From NCBI RefSeq assembly GCF_000189555.1, contig NC_017276.1: DNA of 64,000 bases. The stretch is one strand, 5' to 3'. Source of the stretch: Saccharolobus islandicus REY15A. Lineage in GTDB: Archaea > Thermoproteota > Thermoprotei_A > Sulfolobales > Sulfolobaceae. Of the stretch, positions 1 through 64,000 are shown in pieces. The number at the start of each line of letters is the position of its first letter. The first letter of the stretch is position 1. The position numbers and the translations under genes were made by a program. The notes below the pieces were generated by a model. It was given only the letters and a program-made list of their open reading frames with translations, made no database searches and was not told where the DNA came from.

Positions 1-265
1 GATATTTCTTTCAGAGATAGTGGCTAACGTTCTAGTATTTCCGCTAATGTTCTTGAGTAATGCCTTCTTCCCTCCTAACGTATATCCGCCGATAGTAAGA
101 ATATTTGTAGAATACCAACCATTATCTGTAATTATAACAATTATACGAGATTTAATAGTATACGGTGTATCGCCAAATCCCATATTAGTCTCCATAGTTT
201 TCTTCTTTACCGTACTCTTCCTTTATGCGGGAGGACGACTTTTAAAGTTAAGAGAAATTGACTAA
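1..265 (+). CDS. ABC-2 type transporter permease, C-terminal part (5'-truncated by the window edge)
   Basis: Hydrophobic ORF with an ABC-2 permease-like C-terminal motif (FPLMFLSNAFFP...YQPLS...IRDL). The frame is open back to the window start. Confidence 0.75.
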   Translation, partial: IFLSEIVANVLVFPLMFLSNAFFPPNVYPPIVRIFVEYQPLSVIITIIRDLIVYGVSPNPILVSIVFFFTVLFLYAGGRLLKLREID

Positions 266-1011
266 AACCAGGGTGGGTTGGTCTTATTAATAAAGCTTAA
301 TAGTCCCTCTCTTGCTTCTTCACTCTGGATTTGTATAATAAGATCATTAAAAGCTTTATCAATGTAATCTCTAAATGGTCTTAGCATATTTCTTTTTATA
401 TATAAAGTTGCAGAAGGTGCAGAAATTGATAGTTCTTTAATCAATTCAAAGGTTGCCTTATCCAAATCGTCATTAACAATGTGTACTAAACCTATAGATT
501 TAGCCTCATTTGCATCAATAACCTCACCTTTCATTGCTATTCTTTTAATGTTATTATAACCTAATATAAAATGGCCAATTGATGAGAGAACCGGGGGAAA
601 TACACCTATTTTTACACCCGGTGTTGCGAACATTGCCTTAGATTCCGATATGACGTAATCTGATAGCAATAGAAGCTCCATAGAAGCTCCATAGGCTATC
701 TTTTTTACTTGGGAAATAACTATTTTATTCATATCTAGCATTTTATGAAATATTTCCCTCATATAGGTGAAGAATGTAATAGCGAATTCATTATCGTTGG
801 AGGCTTTAATTAATTCTCTAATGTCCGCACCTGTACCAAAGTTATCCTCTCCCCTAATAATAAGAAATCTTTTACCCTTATTGTCATTTATTGCTGATAA
901 AGTATCTATCAACTGTGTCATGAACTCAACATTAAATAAATTATATTTATTGTCTTTTGGGTAAAATTTCAACAATATATACTTATCATACTCGTAAACT
1001 TCAATAGGCAT
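262..1011 (-). CDS. Enoyl-CoA hydratase/isomerase (crotonase) family protein
   Basis: Crotonase motifs FGTGADIREL, AYGASMELLLLSD, FATPGVKIGVFP and EAKSIGLV. Confidence 0.9.
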   Translation of the reverse strand: MPIEVYEYDKYILLKFYPKDNKYNLFNVEFMTQLIDTLSAINDNKGKRFLIIRGEDNFGTGADIRELIKASNDNEFAITFFTYMREIFHKMLDMNKIVISQVKKIAYGASMELLLLSDYVISESKAMFATPGVKIGVFPPVLSSIGHFILGYNNIKRIAMKGEVIDANEAKSIGLVHIVNDDLDKATFELIKELSISAPSATLYIKRNMLRPFRDYIDKAFNDLIIQIQSEEAREGLLSFINKTNPPWF

Positions 1012-1044
1012 ATTGAGAGTAAATATAACTTAACAAATAAAAAT

Positions 1045-1440
1045 TTATCGCATAACTTTACTTAACTCATCCAAAATATTTTTCACTTTTCGCTTATCCT
1101 CGTCATTCAATTTCTCTAGATTCTCAACTATGTATCTAGCAGAGAACTCCAATTGTTCTATTGCTTCTTTAACTTTATCCTCCTCTGACATAACTCCGAT
1201 AGCTTTTCTACCCTCTTCTGTCAATTCATAATATTTTTTCCACCCGTCAACTTTACTAATTCTTATTAAACCTTCAGATTCCAGAGCGTCCAATGCAGGA
1301 TACACAGAGCCTGGAGATGGTCTCCACATACCATGGCTTGTCTTCTCAATCTCATCCATAATTTGGGCGCCAGTCATTGTCCCTTTAGATAATACGTACA
1401 ATATAAGCCACTTTAAGCCTCTTCTCCTATGCCAAAACAT
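1045..1440 (-). CDS. PadR family transcriptional regulator
   Basis: PadR signature WRPSPGSVYPALDALESEGLI...KKYYELTEEG. Confidence 0.92.
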   Translation of the reverse strand: MFWHRRRGLKWLILYVLSKGTMTGAQIMDEIEKTSHGMWRPSPGSVYPALDALESEGLIRISKVDGWKKYYELTEEGRKAIGVMSEEDKVKEAIEQLEFSARYIVENLEKLNDEDKRKVKNILDELSKVMR

Positions 1441-1506
1441 TAATATTCATTATTATATTAAAGCTTTTAAAGCTAAAGTACTAAAAATAGAAAAACTCAG
1501 AAAAAA

Positions 1507-1896
1507 TTACAATGGCTTAAACTCCTTTTCAACTAGTTGTGCCATTTTATCTGCACAATCCTTTATATCGCTAAGCATCTTACCTTTAAGCTCAGTATAA
1601 TCTCTAGCCTTGTATAAATATCTTGGTCTTCCAGCCTTGTTCCCTGGCTCCTTTATTCTCATTACTAATCCCATCTCAAGTAACTTGTTTAAACTTCTAT
1701 TAATTGAAGCTTTAGAAAGCTTAAGATCACTTTCCAACTCTTCAGTACCTCTAGCATCGCCTTTCATTAAGGCTAATAATACTGTGACATCAGTTTCCGA
1801 TAGACCATAGCAAAATGACAAAATATCCACTAGACCAGCATCCTTTCCAGATGGTAGCTTTATTCTAGTTCCCTCACTTAATTGGGTTTCCGACAT
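1507..1896 (-). CDS. sta1: Lrs14-family winged-helix DNA-binding protein, probably Sta1 (SSO0048 orthologue)
   Basis: Lrs14/TrmB-like wHTH (YGLSETD...LSKASINRSLNKLLEMGLV...GRPRYLY). The 129-aa length and position next to dox match my recollection of SSO0048. Confidence 0.75.
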   Translation of the reverse strand: MSETQLSEGTRIKLPSGKDAGLVDILSFCYGLSETDVTVLLALMKGDARGTEELESDLKLSKASINRSLNKLLEMGLVMRIKEPGNKAGRPRYLYKARDYTELKGKMLSDIKDCADKMAQLVEKEFKPL

Positions 1897-2144
1897 TTAT
1901 CTCACTAATAAAGAATCTAACAAGTCACATATAAAAATTTTTTCCAATCATAGTAAGGTAACTATTGAATCTATAAACCTCTAATGCAAGTATTATACAA
2001 AAATAATTAGTATTAAGTATTACTAATATATTTTGGATATAAAGCATTACTACATCATTCTCACTTATGTACTAGTATCTATTATTTACAGATATGGGTA
2101 AGATTTATATATTAGATTAGTAATAGAGTATTATGGTGAATAGA

Positions 2145-2309
2145 ATGGCAGTAGAAGAAATAGTAAAAGTATCAAGAAACTATCAAGTAACAATTCCAGC
2201 AAAAGTAAGACAGAAGTTTCAAATTAAGGAAGGAGATTTAGTTAAAGTAACCTACGATGAAAGTGAGGGAGTAGTAAAAATACAGTTACTGAAGGAGCCT
2301 TGGAAGTAG
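2145..2309 (+). CDS. sso7c4: AbrB/SpoVT-type small DNA-binding protein Sso7c4 (54 aa; not in the ORF track)
   Basis: Manual translation gives MAVEEIVKVSRNYQVTIPAKVRQKFQIKEGDLVKVTYDESEGVVKIQLLKEPWK*. It carries the AbrB motif (QVTIPAKVR...IKEGD) and GGTGA lies upstream of the ATG. Confidence 0.92.
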   Translation: MAVEEIVKVSRNYQVTIPAKVRQKFQIKEGDLVKVTYDESEGVVKIQLLKEPWK

Positions 2310-2338
2310 TTTTTTAAATCTTTTTTCTCTTTTTCCTT
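2310..2338 (+). terminator. Oligo-T (pyrimidine-rich) archaeal terminator after sso7c4
   Basis: T-tracts (ttttttaaatcttttttctcttttttcc) immediately follow the stop codon. Confidence 0.55.
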
Positions 2339-2340
2339 TA

Positions 2341-3087
2341 ATGTTAGTGGATTCTCACGCTCATATAGATGTTAGAGACTTTGATGCGGATAGGGATTTT
2401 ATAGTAAATGAATGTGAAATTCTAATAGTAAACGCTGGTGTTGATCTCCAAAGCAATTTAAAAACGCTTAAATTAGCTAGAAAATATAACAATATTATTC
2501 CGGCAATAGGCTTTCATCCTGAGTTTGTGAAAGATAAGATAAATGAGGTAGATAAGTGCGTGGAGTTAACAAGATACGCAAATATAATAAGTGAGGTTGG
2601 TTTAGATTACTTTTGGATAAAGGAGAACGAACTCAAAAGAAAACAAATTGAAATTCTAGAGAGATTCTTGCAAATAGCTGAGATAGAAGAAAAGCCAGTA
2701 ATAATCCATATAAGGGGAGGAATGAAAGATTTCTTGGAGATGATTACCTCATTCAGAAAAGTTAAATTTGTAATACATAGTTTTGAGGGAAGTATAAAGA
2801 TAGCTGATAAGGTAATTGAACTTGGTGGATTAATATCAATTCCCCCAATAATAGTGAGGGATAAGGATAGACAGAGAGTGGTTAAGGAGATACCTTTAGA
2901 TTTTATTCTTACAGAAACTGATTCACCGTTTATGGGTCCAGAAAAAATGAGTAGAAATAAACCTTGTAATGTAAAGTTTGCTATAAAGCAAATTAGTCAA
3001 TTAAAAAGAGTAGAAGAAGATGAAGTTGAGGAAAAAATATACAAGAATTTCCTCGCTTTAGTTTCTAGTCGTCTTACAACAAGCTAG
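2341..3087 (+). CDS. tatD: TatD family metal-dependent nuclease
   Basis: Motifs DSHAH, IGFHPE, SEVGLDY, VIIHIR, IHSF and LTETDSPF. Confidence 0.92.
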   Translation: MLVDSHAHIDVRDFDADRDFIVNECEILIVNAGVDLQSNLKTLKLARKYNNIIPAIGFHPEFVKDKINEVDKCVELTRYANIISEVGLDYFWIKENELKRKQIEILERFLQIAEIEEKPVIIHIRGGMKDFLEMITSFRKVKFVIHSFEGSIKIADKVIELGGLISIPPIIVRDKDRQRVVKEIPLDFILTETDSPFMGPEKMSRNKPCNVKFAIKQISQLKRVEEDEVEEKIYKNFLALVSSRLTTS

Positions 3088-3252
3088 CAAAAACATGGAT
3101 ATTATAAAACCTAATGTTGGGATGTAGTATCTGGGTTCTGGTGCAAGCCATGCCAACATTGAGGATGAGAATATTGCCATTAACAACATCGTAAGTGAAA
3201 GACCTAATATTAAAATTCCGCTTATTGCCATTGGTTTATCTATTCTTTCCAT
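3058..3252 (-). CDS. Small two-TM membrane protein, possibly a DoxF-like small oxidase subunit
   Basis: 64 aa with two hydrophobic segments, co-oriented downstream of doxBCE. Confidence 0.5.
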   Translation of the reverse strand: MERIDKPMAISGILILGLSLTMLLMAIFSSSMLAWLAPEPRYYIPTLGFIISMFLLACCKTTRN

Positions 3253-3348
3253 TACATCTCACTAATATATACTAACTTAATTTAGCTTAAAAAGTTTTAC
3301 TCTATATGAGAAAAATCAAAAATAATTAAAAAAAGAGATTACCTTCAC

Positions 3349-3549
3349 TTACTTATGTTCATCTTCTGGTGCAAAATAGACAAACAAGAAGAATGATATG
3401 AACCCTATGAACGCACCGATCGTGAATGGTAAAATATAGCTAACAGCAGCTGCATGTAGAGTCTCCATGGTTAATTCCCAAACTAGTAACCCTATAGCCA
3501 AAATATAGGCTATACCTAATAATTTAAAGAAACTTACCACGATCCTCAC
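3349..3549 (-). CDS. doxE: Small subunit of the Dox quinol oxidase (DoxE)
   Basis: 66 aa with two TM segments. Its start overlaps the doxC stop, and it is third in doxB-doxC-doxE order. Confidence 0.7.
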
Positions 3550-4604
3550 CCTTGTTCAACTAGTATTGCACCCCATAATCCCATTACATATCCAGTTTGT
3601 TCCCCGGTTAATGTGGTTGACATTTTCATAAAGTTATAATTATAGTAAACAGGTGTTATTAGACCATATAGATATGCTGGTGCAGTAGCAGTAAAGGTGA
3701 AAGTAATGGTCTTATCGTATTGTATTGGTACCTCTTTAACCAGAGTTATACTTCCATTCCACCAAACAGCATATATTCCCACATAAACGTCAGTAACTGG
3801 GTATGAAGTACCAGTGGTTGAATAATTGTACAAGAAGTTATGATCATTATTAGGGGTTGGTATGTACATGTTTACAGTAACATTGGAGCTAGCTAATACT
3901 ATAGCCGTCGGGCCTGGAACAGAGTTATTGAACATTGCGTAGTTATTGGCAACAAGAGTTATGGTTGGGCTCGTTGTAGTATTATATACAACTATAGGAG
4001 GATTGTACGGATCACCAACTAATGTACTTGTCTGTGCTAAATGAGTTTGTGTAATGTATTTATTGATATCAGTTGGGTTCATATATCCTTGATAGGGTAG
4101 TACTAGTAACAGTCCATCTTGATAGCTAAACCAAGGGCCATTATATTCACCGTTTAGGAAAGCAAAAGCACCAGTAATATTAGGAACTACTATTGGCGCG
4201 TATTGAACTATGCCAGGAACTACTTGGACATCATCGACATGTGTAGCGTAATCTGGAAAATAGAAATCAGTAGTGGCCATATGTGGTGCAGCGTACATAG
4301 TCAAGTTAATATATTGTCCAGGATGAGCCACCATTATGTTGTAATAAAACGGACTTCCTACTTCGTTAGAGGTAATACCACCACCATTCTCCTTTATTGC
4401 AAAATAGTACTGGTAGGCGTATAAAGTACCTTGTACGATCTTACCTTCATTGACCGCACTGGTAGGAATTATGACACCAGCTTGAACAGAAGTTGAATCA
4501 CCTCCAATAGTATATACTGCAGGTGCAGTAGCGTATATCACTATTGCGAATAATACAATTACATATATAACCCAATAGAGTTCGAATTTCTCCTTCTTAT
4601 CCAC
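3546..4604 (-). CDS. doxC: Dox terminal oxidase subunit DoxC (subunit II-like, no CuA)
   Basis: N-terminal TM anchor, beta-rich extracytoplasmic region, degenerate CuA-loop motif [12 protein letters not shown], directly downstream of doxB. Confidence 0.8.
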
Positions 4605-4614
4605 TTAAACCACC

Positions 4615-6393
4615 TCATATTGACTTCATACCTTTAAGAGAACCAATAGCTGAAAAAACAATTCCAATTGTTAAAATGGTAATCCAAATCCAGGTTTGCG
4701 TAGTATACGCATCACCCGCAAAAGCTAGTATAAAAGCACTAATTATTATCAATATTGCACCTACAACTGCCAATGCTATCATGGATCCTAGACCTTTTTT
4801 ACTAGCATTATGAGCTTTTATGAACTGTAATATAGGGGTGAAGGGAACTGATGATGGCCACTCCAAACTCATAGCTACAGCACCAGCAACTTGAGGTAAT
4901 GATAGTCCTTCCAGCCTAACTAGTCTTCCTTTAACTAACGTTAACACCAGATTTAAGAACCAAACTAAAGTAGCTAAATCAGCTATGATGGCACCAACAG
5001 TCGCAATAACCTCAGCATCTATGAGTCCAGGCACTCTAGGATAAACCTCAGCTCTCCTAACTATACCATAGAATCCTACTAGCTCAAATCCTACAATTAG
5101 GAGAGTAGTCCCTATCATATAACCAATGTAATGAACCCATGCCATTACCTTTGAAAACCACATTCTTCCACTCATCATGGTTATCATAATATATAATACA
5201 GCCCACGCTGCAGGCACTATAGAGAATAATATCATCGCGTGGAAATGTCCAACAATCCAATCCGTGTTATGAACGATTGCGTCAAAACTTATAGTCGCAT
5301 TAGATATACCAGTAACACCAGCAGCTATTGCACCAGCAAACGAGGTTACAGTCCAGGCAGTTATAATGTTCCAATTTACGTTTGTGCCTTTAGCAGTAGC
5401 CCATAGGTTAAAGAACGTCATCATAGATGGTATAACTACAGAATATGTTAGAACTTCTTGGAGGAACTTTAATGTTATAGGGAGATTGACCATGTATAAG
5501 TGATGAATAGGAACATTGTTAGAGAATATTAAGTATAATAGTGCAGATATTCTTCCCATTCTATCACTATATAGTGGTTTATTAGCTAACATAGGTATCA
5601 GTAGATAAAGGGCACCAACAGCCGGAACCCAAGCCATATACACTACGGCGTGACCAAATATCCAAAACGCTATCTGATTCGCTATTGGATCTAATCCTAC
5701 TATGTGATAAAATGCCAAAACATCCCATACATCAGCTGCAGTAACACCAGAATACCCTATCATGAACATTAAGGTAACCATTAGGAAGTAAACTAGAGGA
5801 ACTGGAAGTTTTTCTTTCATATTTTTACTAGCTAAATAGTAGTGATATACTATCCAGAAACCTCCTATATAAGTGAAGGCATCCAGTAATATCCAGCCCC
5901 AGAAGAATAATGGACTTACCACATACTGAGAATAACCCGGAATTCCTAGAGGCGATATATAGTACCATATTGTAGCTGAGAAGTAATTATCAAAACCCGC
6001 TGCCGGTACAATTAGAATAGGCCCTTCCATAAACATCATTGAAAGGTTAACTGCAATAAACCCAAGGTTAAGCATCCACTTGGCTCTTGGCTCTATGTTT
6101 AAAAGTTTTATAGTAAAATAAATAAATATTGCATAAATAATTTGTTGGGCAAAACCAAATAGATCCCTTTCAGCATGTAATGTTATACCGGCAAAATATT
6201 CTTGAGGTGTTAGAGGTAATACAGCTGAAAGGCCCCAAGATGCTTCAACTAATCTAACCATTAAGGAATCAATAACACCTAATAAACCCCATATAATACC
6301 TAAAACTAACATTCCCATAACAATTCTTGTAGTCCAATCTTTGTCAAGTTGGAAAAGATCTACAATAACATCCTTTAATCCCATATCACTCAA
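4615..6393 (-). CDS. doxB: Haem-copper oxidase subunit I (DoxB)
   Basis: Multi-TM protein with the ligand motifs LHAE, FGHAVVY (His-x3-Tyr), IHHLY and GHFH. Confidence 0.93.
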
Positions 6394-6939
6394 CTCTAAC
6401 TATTAAAAGGTTCTTCTTAACTTAAATATTTTTCTTATAAACTCTTTATCGGGTTATTTTAACAAGGTTTGTAACTATCTCAGTTTATTAGGTTAATTTA
6501 GCTTATTCTATATTATATGAAAAAAGAATCAACTTACGCTAATACCTTAAAGATAGACACTTATTTTACAATGATATAGGCCAAAAGCTTTCATATTTAG
6601 GATGGGAAAGAAATCAGAATATTAAGATAGACATTACTTTTTGAAGTGAGGAGAGAATCAATAATCCTTAAGGAGGAAGTTATTTTTAGTAACATATTAG
6701 TGAATAGGTAAAGGGGTTTTATGCCCATATTTGGTTGTTTTAATATATGATTATACTTCATTAAACTTTTAAAGCAAAGGTCAGCACGACTTTTCCGAGC
6801 AAGTTATGAAGCTCAAATTAGAAGTATTAGCTAGCTTTACCTTTGCCCTTACGGTCTAAAGGAGTATACAAACAAGTTGATAACTTCCATGGACTAACGG
6901 AAGCTATTGACTACGGCTAATAATAGTTAAAAATATTAT

Positions 6940-7536
6940 ATGCCAAGATACTATTTATTTTCTATGCAGGATGAAAGTGAAAGAGAATATGTTTTAAAAC
7001 GACTTAAGGAAGCAGCAGATATTTTTGTATCTAATGAAAGGGCCTATCTTCTTGTTCCAGAAATTAGAACTAACATTGGATACGCAGTATCTAATGCAGC
7101 TAATGTTAATGATGTTGCGGCAATTCCGGGCAGGTTAACTGTGGCTTTTAAAAAGGTAATATACTGTATGCTACCAGCTTTTGGAGCATCTGACCATGTT
7201 GCAAGGATAATCCTCACTGTAATGAAATATGACAAGAATCTTAGAAGTGCAATAAATTTAAAGTACTATACAGAAGTTATTGAGAAGCTTCCATCTCAAG
7301 ATATTTGTATATTTAACAGATCTTCTGAGCCTAAAGAGGTAAAATATAGAGAACACAGTACTATGAACTTTATGGTCGAGTCTTGTTTTCGTAAATTATC
7401 CAAGGTACCTACTTATATCGTGGATCTAGGTGACTTTGGTAAAGAGCCTTCACTCTTCATTCTAGATAAAGATCCAGTTATCGTAGTAAATAAATCTCTA
7501 GAATTAGTCAAATACATTTCACAAGATATCCCTTAG
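6940..7536 (+). CDS. thiN: Stand-alone ThiN-type thiamine-phosphate synthase
   Basis: ThiN motifs LVPEIRTNIGYA, DVAAIPGRL, FGASDHVAR and DLGDFGKEP. Confidence 0.82.
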   Translation: MPRYYLFSMQDESEREYVLKRLKEAADIFVSNERAYLLVPEIRTNIGYAVSNAANVNDVAAIPGRLTVAFKKVIYCMLPAFGASDHVARIILTVMKYDKNLRSAINLKYYTEVIEKLPSQDICIFNRSSEPKEVKYREHSTMNFMVESCFRKLSKVPTYIVDLGDFGKEPSLFILDKDPVIVVNKSLELVKYISQDIP

Positions 7537-7965
7537 CTCGTTCCTACAATTTCTTAAGTGCTGTATAATCTTTTGTATATTATTTTCATCTATTTTTGAT
7601 CTGTTATTATACAAATAAAATGCAATTTGTAATAATTCTTGCAATATTTGCCTTGAGAATTTGGCATTATCGCCAAGAAGTTTAAGTGATTTGTTCTTGA
7701 TCTCTTCCAGTTCTTTTTTACCTTTATCTGTTATAATGTAGATCTTCTTTCCATTTTCAACTTTCACTTCTACTAAGTCTTTTTCCACTAAGCCCTTTAA
7801 GACTGGATATATAGATCCGGTGCTAGGCCTATAAGAACCTTCGAATTTCTTCTCTATACTTTTTATAATCTCATATGTTCTCATTGGTTTCTCATTTAGG
7901 CACTCCAATACCAAGTATTTCAGAGCACCTTTTTTTAGCCTTTGAAAGCCAAACTTTGAGATCAC
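7519..7965 (-). CDS. PadR family transcriptional regulator
   Basis: YRPSTGSIYPVLKGL...KKIYIITDKG. Confidence 0.9.
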   Translation of the reverse strand: MISKFGFQRLKKGALKYLVLECLNEKPMRTYEIIKSIEKKFEGSYRPSTGSIYPVLKGLVEKDLVEVKVENGKKIYIITDKGKKELEEIKNKSLKLLGDNAKFSRQILQELLQIAFYLYNNRSKIDENNIQKIIQHLRNCRNELRDIL

Positions 7966-8014
7966 ATGTAAAAATATTGAAACAAAAAATTAATATTTAA
8001 TTGCACTACACAAA

Positions 8015-9739
8015 TTAAGGATAATAGACGTTCTCAGGGATCATTATAATAAATGGTAAATCGTATTCGATCTGTGAGTTAATAGCTCTGAAGTACTGAT
8101 ATATTGCAGTCTCAGTGTATTGATTATAATTTTGTGGAATTACCATATATTCATAATTAGCACTAACTACTGGATATCCCAATGGTAAGTATCCTTCGTT
8201 ACTTGAATTAATTAGTGTCCCAGCTACGTAATCCTTAACTACAGTAAGTGGGGGTCCACCATTTAACCCTACATAATTATGTGTAACTGAGTATTTTTCA
8301 GCTAAAGAGTATGCGACATATCCAAAGTTTGGGTATATAAACTCTCCATAATCTCTTAGAGCTACGCTTATTTGTGAGTTAGGTGTAATAGAGATAATTA
8401 GGTTAACGTTATTGGGATTTATTTGAGGATTAAAAAAGTACCAAAAGTAAGTATAATTCATAACATTAGGTATTGGAGTGCCGCTAGAGTTATAATCTAA
8501 GTTGCCACCGCTTATCATCATTTCAACACTTACTAAACTCTCTTCAGTAATATTTGAACTATTCAAGTATTCATTACCTCCTTGCAATGGTATTATACTA
8601 GCTGAGGGTGGAATTACACCAGATTCATTAAATACTGTATAGGAAGCATTTATCATCACCCCAGAATATAAGGTATAATTATTGTATCCCGGAATTGGTA
8701 CATCACTTATTGATGTACCAATTAAAGGGCTCCATAGACCAAACTCAGCAGAACCATAATCTATTTTAGATGCTATAAGATAACCTAGAAATTTATAGCC
8801 TAGTAGCTGTATTTCACCTTGGTAGCTTTTTATTATATAATTGTTTTCTTTCATGAAGTAAATCATATTATATGTTACGTAACTTAGCGTTACATAATAT
8901 GTGGCGCCATCAACCCATGTTGAATACTTAAATGTTGCGTTGTAGACTGGTACAAGATAATCTACTTGATATGAGATACCGAATTCTAAAGGCAAATAAT
9001 AGGAGAATTGTGGTGAGTTCTTCGTGTAATAGATTCCCGGTGTAGCTCCTTGAAGGACTCCCACAAAGACTTGATTAGCATAAGGAATTGCTATGTCAAA
9101 GTATTGGAATCCTGAAGTCAGATTGACTACAATTGGAATTGAACTATTTTCTGGAGTAAATATTATTGAGTTTTGAATCCCATATGGTGTATATGAGGCT
9201 GGGCTTTCCGATAATAGGTTCCAATTTGCGGGATCTAGATTTTTACCATATAGGGGTGGAGTAATGAGATAACTTAAGTTTATTTTTCCTTGATTTATCG
9301 TATAACTATATGGTTCGTATATTCTAATTTCTCCTAATGCTGTAATATTAGGATCTATTAGTCTATCGTTTGCAGAAATATTATACCAATTCCCATCATT
9401 AAGTACTACTATGCTCCATGGATAGCCAGCAAAGTTAATATATACACCATTCTGCGTAATCGGAATATTCGTATGGACCACTTGTCCATTAGGGTATATT
9501 ATATATGTTATTGTTAAATGGGACGCACTACTTGAAAATATCATTGGTCCTTGATAAGTGGGAACTACGGATATAGGTGTGTTTTGAAGTTCTTTATGTA
9601 TTTGCGAGTATGCTATACTAGACATTTTCGCATTTAATGAAGTTAGGTAAAGAATTAATCCTGCCGACAACACTACTATTTGTATTATTATAATTGCACC
9701 TAAGATTGACGATATTCCCTTTTTCATGTTAAAAATCAA
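8015..9739 (-). CDS. Large secreted protein with a class III (prepilin/archaellin-type) signal peptide
   Basis: N-terminus MKKG|ISSILGAIIIIQIVVL fits the PibD cleavage pattern. The remainder is a Tyr/Asn/Ser-rich beta-type region with many N-x-S/T sequons. Confidence 0.75.
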   Translation of the reverse strand: MIFNMKKGISSILGAIIIIQIVVLSAGLILYLTSLNAKMSSIAYSQIHKELQNTPISVVPTYQGPMIFSSSASHLTITYIIYPNGQVVHTNIPITQNGVYINFAGYPWSIVVLNDGNWYNISANDRLIDPNITALGEIRIYEPYSYTINQGKINLSYLITPPLYGKNLDPANWNLLSESPASYTPYGIQNSIIFTPENSSIPIVVNLTSGFQYFDIAIPYANQVFVGVLQGATPGIYYTKNSPQFSYYLPLEFGISYQVDYLVPVYNATFKYSTWVDGATYYVTLSYVTYNMIYFMKENNYIIKSYQGEIQLLGYKFLGYLIASKIDYGSAEFGLWSPLIGTSISDVPIPGYNNYTLYSGVMINASYTVFNESGVIPPSASIIPLQGGNEYLNSSNITEESLVSVEMMISGGNLDYNSSGTPIPNVMNYTYFWYFFNPQINPNNVNLIISITPNSQISVALRDYGEFIYPNFGYVAYSLAEKYSVTHNYVGLNGGPPLTVVKDYVAGTLINSSNEGYLPLGYPVVSANYEYMVIPQNYNQYTETAIYQYFRAINSQIEYDLPFIIMIPENVYYP

Positions 9740-10063
9740 TTTTTAAGAGAAGGGAGTCTATTTTGAAACTACCGATGTGGATTTAATTTGAATAAAATTT
9801 GCCTTTTTCGATAACATAGTTTACTATATTATCATTAAGTATTTTATATGCACTAATTACCATGTTGGATATCCCAGTTATGATAGATTTCTCATCCCTA
9901 AGCAATAATTTAAATTCTGTGGATCTAAAATTTTTCATATATTCTAGATATTCTAATTTCTGCTTTATTACTACTAATTTCATAGAGAAAGTTATTCTCT
10001 ATATATACTGACGTGATTTGATATTTAAGTAAATTTTCGGTTACTTAATTTTTCCCTCTTTGT

Positions 10064-11023
10064 TGCTTTGTTGATATCTTCAATTTGTTCATAGGAATGG
10101 CATGATATAATGAGAATTTATTATTTATTTCAACGTTATTCTAAAGCTCACAACCCCAATAGCTGGAGCCCTACCGACTACAGAATTGGCTAAGTGAACT
10201 ATCCGCGCGTAAGCCCAAAACCTTGGCCTCAACCACTTTACCTACAAAACTTGTGCTAACATACTCCCCAAAAGTAAGCTTTACCGCAGAGAATAAGGAC
10301 TTAACCCCACTACCTAATACCTAACTCCCAACGATTATAACTCGATTTCTTGAACTCCATTACAGCCTTACGCCTAGCAAGATTACCGCTTTTGGTAGAA
10401 GCCTAGGAGGAGCCTCGACCCCGGTCTTGTAAGCCTCATTAGAATCGTAAACCTTATCTCCATAAAACTTCTTACCCTTATCTTGGAGATCCTTGATTAT
10501 CTTAACTGCAGTCTCAACCTCGTTACTAGTTATCTCAGCGTTTATTACGTTGGATTCGTTATTATCTATTACTATCTCGATCTTGAGGAATTTTGAATCT
10601 CTGGTTTTACTACCCATTTTGTTATTGTCCTTCCTTATTTATTCCCGTTGCATCTGCAATTACTTCTAGTTCATCACTTGTTTGTGGGAATGTTTTTTTA
10701 GTCTTCCCATGTGGGATAATTGGGGCTTGTGGGGATGATCTTTAACTGTTCTAGGGCTCTCAATACTCCTTCTATATAAGGTAGGGATGCTAGGAAGTCG
10801 TTGAACTCTTTTTGGGGTTTATACTTTGTCCTAGCGTATCTATTCTCCTCTATTAGCTAACCAGTGTTCAAATAGGTAGAGGGGGGAACATTGGTTTGTA
10901 CCTAGTTATGATGTTCTTGTTGTATTTGCTCCAGTCCCTCTTGTGCTTCACTTTTCCCATAGGTAATACTTAACTGAATAATCTGGAAACTTTTTGTACA
11001 ATTCTGAAGTAGTCCGCAAAGCA
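10064..11023 (-). mobile_element. Degenerate IS5-family element (ISC1058-like), 960 bp, with 19-bp imperfect TIRs and a 9-bp target-site duplication
   Basis: TIRs are tgctttgttgatatcttca (10064-10082) and the reverse complement of 11005-11023 (tgctttgcggactacttca), 14/19 identical. The direct repeat cctctttgt occurs at 10055-10063 and 11024-11032. Confidence 0.88.
10148..10960 (-). pseudogene. Frameshifted IS5-family DDE transposase
   Basis: Fragments in different frames: MGKVKHKRDWSKYNKNIITRY; ELEVIADATG; KTRDSKFLKIEI...KFYGDKVYD; HLANSVVGRAPA. Multiple stops and frameshifts. Confidence 0.88.
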
Positions 11024-11222
11024 CCTCTTTGTCGCTAATACTTTTGCTACTCCTTGTAATCTAAGAGGAGCATAATTAGATTCAGTACGAAATATTTTCT
11101 TATTATCTTAAATTGTAACTGAATACAATTACCTAATCTCTTCACTCTATACTCTATACTCATCTTTCTTCAACCCATAGCTATCCTTTCTATACTTAAA
11201 AGTTCACAGTCTTTATACAATT

Positions 11223-11672
11223 TTATTTTCTATAGAGAGATAATTTTTTCACGTCGACTATAAAATCTAAGTTTTTAGTAAATATTCCAGTTATCTTTAG
11301 ATTTTCTAATTTACTATAAGTGTCTAAATTATCAATATTATCTATATAAATTTTACCTTTATAGAATCTCAGATCTCTAATATTCTTCGGTATAAATTCT
11401 ATTACAAAATAATTATATTCCAAAATGTTCATAGATGGTTTATCAACTCTATATGCAATTTTCATATTTCTATTTTTTAGTTTGTTAATTAACTTTACAT
11501 CATTAGTAATTATAATAGTATTTTCACTGAATATATCAATATCGGATATATATTGGTCTGGTATAAAAGTTAGTACATTATTTAAAGGTTTAGTATATAC
11601 AATACAATTATAATTTAATTTAAGAGCTCTTGAAACTTCTTCGTCATTCCTAGCCTTTAAACAGATATCCAT
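11223..11672 (-). CDS. Conserved hypothetical protein (weak resemblance to a degenerate GDPD/TIM-barrel fragment)
   Basis: 149-aa ORF with normal composition and GGTGA upstream. The ending (ITGIFTKN) recalls the GDPD C-terminus, but no catalytic motif was found. Confidence 0.6.
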   Translation of the reverse strand: MDICLKARNDEEVSRALKLNYNCIVYTKPLNNVLTFIPDQYISDIDIFSENTIIITNDVKLINKLKNRNMKIAYRVDKPSMNILEYNYFVIEFIPKNIRDLRFYKGKIYIDNIDNLDTYSKLENLKITGIFTKNLDFIVDVKKLSLYRK

Positions 11673-11755
11673 TTAATCACCTTAATTGTTACAAAAAGAT
11701 ACATCTCTAGCATTTAAACCTGATTGGTGATACTTCCTAGAAATATTACTGTAGA

Positions 11756-12085
11756 CTACTCTTTAAATTTCTCTTTTGCAATTTTTTCTGCAACATCAAA
11801 GAGGATAGGGTACATTTCCTTTAATCCTTTTTCTAATGCTTCCTTAGCAGTTCTGCTCATTTTAAATCCTGGCACGGTATGATACAAGTACTGAAGGACT
11901 AAAAATGCGGGATAACTCCATACACCTATTTTCGGATCCCTTTCAATAAACTTTAACATCTCATTCTTGATTTTCTCCTCTTCGTGTAAACTTTCCTCCT
12001 TTTTTACACTCTCGTTGATGTTGACACTTTTTTCTTCATCTTCACTTTTTTTCTTCTTCTTTAATAGAAAATCCAGCTCGCTCAT
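11756..12085 (-). CDS. segB: Chromosome segregation DNA-binding protein SegB
   Basis: 109 aa, starts MSELDFLLKKK, overlaps the stop of the ParA-like gene. Matches the Sulfolobus SegB layout. Confidence 0.9.
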   Translation of the reverse strand: MSELDFLLKKKKKSEDEEKSVNINESVKKEESLHEEEKIKNEMLKFIERDPKIGVWSYPAFLVLQYLYHTVPGFKMSRTAKEALEKGLKEMYPILFDVAEKIAKEKFKE

Positions 12086-12744
12086 TCACTAATCACCTTT
12101 GCCAATTGCTGATAATAGATAACTAGCTTAGGTTTCCTTAATCTAACTTCCTCATATCTTAACGCAGGAACTCCAAGTCTAGAAGCTTCAATGAATAATC
12201 TAGAGGGTGGTATTATAATTTCCGTAAATTTCACCGATGATAGATTATCAAGCTTAACTACCTTCTTTGAAAAATTCGTAAAAGAGTATGCATTTTTCCC
12301 TATACTCTTCAATCTAGAGTCAAGATTCTTTATTGCTTCTAACGCTAAAGGTTGAGGGGTAACTGGTGAAACTATCCTATCGGCAACCAACATCGCTGAT
12401 ATGGCTAGGGTACCCAGATTGGGTGGTGTGTCTATCACGAGAAAATCGAACTGTTTTCCTATTTCCTTAATTTTGTTACTAATCTCTTCCACATCTCCAT
12501 TTAGTTCTAACTTCAGTAGCCCTATATGTGCTGGAAATACTTCTACATTAAAAATATTAACACTTTTTTCACCCAATGGGAGCTCTTTAAGCTCTCTTTT
12601 CATTCCATAAGATATGGTGGCGCCTCCTTCCGGATCCAAATCGAGTAATCCCGTCTTCTTTTCCTTGCTTAAATAGTAAGACAAATTTACTGAAGTAGTT
12701 GTTTTCCCTACTCCTCCTTTCTGATTTATAACTGTGACTATCAT
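12082..12744 (-). CDS. segA: ParA-type Walker ATPase SegA
   Basis: Deviant Walker A (KGGVGKTT), DLDP and IDTPP motifs; 220 aa; paired with segB. Confidence 0.93.
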   Translation of the reverse strand: MIVTVINQKGGVGKTTTSVNLSYYLSKEKKTGLLDLDPEGGATISYGMKRELKELPLGEKSVNIFNVEVFPAHIGLLKLELNGDVEEISNKIKEIGKQFDFLVIDTPPNLGTLAISAMLVADRIVSPVTPQPLALEAIKNLDSRLKSIGKNAYSFTNFSKKVVKLDNLSSVKFTEIIIPPSRLFIEASRLGVPALRYEEVRLRKPKLVIYYQQLAKVISE

Positions 12745-12761
12745 GTCTAGACTCTTCTATC
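12743..12761 (-). promoter_or_regulatory. Probable SegB-binding site (site 1) abutting the segA start codon
   Basis: The minus strand reads AGATAGAAGAGTCTAGAC-ATG. AGAAGAGTCTAGAC matches the SegB site 1 core as I recall it and contains a TCTAGA palindrome. Confidence 0.65.
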
Positions 12762-12857
12762 TATAACGTTTAAAAAGGGGCTTTACACAATAATACTTAC
12801 TAGTCCACTATATTATAATGATAATATTTATAGGCTAGTTTTTTAAAAAGTATAAGT

Positions 12858-13355
12858 ATGTTTGAGAAACTCTATAGTGCGATAATTTATTCTGATGAAT
12901 TTAAAAAAATACTATTAGGAAAGGGCGTAGATGATCTAGAAGTAGTATCAGCATATATAGCGTTCCTTTACGAGGATCTTCCAATAATTGGTAAGAATTT
13001 GTGTGCGGGATTCTTAAGAATGGGATTAGACGCCATTTACAACATAACGCCCTCTGGCAAAGTCTATTCATCAAAACATAAATTGTATCCAATTTCGAGA
13101 TATGGAATTAATGGAGTCTGTATTGATTGCAATGGAGGTAAAATAATTCTGAGAATTCGTAAAAGCGGTTATGATCCAGAAGACCTGATAGAGTCCAACA
13201 GTCTAGAGAGTAGAGTATTCGTAAGTGAAAACTTTAGAGAGAAGAGTATGAGGATTATGGAGAAGACTTTTGATGTGGATAAGATGAGATTAAATGCTAA
13301 GAAAGAAATCCTGGAAAGAATCAGTGCCGGTGGTATTCTTCATAAGATCCGATAA
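12858..13355 (+). CDS. segC: SegC, SegAB-associated protein (SSO0033-like)
   Basis: 165-aa ORF divergent from segA; length and position match SSO0033 as I recall it. Confidence 0.78.
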   Translation: MFEKLYSAIIYSDEFKKILLGKGVDDLEVVSAYIAFLYEDLPIIGKNLCAGFLRMGLDAIYNITPSGKVYSSKHKLYPISRYGINGVCIDCNGGKIILRIRKSGYDPEDLIESNSLESRVFVSENFREKSMRIMEKTFDVDKMRLNAKKEILERISAGGILHKIR

Positions 13356-13373
13356 GGGCGCGTTCATCACTAT
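13318..13373 (-). ncRNA. Box C/D guide sRNA candidate, antisense to the 3' end of segC
   Basis: Minus strand: box C GTGATGA, 12-nt guide ACGCGCCCTTAT, D' CGGA, C'-like ATGAAGA, 12-nt guide ATACCACCGGCA, box D CTGA. Canonical archaeal spacing. Confidence 0.72.
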
Positions 13374-13484
13374 AATGTTTTAACTAAGTATGCTGAAAGC
13401 TTAGATTTTCCAAAAATCTCCTATTCTCAAGATTTTTAACGCTTTCTGAATCTCGTTAAGTATTTTAGGTTATAAAAAGTAGTA

Positions 13485-14291
13485 TTGGTGATGGATTCAC
13501 TTAAACTTTTATCAAAGTACAGCAATCTTATAAAAATTTTGGAATTGACGAAAGAGTATGCAAACAAGTTAGATTTGGTTTTTGCAATTCATGCATATTT
13601 TGAAAACGATATAATTTCTAATGTAGTAAGAAGTCTGGAGTCTAAAGTCAAGAATATATATGAAGAATACAAGTTTGATAGAACCCTATTTGTAAAGAAT
13701 GCAGCTAAAACATTAGGCATTAAAGAAGATGATTTTGTATATTATCCATATTACGCAATTCCAATTAGCCACGAGACGAAAGTAAAATTTGTTGATAATT
13801 CTACCATACCCCCTAAGGCTTTAATAACAAAGGGAGTTATGAGATTTACATTCATGGTGTATAGAAGTTTTCAAGAGTTGGATTATCGGATAGCCTCAAG
13901 AGAAGAAGAGGATATTGTCATAGAATTTGAAAACGGTAAAATCAAGTCACATAATAGGAAAAGGAACATATTTACTGATGCTAATGTTGTAAGTAAAATA
14001 CTATCATCTAATAAGGAGGTGCTATTAAATCTAGCGTTACCAGGTAGCTATTATCTGATTCCTTCTCTTATATCTATGAATGTTCTTCCTTATGAAAATG
14101 AAGTATTAATAACTAGGGAAGAGGAAAGTCTAGATTTTAGGATACTTAATGGAAAGGCTTCTAATGATAAAGTGGTTATGGGAGAGACTTTACATCCCAG
14201 ATTTAAGCTTGAGCTATACTACGATTATAAATCCAAAAGGATTTTAAAGGAGGACATGGCAAGAGGTTTAGCTTATAAAATTCCCTCATAG
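13485..14291 (+). CDS. Hypothetical protein (268 aa)
   Basis: Long ORF with typical composition and no recognised motif. Confidence 0.7.
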   Translation: MVMDSLKLLSKYSNLIKILELTKEYANKLDLVFAIHAYFENDIISNVVRSLESKVKNIYEEYKFDRTLFVKNAAKTLGIKEDDFVYYPYYAIPISHETKVKFVDNSTIPPKALITKGVMRFTFMVYRSFQELDYRIASREEEDIVIEFENGKIKSHNRKRNIFTDANVVSKILSSNKEVLLNLALPGSYYLIPSLISMNVLPYENEVLITREEESLDFRILNGKASNDKVVMGETLHPRFKLELYYDYKSKRILKEDMARGLAYKIPS

Positions 14292-15002
14292 CTCTTTAAC
14301 CGTAAATTTAACATATTCCTTTAGCCTATCTCCTCTTAGATACATATATTTTAAGGGATCTATATCAACTATCATATAGCCTTCTTCACTTCCTAATACT
14401 CCTACTACTTTGGGTATCACAATCCCGTCTTGTCTCTGTTCTGGAACAATTGCTACGCTCCTTCCAGGGAAATCTGGTGGACTATAGACATTTGCGTTTA
14501 CTATTCCTATCCTATTTTCTAAGACTCTTATTCTAAGGAATTCATTCCAAATATCTAGACCATTGCCTCTTACTTTGGAGGGTACCAAAATTATCTCGAC
14601 TCCTTTAGAAAACAATTCTCTGGCTACTTCAGGAAAGTCTATATCATAACATATTAAGATTCCGAACCTTATCCCTCTATAAGTAAAGAGAACGGCTTCA
14701 TTACCTGGAATAAGTCTCAATTTTTCTTCATTAAATAGATGAATCTTCTTTGCTATTCCTTTTAGGTTTCCACTATCGTCAATTATTGGAGTGATTACCG
14801 ATACTCCATCTTCAAATGCCCCAGGTAAAATATAAGCAGTGTATCTTTTAGCCAATTTCTGAAATTCAACTAATGGTACGTCATCTATATTTTTTGTCCA
14901 TTTTTCTGGTAATAATACTAGCTCTGCTCCCTCCTTTAGTGCCTTTTCAACTAATAAAATTGCTGACTTAACTTCTAAGGGTTGTATTACTCCAATTTTC
15001 AA
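14286..15002 (-). CDS. Carbon-nitrogen hydrolase (nitrilase superfamily)
   Basis: Catalytic triad motifs LLPEKW, AKKIHLF and LICYDIDFPE. Confidence 0.92.
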   Translation of the reverse strand: MKIGVIQPLEVKSAILLVEKALKEGAELVLLPEKWTKNIDDVPLVEFQKLAKRYTAYILPGAFEDGVSVITPIIDDSGNLKGIAKKIHLFNEEKLRLIPGNEAVLFTYRGIRFGILICYDIDFPEVARELFSKGVEIILVPSKVRGNGLDIWNEFLRIRVLENRIGIVNANVYSPPDFPGRSVAIVPEQRQDGIVIPKVVGVLGSEEGYMIVDIDPLKYMYLRGDRLKEYVKFTVKEL

Positions 15003-16141
15003 GCCTCTTCTGCCTTAATTCCTTTTTTGTTACTCTCTTCTATTTTTCTTAGTTTTCTTAATATTCTTTCCTCTATCTTTTCCACAGCGTTCTTTAACGC
15101 AACTATTGGTTCCCAATCTGTATCTTTAGCTACATAATCGCCTATTTTAGTAGTTACTCTTACCATTGCAGTATATAGTTTTTTATTTCCTACGCTACTC
15201 CTCATTTCTTCCTTGAACGATACTTTAAAGTTTATAACTTCTGTTAGTCTTTCTATTTTGCTCAAATATCTTTCAAGTATATCATCTATGTTTGCCTTAA
15301 AATCGAGGTTCGATTTTAGCTCTTGAGGTATTTTAGCTTCAATTGGTATTGATAGTTGCATTTTTTCAGCTACTGCCTTAATAATATCTAGCCCACTTAT
15401 TACGCCACTTAACCTATCACCTTCCATAACAGGCATTCCAGAAATTCTAAATTTAAGTAATTTTTCTACTACATCTGGTAACGGTTCCTTTCCATTAGCT
15501 GTTATGACTGGGTACTTCATAATTTCTTTAACTGGCATTGCCATAACTCTTTCCTCATCTTTCATTATCGACTCTCTTTTCCTTCCACTTACACTATACA
15601 AAGCATCAACTATATCTCTTGCACTTATGATTCCAGTTAGTCTATACTCTTTAGTAGCTGGTAATCTGCTTATATTATCTCTTATCATTACCCATCTAGC
15701 CCTAGCTATAGAGTCATTTTCATCTATAGTTGTTGCTGGAGAGGTCATGTATTCCCTTGCAGTTTTATTTTCTGGGATTTCATCAGCTTTCAATAAGTAT
15801 GAGAGTAATGACTCTCTTGTTACAAATCCAATAAATTCCTTCTTCTCATTTACTACTGGTATCACTCTTGCCTTGGTAGTGTAAAATTTTGCAATTAATC
15901 TATTAATATCCTCATCAATTTGTACGGTAACACTGGGATTCATAACATTTATCGCTTTAGTCTCTAAACTCACCCTTCTAGAAAGAAGATCCTTATAAGA
16001 GATTAAACCTAATAATTTTCTATCCTTAATAACGGGTACGGTCCACATTTTGTTCTCTTTCATCTTAGAAATAATATCACTCAATTTATCCATACTATGT
16101 GCAATATATTGTGGCTTTGTGATGAGTGTGCTATCTATCAT
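14999..16141 (-). CDS. Four-CBS-domain protein with a C-terminal HPF/RaiA-like domain (probable archaeal ribosome hibernation factor, HibA/Hib type)
   Basis: Four CBS repeats, then about 115 aa with an HPF-like pattern (ILERYLSKIERL...YTAMVRVTTKIGDYVAKDTDWEPIVALKNAVEKIEERI). Confidence 0.72.
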   Translation of the reverse strand: MIDSTLITKPQYIAHSMDKLSDIISKMKENKMWTVPVIKDRKLLGLISYKDLLSRRVSLETKAINVMNPSVTVQIDEDINRLIAKFYTTKARVIPVVNEKKEFIGFVTRESLLSYLLKADEIPENKTAREYMTSPATTIDENDSIARARWVMIRDNISRLPATKEYRLTGIISARDIVDALYSVSGRKRESIMKDEERVMAMPVKEIMKYPVITANGKEPLPDVVEKLLKFRISGMPVMEGDRLSGVISGLDIIKAVAEKMQLSIPIEAKIPQELKSNLDFKANIDDILERYLSKIERLTEVINFKVSFKEEMRSSVGNKKLYTAMVRVTTKIGDYVAKDTDWEPIVALKNAVEKIEERILRKLRKIEESNKKGIKAEEA

Positions 16142-16188
16142 ACTAGATAAGTATTTTAAATTGAAAAATAAAAAAGTAGTGATATACT

Positions 16189-17244
16189 TTGCATAAAACG
16201 GCTTTTATATGGACAGATGAATACTATAACTACTCCTTCCCAGACTATCATCCATTTAAATCATTAAGAGAAAGTATGACTAAGAGATTGCTGGAAGAAA
16301 GAAGTGCGTTTCATTTCATCACATTGATTGAACCTAAGCCGATATCAGAAGAGGTTCTTCAGTTAGTCCACTCCAAAGAATATATAGAATTTGTAAAATA
16401 TAAGAGCAAGGAAGGTCAAGGATATTTAGATGATGGAGATACTCCTGCATTTAAGGGTATATATGAGGCTGCATTAATAAGGATAAGTGGTAGTGTAAAG
16501 GCATTAGAATTAATAAAGGGTGGGGAGTTTAACCACGCGATCAATATTGGTGGGGGTTTTCATCACGCAAAGAGAAATAGAGCTGCTGGTTTCTGTGTAT
16601 TTAACGATGTTGCTCTCATAGCAAAATTAGGTGAGAATTCCTTTTCAAAAATAGCAATAGTTGATATAGATGGTCATCATGCTGATGGTACACAAGAACT
16701 ATTAATTGATGATGATAAGGTTTTGAAAATTTCCCTGCATATGTTTCATCCTAACTTCTTCCCGGGTAGCGGGGATGTGAACGAGATTGGAGTAGGAAAA
16801 GGAGAAGGTTATACTATTAATATTCCTCTACCACCTGGTACTGGAGATGATGGTTATCTTTTAGCATTTGACGAGATAGTAATCCCCGTTATAGAAAGAT
16901 ATAAACCAGAGCTTATTATCCTCATAACGGGCGGTGATTCATATTTTAACGATCCTTTAGTTGAGTTAAAATTATCCACCCATGGTTATTTAGATGTGGT
17001 AACAAAGGTCCATCATCTAGCCCATAAGTACTCCAGTGGTAGGCTTATAATGTTGGGAGGAGGTGGATATAACTATGATGCGACTGCTAGAATTTGGACA
17101 ATTTCAATAGCTGAGATTGCGGGAATATACGACTTAGAGTATGAAACTCTCCATGATCCCTTCTCTACTAAATCATCACAGTTTGTTATGGAGAAAATAA
17201 GAAGCACTATCGATCGAATAAAGAAGATACATTCATTTAACTAA
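16189..17244 (+). CDS. Histone deacetylase family (AcuC-like) lysine deacetylase
   Basis: [33 protein letters not shown] and GGGGY motifs; TTG start. Confidence 0.92.
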
Positions 17245-18426
17245 TATTATTGATGATGCCTTTCTGACCTTTTCTATTGCTTCTTCTACGCTATTTCCAG
17301 TTGCCAGCACTATACCCATCCTTCTCTTTTCATATGTAACAGGTTTTCCGAACAACCTAACTTGCACTCCTGGGATCTCCATTGCCTTCTCCACGTTAAT
17401 AAATTTAGGTCCCCAAACATTTTCAGTTTGTGCTAAAATTACATGAGAAGCCGCTGGAGAGACTAACTTAACTTCTGGAATTGGTAGACCTATTGCGCTT
17501 CTAACATGAATTTGAAATTCGTTTATATCACTACTAGCTAATGTAACTAATCCAGTATCATGTGGTCTAGGTGCTACTTCGCTAAAGAGAATCCTATTTC
17601 CGCTTACTATTATCTCAACACCATATATCCCTAAACCTCCTAATTCCTCTACAACTTTTTGCGCAATTCCCCTAGCAGTCTCTTTCACTTCTCGACTTAC
17701 TGTAGAAGGGTGCCAAGATTCAACATAATAGTAACTTGGCCTTTTATGTTCTATCGGTTCTATAGTCTTAGTTATTATGCTACCGGAATTCGAATAGTAT
17801 CTATACGTTAATACTGTTAACTCAGTATCTATCTTTACGAACTCTTCTACTATAACTCTTCTACTCTTACCTCTAGCATGAGATACTGACTCCCTATAAG
17901 CTTCTTCCACGTCATCAATCTTATTAACTAGTACATGACCATGACCACTAGAGCTCATCTCTGGTTTAATTAAGCAAGGAAAACCTATATCCTTGCAAGC
18001 ATGTTTTGCTTCTTCTTCATTTTCTGCAAATGCGTACTTTGTAGTTGGGAGGGCTAGTTTTTCCGTAGCAAACCTCCTCAATTCAATTCTATTCATGCAT
18101 GCCTTCACTGCATTTGCATTAGGAATTACTCTAAAACCATTGCTTTCAAGATCAACTAGTGCATCAGTATTAATTGCCTCTATTTCGGCTATAATTGCAT
18201 CCGGATTTTCCCTTTTCACAACTGCCTTAACAGCGTTTGGGTTCATCATATCTATTACGTACTTTCTATGTGCGACATGCATTGCAGGAGCTAAATCATA
18301 TCTATCCACAGCAATAACTTCTAACCCCATTCTTTGTGCCTCAATAGCCATTTCCTTTCCTAACTCTCCACTCCCAAGTAGAAGAATCTTCTTTGAACCC
18401 TCAAATAAGGGAGTCCCAATTTCCAT
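17233..18426 (-). CDS. purT: Formate-dependent phosphoribosylglycinamide formyltransferase
   Basis: [20 protein letters not shown] and [10 protein letters not shown] motifs. The ATG at 18426 (MEIGTP) is preferred over the tracked start at 18462. Confidence 0.95.
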
Positions 18427-18433
18427 ATACCAA

Positions 18434-19051
18434 CTACTTAACTCTAGATAATAAATTTTCAAGAAGAGAGTAGAATCTAGACTGATCCTTTATCGTATGA
18501 AATACGCAAATCCAACCTTTAGGTACTCTACACTCTCCAGTAAATGGAAATACCACCATGCCATACTTGAAATATTTAGAATATTCTAGAGTCTGGAGAT
18601 AATCATTTTTGCGTATCTTAGCCTCAATCACAACTTTATCTTCTATTATAAAGTCTGGCCTATTATGCCATCTAGTAAGAGTGAAATTATGGAGTGAAGG
18701 ATAGATTTCGTTTTGTCTTTTTACCCTATAATTTTTCGATATTAAGAGATTATGGATGAACACTTCAAATACTTCGCCCATAAGCTTGTTTATGGCAAGA
18801 GTTCTTTGTCTTAATGTAGGGTAAACCATAAGAACATCTTCGTTTACCTCTATGTTAACAAATTTAGCCAAATACCGAAGTTTCTCCAGGGAGACAGATT
18901 CGTTACCCAAATACTTAAATCTAACACCTTCTATCTTATTGCCGTTTTTATCAACTATTGAGATTAAATTTCCTTCCACGAATACTGTAACGTCGCCATT
19001 TTCATCTGGAACTAAATATCCGTCCTTAAACGAGTATCTGTATAATTGCAT
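18434..19051 (-). CDS. PD-(D/E)XK restriction-endonuclease-like protein
   Basis: GEVFE...[15 protein letters not shown]...QTLEY, i.e. the PD, ExK and QxxxY motifs. Confidence 0.72.
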
Positions 19052-19104
19052 AAGTTGATTATTATGGATTAATTTTTATAAGGTTTCATTGCCTATTTTT
19101 ATGG

Positions 19105-19752
19105 ATGCTATTTACTATTAATGATGTCATTTGGGGAATAGTATTAAGTCTCTGGGTAGTTATTGTTGTTCTGTATATCTCTAAACTGATTTCACAAATA
19201 TTCGGAGCCTATATAAGCAGAAAGGCGATACATATGTTAGGAGGAGGCATTGTTGCAGTACTATCTCCATACGTTTTTAACTCTCCATTAGTACCAATAG
19301 TCACATCTTATCTCCTTATGGTGTACTTAATAGCCATAAGAGTACTAAGAAAGGAGATGAGATGGTTTATGGATAGAGAAAATCTAGGTGAGGTATTCTT
19401 TGCATTCTCCTTCGGAACAATTCTTTTGTTGATGTTCTTGTTAGATCATAATTATTGGACTAATGCAAGTCTGATTTACGTTGCTATTCTCCCCTTAATT
19501 TTCATGTCTTTCGGGGATGGTATAACCGGAATAATAAGAAATTTTGTGTATAAGAGAAGAGTTAAGGGGTTTTGGGGATCATTAGGGATGTTAATATTCT
19601 GCACAGTAGTTGGTTATTATCTACTGAATATACCCGGTTTAATAGCTGGGATTATTGCCACAATTGCTGAAGTCTTACCGTATATTGATGACAATATTTC
19701 GGTGCCATTTTTGTCGTTCCTAGTTCTTTATCTATTTATAAAAGTCTTTTAG
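19105..19752 (+). CDS. Polyprenol/phytol/dolichol kinase-like membrane protein (CTP transferase 1 / SEC59 superfamily)
   Basis: [20 protein letters not shown]..., KGFWGS and DDNISVP motifs; multi-TM. Confidence 0.8.
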
Positions 19753-20349
19753 CTGTTTGTACTTACTAATATCGATTATACCTATACTTAAGTTGCTAAC
19801 ATCTACAGATATTATACCATTAATTTTAGCCAATTTGGCATCATTCAACATTATATCATTAGTCTTATGAAATTTTCTAATTAGTTCAAGTATTCTCCTT
19901 AGTTTTGTCTTATCTTTTATATCAACTATTAATTCATCAGGGATGGGGGGTATATAAAAGGATGGCACTGCAATATAGAATTTCGAGGATAGAGTACTAT
20001 ACCTCAAAATTTTCAACGAAATTCTACTTTTTAGGTACTCCTCAGCATCTATGGCATTTGAATTAGGTATATATCCATATTCTACTTCAATTCCCATATC
20101 TTCATCACTAACGTAAAGATCGAGTAGTCTTTCCTTCCTCTCATATTCTACGAATACTCTGTAGCCTAGACTCTTAAAGTAAGCAGACAATATTAGTTGA
20201 ATACTAGAGTGGTTAATATTTGTAAATCCTAATTCATAAAAATTTATTAATCTTTGTATTATATCATCTAGTTCTACCCCTCCATACGATTCTTCTACTC
20301 TTTTGGCTAATTTTTCTATATCGTTAATGAACATTAATTTCGATCTCAT
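19732..20349 (-). CDS. Hypothetical protein with a putative restriction-endonuclease-like fold
   Basis: H...GYRVFVEY...LLDLYV...GIEVEYG pattern (E, D, ExE). Confidence 0.6.
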
Positions 20350-20357
20350 ATAATATC

Positions 20358-20413
20358 TGCCTCAGTGAGGGGAATGGTCTTCACGACTCAGAAAACCGTC
20401 ACTTCATCACTTA
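20358..20413 (-). ncRNA. Box C/D guide sRNA
   Basis: Intergenic, minus strand: C GTGATGA, guide AGTGACGGTTTT, D' CTGA, C' GTGAAGA, guide CCATTCCCCTCA, D CTGA. All four boxes are near-consensus and both guides are 12 nt. Confidence 0.87.
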
Positions 20414-20453
20414 TGAAGTAATTTTTTATTTCCAGTTAAAAACTCTGCTAACT

Positions 20454-20894
20454 ATGATATCATGGTTAGTAGGATCACAAGCTCCTCCTTGGTCATATTT
20501 AGAAGATCTATTTCAAGATTATAGAAACGTAGCAGTATACGTTGATAATAAAAACATTGTGCAAACAGTTAAGGTTAGTGATATAGACGAATTTTATACG
20601 CCGTTTTCGGTACTTATACACGCAAAGTACTTCAAGTATTATTCTACATATTATATAAAATTAGAGAAAATGGTAGCATTTCAAACCATGAGCGAAAAAG
20701 TAGCCAATCATTTGATTGCTAAAAAAGGATGGAGGGGAATTAAATATTATTATGGCGATGAGTTTTTGGGGGCGTGGATATTATATGATTGCACTAGATG
20801 CAGAGAGAAACAGAGGGCTCACTTAGAAATTAGTAAGTTTGCGGTAAGCGAGGACGAAATAATAGAAGCTCATTTAAAAATCTATAATTCATGA
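20454..20894 (+). CDS. Hypothetical protein (146 aa)
   Basis: Plausible ORF with one CxxC (CTRC) and no family motif recognised. Confidence 0.65.
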   Translation: MISWLVGSQAPPWSYLEDLFQDYRNVAVYVDNKNIVQTVKVSDIDEFYTPFSVLIHAKYFKYYSTYYIKLEKMVAFQTMSEKVANHLIAKKGWRGIKYYYGDEFLGAWILYDCTRCREKQRAHLEISKFAVSEDEIIEAHLKIYNS

Positions 20895-21913
20895 GGTTCT
20901 TGTCCTATTTCGAAATCGTCATTATATTCATTAAACCTCTCCAATTTATATTCTTTAAAATAAGTGTCCTCTTTTTTAGATAAGATCTCTTCTACAAGGA
21001 TGTTAGCTAATCCTGGTCCTACTTCAGCACCATACCCGTTGAATCCACCAATGTAATACACGTTCTCAGCTATTTTCCCGTATGCAGGTCTCATGTCTGG
21101 TGTAGCTTCACAGAAATTACCAGAAGTGTATAATTCCTTAACTTCTCCTAACCTCCTAGAAATTCTGGATGAAACCTCATTCTTATCTTCTATGCAGATA
21201 TTTTGCTGAAAGGGAGTGGCTTCTATAACTTTCCCATCTCCCATGATAGCAAAAGGCAATCCAAGTCCTATAACGGGCCTCGAATAGAAATTATTAACAT
21301 AATCATATATTATATTAGATCCTACTTCTTTTTTTCTACTTAGAAATAGTGAAGCCCAACAGTAGTAAGTCTTTACGGGAAGTTTAACATTAACTAAATA
21401 TTTACTCCATGCTCCAGCTGAGAGAATTATCAAGTTACTTTCATATAATTTATCATTAATCTTAATGAAACCTTTACCTTTGTTAATGAAAATATTAGAA
21501 TGATATACAATCTTTTCTGTATATCTTATTAAACTTCCAATAGATACTAATCCATCTCCACCGATAGCCTCAATAGTTTCATCATCTATCCAATTCACGT
21601 ATTTTATGTTAATATTAATGCCTGCAGAGATCCACGAATCTACTATAGAGGGACTAATTTTACCTAAAGTATAAGATTTAAAAGGATAATAGGGGACGTT
21701 GAATTTTTTATAAAAATTTAAAGATAATTTGGCTAACTCAATATCTTTTTCCTTTAGCAACAATGAGTGAATCAGGCTTGGAAATGGCCTTTTTACCTTA
21801 GGATCAATTAATCGTACTTCAATTCCATTTTTCTTTAACATTCTATAAATAGAACTACCTACTATTCCTCCTCCCACTATGGTGATCTTCAAATCGTAAT
21901 GTTGATAAGCCAT
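20882..21913 (-). CDS. FAD-dependent oxidoreductase (DAO/glycine oxidase/sarcosine oxidase beta family)
   Basis: ITIVGGGIVG, LSAGAWS, TPDMRP and GGFNGYG motifs. The true start is probably the TTG at 21892 (MKITIVGGG). Confidence 0.88.
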   Translation of the reverse strand: MAYQHYDLKITIVGGGIVGSSIYRMLKKNGIEVRLIDPKVKRPFPSLIHSLLLKEKDIELAKLSLNFYKKFNVPYYPFKSYTLGKISPSIVDSWISAGININIKYVNWIDDETIEAIGGDGLVSIGSLIRYTEKIVYHSNIFINKGKGFIKINDKLYESNLIILSAGAWSKYLVNVKLPVKTYYCWASLFLSRKKEVGSNIIYDYVNNFYSRPVIGLGLPFAIMGDGKVIEATPFQQNICIEDKNEVSSRISRRLGEVKELYTSGNFCEATPDMRPAYGKIAENVYYIGGFNGYGAEVGPGLANILVEEILSKKEDTYFKEYKLERFNEYNDDFEIGQEPHEL

Positions 21914-21933
21914 GATTATTAAAAAGTTAACTA

Positions 21934-22749
21934 ATGAATAAGGTAGTTGAAGGTTATTTCCTAAAATATAAAAATGTCATATGGAGTGTTAAAGGCTGTT
22001 ATCATCCAGATGGGTATGCTGTTGCACTACCTAGACTAGTTGATGGTATAAAGATCAAGAGACTTAACGATGCACTAGAAATAGTTAGAAGTAAATTCAG
22101 CAATTTATTAAAATATATTGATGAGATAGGCTTTAGTGTGCCTTTAGTTCCCTTAAATGAAAGTGAAATCCTAGATCCGTTTAACTTTAAAGTATTTGAT
22201 AATAAGCTAAGAGAATTCTTGAGCTTTTTTGATAGAGAGGTAGGAATCACGGGGAGCTATTTATATTTAGGTAAAGGTAATGACATGGATTTACTGAGCT
22301 TTAAACCAGAACATTATCACATGTTAGAGGAGTTAAGAAAAAAAGGGATTACTAGACCATTGCTTACTGTTGAAGACTCTGAAATAGAGACTCTAGATTA
22401 TTCTTCGTTCAAACTTTTGAAAAGTAAAAGAGTTCTAGAAGGTACTTTTGAAGGACAAGGATATACATTTAAAATTGTCCAATGCGAAGAATTCGGTCAA
22501 GTCAAGGAGATAAAGGAATTTGATGGCCATATAAGAATTGCTAAACTAATTAAGCCATTTACAATCCCAGTAAAGTATCTTGCTATTGACGATAGTGGTA
22601 ATGAGTATATTTTAACTAGTTTTCGAATTAGATTTACAGAATTATCTCCTAATACTATCATGTATATAAAGGGAAAGATTCTGGTTAGAGAGAAGTTCAA
22701 TGACTTGGACTTAGATATAGCGGAGGTAGTAAAGTTAAAATCGTCCTAA
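21934..22749 (+). CDS. Pol-beta superfamily nucleotidyltransferase-like protein (COG1665-like) with a possible C-terminal OB-like domain
   Basis: VGITGSYL...DMDLL (GS-x-DxD). The N-terminus KGCYHPDGY resembles COG1665. Confidence 0.65.
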   Translation: MNKVVEGYFLKYKNVIWSVKGCYHPDGYAVALPRLVDGIKIKRLNDALEIVRSKFSNLLKYIDEIGFSVPLVPLNESEILDPFNFKVFDNKLREFLSFFDREVGITGSYLYLGKGNDMDLLSFKPEHYHMLEELRKKGITRPLLTVEDSEIETLDYSSFKLLKSKRVLEGTFEGQGYTFKIVQCEEFGQVKEIKEFDGHIRIAKLIKPFTIPVKYLAIDDSGNEYILTSFRIRFTELSPNTIMYIKGKILVREKFNDLDLDIAEVVKLKSS

Positions 22750-22763
22750 ATACTGATTAATCT

Positions 22764-23300
22764 ATGTCATCACATAAACAACATAGGCAACATGCCCCTA
22801 CTAATATAAATTTTTACGTAATTACAATTAGCACTTCTAGATATGAAAAGATGATGAAAAAAGAGCCAGTAATAGACGAGTCAGGGGATATTATAAAACA
22901 GCTAATTATACAATCGAATTATAATGTAGTAGGCTATGATTTGGTGCCAGATGAAAAGGTAAAGATACTTAAAGCATTTGCAAATGCCTTAGATAATTCC
23001 CAGACTGACGTAATTATATCAGCAGGGGGTACTGGTTATACACAGAGTGATGTTACAGTAGAGACTATAAGAAGAATATTCGATAGAGAAATTGAGGGTT
23101 TTTCGGATGTATTTAGACTAGTGAGTTATAATGACCCTGAAGTAAGATCTGCATCATATTTGACCAAAGCAACTGCTGGAATAGTAAACGGCAAGGTAAT
23201 TTTCTTACTGCCAGGTTCGCCAGACGCTGTAAGATTAGCCATGAGGGAGTTGATATTGCCAGAAGTTGGCCATTTGCTCTATATTGTTAGGAGAAAATAA
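22764..23300 (+). CDS. moaB: Molybdenum cofactor biosynthesis protein MoaB/Mog
   Basis: [22 protein letters not shown] and LPGSPDA motifs. Confidence 0.93.
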
Positions 23301-25146
23301 TTTTAGTTAGCTTATCCATTAAGATCACTTTAATATTTTCAGTTAAGTTCATACTATTTAGTTTGAAGTATAGTAGAACTAGGTTCTCTATGTTCTCGCC
23401 TTTAATTATTCCATCTATTAATGTAGAGTATACTTCATCTATTATTCTATCGTCAATATCCTTGTACCAGCCTAAGTCTTCTTCAATATCTTCTCTTAAA
23501 TCTTTCGTGGCAATTTCTAACTTTTTGAAAAAGTTATTAATGTAGTTTTGATCTAGGTTTATTTCAAGTAGATCTATTGGTGTTTTAATATTTAATTCCC
23601 TTGCAGTTAATGGACATAATGTAATTTTTTTCTCTATTGTCCTATTGATATTATCTTTATTATTGAGAATATTAAGAAATACACTACTACAAGTAAAATT
23701 TGACTCGTTTAATTCATTTCTTAGCAAGCATGGTATGTGAAGATTATCTTTATTGATTTTTAAGTCATTCATTGCCAATAACTGTAAATTGTAGATATCC
23801 ACTACAGTCTTTTTCTTTAATCTCTGTAAATAAAAATACTCTTCGGGTGTTATCGTATAAATTTCCTTAAACTTTAACAATTCTTCTAAACTAGATTCAT
23901 CCTTAACTATTTTTGAGAAGTCTTCGGCCAAGTAAAATATACCTAATCTTTTTCCTTTTTTAAGTAGATAAATAAGAGATTTAATTATTTGATCTTCAAG
24001 TTCCTCTGATAGGGATGTTATTATTAGTACACTATTTAGATCACTCTTAATACTTCTAAGTAGATTCTTAGGTGGTATTTGATTAATTTTTGTCACTTTT
24101 CTTAGTTCCTTAGTGATGTCTAATCTTACGGGACAGACTTGTTCACACAGACCACACATATGGCAATTAGCTAGATCGTTCTCCTTCTCGAAATACGAAA
24201 TCGAATAGAAGCCTAGAGGAGTGTGAAATATATCATTAGTTTGTTCACCATATGGGCAAACACTAACACACTTACCACAAAGAATGCATCCATTAAATAA
24301 ACCTTCTCCTTCTGTAGTAGAATACTCTAGAGTATTTCCTATAGATTCCAGTAGTCTATTGGAGTATATGGAAAAAGCAATTTCATCCTTTCTAAACCTT
24401 ATTACTGAAAGCTGGGATTCTTTCATAAGATTAATTATATTTTCAAGATCACTTAGAGATGAGTACCCTAGATACCAATACTCATATTCTAACTGCTCAA
24501 CTACTGGTGAGATCTCGTCATAGAATCCATTTAATAATTTCTGTAACAGCACTTCTCTTATTTTGGGATATGATATTAGTATGTAGCTTTCCATCCCTTT
24601 CTTTACAAGGCTGACTTCCCTAAATACGGGTATTCTCGAAGCGTACCAACTCTTTATGATAGGAATTAATTCAGATAATTCCCCATCTAATCTTTTATAA
24701 ATAATTTCCTTGTCCTCTTTTTTCAGATAAATGTTTATTACAATCCCACCCTTATATCGTCCAGAGTAATATTTACCGTCTAGGTAGGCATCGACTTCGA
24801 CCCTCCCATTTATCTTACCAAATTCATTAAAGCCTATAATTGGGTCATTAAAATACACAGACCCTCCAACTGTAAAGTCCATATTAGACCAGAATTCTAC
24901 CTTATATTTTTCAAGAACTTCCCTCCACTTAGTACCAGCCTTTATTTTTAGTTTGTCACCTAAGTCATCTATCCCCCTATAATCAATGAAATCTACTACA
25001 TTCTCACCCTCTGACCCCCTAAAGTATTCATATCTAGGTACAGCATTTGGCAACATTGACGAACCTTCTGAGTACTTTATTACGTTTTTTACCTCAACGT
25101 TACCTATTTTTGTTGGCTTGAGTATTCTGTAAAACTTATTATGCAA
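23287..25146 (-). CDS. FAD-binding (PCMH-like) / 4Fe-4S dicluster oxidoreductase fusion
   Basis: N-terminal FAD-binding-4-like region (KAGTKW...TVGGSV) and two ferredoxin motifs, [12 protein letters not shown] and [12 protein letters not shown]. Confidence 0.75.
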
Positions 25147-27364
25147 TTGGACTTCCCTCCCTATCCTTACTTCCTCTCCTGATTGAACCTCTTATTAACC
25201 CATCTATTAATCTTAATGATTTTTTCCTTGATAAATATTTATTATTATTACCACAATATGGGCTATATACGCAATTAGGACATCCATCCTCACAATTACA
25301 ATTCTTAACTATATCTAAGGCAACTTCATAAGCTTGGTCTAATCTTTCAAATAGCAATTTAGCGATTCCACTTCCACCTATGGAAGAGTCGTATATTACA
25401 ACGTGCCCACTAGGATAGCTTATTCCACCTAGATCAGTTAACGAAGCTCCTGCGGCAACTCTTGCTGCAGATATTAATACATGTTCGGTTGCATGGTAAG
25501 CCTCCATATGATCTATTAGAGTGAAGTCATCTATTAACGGGTGATATATCAACAGCCCCTTTGTATTATATGTAAACGAAATGGGGTTCTCATAGAAGTA
25601 TTCATTCCTCCCACCTTTACCTTTTAAATATACGTCATAAGTTACATAACCCTCTACTCTCATGAGTAGTTTCATTTCTCCATACTCTACTTTTTCTCCG
25701 TACACTTCCCTCTCATCCTTCTTATTAAACTCCAACAAATCCATCGAATAGAGGGGTTTAGTATAATATGACAGTTCATTATTAACTTTTCTTGCTTTTG
25801 CTATTAATCTGCCAATATCAAGCTCTTCTATAATGTAGGTCTTTTTTGAAATTAAGTATACTGCGTTTGGATATAAATCATGTAGTGCTGCTGGAAGTTC
25901 TCTTTCACCAATTTTCTTCTTATCTTCGTATATCCTTACAATAGGACCTACACTTCTAAGAGATGTGGAGGCAAGGTACTTTTTAGTTTCTGAAACTGCC
26001 AAAACGTTGCTGCCTATAATTTTGGCTTTTCCTTCAATATTTAACATTTCATATGCTTTTTTCCAGAGAGGAGGTAAATTGTCTAATCTTATTCTATATT
26101 TTTCAGCCAAATATGCTAAAGCGTGAATCTTAATTACTTCCATGTTTGTAGGATCAAATGTTAGCGGTTGAATTTTTCTGTTGAAGAACTCCTCTGGATG
26201 CCTAAGATAGTAGCTATCTATAGGATCATCTCCTAAAATTGTAAATATCAATCCGGCGTTATTCCTCCTTCCCGCTCTTCCAGCTCTCTGAATATATTTA
26301 GTATAACTTGGTGGATTTTCTGCCATTATCACTGCATCTATACTTCCTATGTCTATTCCTAATTCCAATGTAGGTGTAGCAACTACTCCGTCCAGTTCTC
26401 CATTTCTTAATTTTTCCTCTACTTTTATCCTCTCTTCAGCATTTAAACCCGCCCTATGTACTTCCAGATTCACTCTAAATCTATCAGCTATTTTAGCTAC
26501 TAATTCTGTCATCTGTTGAGAATCGGTAAACACAAGTACTTTCAACCCTTTTTTAACTAGAACTGCAGCCAAATAAGCTGCTAATGTCCACCTACTAGAA
26601 TTACCACTATCTATTAGACCATGTAGTGCAATTCCTTTTCTTCTTCTTGTACCTTCTATAATTTCCCCCTCAACTCCGAACAACTCCCCAAATAAGTATT
26701 TAGTAGCGCCTATAGTCGCACTTGAGGCAACTATGTGAATATCATTTTTGAACTCCTTGATTCTATCGGCTAGATTTCTAATGTGCGCACCTAAAACGCC
26801 CTCATATACGTGAACTTCATCAAATATAAAATGATCAGCTGTCCTTAATAAGAATCTAAATCTGTTACTTAGTGCTAAACCTAAATGTATCATATCTGGA
26901 TTAGTTATTAATATATGAGGAGGGTTTCTATACAATCTTTCTCTCTCTTTTTCCGGTGTATCTCCATCGAAAATCCCAATATTCAATCCCAACTCTCCTG
27001 CTAATTTGTAAACTCTAGTAAGTTGGTCCCTTGCCAGAGCTTTTGTGGGATATATTAGAACGCTTCTTTCGCCCCTTAGCGCTAGGTCTAGAATTGGTAT
27101 CAAAAACGCTTCAGTTTTACCGGTTCCAGTTCCCGATACTATCATTACGTTTTCCTTATTTTTTATTTTTCTATATGCTTCATATTGATATTTATATAGT
27201 CGTTCAATTCCATATTCTGTAATAGTTTTCTTTAACTTATTGTCAATATCCATTTCATTTATGGATGGTCCTAATTCGGGTTCAAGAAAAGTTTCCGTAT
27301 GAACGTGCGCTATCCTAGCATTGAACGTTTTTAGCTTATCATTTATTTCACTTAGAATTTCCAC
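25139..27364 (-). CDS. DEAH-box helicase with C-terminal DUF1998/MrfA zinc domain (Hrq1/SftH/YprA family)
   Basis: [23 protein letters not shown] and QRAGRAGR motifs; C-terminal HATEH...[10 protein letters not shown]. Confidence 0.92.
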
Positions 27365-27397
27365 AATTTTATTAACTATTTCATGTAGGTTAAAAGC

Positions 27398-27619
27398 ATG
27401 GTGGATGTCCTTAATACCAAAAAAGATGTTGAGGTATTTCTGTCTAAACAGAGAGAGAAATGTAAATTAGGAGATGTTATCACGGTTGTAATAACTGAAA
27501 ACACATTAGAAGATATTCCTTTTATAGCGTCAAAATATGGATTCTCCATGATTGATGGTGAAAATTTAGAAGGAGATCTAATTATGATAAAATTAGAGTT
27601 TAGACAGATTTTTAGGTAA
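27398..27619 (+). CDS. TusA/SirA-like small protein lacking the CPxP motif
   Basis: KLGDVITVV...[13 protein letters not shown]...IKL aligns by eye with the TusA C-terminal pattern. The single Cys is not in a CPxP context. Confidence 0.55.
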
Positions 27620-27638
27620 GCTATAAAGGTATAAACAA

Positions 27639-29033
27639 GTGTGTAGTGTATCTGGAGTCCTTATATTAAACCCTAAAAATTTTGACAAAGTTGAGCGAAA
27701 ATTAGCTGATATTCTCAAAAGGGCAGAGGATAGGGGTAGGGATAGTTTTGGAATTGTTGTAATTCAAAAGGACGGTACGGTGAAAGTGAGAAAATCCATA
27801 GGGAAGCCTTCAGAAAAAGAGGAATTGCTGTATGGAATTTTAGATGAAGACTCTAGAGTAGTAATAGCTAATAATAGGGCAGAGCCTACGACTGAATATG
27901 TTAGACAGAAGACTGAAGAGGATATTCAACCCTTTATCGGAGATAGATATATTGTAACCCATAATGGAATAATAGCGAATGATTTAGAATTAGAGAAAAA
28001 ATACGAGCTTAAAAGAAAGACTAAGATCGATAGTGCAATTCTTCCATCACTTTTAGATAAAACATGGGATGGTAATCTTGGAACATTAAAGGGAATTTTA
28101 GAACAAATTAGAGGAAGCTTTGCTTTAGTTATAGGTGATAAGAGAAATCATGATAGAATATTTCTAGCTCAGAATTTTAAGCCATTATACATGGCTTATG
28201 ACTACTCGTTGGAGTCAATATTCTTTACGTCTCTTGATGAGTATTTTGACGTAAAACCATTTGACCTAGTAAACGTAACTAAACTAGAACCTTATTCTGT
28301 AGTAATGGTGAGTTCAAATAAGCAAATAACTACGTTACCGATCATAGAGAAAAGAAAAAAACATAAGGTACTTGTCGTGGCAAGTGGTGGGCTAGATTCA
28401 ACTGTTGCGGCTACTAAACTTTTAAGGGAAGGTCATGAAGTTACCCTAATACACTTTAATTACCATCATAAAGCTGAGGAAAGGGAAAGAGAGGCAGTGA
28501 GGAAGATTGCTGAGCATTTGCAAGTTCCTCTAATTGAAATAAATACAGATTTATTTAAAATGATAGGTCACGCTACGCTAATAAAGGGAGGGGGAGAGAT
28601 AGTTAAGGATAGGAAAGGAGAAGAAGGAGCAGAGTTTGCGCACGAATGGGTTCCTGCAAGAAACCTAATTTTCTTTTCAGCGGCATTAGCAATTGCCGAA
28701 GCTTATGGATACGACGCAATAGCCTCTGGGATAAATTTAGAGGAAGCTGGAGCTTATCCAGATAACGAGATGGAGTTCATAAGGATGTTAAGTAAGTTAA
28801 GCCCCTATGCGACTGGCCCAAATAAGAAAGTGGAGGTATTGATGCCAGTTGGTAATTTAATGAAGCATGAAATAGTAAAGCTGGGATACGAAATTGGTGC
28901 TCCATTACATTTAACATGGAGCTGTTATGAAGGAGGGCAAAAACATTGTGGAAAATGTGGACCTTGTTATATGAGGAGGGTGGCGTTTAAGATTAATGGA
29001 CTTAGAGATCCAGTTGAGTATGCTGAAGAATGA
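27639..29033 (+). CDS. queC: GAT-QueC fusion (class II glutamine amidotransferase + 7-cyano-7-deazaguanine synthase), the crenarchaeal archaeosine synthesis enzyme
   Basis: Ntn-hydrolase Cys2 (MCSVSG), RGRDSFG, RAEP and HNG; then ASGGLDS, VPARN and the Zn motif [15 protein letters not shown]. Confidence 0.9.
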
Positions 29034-29072
29034 TCGAATACTTTAATAACCATTTGGATAGTACTATTTTTT

Positions 29073-29933
29073 ATGCTATCTCCAATAGAATTTTTTGTTA
29101 TAGTTGTGCTAATTAGTGCTCTTTCAGGTATACTAGGCGCTCTGACTGGTTTAGGTGGAGCTACGTTTTTAGTACCAATTTATACATTATATCTAAACGT
29201 ACCTATTGCATATGCTTCTGGAGCTAGTCTAATTTCAACTATAGCAACCTCTAGCGGTGCGGCAAGTGCCTATATTAAGGATAGAATAACTAATGTGAAA
29301 ATAGGTATGGGGCTTGAAATAGCTACTACAACAGGTTCTATAGCTGGAGCCTTGACAGTAGCCTACATTTATGCTCATCATTTAGAATTTATAGTTTATA
29401 TTGTTTTTGGGATTGTTTTACTTTCTCAAGTTTATGTGCAACTTGCTAAGTCTAAATTTGAGCTTCCTAAACCCATTAAACCAGATTGGACAACTAGAGT
29501 TTTTGAGCTTTATGGGAAATATTATGATACGGTATTAAAACGAGAGGTTGAATATCACGGTGTGAGATGGTGGCTTGGCGAAATAATTATGTTCTTTGCA
29601 GGTTTCATCTCTGGTTTGTTAGGAATAGGTTCGGGCGCACTGAAGGTTTTAGGTATGGATTGGGCGATGAACCTACCAATGAAAGTTAGTACTACTACCA
29701 GTAATTTCATGATTGGTGTAACAGCTGCAACTGGAAGTTCAATTTACTGGATATTCGGATATATACAGCCGTTTTTGGCAGCGGGTACTGCGTTAGGCGT
29801 TTTGATTGGGGCATTTATTGGAACTAAAATATTAGTGAGAGTTACAAATAAAACTATAAGGTATATTTTTACTGTAATTCTCATATTTCTAGGAATTCAA
29901 ATGATACTAAGGGGGCTAGGATATGGACTTTAA
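29073..29933 (+). CDS. TSUP (TauE/SafE) family sulfur-compound transporter
   Basis: Duplicated GxxGxGG motifs (GALTGLGGATFLVP; GLLGIGSG) and multi-TM composition. Confidence 0.88.
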   Translation: MLSPIEFFVIVVLISALSGILGALTGLGGATFLVPIYTLYLNVPIAYASGASLISTIATSSGAASAYIKDRITNVKIGMGLEIATTTGSIAGALTVAYIYAHHLEFIVYIVFGIVLLSQVYVQLAKSKFELPKPIKPDWTTRVFELYGKYYDTVLKREVEYHGVRWWLGEIIMFFAGFISGLLGIGSGALKVLGMDWAMNLPMKVSTTTSNFMIGVTAATGSSIYWIFGYIQPFLAAGTALGVLIGAFIGTKILVRVTNKTIRYIFTVILIFLGIQMILRGLGYGL

Positions 29934-30306
29934 CAGTATTATAGGTAATGCGTTAAGAATAGGCGTAATAATTAGTGCAATAATAATAATTTTCGGAGTA
30001 GCCCTACTATTTTTGAATAATGGTTCAAACGGGTTTACTATTACTCAGATATCAAATTCAAACTCAATTATTAATAGTTCAATCTTTAAACCTTCTGAAA
30101 TATTTACTGGGTTACCTAAGCTATACGGTTTAGATTATATATACTTAGGACTAATGGTTCTAATAGCTACCCCAGTTCTTAGGGTGTTATTAGGAATAGC
30201 ACAATTCGCTTCTGAGAGAAATAAATTATATACAATAATAACTATAATTGTATTTTTCAATCTAATGTTTTCAATATTTATATTACCTATACTCATAAGT
30301 AAGTAA
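29923..30306 (+). CDS. DUF1634 family membrane protein
   Basis: LRIGVIIS...GLMVLIATPVLRV motif; the usual partner of TSUP genes. Confidence 0.8.
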   Translation: MDFNSIIGNALRIGVIISAIIIIFGVALLFLNNGSNGFTITQISNSNSIINSSIFKPSEIFTGLPKLYGLDYIYLGLMVLIATPVLRVLLGIAQFASERNKLYTIITIIVFFNLMFSIFILPILISK

Positions 30307-30903
30307 AATTTTACCACCTTTCAAATACTCCATTCTTTTTTCTAAAATCTTAAGATTTAATTCCGTATACTCATCTATAACTTGCTTAGTAAGTAATTTA
30401 CAGAAATTACTCTCAACTACCTCAGAGAAACTTTCCTTGAGAGTATTCAATATCATATTATAATCAATTGAAGATAGCAGTTCTATTCCATTTTTAAAAT
30501 CATCCTCATTAGCCCACAGATTAAATCTACTCACCTTTTTATCGATGATTTGTATTATGTAATACAATGGTTTCCAAGCAGATAGTGAATGGCCATGATC
30601 GATGATAAATCCTTTTCCATTCTTTGATAGTACATGATCTTCCTTTAAATCTATGTTCAAAATCCACTCTTCGAACGCTAAACTCATCTTGATTTCATCT
30701 AAGTTACTTATGTTCTCCTTTGAAGCTTTATCCGGCAAATAATCCATTAAAAGTCCCGTTTCTTCTCCATATTCTATTAAGAATACTTCTGGTATAGGCA
30801 AATCTAGTAGTTTGCCGACTTTTGAAGCGAATAATTCAGATACGATTTCCAAAGCAACGTTTATATCTCTCTCTTTTTTTACAGGCTTAAAGTATAATAA
30901 CAA
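30283..30903 (-). CDS. HipA-like / PI3-4-kinase-like protein kinase-fold protein
   Basis: YFK (ATP Lys), SELFASKVGKLLDLPIPE, NIDLKEDH (catalytic loop) and IIDHG (Mg-binding) motifs. Start codon uncertain (TTG). Confidence 0.72.
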   Translation of the reverse strand: MLLYFKPVKKERDINVALEIVSELFASKVGKLLDLPIPEVFLIEYGEETGLLMDYLPDKASKENISNLDEIKMSLAFEEWILNIDLKEDHVLSKNGKGFIIDHGHSLSAWKPLYYIIQIIDKKVSRFNLWANEDDFKNGIELLSSIDYNMILNTLKESFSEVVESNFCKLLTKQVIDEYTELNLKILEKRMEYLKGGKILLTYEYR

Positions 30904-31005
30904 TGCAGTGGTAAAAGTTTGGCCAGAAATATAAAATTATCTTATAACATATATACGGACCTTTTTAACACAAACTTATTTTACATATAGTTATATTATA
31001 ATATA

Positions 31006-31185
31006 ATGGAAGATGTTAAACAGTCTGTAGAAAAAATAATAAAGGATCGAGAGTGGGTGACATTCAATGATTTGTTAAAATACATACCATATCCTGCTCC
31101 AGAAGTTTACGATGCATTATCCCAACTTATTAAGGAAAATAAGGTAGGGAGAAGAGGAAGATATTTCTACTACATAAAGAGGTAA
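31006..31185 (+). CDS. Small winged-helix DNA-binding protein, Sul7s-like (59 aa; not in the ORF track)
   Basis: Manual translation gives MEDVKQSVEKIIKDREWVTFNDLLKYIPYPAPEVYDALSQLIKENKVGRRGRYFYYIKR*, a helix-helix-helix-wing pattern. I recall this sequence as Sul7s of S. islandicus. Confidence 0.85.
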   Translation: MEDVKQSVEKIIKDREWVTFNDLLKYIPYPAPEVYDALSQLIKENKVGRRGRYFYYIKR

Positions 31186-31192
31186 GCAAGAA

Positions 31193-31816
31193 CTAACTTT
31201 TATTAGATTTTCGTTTAGGTAAATTAAAATTATATTTTATTGCAAGAACTCTCAATAAAAACGTACTTAGAAAGCTTGCAAACAAACTACCATGATGCAA
31301 ATAAGGAGTAGTGAAATAGTATATTACTCCACCAAGAAGAGCTGCAGTAGCATATATTTCTTTCGTGAGTATCATAGGTGTTTCGTTTACAAGAAGATCC
31401 CTTATTACACCCCCTCCAGTACCAACAATAGCCGCGATTAACCCAACTGATATTGGATTTAATCCATAAGAATAAGCTAATGACGCACCTAATGTTGCAA
31501 AAGTTGAAAGTCCTATGGCATCGCTTATTATAATTACCATTTTTATTGGATTGGTCTGTAACCATTTATAGAAGTAAAAGACGAAAATAGAAATACAGAC
31601 ACTTAGTAGAAGATAATTCCATTCCTTAAGTATATCTGGTGGATATATGCCTAGTAAGATATCTGCAAGTATACCTCCAGCATAACTAGTTACTACCCCT
31701 AAAATCGTTACACCAAAAATGTCTAACCCTTTATTAGTTCCCTTAAGAGAACCAGAGATTGTAAATGCAATTATACCAACTACGTTAAGTAATTCTAGGA
31801 TCATATACATTGTCAA
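31193..31816 (-). CDS. Trimeric intracellular cation (TRIC) channel family protein (UPF0126)
   Basis: Duplicated motifs AFTISG...TSYAGGILADILLG and FATLGA...GTGGGVIRDLL...EIYA. Confidence 0.88.
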   Translation of the reverse strand: MTMYMILELLNVVGIIAFTISGSLKGTNKGLDIFGVTILGVVTSYAGGILADILLGIYPPDILKEWNYLLLSVCISIFVFYFYKWLQTNPIKMVIIISDAIGLSTFATLGASLAYSYGLNPISVGLIAAIVGTGGGVIRDLLVNETPMILTKEIYATAALLGGVIYYFTTPYLHHGSLFASFLSTFLLRVLAIKYNFNLPKRKSNKS

Positions 31817-32294
31817 AGAGATTCTTTACAACCTATAACTTTTTCCTATAGACTATCATAAGTCATTAAAATTATAGTAATTAGAATTATATGCAAAACG
31901 GTAGATTAATATTACATTAGTAAAAATCCGCTTTTTCTCAAAAGGAGTAGTTGATAAGATAAAAGGACTTTCTAATTTAAATTCTTGCTAAGTTGAGAGC
32001 TCATATTGAATTCTAACAAGAAGATATTTAACTTCATGATTTCCAACTTACATATAATTAATAGTCTCATGAAATTATAGATTAGTCCTTTTTACTACGT
32101 ACTTTCATCTATTAGATTTTCAGCTTAGTGCCTTTTTTCATTAATCTTAAAATTTTTATCAAAACTGATAAAGACGAGAGAAGAAGTATCAAAAGTATGA
32201 ATAGCAAAGAGAAGAGTAAGGCTAATTCTGAATAAATTGGTCTAAAAAATAATGTTAAAAGTATAAAAGCTCTTATCATTATTTTAAAGATGTT

Positions 32295-35204
32295 TCATTT
32301 TCTTTTATTTCTTACTCTTAGGAGTACTGTGACAATCACTATAATTATTATTATTATCACTATAATTATTATTATGCCAGCGGGCGATTTAAAGAACTGC
32401 TCATAGAATGGAGGAGATATTGTTACATAGAATGTATCAGACTGTTCAAATGGGAATAACGAACCAGTTTGATTCCATATCAAAGCTATTGCCAATGGGT
32501 AAGTTCCGGAAGATGCTCCACTGCTCACATCGACTACAAAAGTTACATTTATTGTTTGTCCAGGAGCAATATCTCCAGCGAATACCTCAGATGCCGTCAG
32601 TGCTTGTAATGGGTTTGATGAACTTACATGAGGATATATTAGATTAGAAGTACCTAGCCTAACTATAACGTTCTTAGCTGTGGAATTTCCATTGTTTTTA
32701 AGAGTTATTGTGATTGGTACGTTACTATCTCCTGCACTTAGTGAAGGGTAAGATACTCCTACTACGATCAGATTAGCCTTGGGATATATTTGTAATGGGT
32801 ATTGATAAGTTTCTTTCCCACCATCATAGGTAATGGTAACGTTTATAATATAGGTTTTAGGTATAGTATCATTTGGAACATTTATGAGGAATGTGGCATT
32901 AACTGGTACTCCTACTGGTAGTGCTCCTAAATGTAGTGGATTAGAAGATATAACTTGGAATGGTGATAGAATGCTCACATTGGCGTTTTCTGCTATGCCA
33001 CCTCCAAAGTTTGTTAAAATTACCAATAATCTAACATCGTAATAGCTAGGAAATACTTGAGGTGGAATTGTTATCAAATTTACTGAAATATTTGGTGAAT
33101 AAATTGTTATTGGGATCGTTATTGTGGTTTTGTGATTGAAGTAATACAGAGTTGCTGGTATGTAGTATACTCCTGGTGTCGCATTTGGAAACACACTTAC
33201 AGTTACCGTAGCATAATTTTCTTGCCCAGCTGGCACAATACCAATTTGTGCATTAGTCTGATGGAAGATTAATGGATACTCTACGTTCTGAAAAACTAAG
33301 GTAGCATTGAGAATATTAACGTCACCAGTGTTTTTGAGTAAAATTGTTAAAGGTACATCGTTCTCACCTGAAGAAACTGTTATTGGGGACGTTACTCCTC
33401 CCCACAAACTTTGAGCTTGTATTGTAATATATCCTAGGATATCAACCGTTATCATTATGTTTTCTTTAAATCCACCATAAGCCACTAAGGTTGCTGGTAT
33501 GTAGTATACTCCTGGTGTCGCATTTGGAAACACGTTAGCTGTAACTGTTACGTAATTATAGCTACCTGCGGGAACGAAACCAACGGAGGCGTTTTGCTGG
33601 AGGAATTGTATCGGATAATGAGATTGTAATATTAGGCTCACATTTGTCATTAGGTTTTCTCCAAGATTCTTTATTACTATCGTTAACGGTACGTTATTCT
33701 CTCCTGGCGCTACTAGTAACGGATTAGATAAAGAACCCCATACACCCTCTACCGAAACTTGATTCAATGACTGTATATATATTGGAACTTTTACATATTG
33801 TATCACACCATCGTAGTACATTACTTTTGCAGTTATGTAGTAAACACCAGTATTTGTTACATTGGGATAAACATTTGCAAGTACTGTTACTGGTATAGGA
33901 TAGCCTACGGGAATGTTTCCTATTGTTACATTGTTCTGCAGGAACTCTACTGGATATTGTGATTGTAAGAACAAGGTTGCATTCGTTATAGAAACTATTC
34001 CAGTGTTTTGTAGTATTATTGTTAGTGGTATGTTGTTTTCTCCTGGTCCTACTACCATTGGGTTTGATGTTGTTCCCCATACTGAGGATGCAGAGAAATT
34101 AACATAGCCTAAAATGTAAACTGGCATTTCAAAAGTTTGCATGAATCCTCCATCATATGCAACTAACGTTATCGGTACGTAATATACTCCAGGTGTTACG
34201 TTCTTATAGACGTTTGCTACTACTGTTACGTAATTATATCCTCCAGCTGGTACGAAACCTATCATTGTATAATTTTGGAGGAATTGTATCGGATAATGAG
34301 ATTGTAATATTAACATGACATTGGATAATAGGTTCTCGCCAAGGTTCTTTACATAAATAGTGAGGGGAAGTAATGTTTCCCCAGGAGCAGCAACTATTGG
34401 ATCAGATGGTGTACCCCACGCATCTTCTAATGATACTTGATTAGATGAGCCAATATCAATGGGTACTAATACTGTTGTAGTTGCATTATGATAGTATATT
34501 ATATTTAACCTGATATAATACAAACCTTGAGTTACGTTAGGATACACTGAAGCCATTACAGTTGCTTCTCCATAATATCCTGCCGGTATTGCAGAAATTG
34601 TGGCATTATTTTGCAGGAATTTAACTGGAAACTGTGAGTTTAGTTCTAATGTTATATTAGTAACTAATGAATTACCTAAGTTTTGTAGTATTATTGTTAG
34701 TGGTATGTTGTTTTCTCCTGGTCCTACTACCATTGGGTTTGATGTTGTTCCCCATACTGAGGATGCAGAGAAATTAACATAGCCAGCTATTACTACTGGT
34801 ACTAAAACGTCATAAGTTGCCTGGGTACCCGAGGTAGTGACACCTTGGACTATTACTACATCAGTGTATGTACCAGTCTTAGCAGCACTGGCTATATCAA
34901 ATAGGTAAGTAACATTTACTGTTTGTCCTTGATTCCACAAGGGAATATGCGTAAGTTCAGTTCCATTATTATAGGGGTAAAGGTAAAACGGATAAGTATC
35001 TGCAGGAATTATTGTTACATCAGTTAAGGTTTGGCCTAGGTTAATCAGATGGAAGGTTATTGGTACCTCGATTTCGCCAGGTGTTATTAGTTCGTTGCTT
35101 GTTGCATATCCTTGAATCGGCGTGGATTGTGATGATATTGGTAGTGCTAAATATGTTAGAGGAGATAATATTACAAAAAATAATATTATTAAACTCCTTC
35201 TCAT
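32295..35204 (-). CDS. Large membrane-anchored surface protein with tandem Ig-like repeats (COG1361/S-layer-domain type)
   Basis: Signal peptide (likely start MRRSL at 35204, GGTGA upstream), repeated ~110-aa units (WG..S.P..V.PGE.N.PLTI.L.N.G...PG.YYIP), and a C-terminal poly-Ile TM segment with a basic tail. Confidence 0.85.
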   Translation of the reverse strand: MRRSLIILFFVILSPLTYLALPISSQSTPIQGYATSNELITPGEIEVPITFHLINLGQTLTDVTIIPADTYPFYLYPYNNGTELTHIPLWNQGQTVNVTYLFDIASAAKTGTYTDVVIVQGVTTSGTQATYDVLVPVVIAGYVNFSASSVWGTTSNPMVVGPGENNIPLTIILQNLGNSLVTNITLELNSQFPVKFLQNNATISAIPAGYYGEATVMASVYPNVTQGLYYIRLNIIYYHNATTTVLVPIDIGSSNQVSLEDAWGTPSDPIVAAPGETLLPLTIYVKNLGENLLSNVMLILQSHYPIQFLQNYTMIGFVPAGGYNYVTVVANVYKNVTPGVYYVPITLVAYDGGFMQTFEMPVYILGYVNFSASSVWGTTSNPMVVGPGENNIPLTIILQNTGIVSITNATLFLQSQYPVEFLQNNVTIGNIPVGYPIPVTVLANVYPNVTNTGVYYITAKVMYYDGVIQYVKVPIYIQSLNQVSVEGVWGSLSNPLLVAPGENNVPLTIVIKNLGENLMTNVSLILQSHYPIQFLQQNASVGFVPAGSYNYVTVTANVFPNATPGVYYIPATLVAYGGFKENIMITVDILGYITIQAQSLWGGVTSPITVSSGENDVPLTILLKNTGDVNILNATLVFQNVEYPLIFHQTNAQIGIVPAGQENYATVTVSVFPNATPGVYYIPATLYYFNHKTTITIPITIYSPNISVNLITIPPQVFPSYYDVRLLVILTNFGGGIAENANVSILSPFQVISSNPLHLGALPVGVPVNATFLINVPNDTIPKTYIINVTITYDGGKETYQYPLQIYPKANLIVVGVSYPSLSAGDSNVPITITLKNNGNSTAKNVIVRLGTSNLIYPHVSSSNPLQALTASEVFAGDIAPGQTINVTFVVDVSSGASSGTYPLAIALIWNQTGSLFPFEQSDTFYVTISPPFYEQFFKSPAGIIIIIVIIIIIIVIVTVLLRVRNKRK
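33151..34312. repeat. Two further perfect intragenic direct repeats: 44 bp (33151-33194 / 33490-33533) and 37 bp (33598-33634 / 34276-34312)
   Basis: Direct comparison of the sequence lines. Confidence 0.88.
34005..34784. repeat. Perfect 105-bp direct repeat within the surface-protein gene (34005-34109 and 34680-34784)
   Basis: The two copies are nucleotide-identical by direct comparison; they encode GYVNFSASSVWGTTSNPMVVGPGENNIPLTIILQN. Confidence 0.92.
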
Positions 35205-35342
35205 CAAAATCACCTTCAAAAAGATATATCTAAATGCTTTTAAGTGTTTTCCTTCTTTTGTTCTTAATATCACGAAGAATGATCATAGATGCTATATTAC
35301 CACTTAAAGAGAAATTATGAATTTAAAAAATTAGTAGTGTAT

Positions 35343-36398
35343 TTATAGAATGTATAATTCTTTTTGCAACGTATTTAGTACTTTCCCATATCCTTTTTTT
35401 ACTACTACTTCGTCTTCTATTCTTATACCAAATTTGCTTGGTAGGTAAATCCCAGGTTCTATAGTAAACACCATATTCTGCTCTATTACATCATCGTTAT
35501 CTGGAGAAATGTATGGATCTTCATGAACGTCGATTCCTATACCGTGTCCAGTCCTATGAATAAAGTAAACCCCATATCCCTTATCAGTTATAACTTTTCT
35601 AGCAATATCGTCAATCTCCTTAGCCCTAATACCCTCTCTTACGTGTTTTTCAGCCTTTTCATTCGCACTTTTGACGATTTCTACAATTTCTAAAGCTAAA
35701 GTGTCATTAGGTCTACCTAATGTAAACACTCTTGTAGTATCTGTAGAATATCCCTCATACTTTATTCCGTAATCTATAACTATTACCTCACCTCGTTTTA
35801 TCTTTTTATCACTGCATCTCAAGTGGGGCATAGAAGAGTTAGGACCAGAGGTCACTATTGGATCAAATGAGATATAACCAGCTTCTCCAATCAAGAAGCT
35901 CTTTAGTTTTCTCTCTATTTCGCACTCCGTTATATTTTCCTTTATATTCGGTACAAATTCTAAAAGAAGTTCTTCTGCTTTTTTAACACCTTTCTCCATT
36001 TTTTCTATTTCCTCATCATCCTTTACTTGTCTAAGCTTTCGCAATATAGCTGAAGCTTTACCTATTCTTCTAGGCCTGAACCTATTTAGTATTTCTATAG
36101 TGAATAGTGAGAAGGTCGTATCGTCAATTAAAATATTGGAATTCTCCTTTAAATTTAGTTTGGAGTATGGATCCTCCCCATCTCTATAAACGATAAGTGG
36201 TAATTGCTTTAATTGCTGCTCATAGAGTTTTGGAACGAGCATGAAATAGTCGTCTTTAGTGACGAAAAGTAAAAGCGGCCTTTCCATCTGTTCCTCTGAA
36301 AATCCTACTAAATAGAACATGTTGCTAGTAGTTCCAATTATCAGATAATCTGTATCAGTCTTCTCCAATTCCTTTTGTAATCTCTGTATTCGATCCAT
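35343..36398 (-). CDS. pepQ: Xaa-Pro peptidase (M24B prolidase/aminopeptidase P)
   Basis: IDYG...DTTR, HRTGHGIG..VHE, TIEPGIY and GIRIED motifs. Confidence 0.92.
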   Translation of the reverse strand: MDRIQRLQKELEKTDTDYLIIGTTSNMFYLVGFSEEQMERPLLLFVTKDDYFMLVPKLYEQQLKQLPLIVYRDGEDPYSKLNLKENSNILIDDTTFSLFTIEILNRFRPRRIGKASAILRKLRQVKDDEEIEKMEKGVKKAEELLLEFVPNIKENITECEIERKLKSFLIGEAGYISFDPIVTSGPNSSMPHLRCSDKKIKRGEVIVIDYGIKYEGYSTDTTRVFTLGRPNDTLALEIVEIVKSANEKAEKHVREGIRAKEIDDIARKVITDKGYGVYFIHRTGHGIGIDVHEDPYISPDNDDVIEQNMVFTIEPGIYLPSKFGIRIEDEVVVKKGYGKVLNTLQKELYIL

Positions 36399-36439
36399 GT
36401 TCTAAACTTAAATAGACGTGTTATAAAAAGATAGGCTAA

Positions 36440-37423
36440 ATGATAACTATTGTTTATGACGATATATATAGGTATCACGCTCCAAAAAAGTATCACGTAG
36501 AGAACCCTAGTAGGATAGACAAGGCATTATCTGCAATTAATCAACTTGAGGTTAAGTTTGAGAAACCAGTTAGGGTTGATGATCCTCAAATAGTACATTC
36601 AGAAGATTATATTAAATTAGTTGAAAAGCACTCTAAATTAGAAGAGAACTTAGATGCGGATACTTATACTAACAAGTACACCTACGAATCCGCACTTTAT
36701 GCGATGGGTGGTGCATTAAAGGCTTTTGAGACTAACGGATTTGCATTAGTGAGACCTCCTGGTCATCACGTTGGAGTCAATGGAAGAGCTTTAGGAGCTC
36801 CTACTTTAGGTTTCTGTATTTTCAACAGCGTAGCATATCCTATTAAGAGGTATAAGTTAAAAAGAGTGGCTATTATTGACTTTGATGTACATTATGGTAA
36901 TGGAACGCAAGAAATCTTTTATGATGATCCAGATATTCTGCATATTGATGTACATCAAGATCCTAGGACCATCTATCCGGGTACCGGCTTTGTGGATATG
37001 ATAGGTGGGAAAGACGCTGAGGGGACTAAGATCAACTTACTGATACCTCCTTTAGGTAGTGATGATTTATATGAGGAATTAATTCCAATTATTCAAGCTA
37101 TTCTAGACGATTTCAAGCCAGTGGTTGTTGCGTACTCTGCTGGTTTTGACTCTTATGTTGGTGATGGTCTGGCTTCAGTTAACGCTACTGAGTATACGTT
37201 TTATAATTTTGGTATGATTAGCAATAAATTTACTAGAAAATATGCAGTTTTAGAGGGAGGTTATAATAAAGGTTTAGTAAAAGGTTTAAAAGCATTTTTA
37301 GAAGGATTTGCAAACTTGAAAATAGAATATAAGAAATATAAATCAAGTGACACAGTTAAGTCTAGGTTTATGAATTATCTAAGTGAAGAGAAAAATATTT
37401 TGAGGAATTATTGGAGTATCTAG
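36440..37423 (+). CDS. Histone deacetylase family protein (second paralogue)
   Basis: RPPGHH, GFCIFN, DFDVHYGNGTQ, SAGFD and LEGGY motifs. Confidence 0.92.
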   Translation: MITIVYDDIYRYHAPKKYHVENPSRIDKALSAINQLEVKFEKPVRVDDPQIVHSEDYIKLVEKHSKLEENLDADTYTNKYTYESALYAMGGALKAFETNGFALVRPPGHHVGVNGRALGAPTLGFCIFNSVAYPIKRYKLKRVAIIDFDVHYGNGTQEIFYDDPDILHIDVHQDPRTIYPGTGFVDMIGGKDAEGTKINLLIPPLGSDDLYEELIPIIQAILDDFKPVVVAYSAGFDSYVGDGLASVNATEYTFYNFGMISNKFTRKYAVLEGGYNKGLVKGLKAFLEGFANLKIEYKKYKSSDTVKSRFMNYLSEEKNILRNYWSI

Positions 37424-37425
37424 TA

Positions 37426-38274
37426 TTAGCAAGTGTAGTAGCATTTTAGTGCTATATTATAGGCAGCATTATAATCTCTATCTGCTTTATATCCACAAGC
37501 TGGACATACAAATAGCGAACCTAGTATTTCACCTTTCTTATATCCACATTTTGCACACACTCTTGATGTATTGTACGGGTCTATTTTTCTATATCTAATA
37601 CCTCTCTTTCGTATCTCGTTTTCTAGCATATTCTGTAAAGCTCGTAATCCTTTACCCGTTTTCGTCTCAAAATATTCCAAATTCTCCATTGCGACTATTT
37701 TTGGTTCCAATTCTTCAATAAAGCTTACAGCTTCGTAAAGGATTTTTCTAGCATTAGTCTTCATTTCCTCTAACTTAATAATTCCTTGATTTTCACTTAA
37801 GAAATTTGCAAACTGCTCCATAAGTTTAGGTTCGTTAAAGAATCTCACTTTCCATGGTTTGTTATCCTTTAACGCAACAATTGTTATTAGGTGACGTAAA
37901 CCTAGGTCTACTCCAACTATACTAGGGTTCTCTTGATAAGCTAAATACACTCTTACATCGGTATCCGTATACTCCACTATGGCGTATAACGGTGGCCTAG
38001 AATCACTTTTTATTTTAACTAAAGTATTATACTCTTTTATTTTTATCATATCGTTGTTAACTAATTCTATCTGAAGGGGGCCATCTCTAGGAATTCCTCC
38101 AGTAAGTATTGAAGTTACAATAGATTTGGGTAAGGTAGGAGGTGGATCTACCTTTTCCTTAATCCCTTTCTTTCTTAATGCGTCAACATAGAGCTTGTAA
38201 TATACAATTTCCTTTTGAATATCCTTTAATTTACCATAATCTATAACTTTTGCTTCTATGAGACTCTCCTTCAT
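37426..38274 (-). CDS. Compact stand-alone TnpB/Cas12-like RuvC nuclease with a zinc ribbon (282 aa)
   Basis: RuvC-I VGVDLG, RuvC-II AMENL, Zn finger CAKC...CPAC and RuvC-III ADRDYNAA. No tnpA or IS ends seen nearby. Confidence 0.85.
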   Translation of the reverse strand: MKESLIEAKVIDYGKLKDIQKEIVYYKLYVDALRKKGIKEKVDPPPTLPKSIVTSILTGGIPRDGPLQIELVNNDMIKIKEYNTLVKIKSDSRPPLYAIVEYTDTDVRVYLAYQENPSIVGVDLGLRHLITIVALKDNKPWKVRFFNEPKLMEQFANFLSENQGIIKLEEMKTNARKILYEAVSFIEELEPKIVAMENLEYFETKTGKGLRALQNMLENEIRKRGIRYRKIDPYNTSRVCAKCGYKKGEILGSLFVCPACGYKADRDYNAAYNIALKCYYTC

Positions 38275-38315
38275 AAATTAATATTATAATCTTCATGCTT
38301 AAGAATTTATACTTC

Positions 38316-39038
38316 TCAAAGATGCATAATACTTCCCATCATAAGTTCTTCTGCATCTACTCCTAGATAGTATTTTATTGTAGACGAAAATACGTATCTT
38401 TCATTGTCTGTATAGAGCTTATAATACTCCTCATTTGTCTCTTTTGATAATCTATTCTTATTATAATAATATCCAATTAAAAGAGATGGCCCTTCTTTCT
38501 TATTGTAATAAATTAAACCGGAATTTAAGCTCGTAGAGTAATCCTTTAGTTTATCTAGAGTATTTACGTACGCCTCGAATGGAGACATGTTGTTTTCTAT
38601 CAATGTCTTTATCTCTTCCAGAATTAGATAACTATCAGTAAATGGCCTATTATTATCCTTAAAGCTCGTTCTACTAACTGAACCATTATGAGCAAAGTAG
38701 AGATCATAAATGTTTGCCCTTACGTAATAGGGATGAGCATGAGATACTCCAGTAAGAAATTTTCTACCGGCTTTTCTTGCATGAATAATTCCAATTATCT
38801 CTTCTCCCTTGGCAATATCAATTAAATAATTAAAGTTAGGATCTTCAAATATCGGATCTTCTGATCTATAATAAATTACCTTCCACTTATCATTTTTCTT
38901 GAGAAACACACTTAGACCCCATCCATCAGGATGGCTACCATATTTAGAGAAAATATCATTTCTACTCGCCTTTATTAATGCGTTAACATATTTTTTTGAA
39001 ATTTCGGCCTTAGTGTGAAAAGCCAGAATTCTACACAT
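38316..39038 (-). CDS. Class II glutamine amidotransferase (YafJ/EgtC-like)
   Basis: N-terminal MCR, HPDGWG, HAR, HAHP, HNG and TDS motifs. Confidence 0.88.
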   Translation of the reverse strand: MCRILAFHTKAEISKKYVNALIKASRNDIFSKYGSHPDGWGLSVFLKKNDKWKVIYYRSEDPIFEDPNFNYLIDIAKGEEIIGIIHARKAGRKFLTGVSHAHPYYVRANIYDLYFAHNGSVSRTSFKDNNRPFTDSYLILEEIKTLIENNMSPFEAYVNTLDKLKDYSTSLNSGLIYYNKKEGPSLLIGYYYNKNRLSKETNEEYYKLYTDNERYVFSSTIKYYLGVDAEELMMGSIMHL

Positions 39039-39717
39039 TTAATGACAACCCATCAGAAGCAATAATTATTTTATTATTAGCGAAGCTTATTATTTTTTCT
39101 TCAATTTCAACTGGAATATGAGTGGCAATAATTCTCTTATTACTAAACAATTCAAATATTTGTTTGATTGAAGTATGTCCCCAAGCACTACAGTCATTCA
39201 TACAAGTCGTTTCATGAATAATCAAATCTACATCTTTTACGTTTTCTAGAATGGTATTACAAGGCTCTTTAGTGTCGCCAGTATATAATACCTTGGTATT
39301 ACCATCACTTATAATATAACTAACAGCATATATCGAGTGACAAGCTTGAATCGAATATATTTCCATATCGTCAATTTTACCTCTGGGTAAATCGCTTTCG
39401 TATACTTTAGCTGAAATATTATTTCCTACTCTAATGTATGAGTTTAGCACTTCTAAGAAACCTTTAGTAGAGTAGATTTCCAAATCCGGAATTTGTCTTA
39501 TTTTCCTTTGGACTAAATAATCGAAAACTCCATTAAAATGATCGACGTGCAAATGAGTAATAAAGAGGGCCTTTGGATGTGTACTCATATCTTCCAGTCT
39601 TAACTCAGCCCCAGGTCCTAAATCAAGAAGTACTTTATCGTTGATTAGTATACTGGATTTAACCCTTTTTAACCCTAAGCTAGAACCAGCACCTGTTCCA
39701 ATAAAAGTTATTTTCAC
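39031..39717 (-). CDS. Metallo-beta-lactamase fold hydrolase (RNase Z/ElaC-like)
   Basis: FIGTGAG, LLDLGPG, THLHVDHFNG, YTGDT, IHE and H motifs. Confidence 0.88.
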   Translation of the reverse strand: MKITFIGTGAGSSLGLKRVKSSILINDKVLLDLGPGAELRLEDMSTHPKALFITHLHVDHFNGVFDYLVQRKIRQIPDLEIYSTKGFLEVLNSYIRVGNNISAKVYESDLPRGKIDDMEIYSIQACHSIYAVSYIISDGNTKVLYTGDTKEPCNTILENVKDVDLIIHETTCMNDCSAWGHTSIKQIFELFSNKRIIATHIPVEIEEKIISFANNKIIIASDGLSLNV

Positions 39718-39807
39718 ATGTCGTCACGCTCCGTTATATCTACAAAATCCAAATCACAAAAACTTGTAGTGCAATGTTCCTCCTTCCCTTTTCTATTACT
39801 TTTTCTT

Positions 39808-40689
39808 TTACTCGTTATCGATTTCCTCAAGGAATTTTCTCACCTCATCTAATTTTGGTCCTAAAGCTCCTATCTTAGTTACGGAAAGTGCTGCAACCTT
39901 ATTTGCATATTCAACTGCGGTCTCAAGATCGAATCCCTTTTCCAAATAGACGGAAAGTGCTGCGTTAAATACATCTCCAGCTCCCGTTTCATCTATAACG
40001 TTTACTTTAGGAGATGGTATAAGTACCTTTTTTCCATCCCTAGTTGCTAATAAAGCTCCTCTTTCCCCTAACGTAACTATAACTGCCTTTTTTACTTTCT
40101 TTAGTAATACATTTAAGCCATACTCAAAATCATCAGTATTTACTAACTCTTTAAACTCTATTTCATTAGGTGTTATAATATCTACTAATGACAAGATTTC
40201 AGTATCTTTAAGGTTTGCTGGCGCGGGATTAAGTATTTTTATTCCGTTAAACTCCTTTGCAGCCTTTTTAACTACGTTTTCTCTTATTTCCAATTGTATT
40301 AACAATATATCGCCCTCAAGACTATTATTTAAATCGTCTTCTGACAAGTTGTAGTTAGCGCCTCTGTTTACGACAATGATATTTCTTCCTTTCTTGTCAA
40401 CGAATATATATGCAGTGCCAGTGTTTATACCATTCTTTATCTTAACTTTAGATACGTCAATATTTTCCGATTTCCAGAATTCAATTGCATTCGTTCCATG
40501 CTTATCATCTCCCACTGCAGCGATTATTTTAACATGACTTCCTAATCTTGAAGCTGATACTGCTTGGTTTGAGCCCTTCCCTCCGTGAGTTATGTATACC
40601 TCATCAGCTATTACCGTTTCTCCAATTTCCGGTATTTTACTTACTCTCAATATTACATCAACGTTATAACTTCCTACTACAGCTATCAA
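39808..40689 (-). CDS. rbsK: Ribokinase (PfkB family)
   Basis: GGKGSNQA, NPAP, TPNE, TLGERG and DETGAGDVF motifs. Confidence 0.9.
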   Translation of the reverse strand: MIAVVGSYNVDVILRVSKIPEIGETVIADEVYITHGGKGSNQAVSASRLGSHVKIIAAVGDDKHGTNAIEFWKSENIDVSKVKIKNGINTGTAYIFVDKKGRNIIVVNRGANYNLSEDDLNNSLEGDILLIQLEIRENVVKKAAKEFNGIKILNPAPANLKDTEILSLVDIITPNEIEFKELVNTDDFEYGLNVLLKKVKKAVIVTLGERGALLATRDGKKVLIPSPKVNVIDETGAGDVFNAALSVYLEKGFDLETAVEYANKVAALSVTKIGALGPKLDEVRKFLEEIDNE

Positions 40690-41888
40690 CCTAGGACTAC
40701 CTCTTTTAGCTTTCTTATTAAATCATCCTTATCCTTACCCACGACTAATACCATATTATCCCGTAATATCGCGTCACCATTAATACCACTTTTACTCAAT
40801 TTTATTTTACCTTTTTCCGCTGCATCTAGTATTTTATCAGTTAACGGTAATAATATCCCTATTTTTTCACTAGATGTTTCTCTCATGATCTTAGTTATCT
40901 CATTACTTACGTTATTAAGTATTGGTCCGTCAATCTTTATTTTCTCTAAATATTTTATCAACCCCCCAGCTAAACTTAACACGTCATTATAATTTGTCAT
41001 ATATGCCACATTTACTTTAGAAGTATCGTTAATTAGCTTAAGTGTAATGTTGAGATTAGACTCTAAGAACCAAAGTAAGTTTTCTAGCTCATTTCTTCCT
41101 TCTTCTCTCTTTACTATAGACTCTACAGGAGCAAACGGGTCAACTGGTCCATATCCTCCTCCTAAGTCTAAACCGTATTTGATTGTTAATGAAGTAAATC
41201 TTTTAGCTCTAATTACTGCATCCCTAAGTTTGTATCCTAAGGCGAGATATGCAGTTATGGAGGCAGAAAATACGTCTCCACTACCATGCGTGTTTTTAGT
41301 GCCAATGTAATCTCCTTTTAACTCTATTTCCTCTCCGTCAATTATAGCATAATCTACTCCATTAAATCCCTTAACAACCACGTTCCCGTATTTAGAATAT
41401 ATTTCTCTTGCAGTTTTTATAACATCATCTTGACTATTAATCTTGGTATTGGCTATTATCTCAGCTTCATATCTATTGGGAGTAGAAATTATAGCTTCTC
41501 TCATCGCTTTTCTTATCTGTTCTGAGATGTCCTCCGTTATTAATAGCGATCCAGATTTCGCAACCATTACGGGATCTAAAACTAGTTTTATTTGATATTC
41601 CTTAATCTTTCTTAGCACAAGTTCTATTATTTTACCTGAAGCTAGCATACCTGTTTTTGCGTGAGATGGTCGTAAATCTTGACAAACTGCATCAAACTGA
41701 GCTTCAATGAAATCTGGTGGTATCTCTAATACTTTTGTTACTGCTTTTGTATTCTGTGCGGTTAAACCGGTTATTATTGTTGTACCAAAAACTCCCAATG
41801 CAGTAAACGTCTTTAGATCAGCTTGTAATCCAGCACCTCCTCCACTGTCACTACCAGCTATTGTGGCTACTACTGGTCTAGTGTGCAC
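40686..41888 (-). CDS. thiD: Hydroxymethylpyrimidine/phosphomethylpyrimidine kinase ThiD with a degenerate C-terminal ThiN-like domain
   Basis: [26 protein letters not shown] and THGSGD motifs. The ~140-aa C-terminal extension resembles ThiN. Confidence 0.92.
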
Positions 41889-41919
41889 AATTTAACTATA
41901 CCGATAAAAAATATTAATT

Positions 41920-42528
41920 TTAGGTTAGTTTGGCTGGACAAATGACGGAAAATATACAATATTTGCACTCCCAATTGAATCTAGGCGAGTTCCTTAACGT
42001 TACTGTATCCTCTGCAAGTCTTACTATTGTTGCTTCATCTAAAGGTTCATTTATTTCATATTCCGCAATCCTATCTGGAGTTATGTAGATTAATATCCCC
42101 TTTTTTGTATTAAATAACCATAAATATATTTGTAGTTGCATCTTGTGGTGAATTAAAGGTAGTCCTTTATCGCTCCTAGAAGTTTTTATCTCAATTATTA
42201 TACTTTCACCGCTACTATTTTTGATTATTGCATCAGCCTTTCCCTTAATTTTGTAAACTCTACCTTCAACTTGAATCTCTCTCTGAGTCTCAACTTCAGC
42301 TTCTGCAGTAAAGTTTTTCTTTAATAAATTTTCAAGGCCAAGATGTAATATGTCTCCTAAAATAGCTGAAGGTGCATAAACTTGAGAAATTGCGAGCTCT
42401 TTATATTCGCTCTCATATTTTACTTTTCTGGGGCATTTTACCAAATCTGTTACATATATAGTATTCTCTTCCTTTACATGGCTTAACTGTTCTTCTAATT
42501 TCTTTTTTAGTAGAAACTCAGTTATCAT
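41920..42528 (-). CDS. cas4: Solo Cas4 family Fe-S exonuclease (SSO0001 orthologue), not CRISPR-linked
   Basis: Four-Cys cluster ligands (KCPR...CKYCIFSVIC), RecB motifs GKAD, EIK and QLQIY. Near-identical to SSO0001 as I recall it. Confidence 0.92.
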   Translation of the reverse strand: MITEFLLKKKLEEQLSHVKEENTIYVTDLVKCPRKVKYESEYKELAISQVYAPSAILGDILHLGLENLLKKNFTAEAEVETQREIQVEGRVYKIKGKADAIIKNSSGESIIIEIKTSRSDKGLPLIHHKMQLQIYLWLFNTKKGILIYITPDRIAEYEINEPLDEATIVRLAEDTVTLRNSPRFNWECKYCIFSVICPAKLT

Positions 42529-43706
42529 CCTATAACCTCCCCCGTAACCTTGGTACTTCTTTCAGTCTTTATCCACACTCTCGGTGCTCTCATTAACTCT
42601 AAAAATATTGCAGTGAAGTTTAGCGCTACAATAAAGTTCATATAAACGAACGAAGGAATCATATAGAAATACTCTATCATGTGTCTTCTTGCTATTAAGA
42701 TTATAAGTATTAACGAAAGCAGAGAGGCCAAAGAAACTAAGCCGGCTGCGACAATGTATAGGGATGAAGAGTATACTAACACTAGAGAATAGTTCACAAG
42801 ATTTAAGACCATGAAGAATGGTGTAAGTACTATTAGCATTCCATCTATTACTTTTAGATCGATCTTTCTAAGCTTACCAAAAGGTACTTCTAAATGTCCC
42901 CTATACCATCTTAACCTTTGTCTAATCAAAACTCTCAAACTAGCTGGAACTTCCCTCCAACTGATAGTGGTTGGGGAATAAATAATCCTATAGCCTTTAT
43001 TTACAATTTTAAGGCTAATATCTAAATCTTCAGTTAGAGAATGTTCATTCCATCCTCCTAATTCCATTATCAAACTTTTCCTTATGAAAGAACAAGTTCC
43101 TTCTATTGGCACAAAGAGACCCATCTTAGCTCTTCCAGCTATCGAATATTCATATATCAATTCCTCGATGGCTGCTAATCTACTGGTTATACTTTCCCTT
43201 ACATTTATTGGAATTAACTTTCCTTGAACAGCACCAATATTACTATCCCCAAATTTCGGTTCAACATACTCTAAAATATCTAATCTTGGTACTGTATCTC
43301 CATCGAATATACCGATAATTTCTCCCTTACTGATACTTAAGGCAAAGTTTAATGCTCTACTTTTCCCATTTGGTACATTAGCTCTTGGAAGACTATAACA
43401 TCTTACAAGGTTGTTATACTTTGCCTCATATTCTTTACAGATTTGGACAGTTCTATCAGTTGATCCATCTTCCACTACAATTATTTCGTATTTAGATTTA
43501 TCATATTCTAGATTTACAAGTCGATCTAATAACCTAGGAAGTACTCTTTCCTCATTTTTAACCGGAACTATCAGACTAAAGGTTATTCCACTATGATTTT
43601 TACTTTCAAATGGTTTCCATGCTACGCCAACTATTGATAGTATGCCATTATACACAGTCCATGAAGATACTATACCACTTAACGTTATTAGCAGAATTTC
43701 CAGCAT
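42525..43706 (-). CDS. GT2 family processive-type membrane glycosyltransferase
   Basis: VPVKNE, DGSTD, GKSRALN, DGD, TED and QRLRW (QxxRW) motifs; TM segments at both ends. Confidence 0.9.
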   Translation of the reverse strand: MLEILLITLSGIVSSWTVYNGILSIVGVAWKPFESKNHSGITFSLIVPVKNEERVLPRLLDRLVNLEYDKSKYEIIVVEDGSTDRTVQICKEYEAKYNNLVRCYSLPRANVPNGKSRALNFALSISKGEIIGIFDGDTVPRLDILEYVEPKFGDSNIGAVQGKLIPINVRESITSRLAAIEELIYEYSIAGRAKMGLFVPIEGTCSFIRKSLIMELGGWNEHSLTEDLDISLKIVNKGYRIIYSPTTISWREVPASLRVLIRQRLRWYRGHLEVPFGKLRKIDLKVIDGMLIVLTPFFMVLNLVNYSLVLVYSSSLYIVAAGLVSLASLLSLILIILIARRHMIEYFYMIPSFVYMNFIVALNFTAIFLELMRAPRVWIKTERSTKVTGEVIG

Positions 43707-43804
43707 TATTTTTCATACCCATCTCTAATAATATATTTTTTGTTTATCGTCATACTCTTCTGATGTCCTAATCTCTTTTAATCTTAGAAGTCAATAATGT
43801 ATAT

Positions 43805-44056
43805 ATGTTTAAGGAGTTATTGGGCGATTATGAGCCACGGGGTAGAGTAATTCAAGGAGTAGGAAGATTTATAGCTCTTGGCCTAGACGACCCATTTCAC
43901 ATAACTACCATATCTGGGTTTACGATATATGGGCTAGGTAAATATATAGAAAAGAAAAGGACCAACTACGGAATCAGGATGGCTAAAATGGACATAGAAA
44001 ACGTAAGGAAAGATTTAAGGGAAATTACACTAGACATTTCTACTATTAGATTTTAA
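43805..44056 (+). CDS. Small hypothetical protein (possibly N-terminally eroded)
   Basis: 83-aa ORF with a Gly-rich hydrophobic hairpin and a coiled C-terminus. Confidence 0.45.
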   Translation: MFKELLGDYEPRGRVIQGVGRFIALGLDDPFHITTISGFTIYGLGKYIEKKRTNYGIRMAKMDIENVRKDLREITLDISTIRF

Positions 44057-44083
44057 TCGCATATAAGATAAAGGTATTTTTAA

Positions 44084-45010
44084 ATGAAAATTACACCAAT
44101 AGCGTTTGAAAGTTTAGGTGTAAGATCTCAAGCAACCTTAATAGAAACTAAAGACCTTAGAGTTCTAGTAGACCCTGCTATTTCCTTAGCCCCAAGAAGA
44201 TATAATCTTCCACCTCATCAGAGAGAAGTGGATAGACTAACGGAATTGGCTAAGGTTTTAGTAGATGTTGCAAAAGATGTTGATGTAATAATAGTGTCTC
44301 ATTATCATTATGATCATCATGACCCTGGATACGTTATACCAACGGATATCTACAAGAATAAGTTAGTATTTATAAAAGATCCTCAAAATATGATAAATAA
44401 TAGCCAAAAATATAGGAGGGCTCCTAGGTTCCTGCGATCTATAAAAGACAAACCAAGTAAAATAGAAATAGCAGATGGTAAGACATTAGAGCTTGGTCAT
44501 ACTACTATCTCCTTTTCTCCAGCAGTTCCACATGGTGCCGATGAAAGATTAGGCTATGTAATTCAAGTTGCGATAAGTGATAAGGACTCGACGGTGCTAT
44601 TCACTTCTGATATAGAAGGAGCCCCAAAAGATGTACATTTAAAGTTCACAAAGGAAAAGATGCCAAAAACTATTATAATTGATGGCCCTCTAAGTTATCT
44701 TTTAGGTAGGGTGTTAAAAGAAGAAGAACTAGAAAAGTCAATTAGGAATATGGAGGAAATAGTCAAGAATGGACTTGAAACAGTAATTATTGATCATCAC
44801 GTCCTAAGGGACATTAACTACGCTGAAGTTTTAAAACCAGTTTATGATATCGCTAAGGACTTAGGCGTAAGAGTGACTACTGCTGCTGAGTATTTAAATT
44901 TAGAGCCATTAATATTGGAAGCAAGAAGAAAAGAGTTATTTAAGGAGGATAATAGGCCAGCCAGGATACCTAGAGGATTAGCTAATTTATTAAGTGCAGG
45001 AGAAGGTTAA
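44084..45010 (+). CDS. UPF0282-like metallo-beta-lactamase fold hydrolase
   Basis: [22 protein letters not shown] and IDHH motifs. Confidence 0.85.
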
Positions 45011-45792
45011 GGTAAATATGAAACCGGTATAAAGTGTGCTAATACCATTCCAGCTACATAGCTTCCCATAAGTGCGATTAGTCCAGTACCTATTTGCTCT
45101 AGGGCTCCTCTATGTTTGCTTAATCCAGTGTACTTAGTGCCTAATACGCCAAATATTCCAAGAGTTATAATCACTAGTAATATTGATGTGATTAACGCAA
45201 AGTTGAACTCGGATTGCCTAAAGTAGGCCCCTATTGCAAATGGTAATATTGGTATGAGGCCTCCTATTATCAAATAAAAGGACATGAGGAAGCCAAGCCT
45301 AATTGGGCTATCGAATTCTTCTGGAAATACTTTAAGTTCATGCATTAGCATCTCTTCTAAGGCTACATCCTCATTTTTTAGTAAGTAATCTGCTATTTTT
45401 TCTGAAACCTCCTTATTGAAGCCCTTCTTAATATAAAATTCAACCAACTCTTGTTTTTCCATATCTGGGAACTTTCTCAACTGGTATTTTTCCTTTCTTA
45501 TCTCGTTCTGAATTACTTGCATTCTAACTCTTGTGCTTATATACTCTCCAATACCCATGGAAAACGCTTGGCCAATTGTTGCAATTAAACCAGCTACCAA
45601 TACTGCAATTGAGTCGTGTGAAAATCCGGCAGCTCCTAACACTATTGCACCTACTCCTATTAGACCATCTTGTATACCAAAGACTTTAGTCCTAAAAGTG
45701 TCAGCTTCATGAATATAATGAACGAGTTCCTCTCCCTTTTCTTGTTTCATAAGACTCTTCTTGTTTAATATATTTATATACTTCTCTAGCAT
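45007..45792 (-). CDS. VIT1/CCC1 family Fe/Mn transporter
   Basis: [19 protein letters not shown] and GGLIPILPF motifs. Confidence 0.9.
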
Positions 45793-45796
45793 TACG

Positions 45797-46267
45797 CTAA
45801 GTCGTAACTACAATAAACTTGTCTCCTTCCTTTTTCAGTAATCCTGAATAGACCCCCCATTCCACTAAAGTTATTTGTAAATCGTAAAGACCCTCTGGGC
45901 TATTATAAACTTGGATTCCTTTCTTTTCAAGAATATATTTCAATTCTTCTATTGTAAAATACTTCAATTCTAGAGTAGTTTTAAACGGTTCAATTTTCTT
46001 TATGGAATCTCTGATGATTTCCTTCCTTCTTTTGAGATTTGACTTAAGGAATTCCATACCTTTGTCAGTTATTATTATGTCTCCCTCACCTACTGTTATG
46101 AAACCTAAGGAATTTGCTGTATATACTATTGGCATTAGATCGTCCAAATCTACTTCCATCTCCTTTTCTAACATATATAGGTCCGTCTTTCCATTAAACG
46201 TGTTTTCCAAAGAGTACAAGAGTCCTACCAAATCTGCTACTCTCGCATGCGGATCTATAATTTCCAC
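45797..46267 (-). CDS. Stand-alone AAA-associated C-terminal domain protein (as fused to NitT/TauT ABC ATPases)
   Basis: DLYMLEKEMEVDLDDLMP...GDIIIT..G...WGVYSGL pattern. Confidence 0.72.
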   Translation of the reverse strand: MEIIDPHARVADLVGLLYSLENTFNGKTDLYMLEKEMEVDLDDLMPIVYTANSLGFITVGEGDIIITDKGMEFLKSNLKRRKEIIRDSIKKIEPFKTTLELKYFTIEELKYILEKKGIQVYNSPEGLYDLQITLVEWGVYSGLLKKEGDKFIVVTT

Positions 46268-46287
46268 AGAGTAAAATTATAGTAATC

Positions 46288-46641
46288 TTACCTTTTTAAA
46301 TTATCTCTAAGGAGTGCTATTATATATAAGATGGGCCCTACATAGAAACCCAAGATCATTAAAATATCCAGTGCTGTGATATATAACGATTGGCCAAACT
46401 CTCTAAAAGCTTGTATATGTGCTCCGGAAGAAGATGAGATAATAATAGCTAATATTGCTAAAATTAATAATATATATTTTAAAAAATTATATTTATTAAT
46501 CAAAAACAAAGATATAATTAGAAATACCACAATAACTAATGTACCAACTGTGAAAATTCGCGGTACAAAATTCAATAGCATTATACTTCCTACCAATAGA
46601 GATACTGCAGTCAAGATAAGTGAAAAGTAAATTAACTTCAT
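46288..46641 (-). CDS. Hypothetical membrane protein
   Basis: 117 aa with about four TM segments. Confidence 0.6.
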   Translation of the reverse strand: MKLIYFSLILTAVSLLVGSIMLLNFVPRIFTVGTLVIVVFLIISLFLINKYNFLKYILLILAILAIIISSSSGAHIQAFREFGQSLYITALDILMILGFYVGPILYIIALLRDNLKR

Positions 46642-46733
46642 TCTATTTCATATATTTTTTCCTTATTCTCTGTTATTAAAGTGTAGTAGCGCGACGCTTA
46701 CTTTTTAAAATAATACAGTACAAGTATAATATC

Positions 46734-47099
46734 GTGGAAACAGTAAATGAGCCTAAAAAGGAGTTCTACACATATTTCATTTCAACATCAAAATTCTATT
46801 ATGATCTCAGTAGTACAGTTAATTCTCCAATAGTAGTATGCGAAATGTTGTATGAGGCAATAAATGCTGGAATAAAACTCCTCACTTATTACTTCTCTTT
46901 ACAATATAAACCAAGAAACGAGGTTGTAAAGGAATTATCTAACATATTAGGAGATTGGGTAGAATATTATTGGAGCTTAGGGTTAACATTACATTATGAT
47001 TGCTATTTAAGTGGGAATGTGGATCAAGACGACATTCCGTTTTATGAGAATCAAGTAAAGGATTTCATTTCTAAGGTAGAAGAAGTGGTCTTTGGCTAA
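46734..47099 (+). CDS. PaREP1 family protein (HEPN-related)
   Basis: CEMLYEAINAGIKLL...YWSLGLTLHYDCY pattern typical of PaREP1. Confidence 0.7.
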   Translation: METVNEPKKEFYTYFISTSKFYYDLSSTVNSPIVVCEMLYEAINAGIKLLTYYFSLQYKPRNEVVKELSNILGDWVEYYWSLGLTLHYDCYLSGNVDQDDIPFYENQVKDFISKVEEVVFG

Positions 47100-48238
47100 C
47101 TGTTTCTTATGACTTCATTAAGGATTCTGACTCCCTCAATTATTTCTTCCTTAGTTGCCACTGAAACACTTAGTCTAACCATTGTATCTCCTCCCCTTAA
47201 AAAGAAAGGCTTTGCTGGAACAAGACTTAGACCTTTCTCTACGACCTTATGGAAAACGTTCCAACTATCTCTACCTACATCCAGGAGAAGAAAGAAACCA
47301 CACTTAGGCTCGTTAAACTTGTCTAATCCTTTATCTTTAAGGGAGTCTATTAATGCTCTCATTTTAATCTTATAATGTTCATAAAGCTCCTTTGATTTCT
47401 CAGTTACAATCCCTTTTCTTAGCAATCTGGCTACTACATATTGGTTTATGGTTGATGTAGAGAAGTCCAATTGTTCCATTAAGCTAATTTTTTCAGCTAT
47501 ATCTTCCTTTGCTACGAGAAATCCTACTCTTAACCCCGGTGCTATTATTTTACTGAAACTACTTACGTATATTACTCTACCGGTATTGTCGTAGTTCTTT
47601 ATTGGATTTGGAATTTCTCCAGCTATTGGCCTATATGGATCATCTTCTATAATGTAGAAATCGTATTTTTCGGCCAGTTCTACTAATGTCTTTCTTTTAC
47701 ATTCGGACATGTTAACTCCAGCTGGATTGTGACAATTTGGAATAACATATAACAATTTGATTTTAACAATTTTAAGTAGGGTTTCGAGTTCATTAACGTT
47801 AATTCCGGACGAATCTAACGATATTGGAATTACAGATGAACTTCTGAATTTTAGCGCGTTAAAAGTTTCTATGAAGGTTGGATTCTCAACAGCTATAACA
47901 TCGTTCTCTAGGAAGTATTTGCCTAATAATTCCATTGCATGTTGTGCTCCACTTGTAACAACTATTCTTTCACCTTTTCTCTTGTTCAAGTTTAAAAGAG
48001 GTAGGAATTTGTCTTTTATTTCTCTTATAAGTTCATCTTGTCCTCCAGCTCCAGGGTAAAATAATACCTTCGAACCTAGTTCGTTCAGAACTTCGTTATA
48101 CGCTTCTTCTATTTCCTTTAAGGGCATTTTACCAGGATCTGGCGTCCCGCTGGCCATGTTAATTTTAACTCTTTTGGCTATTTGCGATCCTAATTCAACT
48201 GGTGAAATCTCTATTTCTTTTCCGATTCTCGATACCAA
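47096..48238 (-). CDS. PLP-dependent class I/II aminotransferase (MocR-type catalytic domain)
   Basis: HNPAG, IEDDPY and SFSKIIAPGLRVG motifs. Confidence 0.92.
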   Translation of the reverse strand: MVSRIGKEIEISPVELGSQIAKRVKINMASGTPDPGKMPLKEIEEAYNEVLNELGSKVLFYPGAGGQDELIREIKDKFLPLLNLNKRKGERIVVTSGAQHAMELLGKYFLENDVIAVENPTFIETFNALKFRSSSVIPISLDSSGINVNELETLLKIVKIKLLYVIPNCHNPAGVNMSECKRKTLVELAEKYDFYIIEDDPYRPIAGEIPNPIKNYDNTGRVIYVSSFSKIIAPGLRVGFLVAKEDIAEKISLMEQLDFSTSTINQYVVARLLRKGIVTEKSKELYEHYKIKMRALIDSLKDKGLDKFNEPKCGFFLLLDVGRDSWNVFHKVVEKGLSLVPAKPFFLRGGDTMVRLSVSVATKEEIIEGVRILNEVIRNS

Positions 48239-49167
48239 ACTCCTTTTACCTCTATTTCAGTACCTAAACCCTTGCTTAAAGCTTTTTCATAGATAAGTCT
48301 ACTTACTGCTAAATCTTCAAGACCTATACCTACAGATTTGAAGATTGTTATTCCCTCTCTGGCTACATTAATCCTTCTAGATAGTATTGACGACAAGAGA
48401 GTTATCTTACTCATATCTAGCATTCCCATTTTCTTTGCAATGACCAACTCTCCAGATTCTTTTAAACTCTGCTCTAATTCTTCAACTACAATCAAATTTG
48501 ACGCTTTTATTACCTCTGGGAAAATCTCAATCTTTTCTGGTATATTAGAACCCATCGCATTAATGTGTATTCTTTTATGATTTACGTATTCTAATTTCAA
48601 AAATGGATCCTTAGCCTTAGTTATCGTTGTTATAACTTCACTTTCTTCACAAATCTTTTTAATAGAATCTTTAGGCGAAACATCTATACCTTCACTCCTA
48701 AATATGGCTAAAGCTTTTTCCATTCTTTGTTGGGAGGGGGTAAAGATATTAATTTTAATTCCTTTCCTTAGTTGACTTGCAATCTCTACAATTGCTATAC
48801 CATACTTTCCCAAACCAATTACTCCTAGTGAGGAGAAGTCTCCATATATATAGTCTGTTGCAAGTATCGACAATACAGCAGTTCTAACTTGTGAGAGCCT
48901 ATCGGACTCTATTATGCTTAGGAAATTACCGGCGGTATCATATAAGAACGTTAAATGGCTACTTGAAATGAAAGTTTTGTATCCCATATAGTTTTCCATA
49001 GCCGCAGCTTGAAACGTAAGAGTAGTTCCGTGAAATGATATTCTACTTCTTTCTAAATTTATTGCTAGTTTATTATCAAAAAGTAAAAATGCGTTTAATA
49101 ATGACTCATAAATTTGTTTATAATCCAGTAAATTTATTACATCATTCTCTTTTAGTAGTAGTGTCAA
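48211..49167 (-). CDS. Ornithine cyclodeaminase / mu-crystallin / alanine dehydrogenase family
   Basis: RTAVLS, IGLGKYG, HINAMGSN and FKSVGIGLEDLA motifs. Confidence 0.88.
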   Translation of the reverse strand: MTLLLKENDVINLLDYKQIYESLLNAFLLFDNKLAINLERSRISFHGTTLTFQAAAMENYMGYKTFISSSHLTFLYDTAGNFLSIIESDRLSQVRTAVLSILATDYIYGDFSSLGVIGLGKYGIAIVEIASQLRKGIKINIFTPSQQRMEKALAIFRSEGIDVSPKDSIKKICEESEVITTITKAKDPFLKLEYVNHKRIHINAMGSNIPEKIEIFPEVIKASNLIVVEELEQSLKESGELVIAKKMGMLDMSKITLLSSILSRRINVAREGITIFKSVGIGLEDLAVSRLIYEKALSKGLGTEIEVKGVWYRESEKK

Positions 49168-49227
49168 TTCTCTCTTAATTTGATATGACTTTATATTTAA
49201 AAGAGATTCTATGATTAGCTATTATAT

Positions 49228-49548
49228 ATGGAACTTACTCCTAGGCTTCAAGATATAGTAAATATTCTAAAAAACAAGGGTAGTATAAATGTAAAGGATC
49301 TCGCTCTAGAAATAAAAGTATCTCCAAAGACTGCCAAGGGTTACGCTAGAGAACTACAAAGACTAGGACTAGTTGATATGGATCAAGATGGTAATATAAG
49401 ACTTAAGGAACATAAGGTAGAACATCCAGACAGCGAGAAATTGTTAAAAACCTTGGAGAATCATGAGAACGAGATAACATTACTTAAGAAGGAGATAGAA
49501 GTGATTAAAGGAGAGTTAGAAAAACTCAAGAAGAAAGGGAAAGCTTAA
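49228..49548 (+). CDS. Winged-helix DNA-binding protein with a C-terminal coiled coil
   Basis: HTH (VKDLALEIKVSPKTAKGYARELQRLGLV), a wing, then a heptad repeat (LENHENEITLLKKEIEVIKGELEKLKK). Confidence 0.78.
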   Translation: MELTPRLQDIVNILKNKGSINVKDLALEIKVSPKTAKGYARELQRLGLVDMDQDGNIRLKEHKVEHPDSEKLLKTLENHENEITLLKKEIEVIKGELEKLKKKGKA

Positions 49549-50227
49549 CTATATAAAGGAACCAATTTAAAATTTCTCTAAAATCTAGTTTGCTTTTTCC
49601 AGTTTTCCTATCTACGAAAATAATGGGATACTCCTTAAACGTGAGATTATTTCTTATAATCTTGAATATGGAGCATATTTGAAATTCATAGCCGTTTGTG
49701 GTATCACATTCTAACGCCAATAACGCTGCTTTACGTGAATATATTCTATAATTTGAGGTATTATCGTTAATAGGAGAATGTGATACCAACTTAAATAGAT
49801 AATTGGCTCCCCTACTTATAATTCTCCTACTAAAGGGCCAATTTTCTATCCCACCCCCCTTTACATATCTAGAACCTATGACTAGATCGTAATTTTCATT
49901 TAAGGCAATTTTCATCATTTCTGGTAAATATTTTGGGTCATGACTAAAGTCTGCATCCATTGTAACTATGAAGTCTGATTTCAGTTCTATTGCCTTTTTA
50001 ATTCCATATCTTATTGCTGATCCCAGACCCCTTTCATTATATCTTACTAACACAGTTAGATTATGGATGTTTAAGTCTTGCAATATTAATGCAGTTCCAT
50101 CTGGACTATTATCGTCTACAATGAGGATCCTCGAGGTATACGGTACTATCTTTTTTATCTCCTCAACTAATTTTACGATATTGTCCCTTTCATTATAAGT
50201 GGGTATAACGATAGAAAAGTTAGCCAT
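49526..50227 (-). CDS. Dolichol/polyprenol-phosphate mannosyltransferase (DPM1-like GT2)
   Basis: IPTYNERDN, DDNSPDGT, MDADFSHDP, GSRY and IFVDRKTGKSKL motifs. Confidence 0.88.
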   Translation of the reverse strand: MANFSIVIPTYNERDNIVKLVEEIKKIVPYTSRILIVDDNSPDGTALILQDLNIHNLTVLVRYNERGLGSAIRYGIKKAIELKSDFIVTMDADFSHDPKYLPEMMKIALNENYDLVIGSRYVKGGGIENWPFSRRIISRGANYLFKLVSHSPINDNTSNYRIYSRKAALLALECDTTNGYEFQICSIFKIIRNNLTFKEYPIIFVDRKTGKSKLDFREILNWFLYIVKLSLSS

Positions 50228-50678
50228 TACACATCTCCCATATCGTATCTCCTACATGGTGGAGATTAATAGCGAATTTTCCCCTCTTTTCAACCAGAGC
50301 CTTATCCTTTGACATTAAAACTCTTATTACAGCAACAGGTAGATTTGTCTTGGTTTTAGCCAAAATAATATCATTCTCTTTGCATTCGCAACCATATTCT
50401 ACTATACCAGGGGCGAAAAGATCAGCTCCTTTACTGACCGCTCTTACAGCTCCCTCATCTATAATTACGTAAGGGAGACTGATCTTTAGTTTCATTATTG
50501 CACAAAGTGTGGGAATCAGGTCGTCAAAGAAAGCTAAAATATCGTTTACATAGTACCACGTTTCCTTTTTCTCCTTGCCTACCTCTAATTTTGCATTTGA
50601 AATGTCAATATTATATTTCTCTTTTATCTTGTTAATGAAGATCTTAGCATCCTTAGATGACATAACATGCCTTTGCAT
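50220..50678 (-). CDS. PUA-domain RNA-binding protein (DUF1947-PUA, MCTS1/Tma20-like)
   Basis: VIIDEGAVRAVSKGADLFAPGI and LHHVGD motifs. Confidence 0.85.
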   Translation of the reverse strand: MQRHVMSSKDAKIFINKIKEKYNIDISNAKLEVGKEKKETWYYVNDILAFFDDLIPTLCAIMKLKISLPYVIIDEGAVRAVSKGADLFAPGIVEYGCECKENDIILAKTKTNLPVAVIRVLMSKDKALVEKRGKFAINLHHVGDTIWEMCNG

Positions 50679-50681
50679 GAA

Positions 50682-52814
50682 TTAAATAACCTCTTCTGGT
50701 TTTGGAGGAATGTTGACTATTCTTTTTCCGGTACACTTTTCTATCGCATTTATTACTGCAGGAGTTGATGCAATAGCTCCAGCCTCGCCTATTCCTTTAG
50801 AATTAGTAGGGTGACTTGAGAACCCCTTTTCTATATAATGCCATTCAATCCTTGGGACTTCTACTGCAGTCGGGAACCCATAGTCGGTTAGGTTTGAATT
50901 TAGTAAGTATCCCTCCTTGCCGTATATTGCTCCTTCATATATCGCTTGCCCTATCCCTTGCACCGCTCCGCCAACTATCTGACCTTCCGCAAGTAATGGA
51001 TTTACAACTTTTCCCACATCGTCAAGTGCGACATATTTTTTCACTCTTACGCTTCCAGTCTCCTTATCTACCTTAACTAATGCCATATGAACCCCATAGG
51101 GTACAGTGTAACCTGGTTTAGCCACGTTATAGACATAAGTTACATCTAAGGAGTATCCCATTGAATAGGCGTTCTGTATTACCTCCTTAATAGTAACACT
51201 CTTACCACTCTTCTTATGAAAAAGTACGCCATTTTTATATTCTATCTCTTCCGTATCTGCATTTAGCATTTTTGCACTAACCTCAATTAGTCTTCTCCTT
51301 AATTCTTCGGCAGCCTTATATATCGCTGAGCCTCCAATTGTTAATGTTCTACTTCCCCAAGTTCCGATTCCATCTGAAATTATATCAGTATCTCCCCATC
51401 TAACCTCAATGTTCTCTATTGTTACCTCTAAAACATCAGCTACTATTTGAGCAAAGGCAGTTCCATCACCTTGTCCATGTGGACCGCTACCAGTTATTAT
51501 CGTAATTTTTCCATCACTTTTAGCTAGAACTCTAGCGGTCTCCCAAGGACCAAATGCTGTTATCTCTACATACATGCTTGAACCTACGCATTCATTCACA
51601 TTAGCTTCATTTTTCAACCTCTGATAATATTCTCTTGCTTTATTTAGTAGTCCCACATAATCGCCGGTATCATAGGTTATACCTAAGGCGTTCTTGTATG
51701 GTAATTCTCGAATCAAATTCTTTTCCCTTATATCAAATTCATCCTTTCCTAGTTCCAACGAGATTATGTTAATTATTCTCTCTATAAAATATGTGGCTTC
51801 CGGCCTACCAGCTCCCCTATACGACTGAGTTGGTGCCTTATTGGTGTTTACTGCGTAATGTTCAATCCTTATGTTTTGAATCCTATAAGGTCCCAACATC
51901 ATTCTAACTGTACTGTGAACATTACCTATTTCATCATCGTTTGCGTCTGGATAAGGCGCACCCAAATCAGCAATTAAAGTACCCTCTATACCTAGTATCG
52001 TACCGTCCCTCTTTACTCCAACCTTAAACCTTAATCTCTTATCTCTTCCATGACCAGCGCTCTGCATTTCCTCGGAGCGCGTGGGTATCCATTTTAGTGG
52101 CCTCTTCAATTTTAAGGCTAGCTTAGATATGGCATATTCCTCAGGATGAGCTATAATTTTACTCCCAAACGCTCCTCCCACATCAGGCTGAATCACTCTT
52201 ATGTTATCAATTCCTAGAAAATTTATGAGGTTTCTTCTTAGATAATGGGCCGATTGGGTAGATGACCATACATTTAACCTATTACCATCAAAGTAAGCTA
52301 AGACACCCCTAGTTTCTAAGGGATTCGCTATTACTCTTTGGTTATATAACTCTCCATTAATTACTAGGTCAGCCTCTTTAAGACTTTGCTCAACGTTTCC
52401 CGCTTCCCATTTCTTATACTCGTAAATATTAGACTCCTTCTTACTGTAAACTTTTACATCATTCTTTAAAGCCTCTTGTGGATCAATAACGTAAGGTAAT
52501 TCCTCATACTCTATTTCTATACTTTCTAATAAGTCATAAGCCTCATATCTATCTCTTCCTACCACCATTGCTAGCGGTTGGCCAACGTAAGTAGTCTCCT
52601 CGATCGGTATGGGAAACTCACTACCCGGATTTATATCCTCACCGGTGAATATGCCGTTATGGTTCTTCTTTATTTTTATTTTAGCATGTGGTTTAACAGA
52701 TCTAAGAAATGCCACAAATAACGTTCCTGGAAGTTCTATATCATCAACGTATGTTGAGCCTCCGGTTAAGAATTTAGGATCTTCAATTCGCTTGATGGGT
52801 TTACCAACGTACAC
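50682..52814 (-). CDS. Xanthine dehydrogenase family molybdopterin-binding large subunit (CutA/CoxL-like aldehyde oxidoreductase)
   Basis: DVGGAFGSK, YRGAGRPE, PHGQG, GTWGSR and KGIGEAG motifs. Confidence 0.92.
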   Translation of the reverse strand: MYVGKPIKRIEDPKFLTGGSTYVDDIELPGTLFVAFLRSVKPHAKIKIKKNHNGIFTGEDINPGSEFPIPIEETTYVGQPLAMVVGRDRYEAYDLLESIEIEYEELPYVIDPQEALKNDVKVYSKKESNIYEYKKWEAGNVEQSLKEADLVINGELYNQRVIANPLETRGVLAYFDGNRLNVWSSTQSAHYLRRNLINFLGIDNIRVIQPDVGGAFGSKIIAHPEEYAISKLALKLKRPLKWIPTRSEEMQSAGHGRDKRLRFKVGVKRDGTILGIEGTLIADLGAPYPDANDDEIGNVHSTVRMMLGPYRIQNIRIEHYAVNTNKAPTQSYRGAGRPEATYFIERIINIISLELGKDEFDIREKNLIRELPYKNALGITYDTGDYVGLLNKAREYYQRLKNEANVNECVGSSMYVEITAFGPWETARVLAKSDGKITIITGSGPHGQGDGTAFAQIVADVLEVTIENIEVRWGDTDIISDGIGTWGSRTLTIGGSAIYKAAEELRRRLIEVSAKMLNADTEEIEYKNGVLFHKKSGKSVTIKEVIQNAYSMGYSLDVTYVYNVAKPGYTVPYGVHMALVKVDKETGSVRVKKYVALDDVGKVVNPLLAEGQIVGGAVQGIGQAIYEGAIYGKEGYLLNSNLTDYGFPTAVEVPRIEWHYIEKGFSSHPTNSKGIGEAGAIASTPAVINAIEKCTGKRIVNIPPKPEEVI

Positions 52815-52822
52815 AAATTAAT

Positions 52823-53371
52823 CTATTGGTCGATGTTTTTAAGCCTTACGTGAATATTTGGATGTGTAGATAAAAACGTAGTTTCTTTCACATCATATTT
52901 AGTTATTAAATCTTCTAATAATCTTCTATTGGTAAACCTCAAGGCAAACTTATCCGCACTCAACTCAAATCTCCTCTGGAAATATCTTTGCATAAACAAG
53001 GCGAAAAGCCCAAAAGGAATCAATACAAATAAATTTAAATTAAGAAGATAGGTGAAGGCTATGATTACCGAAATAATATAAAGGCTCATTTTAACGTGAT
53101 GATTTAGCTTTAAATGTCCAAGTTCATGCATGATAGCTGCTCTAACATGCTCCTCATCTTCTCCATTTACCAATCCTCTAGTTATAACGATAAATTTTCC
53201 CCAAACCGAGTTCAGAGAGTACGCATTTACTTCATTAGAATTTACAATATATATAGGATAATCATAAAGGGTGGAAAATTTTGTTACTCTTTTAAGCACT
53301 ATTGCTGGTACTACGACGAATTCAAGCAAAATAACCAGTGTGAGTAAACCGAAAGTAATAATTAAATCCAC
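52823..53371 (-). CDS. M48 family zinc metallopeptidase (short HtpX-like)
   Basis: NAY, HELGH, RRFELSAD and THP motifs. Confidence 0.85.
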   Translation of the reverse strand: MDLIITFGLLTLVILLEFVVVPAIVLKRVTKFSTLYDYPIYIVNSNEVNAYSLNSVWGKFIVITRGLVNGEDEEHVRAAIMHELGHLKLNHHVKMSLYIISVIIAFTYLLNLNLFVLIPFGLFALFMQRYFQRRFELSADKFALRFTNRRLLEDLITKYDVKETTFLSTHPNIHVRLKNIDQ

Positions 53372-53412
53372 AATTAATATAACGTAAGTATTACCATATA
53401 TTCCTTTTTAAA

Positions 53413-54450
53413 ATGGTGGAGGAATTCTCACATATGAAAAGCGTAGTTATTGAAAATGGAAAGGTCGCAATAAGAGAGCTGCCATTACCTAAATTACAGC
53501 AAGGTGACGTATTAGTTAAAATGAAGGCTTGTGGATTGTGTGGTACTGACATAGAGAAGATTTGTGGACAATACACTGCATCGCAACCAATATTAGGCCA
53601 TGAACCAGCTGGAATAATCCAAGAATCCACGGTTGATTGGTTAAAGCCTGGAGATAGGGTTTTTGCACACCATCACGTTCCATGTTATGAATGCTACTAT
53701 TGTAAAAAGGGAAGTCCAACCATGTGTCCATATTATAGAAAAACCAACTTAGATCCTGGTGGATTTTCGGAGTACTTCAGAGTTCCAGCCTGGAATGTTG
53801 TACGAGGCGGAATATTAAAGCTACCAGACAATGTGAGCTTTGAAGAAGGGGCATTTATAGAACCCTTGGCTACCGTTATTAGAGCGCAAAGGAGAGTAAT
53901 GATTGACAGAGATGATATAGTTTTTATCGTTGGAGTAGGTCCTATGGGATTATTACACGCAATGATGGCTAAGGTAAATAATGCGGGAGTCGTTATAGCA
54001 TCAGATGTAAGTGAGTTCAGAGTCGAATTTGGATATAAGGTAGGTATTGATTATTCGCTTAATGTGAAGAAAGTTAGTGTGGTTGATGAAGTTAAGAAAT
54101 TAACTGATGGAAGAGGTGCTGATGTTACTATAATTGCCTCTGGATCTCCCTCTGCAATAATCTCTGGTCTTAATGCTACTAGAAAGGGTGGTAGAGTTTT
54201 GTTATTTGGAGTACCATATAAGGGGACGATACTTAATTATGACATTAGTGATCTCTTAAATAACGAAATTTCAATAATTCCCAGTAATGCTGCTGTAGAG
54301 GAGGACACAAAGGAAGCACTGTCTATAATAGCTAACAAGAAGATTGATGTAACTAAGCTGATAACACATAGATTCCCGTTAGATGAGTTCAATGAGGCCA
54401 TAAGGGTAGCTAAGGAGGGAAATGCCATAAAGGTAATAATATATAGTTAG
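53413..54450 (+). CDS. Zinc-dependent medium-chain alcohol/polyol dehydrogenase
   Basis: CGTD, GHE, CYECYYC..C and GVGPMG motifs. Confidence 0.92.
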   Translation: MVEEFSHMKSVVIENGKVAIRELPLPKLQQGDVLVKMKACGLCGTDIEKICGQYTASQPILGHEPAGIIQESTVDWLKPGDRVFAHHHVPCYECYYCKKGSPTMCPYYRKTNLDPGGFSEYFRVPAWNVVRGGILKLPDNVSFEEGAFIEPLATVIRAQRRVMIDRDDIVFIVGVGPMGLLHAMMAKVNNAGVVIASDVSEFRVEFGYKVGIDYSLNVKKVSVVDEVKKLTDGRGADVTIIASGSPSAIISGLNATRKGGRVLLFGVPYKGTILNYDISDLLNNEISIIPSNAAVEEDTKEALSIIANKKIDVTKLITHRFPLDEFNEAIRVAKEGNAIKVIIYS

Positions 54451-55296
54451 GATGAGGAGAAAGTACAAGATTAAACTTAATTTAAATAATTTTAGCGCAT
54501 TTTTAATATCTTTTTCGTCTGGCAAATTTCCATTGCCTATTCTATAGTGACCAACCTTTTCTAAACTTACATTTAGTAAACCTGCAGCAATAGCTATTGG
54601 GTATTTAGCATTTATACTTTCCATTTTTGCCTCCCTAAGTGTTTTCCATCCTTGTTTCACGTTAAGTCCCAAGATAAAACCAGATGTAAGCATTATCATT
54701 CCAGTTAGCCTAGCTGGGATGTAATTGAGTATAGTGTCAATTTTCGCTGAGAACCAACCCTCTTTTCTAAGCTCCGGAGTCTTATATCCTACCATGCTGT
54801 CCATTGTATTTGCAAGTCTTTGTAACATTGCTCCGAAAATTCCAAAGATAAGAAACCAGAAAATTGGAGAAGCTATCCCGTCAACAGTGCTCTCAAATAG
54901 TGATTCGATCAATGCAGAAGCTATATGGCCTTTATCACTTTTACTTAAATCCCTTCTGACAATCTGTTGTGCATAATACCTAGCTTGCTCATCCAACCTT
55001 GATCCCTTTTTTACAATATCGTAGAGCATTTTAATCGAAAATGTCGTTTTCAACGAAAACGCTAAGATTATTAGATTAAGGTAAATTGGAATTGGTGCTT
55101 CTACTGGTAAGTACACGAAAATAAATAATGGGGGTAAAACCGACATTATCCATAAGAGAACTCCGTAAGAATAGCCCTTGTAGGGTTTGATTAGTGCTTC
55201 CGATATTTTTCCAGTCCAAACTACAGGATGTATGTAAATAGGCGGTTCTGAAATTGTTAGATCCCATATCAATGCAAGTGCAAGAACAAATAACAC
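54379..55296 (-). CDS. cbiB: Adenosylcobinamide-phosphate synthase CbiB/CobD
   Basis: [20 protein letters not shown] and NYIPARL motifs. Confidence 0.92.
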
Positions 55297-56030
55297 AAGA
55301 TAGATAATAGTGAGTAATTTAAATTGGTTATCTCATTGGTTAATAGGAATAGTGGAAAGGAAAGAGTTATTGAAGCCCCGGCTATATCACCCGAGGAACC
55401 TCCAAGCGATCTACATATCTTATGCATTATCATGTAGAACACTAGGAAAACTATTATATTGTATAATGAAATAAACGGAATTAATTCAAAAAGTAATACC
55501 GTAGACTTTCCTTTCAATTTATTATGAAAGATTTTCCCAAGATTACTTTCTGGAATTGGACTTATGGTTGAAAGTATATAAAGCCCTATTGTCATCGAGA
55601 GTACGTTAGATGATATCAGATAGAATATAGTATAGAATGAGAAGCCTAGCTTTAATAAAGCCACTATTTGAATTGATAGGTATACTAAAAGTAAACCTAT
55701 TCCTCCAGAACCTATTTCAACGTCCTTTAATGCCTTTATCTTCCTCTCCCTATCTCCTTTTATCATCAATGCGTCTCCTAAGTCTAATAAACCATCTAGA
55801 TGATTAAATCCCCTAAGCAATTCTACTACACCTAGCAATACTATCCCAGCAAGAGCTTCAAGAATTCTATATAAGAGAACATACACTGCACTCTCTATTA
55901 ATGCCAACGATATGCCAATAATTAGTGGCGATATGTAGGAGTATTCTGCAATTTCCTCCAAAGACGCATTGCTCTTTATTGGTATTGCGGTAAAAAACGA
56001 GAATAATGCAAGTACTCCTTTTAATCGCAT
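55269..56030 (-). CDS. cobS: Adenosylcobinamide-GDP ribazoletransferase (cobalamin synthase)
   Basis: [26 protein letters not shown] and [10 protein letters not shown] motifs. Confidence 0.92.
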
Positions 56031-56065
56031 GTGGATTTATTTATTGGCCAAGTTGATATGATTAA

Positions 56066-57463
56066 GTGTCAATAATAGTAGCCTCAACCATGAGTGATTC
56101 AGGTAAGTCATTTATAACTACTGGACTAGTTAGAATTCTAAATGCAAAACCACTTAAAATTCAGAATATGTCTTTAAATAGCATTTCAACTTGGGATGGT
56201 GGAGAAATAGCCTTCATACAAGCTTACCAAGCATGGGGGGCTGGAATAAGACCAGAAAGGCATATGAACCCAATTTTGCTCAAGCCAATGGGTAAGGGCC
56301 TTGAAGTAATCTTTATGGGAAACTCACTTGGTATTATGAGTGGCAATGAGTATTATAATTTAGCAACCAACACGTTGTGGCAAAAAATCTCACAATTCCT
56401 CTCAAGTAATGTTGTAATAGAAGCAGCTGGAGGCATGGGGGAACCAAATTTTATTGATAAGGATATTACAGCAATAAAAGTAATGAAAGATAAGGGAATT
56501 CCAGCAATTCTAGTATTAGATATTGATAGGGGAGGTGCATTTGCGTCTGGTTATGGCACTTATATGATGCTTCCCCAATCTATCAGAGAGAAATTGAAAG
56601 GATTCATTATTAATAAATTCAGAGGAGATGAAAAGTTTCTGTATGATGCTATAAAATGGCTTGAAGAGAAAACAGGTATGAAATACTTAGGTTATTTGCC
56701 TTTTCTCAGCGAAGTCCCTATAATGCCAGAGGACTCCATGAATATTTACAATTTTGGTGAAGGTGATGTTGAAGTTGCCATAATAGCCTATCCTTATATG
56801 AGCAATTTTAACGAATTGTATGCCTTAGCTAAGTCTAATGCTCATGTATCCTTTGTGAAAAAGCCTAAAGAAATTGTGAAGGCTGATCTGGTAATTTTAC
56901 CGGGTAGTAGGAATACTCTAGAATCGTTAAAATGGTTGGTAGAGAATGGGTTCGTGGAATATCTAAGGCAAAAGACTAGGGGAATTTTAGGTATTTGCGG
57001 TGGTTTTCAAATTTTAGGTAAAAAGCTTATAGATCCTTATGGAATTGAGGCGGGATATCCTATAGAATATGAGGGTTTAGGAGTATTTGATGTTAACATA
57101 CACTATGCCAAGGCTAAGGTAGTTTCCATTAGTTCTGGTGTTTCAGAATATGGCAAAATAGATGGTTATGAAATTAGAAGGGGAGTAGTAAAGTATGTGG
57201 ACGAAAAGCCCTTACTTAAAATAACCGTGAGGAATGGTGAAAAAGTAAGTGTTGAGGATGGGGCAAGAAAGGATAGTATTATTGGCTTAAGTGTACACGG
57301 AAGCTTATTTTCTGAAGGAATGAAAAAATTACTGAAGGAGTTTAATATTAATATTTACTCACTATCAATGGTAGACGAGATCCAACAACAAGCAATTCGT
57401 GTAGAGCAATTTTTAAGGAAATATTTACATATTGACGAAATAGTCGAAATTTATAAGCAATGA
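56066..57463 (+). CDS. cbiP: Cobyric acid synthase
   Basis: SDSGKS, QNMSLNS, MNPILLKP, DIDRGG, NKFRGD, GICGGFQ and GYEI motifs. Confidence 0.92.
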   Translation: MSIIVASTMSDSGKSFITTGLVRILNAKPLKIQNMSLNSISTWDGGEIAFIQAYQAWGAGIRPERHMNPILLKPMGKGLEVIFMGNSLGIMSGNEYYNLATNTLWQKISQFLSSNVVIEAAGGMGEPNFIDKDITAIKVMKDKGIPAILVLDIDRGGAFASGYGTYMMLPQSIREKLKGFIINKFRGDEKFLYDAIKWLEEKTGMKYLGYLPFLSEVPIMPEDSMNIYNFGEGDVEVAIIAYPYMSNFNELYALAKSNAHVSFVKKPKEIVKADLVILPGSRNTLESLKWLVENGFVEYLRQKTRGILGICGGFQILGKKLIDPYGIEAGYPIEYEGLGVFDVNIHYAKAKVVSISSGVSEYGKIDGYEIRRGVVKYVDEKPLLKITVRNGEKVSVEDGARKDSIIGLSVHGSLFSEGMKKLLKEFNINIYSLSMVDEIQQQAIRVEQFLRKYLHIDEIVEIYKQ

Positions 57464-57480
57464 ATTTTTAGTCTTAACTA

Positions 57481-58584
57481 ATGTTTGATCCTGCTTCGTT
57501 CGTTAAGGAAATAGGACCACAGCTGAAACAGAAGGTAGGTAATGAGAGAGTTTTAGCTGCAGTAAGTGGTGGTGTAGATAGTACTACAGCTGCAGTTCTG
57601 GCTTATAATTTGTTGGGTAACAAAGTAATTCCCGTTTTAATAGATACTGGATTTTTAAGGAAAAATGAAGCTGAGAAAATTAAAGCTTATTTAAGTAATG
57701 TCTTACCTAACCTTATCGTAGTGGACGAGAGGGAGACATTCACTTCTGAGATCGAGGGAATGGAAGAAGCTGAAGCGAAAAGGAAGAAATTTAGAGAACT
57801 GTTCTATTCTTCTATTTCATCATTAATGAGAAAGTTCAATGCAAAGTATTTAATGCAAGGAACCATAGCAGCCGATTGGGTAGAAACACAAGGCGGAATA
57901 AAGACACAGCACAATGTCTTAGTTCAAATAGGTATAGATACAGAGAAAGAATGGGGCTTTACATTAATTGAGCCGTTGGCAGACCTATATAAGAATGAGG
58001 TCAGAGAACTAGCTAGATATCTTAAATTACCTAAGGAAATTTCAGAGAGGCAGCCGTTCCCTGGTCCTGGCCTCCTAGTAAGGACAATTGGAAAACTGAC
58101 TAGGGAGAAGTTAGAAGTAGTAAGAGAAGCTAATGACATAGTTGAAAAATATTTAGATCCCTTTAATTATTCACAATACTTTGCGGTTTCTTTTGAATCT
58201 GATGGTAATTTTGTAATTTTGGACGGTATTGATGCATTTTTATATAAGGCAAGGGCAACTGGTGTTAAGGGTGACGTTAGGGCTTATGGCAATATAGCAA
58301 AAGTTGAGTGTAGTGATATTAATGCAGCGAAAAGCTTTGTCGATACTCTGGTTAAATATGATATTACCCACGTATTATGTTCCTTGGATGAAAGGAGTAA
58401 TGGGAAATACAGCATTGCAATAAGGGCAGTAATTACGGAAGACTTCATGACTGCAGATTATGCTAGAATACCTAAAGAAGTCCTAGAGAAAATTAGTTCT
58501 GAAATATTACAAAAAATACCTAATGTAAAGGAAGTACTTTATGATGTTACTTCTAAACCACCTGCAACTATCGAATTTGAGTGA
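57481..58584 (+). CDS. guaAB: GMP synthase subunit B (ATP pyrophosphatase)
   Basis: [29 protein letters not shown] and KPPATIEFE motifs. Confidence 0.93.
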
Positions 58585-59565
58585 TTAGTATTTAGAAACT
58601 TTTTCAAGTAATTGAATTCTTTTTGCAGGATGTGGATGATCCATAAATATTTCAGCATACCATGGAACTTTTGTAGTCTTCCAAATCTCCACTAGCTCTC
58701 TAGCATTCCATGTTGGAACTTCTTCAATGGCGTTGGTGAAGAATAGCATACTAGCCATTTGATTGGTAGTACTCTTTTTCTTAAATTTCTCTAATGCCCC
58801 GGGATCCATTGAAAGTGTTAGTTTAGCTAAGGCTAATTGTAAGTTCTCTTTTCCACCTGGTACTGTTAAGGCTGAATTAACATCAGCATAGGCTTCTCTC
58901 ATTCTATTTATAGATAGTACGAGTAGTTGGAAAACGAAGCTTACTGCCATCATTGCAATTCCTATTAAGAAAAGTAATCCTCCATTATTTCCTCTGCCAT
59001 TTCCTCCTCCACCACCGAACATTCCTCCCCAGAATATCCACCAACCTAAGTAATAAATTAAAGCTGGAATTAGACCTACAGCCATTAGCAATTCTACATC
59101 TCTATGCTTTAGATGTCCCAGTTCATGCCCTGCAACGGCCATTATTTCATCCCTATTTAGTAATTTTAATATTGGTAATGTAAAGGCTATTCTTTTACCG
59201 GCTATTGGACTTCCATATGCGAAAGCATTAGGGAATGGTACATCAGCGATATACACTTTTGGAACATCTCTAAATCCATTATACTTTGCAACTTCGGCTA
59301 CTATACTGTATAACCATCCGTAAACTGGATCAGTAGGGGTTACTTCTACTGTTCTGTATGCCCAGTTTATCATATATGGCCCAAATAGCCACTGAATAAT
59401 GTTAAGGAAGAATATGAACATTAAGATAGATAACATTAATCCCACACCAAATTGTGCTCCGAATGCATAATCAGCAACCGCTAATGCTAATGCAAATCCT
59501 AGTAAAACAATTCCTAGAGTTGCTAACGCCATATTTAATCTTAATTTTGCTACTTCCCAATTCAT
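58585..59565 (-). CDS. htpX: Zinc metalloprotease HtpX
   Basis: PNAFA, HELGH, REAYAD and HPHPAKRI motifs. Confidence 0.92.
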   Translation of the reverse strand: MNWEVAKLRLNMALATLGIVLLGFALALAVADYAFGAQFGVGLMLSILMFIFFLNIIQWLFGPYMINWAYRTVEVTPTDPVYGWLYSIVAEVAKYNGFRDVPKVYIADVPFPNAFAYGSPIAGKRIAFTLPILKLLNRDEIMAVAGHELGHLKHRDVELLMAVGLIPALIYYLGWWIFWGGMFGGGGGNGRGNNGGLLFLIGIAMMAVSFVFQLLVLSINRMREAYADVNSALTVPGGKENLQLALAKLTLSMDPGALEKFKKKSTTNQMASMLFFTNAIEEVPTWNARELVEIWKTTKVPWYAEIFMDHPHPAKRIQLLEKVSKY

Positions 59566-59672
59566 ATGTTATTTTCTTGCGGGGAGTTTATATTATTTTT
59601 CATTACACGCAAATGGAATTAGTGAGAGCATAACCTAAACTTATATTATCTTTTTTATCAACAATAGTAAAT

Positions 59673-60062
59673 ATGAAAGAAGAATTTGTAAGAGAATATA
59701 TGAAAAGTAATGTAGTAACGGTAAGTAAAAACACTGTACTTAGAGAAGTAACTAGAATAATGACAGATAATAACGTAGGCTCAGTAATTGTAGTAGATAA
59801 TGGGAAACCTATTGGCATAATAACGGAACGCGATGTAGTTAGGGCCATTGGAAAAGGTAGAAGTTTAGATGTAAAAGCAGAAGAGATAATGACTGCTTCC
59901 CTTATAACTATCAAGGAAGATTCACCGATAACTGGGGCATTAAGCCTTATGAGGACATATAATATTAGACATTTACCAGTTATTGATCATGATGGAAACT
60001 TAAGGGGAATAATATCTATAAGAGATATTGCGCGGGCGATAGATGATATTTTAGAAGGCTAA
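59673..60062 (+). CDS. CBS domain pair protein
   Basis: Two CBS repeats (GIITERD; GIISIRD). Confidence 0.88.
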   Translation: MKEEFVREYMKSNVVTVSKNTVLREVTRIMTDNNVGSVIVVDNGKPIGIITERDVVRAIGKGRSLDVKAEEIMTASLITIKEDSPITGALSLMRTYNIRHLPVIDHDGNLRGIISIRDIARAIDDILEG

Positions 60063-60146
60063 CAACTTTGTTAATTTGATTTAAGATCGCGTCAAATCTT
60101 TTTGACTCGATAGACTATAAATACTTTATTTTTAATACGTAAAAAT

Positions 60147-61619
60147 GTGGATAAAAAAGAGAGTGTGAGAGTTACAAGAATAGGTATTATTAACTTACTA
60201 ACAAGGACTTTAGGGGCGCCTATTTCATTTATCTTCACGTTATTAGTTGCAAGGTATCTGTCGAATCCTCCCTATGGTATTATTTATTTTGCTACTTGGC
60301 AAACCTTGTATGTTTTCACAATAGGCTATTTTACAATACCCGCAAATCTATTCTCATTAATAACGTCAAGATATTCTGCAGAAAGGAAGAATGTTGGTGG
60401 AATAGTAATAACTAACTTGATAGCAGGAATTATATCAGGTTTAGTTTTTGCCCTTTTAGTCCCATACTACATTTCTTTAACTAAGCTCAATGTTCCTATT
60501 TATTTCTATTCTGCAATATCGCTAATTATTTTAACCTACTTGCTGACTGTAACGAATTCAATAGCTCAAGGAAGAACACCCAAGATAATTGGAATTTCCG
60601 CATTAATCTTTCAAGTTCTGAGATTAGTTTCGGGGATTGTATTCATGTTCCTATTTAATCTTTCGATTCTGGCAGTAATCCTAGCTTATACCATAGGCTA
60701 TCTTGCTCAAATATTATTCAATTTATTCTTCATAAGAGCTAATCTCAAGATTGACTTTAAGGTAGCTTTTTCGGCTGTTAGAAAAGCAGTGGTGTATATA
60801 GCGAATTATATTCAATATATTCTAGAAGCGTCAATAGTATGGATTACTCTGGCTATCGTAAAATCAGATTTAGTAGTAGCATATTTTGAGTCTGCCATTA
60901 TAGTTAGTAATGTCCAGATTTGGTCACAAGCAATATATACTGGTCTAATGGCTAAGTTGGCTGAAGATAAGAATCCATCTATAATTAGTGATGCCATTAA
61001 ACTTTACTCAATAGTAGGTAGTCTATTTTTAATTCTTATTTACATAGATGGCTATGGGCTTTTATACAAACTAAGACCTGAGTATACAGCTGCTATTTTC
61101 TCTCTCTATATACTTACTTTTTCAAATTTCATAAGAGGTTTCTATAATATCTTCTATCAAGGTATAACAATGGCTGATCCTACACTATCAGTAGAATCTA
61201 AGAATGAATTCAAAGGTCACCTATTTAAGCTGACTACTTCCAATTTGCTTTTTTCATTGCTAGGTTTAGGAATTTCCACGTTGCTGATTTACCTCTTCTC
61301 CTCTTACTCACCTTATTTATTAGCAGCCTTCATGAGTATCGGGATAATAATTAATTCATTCTCAATGCTGTTTACTTCCTATAGAGCTTGTAGACAAATT
61401 TACAATTTTAATTTCCCAGTTAAAGAATTTCTAGTACCATTAGGCTTAGGTGCACTTAGTTTGCCCTTATCAGTGGTTTATAGGCCAGTAAGTTTTCTTG
61501 CGATGGGTATATATGCTATAATGATAATTTCGATCTTTACACTATATAATTACGCTTTTAACCCATACGGTAGAAGGTTAGTAATAGCGATTATAAGAGA
61601 ATTTAAGCAAAGAGTTTAA
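60147..61619 (+). CDS. Polysaccharide biosynthesis / MOP-superfamily flippase-like membrane protein
   Basis: 490 aa with many TM segments and a Wzx/MATE-like organisation; GTG start. Confidence 0.7.
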   Translation: MDKKESVRVTRIGIINLLTRTLGAPISFIFTLLVARYLSNPPYGIIYFATWQTLYVFTIGYFTIPANLFSLITSRYSAERKNVGGIVITNLIAGIISGLVFALLVPYYISLTKLNVPIYFYSAISLIILTYLLTVTNSIAQGRTPKIIGISALIFQVLRLVSGIVFMFLFNLSILAVILAYTIGYLAQILFNLFFIRANLKIDFKVAFSAVRKAVVYIANYIQYILEASIVWITLAIVKSDLVVAYFESAIIVSNVQIWSQAIYTGLMAKLAEDKNPSIISDAIKLYSIVGSLFLILIYIDGYGLLYKLRPEYTAAIFSLYILTFSNFIRGFYNIFYQGITMADPTLSVESKNEFKGHLFKLTTSNLLFSLLGLGISTLLIYLFSSYSPYLLAAFMSIGIIINSFSMLFTSYRACRQIYNFNFPVKEFLVPLGLGALSLPLSVVYRPVSFLAMGIYAIMIISIFTLYNYAFNPYGRRLVIAIIREFKQRV

Positions 61620-61629
61620 TCTACTTTAT

Positions 61630-62448
61630 ATGGTTGGTTCAGAAATTCGGATGGCTAGGTTGTTCGAGAAAGGTAGAGCATTTGTCGTGGCACTAGATCA
61701 CGGATTGGTAATGGGACCATTAAAGGGAATAGAAAACCCGATTGAAGTTGTTGCCAAAATTGCTAAGAATGGTCCAGACGCCTTGCAAATGACTCCCGCT
61801 ATGGTTAAGCTAGTTAAGGAAAATTTCTTCTCAAGAGGTTCACCCATGTTAATTGCTAGATTGGATACTGCGAATGTATGGAGGCAAAAATACAAGGTCT
61901 ATAATGAAGGTTACTATGCGAGTATTTATACAGTAAAGGACGCGATTAATATTGGGGCAGACGCTGTAGTTACGTATCTTGTAGTTGGCTATGGGAGCGA
62001 TATAGTAGAGGGGTATAATTTGAGTGCTTTGGGTTCTTTAAGGAAAGAAGCTAATGATTATGGGATACCGTTTATCATAGAACCCCTATATGTTACAAAA
62101 GATAATCCAGATTCAGTAAAAGAACTAGATCTCGTAAAGTATGTGACTAGATTAGCATCAGAAATAGGTGCTGATATCCTAAAAGTTGACTATACGGGAA
62201 GTAAGGAGTCATTTAGACAAGTCGTAAACGTGGCGTTTAGCCCGATCCTAATTAGAGGAGGTCCAAAAACCAACACCAATGAGGAATTCTTAAAGATGTT
62301 GCGAGATGCTCTAGAGGCTGGAGCTAAGGGTGTAACTGTAGGTAGGAATTTATGGCAAGCAGATGAACCAGATAAGCTAGCCAAAGCAATATCGAAGGTT
62401 GTTCATGAAAATTTAGATATTGGAGAAGCTTTAAAAATTTTGAAGTAA
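61630..62448 (+). CDS. Class I (DhnA-type) fructose-bisphosphate aldolase family
   Basis: [16 protein letters not shown] (Schiff-base Lys), RGG and GRNLWQ motifs. Confidence 0.88.
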
Positions 62449-62452
62449 AGGC

Positions 62453-63577
62453 TTGTTTATGCAATTAAAATGGATAAACTTTTTCTTTTATTTGGCATTG
62501 GTCGTGCTTATTTCAGTATATACTTATGAAACAATAATTACGTTTTCGTCCATTAACTCCTATATAGGAGATGAGGTATGGTACCCTACCGCTGCCTATA
62601 ACATGTTAAAATTGGTCTTTCATGTAACTCCTCCACCAATGATAAGTATAGGGTATCCGAATGAGCAGAATATTCAAACGTATATTAACCCAGAGCATCC
62701 TCCTTTAGCTAAGTACATTATGGCAGTTTTCATCTACTTTATGGGGTACTATCCAATAGCCTGGAGATTACCAAGTTGGATTCTAGGCGATTTAATGCTT
62801 ATAGTAGGTTATTTTCTTGCTAAAAAAATGGTCGGGAATGGAATTTTAGGTAACCTTGCCGGAATACTTTCTAGTCTTCTCATTGCATTAGATCCTAATG
62901 TGTGGTCTCTTCACGGGATAGGACTTCTTGAAATTTACGTATCCTTCTTTAGTCTATTATCTCTTTATTTTCTATTAAACGATAAACCATTATGGGCTAG
63001 TTTAGCGTTAGCGTTGGCTATGTTGTCAAAGGAATCAGCTTATGTTCTAATATTTCCGTTTCTATACTATTTAGGGGAAATTTCAAATAATGTTAAGAAA
63101 AGAGCAATCTATGGTATAGGATTACCAGTTTTGATTTATGTTTTGTTCTCTACACCGTTAATAGCTTATTATGGTGGAGTCAAAGCATGGCTAGACGATA
63201 CTGTGATCCATAGCGCGTCATGGGACATTACTAATGGTCATATTACATTAACTGCAACTTCTCAAATTTCAACGCCATGGGATTGGTTTTTAAATATTCA
63301 TTCTTTCTACCTTGGTTACAACTTATACGCCAATACTAATCCTTATGTCTTAATACTATGGATAATCACAACTCCACTCGCTTTTATATTTAGGGACAGC
63401 AAGATGATAACCACTACAATGTGGGCTTGGACTATGTGGATAGGATTTGTAATTGTGTATTTCCTAGGAAATCACACTCTCTTCAGTTTTTACGTAACCG
63501 ATTTCATGCCAGTAGCTGATACGTACGTAGTAGTGTCATTATTTAGACTAGTTAAAAAGATAAATATTCTAAAGTAA
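62453..63577 (+). CDS. GT39/PMT-like polyprenol-phosphate-mannose:protein mannosyltransferase (GT-C)
   Basis: Loop-1 acidic pair [27 protein letters not shown] and PWDW motifs; multi-TM. Confidence 0.8.
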
Positions 63578-63635
63578 TTTTTTACCTATATAAGGGAAAG
63601 AGTTTAAATAATAGTCGTAGAAAAGTGATTTTCGG

Positions 63636-64000
63636 ATGAGTACTTCGTCACTCAGCAAAGCTCAACAAAGCCAAGAACCAAAAAGACATTTAGGCTTTAT
63701 TGATATCGTTTTCCTTTCAATGGGTTCTCAAGCACCCTTTCTGAGTATTCTGACATATGGTGTAGAGGCGTTTATTATTGCCGGCTTCTTAGCTCCAATA
63801 GCTATTATCTTAGGTACCCTACTAGTCTTATTAAATGGATTTGTAGTTTATGAACTTTCAAAGAGATTTACCAAAGCTGGTGGTTATTATACATACGCAT
63901 TCTATTCTTTAACAAAGCGTTTAGGTTTCGAGACTGGATGGCTCTATGTACTGTATTCAACTACATACGGTGTTGCATATGTTTTTGGAACTACGTACAT
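63636..64000 (+). CDS. APC family amino acid permease, N-terminal part (truncated by the window edge; not in the ORF track)
   Basis: Manual translation [34 protein letters not shown]...[17 protein letters not shown]...LGFETGW. Confidence 0.88.

What the first reader, a model, noticed from the sequence alone, without database searches (positions are those of the whole stretch)
37426..38274. Miniature, apparently domesticated TnpB/Cas12-like nuclease with an intact RuvC triad but no transposon and no room for a cis omegaRNA
Seen: 282 aa; a WED-like beta-rich N-terminus with only a very short helical (REC-like) insert; catalytic D (GVDLG), E (MENL) and D (DRDYNAA) plus the 4-Cys Zn ribbon all present. 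There is no tnpA or resolvase, and I saw no terminal hairpins or target duplication. Its stop lies 2 nt from the convergent stop of the deacetylase gene, so any 3' RNA would run antisense into that CDS. A TATA-like CTTAAG about 24-29 nt upstream of the ATG suggests its own leaderless promoter. Known: IS200/IS605 TnpB (typically around 400 aa) uses an omegaRNA from the element right end, and described exapted forms such as TldR are nuclease-dead. Inference: this is a host-captured, catalytically competent mini-TnpB that uses a trans-encoded guide, a guide antisense to the neighbouring gene, or no guide (structure-specific repair nuclease). It is the best candidate here for an undescribed system.
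Basis: partly seen in the sequence, partly recalled or inferred. Interest (0 to 1): 0.8.

Follow-up and report, generated by a model that had tools for sequence, protein, structure and literature searches.

The report
Host-fixed mini TnpB nuclease (GATase-TnpB)
This is a real, very small relative of the transposon nuclease TnpB that has stopped moving and been inherited as an ordinary chromosomal gene in all Sulfolobus-like archaea; the clade was already described in 2023 as "GATase-TnpB", and what it does is still untested.

Summary
The 282-aa ORF at 37426-38274(-) is real. All the reported motifs are present: GVDLG D123, MENL E197, DRDYNAA D267 and four Cys.

An AlphaFold model (pLDDT 87) matches TnpB/Cas12f structures. 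It has a wedge domain, an RNase H-like RuvC domain and a zinc ribbon. Only a two-helix remnant (~48 aa) stands in place of the REC domain.

Orthologues of 272-285 aa occur once per genome across Sulfolobaceae. In 21 of the 23 intact orthologous loci the gene sits directly downstream of a class-II glutamine-amidotransferase-like (GATase-like) gene. Its tree agrees with that neighbour's tree, and its dN/dS of 0.08 equals that of housekeeping neighbours. The catalytic triad and the Cys are invariant in the 22-sequence alignment. There is no TnpA, no terminal repeat and no second copy.

Downstream DNA differs between genera. Third-codon positions are unconstrained along the whole CDS, and no stable or covarying RNA fold or G+C island exists. 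A cis omegaRNA, even one embedded in the CDS, is therefore very unlikely.

The system is not undescribed, however: Altae-Tran et al. 2023 (PNAS) named this clade "GATase-TnpB" and reached the same tentative conclusion of a possibly RNA-independent nuclease. Function remains experimentally open.

The parts
37426..38274 (-). mini-TnpB CDS (282 aa + stop). Equivalent tags inferred from gene order: SSO0008, Saci_0269, Msed_0188, STK_23250.
   Evidence: ORF. PF07282 and guided_TnpB hits. Orthologues. dN/dS 0.082.
38239..38274 (-). aa 1-12: first wedge (WED) strand.
   Evidence: AF2 strand 3-12. It corresponds to WED residues 1-12 of ISDra2 TnpB.
38095..38238 (-). aa 13-60: vestigial REC insert, two helices (16-35 and 50-57) joined by a PPP-containing linker.
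   Evidence: The ISDra2 REC is 104 aa with four helices. P44/P45 are near-invariant or invariant.
37930..38094 (-). aa 61-115: rest of the WED beta-barrel.
   Evidence: AF2 strands 63-114.
37570..37929 (-). aa 116-235: RuvC (RNase H fold), carrying D123 (37906-37908) and E197 (37684-37686).
   Evidence: Invariant D123, E197, G121, G125 and R127 in 22 orthologues. The profile aligns positions 111-270 to ISDra2 TnpB 183-368.
37489..37569 (-). aa 236-262: zinc-ribbon TNB domain, CxxC...CxxC.
   Evidence: C240, C243, C257 and C260 are invariant. PF07282 covers aa 212-274.
37429..37488 (-). aa 263-282: RuvC-III helix with R266-D267 (D267 = 37474-37476). No C-terminal domain follows.
   Evidence: R266, D267, N269, A270 and N273 are invariant. 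AF2 helix 266-281.
38298..38311 (-). Box-A/TATA-like elements: TATAAAT at -37..-31 and TTCTTAAG ending at -24. Probable own promoter giving a leaderless or near-leaderless mRNA.
   Evidence: Sequence. Invariant T,T,A columns of a TTTAAA-like box at the same distance from the ATG in 9 Sulfolobaceae species. Promoter function is inferred.
37391..37395 (-). T5 run 31-35 nt after the stop codon, inside the 3' end of the convergent deacetylase gene. Possible archaeal terminator.
   Evidence: Sequence. Inference only, from the known use of oligo-T terminators in archaea.
38316..39038 (-). Class-II GATase-like Ntn-hydrolase gene (240 aa, N-terminal MCR...). The nearly invariant upstream partner that gives the clade its name.
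   Evidence: PF13230 at E 4.6e-4. Immediately upstream on the same strand in 21 of the 23 intact orthologous loci examined. Its tree is congruent with the TnpB tree.
39031..39717 (-). MBL-fold hydrolase (228 aa, RNase Z-like / Apyc1-like). It overlaps the GATase-like gene by 8 nt and is usually, but not always, part of the cluster.
   Evidence: Absent from the cluster in Sulfuracidifex.
36440..37423 (+). Convergent histone-deacetylase-family gene. Context only, not a conserved partner.
   Evidence: PF00850 at E 5.6e-60. Absent at this position in Metallosphaera, A. brierleyi, Sulfuracidifex and S. acidocaldarius.

Best explanation
The ORF is the Saccharolobus (Sulfolobus) islandicus member of the 'GATase-TnpB' clade. 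This is a TnpB derivative that lost its transposon in, or before, the last common ancestor of the Sulfolobaceae. It has been inherited vertically since then as a single-copy chromosomal gene directly downstream of a class-II GATase-like Ntn-hydrolase gene.

Shown here:
- It keeps the wedge domain, a complete RuvC (D-E-D) active site and the zinc ribbon.
- REC is reduced to two helices and there is no C-terminal domain.
- It evolves under the same strong purifying selection as its housekeeping neighbours.
- No omegaRNA is encoded downstream of the CDS or within it.

Inferred:
- It is made from its own box-A promoter, and in some lineages is co-translated with the upstream gene.
- It acts as a metal-dependent RuvC endonuclease for the host cell.
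- It most likely recognises its nucleic-acid substrate through protein surfaces (WED, zinc ribbon, possibly a partner protein) rather than through a cis-encoded guide RNA. I put this last step at about 45-50%.

The substrate and the cellular process are unknown.
For: Family and fold:
- PF07282 at E 3.6e-20, and guided_TnpB at E 3.2e-20 over aa 78-276.
- PDB sequence hits to Cas12f and TnpB.
- AF2 pLDDT 87.4. Foldseek top hits are ISFba1 TnpB, AsCas12f and Un1Cas12f at E ~1e-11.

Active site:
- D123, E197, R266-D267 and the four Cys are invariant in 22 orthologues spanning 39-91% identity.

Fixation:
- One locus per genome in 15 Sulfolobales assemblies, plus 8 further genomes including S. acidocaldarius.
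- The order ...PfkB-MBL-GATase-miniTnpB is kept.
- Only 7 clusters at 50% identity exist among 1.84 billion proteins. Scores then fall from 265 to 82 bits.
- No member was found in viral contigs.

Selection:
- dN/dS is 0.082 (dN 0.040, dS 0.488), against 0.04-0.11 for six neighbours. It is <=0.16 in the other measurable pairs.

Vertical descent:
- The TnpB and GATase trees share all well-supported clades, and pairwise identities correlate at r = 0.79.

No cis RNA:
- The downstream neighbour differs between genera.
- Synonymous differences are not depleted at the 3' end.
- Third-position entropy is 0.78-0.90 of its maximum along the whole CDS, with no fixed site, in 21 orthologues.
- The MFE z-score is +0.69. 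The RNAalifold covariation term is -0.51 kcal/mol.
- G+C is 24-47%, with no island. Rfam finds nothing.

Literature:
- Same description, and the suggestion of RNA-independent nuclease action, in PMC10691335.
Against: - No experiment bears on activity, substrate or RNA binding.
- The two surfaces that hold the omegaRNA scaffold in ISDra2 TnpB (WED and RuvC) are retained. IscB/IsrB show that a nuclease without REC can still be RNA-guided. RNA guidance by a trans-encoded RNA is therefore not excluded.
- Only 64 kb of this genome could be searched for such an RNA.
- The NCBIfam guided_TnpB score (72.7) is below the curated cutoff of 100.
- Gene adjacency to the GATase-like gene does not prove a functional link. 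In two deep lineages (L010, L014) the nuclease is intact without that neighbour.
Confidence: 0.6

Rival explanations
1. It is still an RNA-guided nuclease (or RNA-guided DNA binder), but its guide is encoded elsewhere in the genome. The source could be a dedicated trans gene or omegaRNAs borrowed from resident IS200/IS605 elements. The RNA would substitute for the missing REC domain, as in IscB/IsrB.
For: - WED and RuvC, the scaffold-binding surfaces of TnpB, are retained.
- IscB/IsrB lack REC and rely on a bulky omegaRNA.
- Sulfolobus genomes carry many mobile TnpBs.
- The family is closest in sequence to the Cas12f/TnpB lineages that are RNA-guided.
Against: - There is no structured or G+C-rich RNA candidate near the gene, and no Rfam family anywhere in the 64-kb window.
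- The REC residues that read the TAM and line the heteroduplex channel in TnpB have no counterpart.
- Resident IS content varies between strains, whereas this gene is universal.
- No precedent is known to me for a TnpB relative separated from its guide gene. This point rests on my own knowledge.
Confidence: 0.25
2. It is the toxin or effector of a small toxin-antitoxin-like or defence module. The partner would be the GATase-like protein, or the 87-89 aa protein found between the two genes in some genera.
For: - Tight two- or three-gene cluster with overlapping or 4-nt-coupled reading frames in some lineages (L013 and L004).
- Active-site-intact exapted TnpBs next to small proteins have been proposed as toxins (the RHH/MazE-TnpB clade).
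- The upstream MBL protein hits the Apyc1 cyclic-nucleotide phosphodiesterase family.
Against: - The gene is universal, single-copy and inherited vertically, and it evolves at a housekeeping-like rate in a stable core region. Defence and TA modules are typically patchy and mobile.
- There are no PADLOC hits for the partners.
- The small protein is absent from most genera, including this one.
- The Cys2 nucleophile of the GATase-like protein is conserved, which suggests an enzyme rather than an antitoxin.
Confidence: 0.08
3. It is a nucleic-acid-binding regulator, with catalysis incidental or lost in practice, in the manner of TldR or Cas12m.
For: Most characterised exapted TnpBs are regulators.
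Against: - All three catalytic carboxylates, the flanking R266 and the zinc ligands are invariant over the whole family, unlike TldR.
- There is no 3' region for a guide.
Confidence: 0.05
4. It is a decaying remnant of an IS200/IS605 element, N-terminally shortened by chance.
For: Databases annotate it as 'transposase IS605 OrfB'.
Against: - Length is constant at 272-285 aa with an intact frame in more than 20 genomes, dN/dS is 0.08, and position is syntenic.
- Only one MAG copy is frameshifted (L015).
Confidence: 0.02

Closest known systems
GATase-TnpB clade of Sulfolobaceae (Altae-Tran et al. 2023, PNAS; PMC10691335)
   Same: Everything that defines it matches: Sulfolobaceae host, ~280 aa, wedge + catalytically intact RuvC, a GATase gene next door, no room for a downstream RNA gene, non-mobile.
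   Different: Nothing; the window gene is a member. Points added here:
- Quantified selection.
- Congruent trees.
- Evidence against an omegaRNA hidden in the CDS, which that paper left open.
- A two-helix REC remnant.
- A conserved box-A promoter.
- A lineage-restricted 87-89 aa ORF inside the cluster.
Canonical IS200/IS605 TnpB (e.g. ISDra2 TnpB, 408 aa; PDB 8exa/8h1j)
   Same: - WED-RuvC-TNB core, D-E-D triad and CxxC...CxxC zinc ribbon.
- The profile aligns positions 111-270 to residues 183-368.
- Foldseek E 2.9e-10.
   Different: - REC is ~48 aa with two helices, against 104 aa with four.
- There is no C-terminal domain.
- There are no TnpA, LE/RE ends, omegaRNA or copy-number variation.
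- The gene is chromosomally fixed.
Cas12f / Cas14 (type V-F effectors)
   Same: The best sequence and structure matches fall here: CnCas12f1 8hr5 at E 5e-15, NCBIfam Cas12f2 at E 1.4e-16, and AsCas12f by Foldseek at E ~2e-11.
   Different: - About half the size.
- No CRISPR array, tracrRNA or cas genes are nearby.
- The match is limited to the RuvC/TNB half.
TldR (TnpB-like nuclease-dead repressors)
   Same: Immobilised, host-recruited TnpB derivatives.
   Different: TldRs have lost catalytic residues and keep a 3' guide RNA. This protein keeps the triad and has no guide locus.
Halobacterial ~220-aa non-mobile TnpBs (RuvC domain only)
   Same: Very short, non-mobile and lineage-fixed archaeal TnpB derivatives with an apparently active RuvC. 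They are thought unlikely to bind a guide.
   Different: Those lack the wedge domain. This family keeps it. No relationship between the two was tested here.

Membership tests
GATase-TnpB clade (PMC10691335) | Host in Sulfolobaceae | tested here: met
   99% identical to S. islandicus proteins. All close homologues come from Sulfolobaceae.
GATase-TnpB clade (PMC10691335) | Unusually small, ~280 aa, wedge + RuvC only | tested here: met
   282 aa; orthologues are 272-285 aa. The AF2 model has WED, RuvC and TNB, plus a two-helix REC remnant.
GATase-TnpB clade (PMC10691335) | Adjacent glutamine-amidotransferase gene | tested here: met
   The GATase_4-like gene at 38316-39038(-) ends 41 nt upstream. 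The same arrangement is found in 21 of the 23 intact orthologous loci examined.
GATase-TnpB clade (PMC10691335) | Catalytically intact RuvC | tested here: met
   D123, E197 and D267 are invariant. Activity itself was not tested.
GATase-TnpB clade (PMC10691335) | No room for a downstream RNA gene; non-mobile | tested here: met
   2 nt to the convergent stop codon. Single syntenic copy.
TnpB (RNA-guided nuclease of IS200/IS605/IS607) | RuvC D-E-D triad and CxxC...CxxC TNB zinc ribbon | tested here: met
   PF07282 scores 72.3 bits against a cutoff of 26.3.
TnpB (RNA-guided nuclease of IS200/IS605/IS607) | Full WED-REC-RuvC-TNB architecture scoring above curated family thresholds | tested here: not met
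   guided_TnpB scores 72.7, below the cutoff of 100. PF01385 OrfB_IS605 scores 13.6, below 30.5. REC is reduced to ~48 aa.
TnpB (RNA-guided nuclease of IS200/IS605/IS607) | Resides in a transposon (TnpA or serine recombinase, LE/RE hairpin ends, multiple copies) | tested here: not met
   The neighbours are housekeeping genes. There are no IS-type repeats. One copy per genome at a fixed position.
TnpB (RNA-guided nuclease of IS200/IS605/IS607) | omegaRNA encoded at or overlapping the 3' end of the gene | tested here: not met
   - The downstream context is variable.
- There is no synonymous-site constraint.
- The MFE z-score is +0.69.
- There is no covariation.
- There is no G+C island.
- There is no Rfam hit.
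TnpB (RNA-guided nuclease of IS200/IS605/IS607) | Binds a guide RNA and cleaves TAM-flanked complementary DNA | not testable with these tools
   Needs RIP-seq and cleavage assays.
TldR (nuclease-dead TnpB-derived repressor) | Loss of RuvC catalytic residues | tested here: not met
   The triad is invariant.
Cas12f (type V-F CRISPR effector) | Adjacent CRISPR array, tracrRNA and adaptation genes | tested here: not met
   There are no direct-repeat arrays in 36000-40000, and the neighbours are metabolic genes. The Cas4-like gene at 41920-42528 is the stand-alone SSO0001-type. That identification comes from gene order and my own recollection.

The most novel reading that the evidence does not exclude
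A TnpB descendant has reverted to a protein-only enzyme. It would be a guide-free, wedge + RuvC nuclease with a core cellular role (DNA repair or recombination, or RNA processing) in all Sulfolobaceae. It may work as a complex with the co-inherited Ntn-hydrolase-like protein and, ancestrally, an 87-89 aa beta-rich protein. This would be the first RNA-independent cellular function shown for the TnpB/Cas12 lineage.
Probability: 0.4. Interest if true: 0.7.

Novelty: already known. Interest (0 to 1): 0.35.

Why it matters
TnpB is the ancestor of all Cas12 enzymes. Every characterised descendant (Cas12 types, Fanzor, TldR, dCas12f-sigma) still depends on a guide RNA.

This clade is fixed for the whole history of a family of archaea. 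It keeps a perfect active site, yet has no place for a guide and almost no REC domain. It is the clearest available test of whether the scaffold can work without RNA, or with a guide encoded elsewhere.

At ~280 aa it is also among the smallest natural WED + RuvC nucleases, and it is thermostable by origin. Its hosts, S. islandicus and S. acidocaldarius, are genetically tractable, so the question can be tested directly.

The idea itself is not new. It was published in 2023 and awaits experiments.

Tried and rejected
1. Essentiality from the S. islandicus Tn-seq study (PMC6249222). The supplementary tables held here are cut off before this gene. I recovered only the locus-tag frame (MBL = SSO0006/ST2327/Saci_0271).

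2. Expression data from the S. islandicus cell-cycle transcriptome (PMC12216602). No supplements are held. The text names three other TnpBs whose tags I could not map to this gene.

3. Literature searches by inferred locus tags (SSO0008, Saci_0269, Msed_0188, STK_23250). Nothing relevant came up.

4. Rfam searches of the locus at a permissive threshold and of the whole window at gathering threshold. No hits.

5. Viral contigs. Only distant ordinary TnpBs were found.

6. PADLOC. Only generic Cas12 models hit the nuclease, and nothing hit the partners.

7. The 87-89 aa ORF. It has no Pfam or NCBIfam family. The AF2 model is confident, but the best PDB match has E 0.32 (AFV1 ORF157, Whirly), which I do not treat as evidence.

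8. The idea of a guide antisense to the deacetylase gene. Rejected because that gene is not a conserved neighbour.

9. The weak tblastn hit at 57502-57921. It lies in a PP-loop (GMP-synthase-like) gene and is chance.

10. A phylogeny against mobile TnpBs. I did not build it. The bit-score gap (265 to 82) already shows a long isolated stem, and the published tree exists.

11. Co-folding of the nuclease with the GATase-like protein.
Full report
**1. Observation**

The window holds an ATG-initiated ORF at 37426..38274 on the minus strand, 282 aa long. Read against the DNA, it carries:
- IVGVDLGLRH, with D123 = GAC at 37908-37906.
- AMENLEYF, with E197 = GAG at 37686-37684.
- KADRDYNAAYN, with D267 = GAT at 37476-37474.
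- Two CxxC pairs (C240/C243 and C257/C260).

The convergent deacetylase ORF ends at 37423, so 2 nt separate the two stop codons. CTTAAG lies 24-29 nt upstream of the ATG, and a better TATAAAT lies at -31 to -37.

**2. What the protein is**

- Pfam gives PF07282 (Cas12f1-like TNB) at E 3.6e-20. PF01385 (OrfB_IS605) scores far below threshold.
- NCBIfam guided_TnpB aligns aa 78-276 to profile positions 157-388 of 389 at E 3.2e-20. Its 72.7 bits are below the curated cutoff of 100.
- PDB sequence hits are Cas12f and TnpB chains, and they cover only the C-terminal part. With the family profile, positions 111-270 align to ISDra2 TnpB residues 183-368.
- An AlphaFold2 model built on 22 orthologues is confident (pLDDT 87.4, pTM 0.68).
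- Foldseek puts ISFba1 TnpB, AsCas12f, Un1Cas12f and ISDra2 TnpB on top at E 1e-11 to 3e-10. Viral TnpB/Fanzor-like proteins top the BFVD list.

The model was compared with the published ISDra2 domain limits: WED 1-12 and 117-176, REC 13-116, RuvC 185-326 and 360-375, TNB 327-359, CTD 376-408 (PMC10097598). The small protein divides as follows:
- WED strand 3-12.
- A two-helix insert (16-35 and 50-57, ~48 aa), where TnpB has a 104-aa four-helix REC.
- WED strands 63-114.
- RuvC 116-235 and 263-282.
- Zinc ribbon 236-262.
- No C-terminal domain.

**3. Distribution, synteny, selection**

*Distribution*
- A search of 5.8 billion proteins found one orthologue of 273-285 aa per Sulfolobales species at 41-99% identity. 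Genera include Saccharolobus, Sulfolobus, Sulfuracidifex, Sulfurisphaera, Acidianus, Metallosphaera and Stygiolobus.
- Scores then collapse to E 1e-8 for ordinary TnpBs.
- A profile search of 1.84 billion cluster representatives found only 7 clusters above 195 bits. The full-length ones score 265-445 bits, and the next hit scores 82 bits.
- In a 22-sequence alignment, D123, E197, R266-D267 and the four Cys are invariant.

*Synteny*
- Genome scans gave one locus per assembly.
- In 21 of the 23 intact orthologous loci examined, the gene sits directly downstream, on the same strand, of a class-II GATase-like gene. This includes S. acidocaldarius, reached through the GATase neighbour. The cluster is usually Cas4-like - ThiD - PfkB - MBL - GATase - miniTnpB.
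- The downstream neighbour is not conserved:

| Lineage | Downstream neighbour |
|---|---|
| Saccharolobus, Sulfurisphaera, Stygiolobus | convergent deacetylase |
| Metallosphaera, A. brierleyi | co-directional M24 peptidase |
| S. acidocaldarius | convergent metallophosphoesterase |
| Sulfuracidifex | large surface protein |

- Two deep lineages (L010, L014) have an intact nuclease in another context.

*Selection and descent*
- Against S. solfataricus, dN/dS is 0.082 (dN 0.040, dS 0.488). The range is 0.04-0.11 for ThiD, PfkB, MBL, GATase, HDAC and M24. The other measurable pairs give <=0.16.
- Maximum-likelihood trees of the nuclease and of the GATase-like protein share every well-supported clade. 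Pairwise identities correlate at r = 0.79.
- The nearest outgroup homologues of the GATase-like protein (34-37% identity) have no TnpB beside them.
- No member occurs in viral contigs.
- The window has no second copy, no TnpA and no IS-type repeats.

All of them fail. The gene is domesticated and ancient.

**4. Is there a guide RNA in cis?**

Canonical omegaRNAs overlap the 3' end of tnpB and extend downstream. Here the evidence runs against one:
- The 3' flank is another gene's coding sequence, and a different gene in different genera.
- Synonymous differences between S. islandicus and S. solfataricus are not depleted at the 3' end: 16 of 57 fall in the last 50 codons.
- Across 21 orthologues, third-position entropy at conserved amino acids is 0.78-0.90 of its maximum in every 25-codon bin. 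It is highest at the 3' end, and no site is fixed.
- The last 250 nt plus 100 nt of flank fold no better than shuffles, with z = +0.69.
- An RNAalifold consensus over 7 species has -11.35 kcal/mol in 318 columns, with a covariation term of -0.51.
- G+C stays at 24-47% throughout the cluster, in a 34% G+C genome where structured RNAs stand out.
- Rfam finds nothing.
- A T5 run 31-35 nt past the stop would end the transcript early (sequence reading; inference).

I conclude that no conserved RNA scaffold is encoded at this locus, inside the CDS or beside it. A trans-encoded RNA cannot be excluded from 64 kb.

**5. Expression signals**

In nine Sulfolobaceae species, a TTTAAA-like box A sits at the same distance (about -24 to -31) from the ATG, with invariant T, T and A columns. 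This fits a leaderless mRNA from the gene's own promoter. In L013 and L004 the start overlaps the upstream stop by 4 nt, which suggests co-translation.

**6. Partners**

- The GATase-like protein begins MCR[FIL] in nearly all genomes where its start could be read. The Cys2 nucleophile of Ntn amidotransferases is therefore kept.
- The MBL protein upstream resembles RNase Z weakly and hits the Apyc1 family. It is missing from the cluster in Sulfuracidifex.
- In Acidianus, Aramenus, Sulfuracidifex and deep Sulfolobaceae MAGs, a conserved 87-89 aa ORF lies between the GATase and the nuclease.
- That ORF is absent from this window. It has no known family, folds confidently into four strands plus two helices, and has no significant structural match.

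**7. Comparison with what is known**

Altae-Tran et al. 2023 (PNAS, PMC10691335) describe exactly this clade under the heading 'GATase-TnpB'. Their description: Sulfolobaceae, next to a GATase gene, not enough room for a downstream RNA gene (though an omegaRNA might overlap the CDS), and unusually small (~280 aa). They add that it consists of wedge and active RuvC only. [quoted passage not shown]

No other paper in the library uses the name, and none mentions the gene by its inferred locus tags. The finding is therefore already known at the descriptive level and experimentally open.

It is not any of the following:
- A TldR, because the triad is intact.
- A Cas12f, because there is no array.
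- A functional transposon TnpB, because there is no element and no omegaRNA.

**8. Mechanism and verdict**

*Shown:* a fixed, selected, single-copy WED + RuvC + zinc-ribbon protein with an invariant active site and no cis guide.

*Inferred:* it is an active metal-dependent endonuclease serving the host.
- About 45-50%: it works without guide RNA, possibly with the Ntn-hydrolase-like partner.
- About 25%: it uses a trans-encoded RNA.
- Small probabilities: a toxin or defence role, or a purely regulatory role.
- A decaying IS remnant is excluded.

*Scores:*
- Novelty: already known.
- Interest: 0.35. It is a good experimental target, but the observation and its interpretation are published.
- The increments here are the quantitative selection and congruence tests, the evidence against a CDS-embedded omegaRNA, the REC remnant, the conserved promoter box and the extra small ORF.

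Noticed in passing
L055:3711-3980, L054:3718-3981, L004:5711-5980, L005:5671-5937, L002:5718-5981, L011:725-988, L012:2140-2409 (absent from the window): A conserved 87-89 aa ORF sits between the GATase-like gene and the mini-TnpB in Acidianus, Aramenus, Sulfuracidifex and deep Sulfolobaceae MAGs. It is restricted to these lineages and has no Pfam or NCBIfam family. The AF2 model (pLDDT 89.9) has four strands plus two helices, with no significant PDB match. I did not see it mentioned in the GATase-TnpB section of the 2023 description. It is possibly an ancestral third component lost in Saccharolobus.
   Followed up: yes
L051:4850-5386 (Saccharolobus caldissimus): A 537-nt insert lies exactly between the mini-TnpB stop and the deacetylase stop. 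It has a 29-nt inverted repeat near its start (L051 4937-4965) and a G+C-rich core that folds strongly (-99 kcal/mol over 320 nt). There is no Rfam hit and no similarity to the window or to other loci. It may be a MITE or an unknown structured RNA.
   Followed up: partly
window 39031-39717 (-): The MBL-fold protein that overlaps the GATase-like gene by 8 nt hits the Apyc1 (anti-Pycsar cyclic-nucleotide phosphodiesterase) Pfam family and, weakly, RNase Z. A host cyclic-nucleotide or RNA-end hydrolase is thus co-clustered with the nuclease in most genera.
   Followed up: partly
window 41920-42528 (-): A stand-alone Cas4-like PD-(D/E)XK nuclease (202 aa) lies at the head of the conserved cluster, with no CRISPR array nearby. 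By gene order it is the SSO0001 orthologue.
   Followed up: no
window ~10120-10460: A C-rich, G+C-rich (0.53-0.54) stretch without a long ORF is 76% identical to an IS5-family transposase gene on S. islandicus plasmid pYN01 (NC_012624.1). It is a degraded IS5 remnant, not an RNA gene. There is no Rfam hit.
   Followed up: yes
L015:6001-6833; L014:6001-6816: Two orthologues look damaged. A MAG copy is split by a frameshift (153 + 101 aa). The Sulfolobales HS-7 copy has no canonical start codon before residue ~30 (the ORF runs from 6073), and it is also not next to a GATase gene. These could be assembly errors or real decay.
   Followed up: partly
window 32295-35273 (-): A very large (992 aa) Asn/Thr-rich, internally repetitive secreted protein with a C-terminal transmembrane anchor (faint NPCBM_assoc hits in orthologues). 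It is a conserved flank of the cluster in Saccharolobus, and a related gene lies directly downstream of the nuclease in Sulfuracidifex.
   Followed up: no
L003:5714-6000, L008:5846-6000, L053:3853-4000: In Metallosphaera, a 148-287 nt non-coding gap replaces the 88-aa ORF between the GATase gene and the nuclease. No remnant of the ORF is detectable by tblastn. The content of the gap is unexplained.
   Followed up: partly
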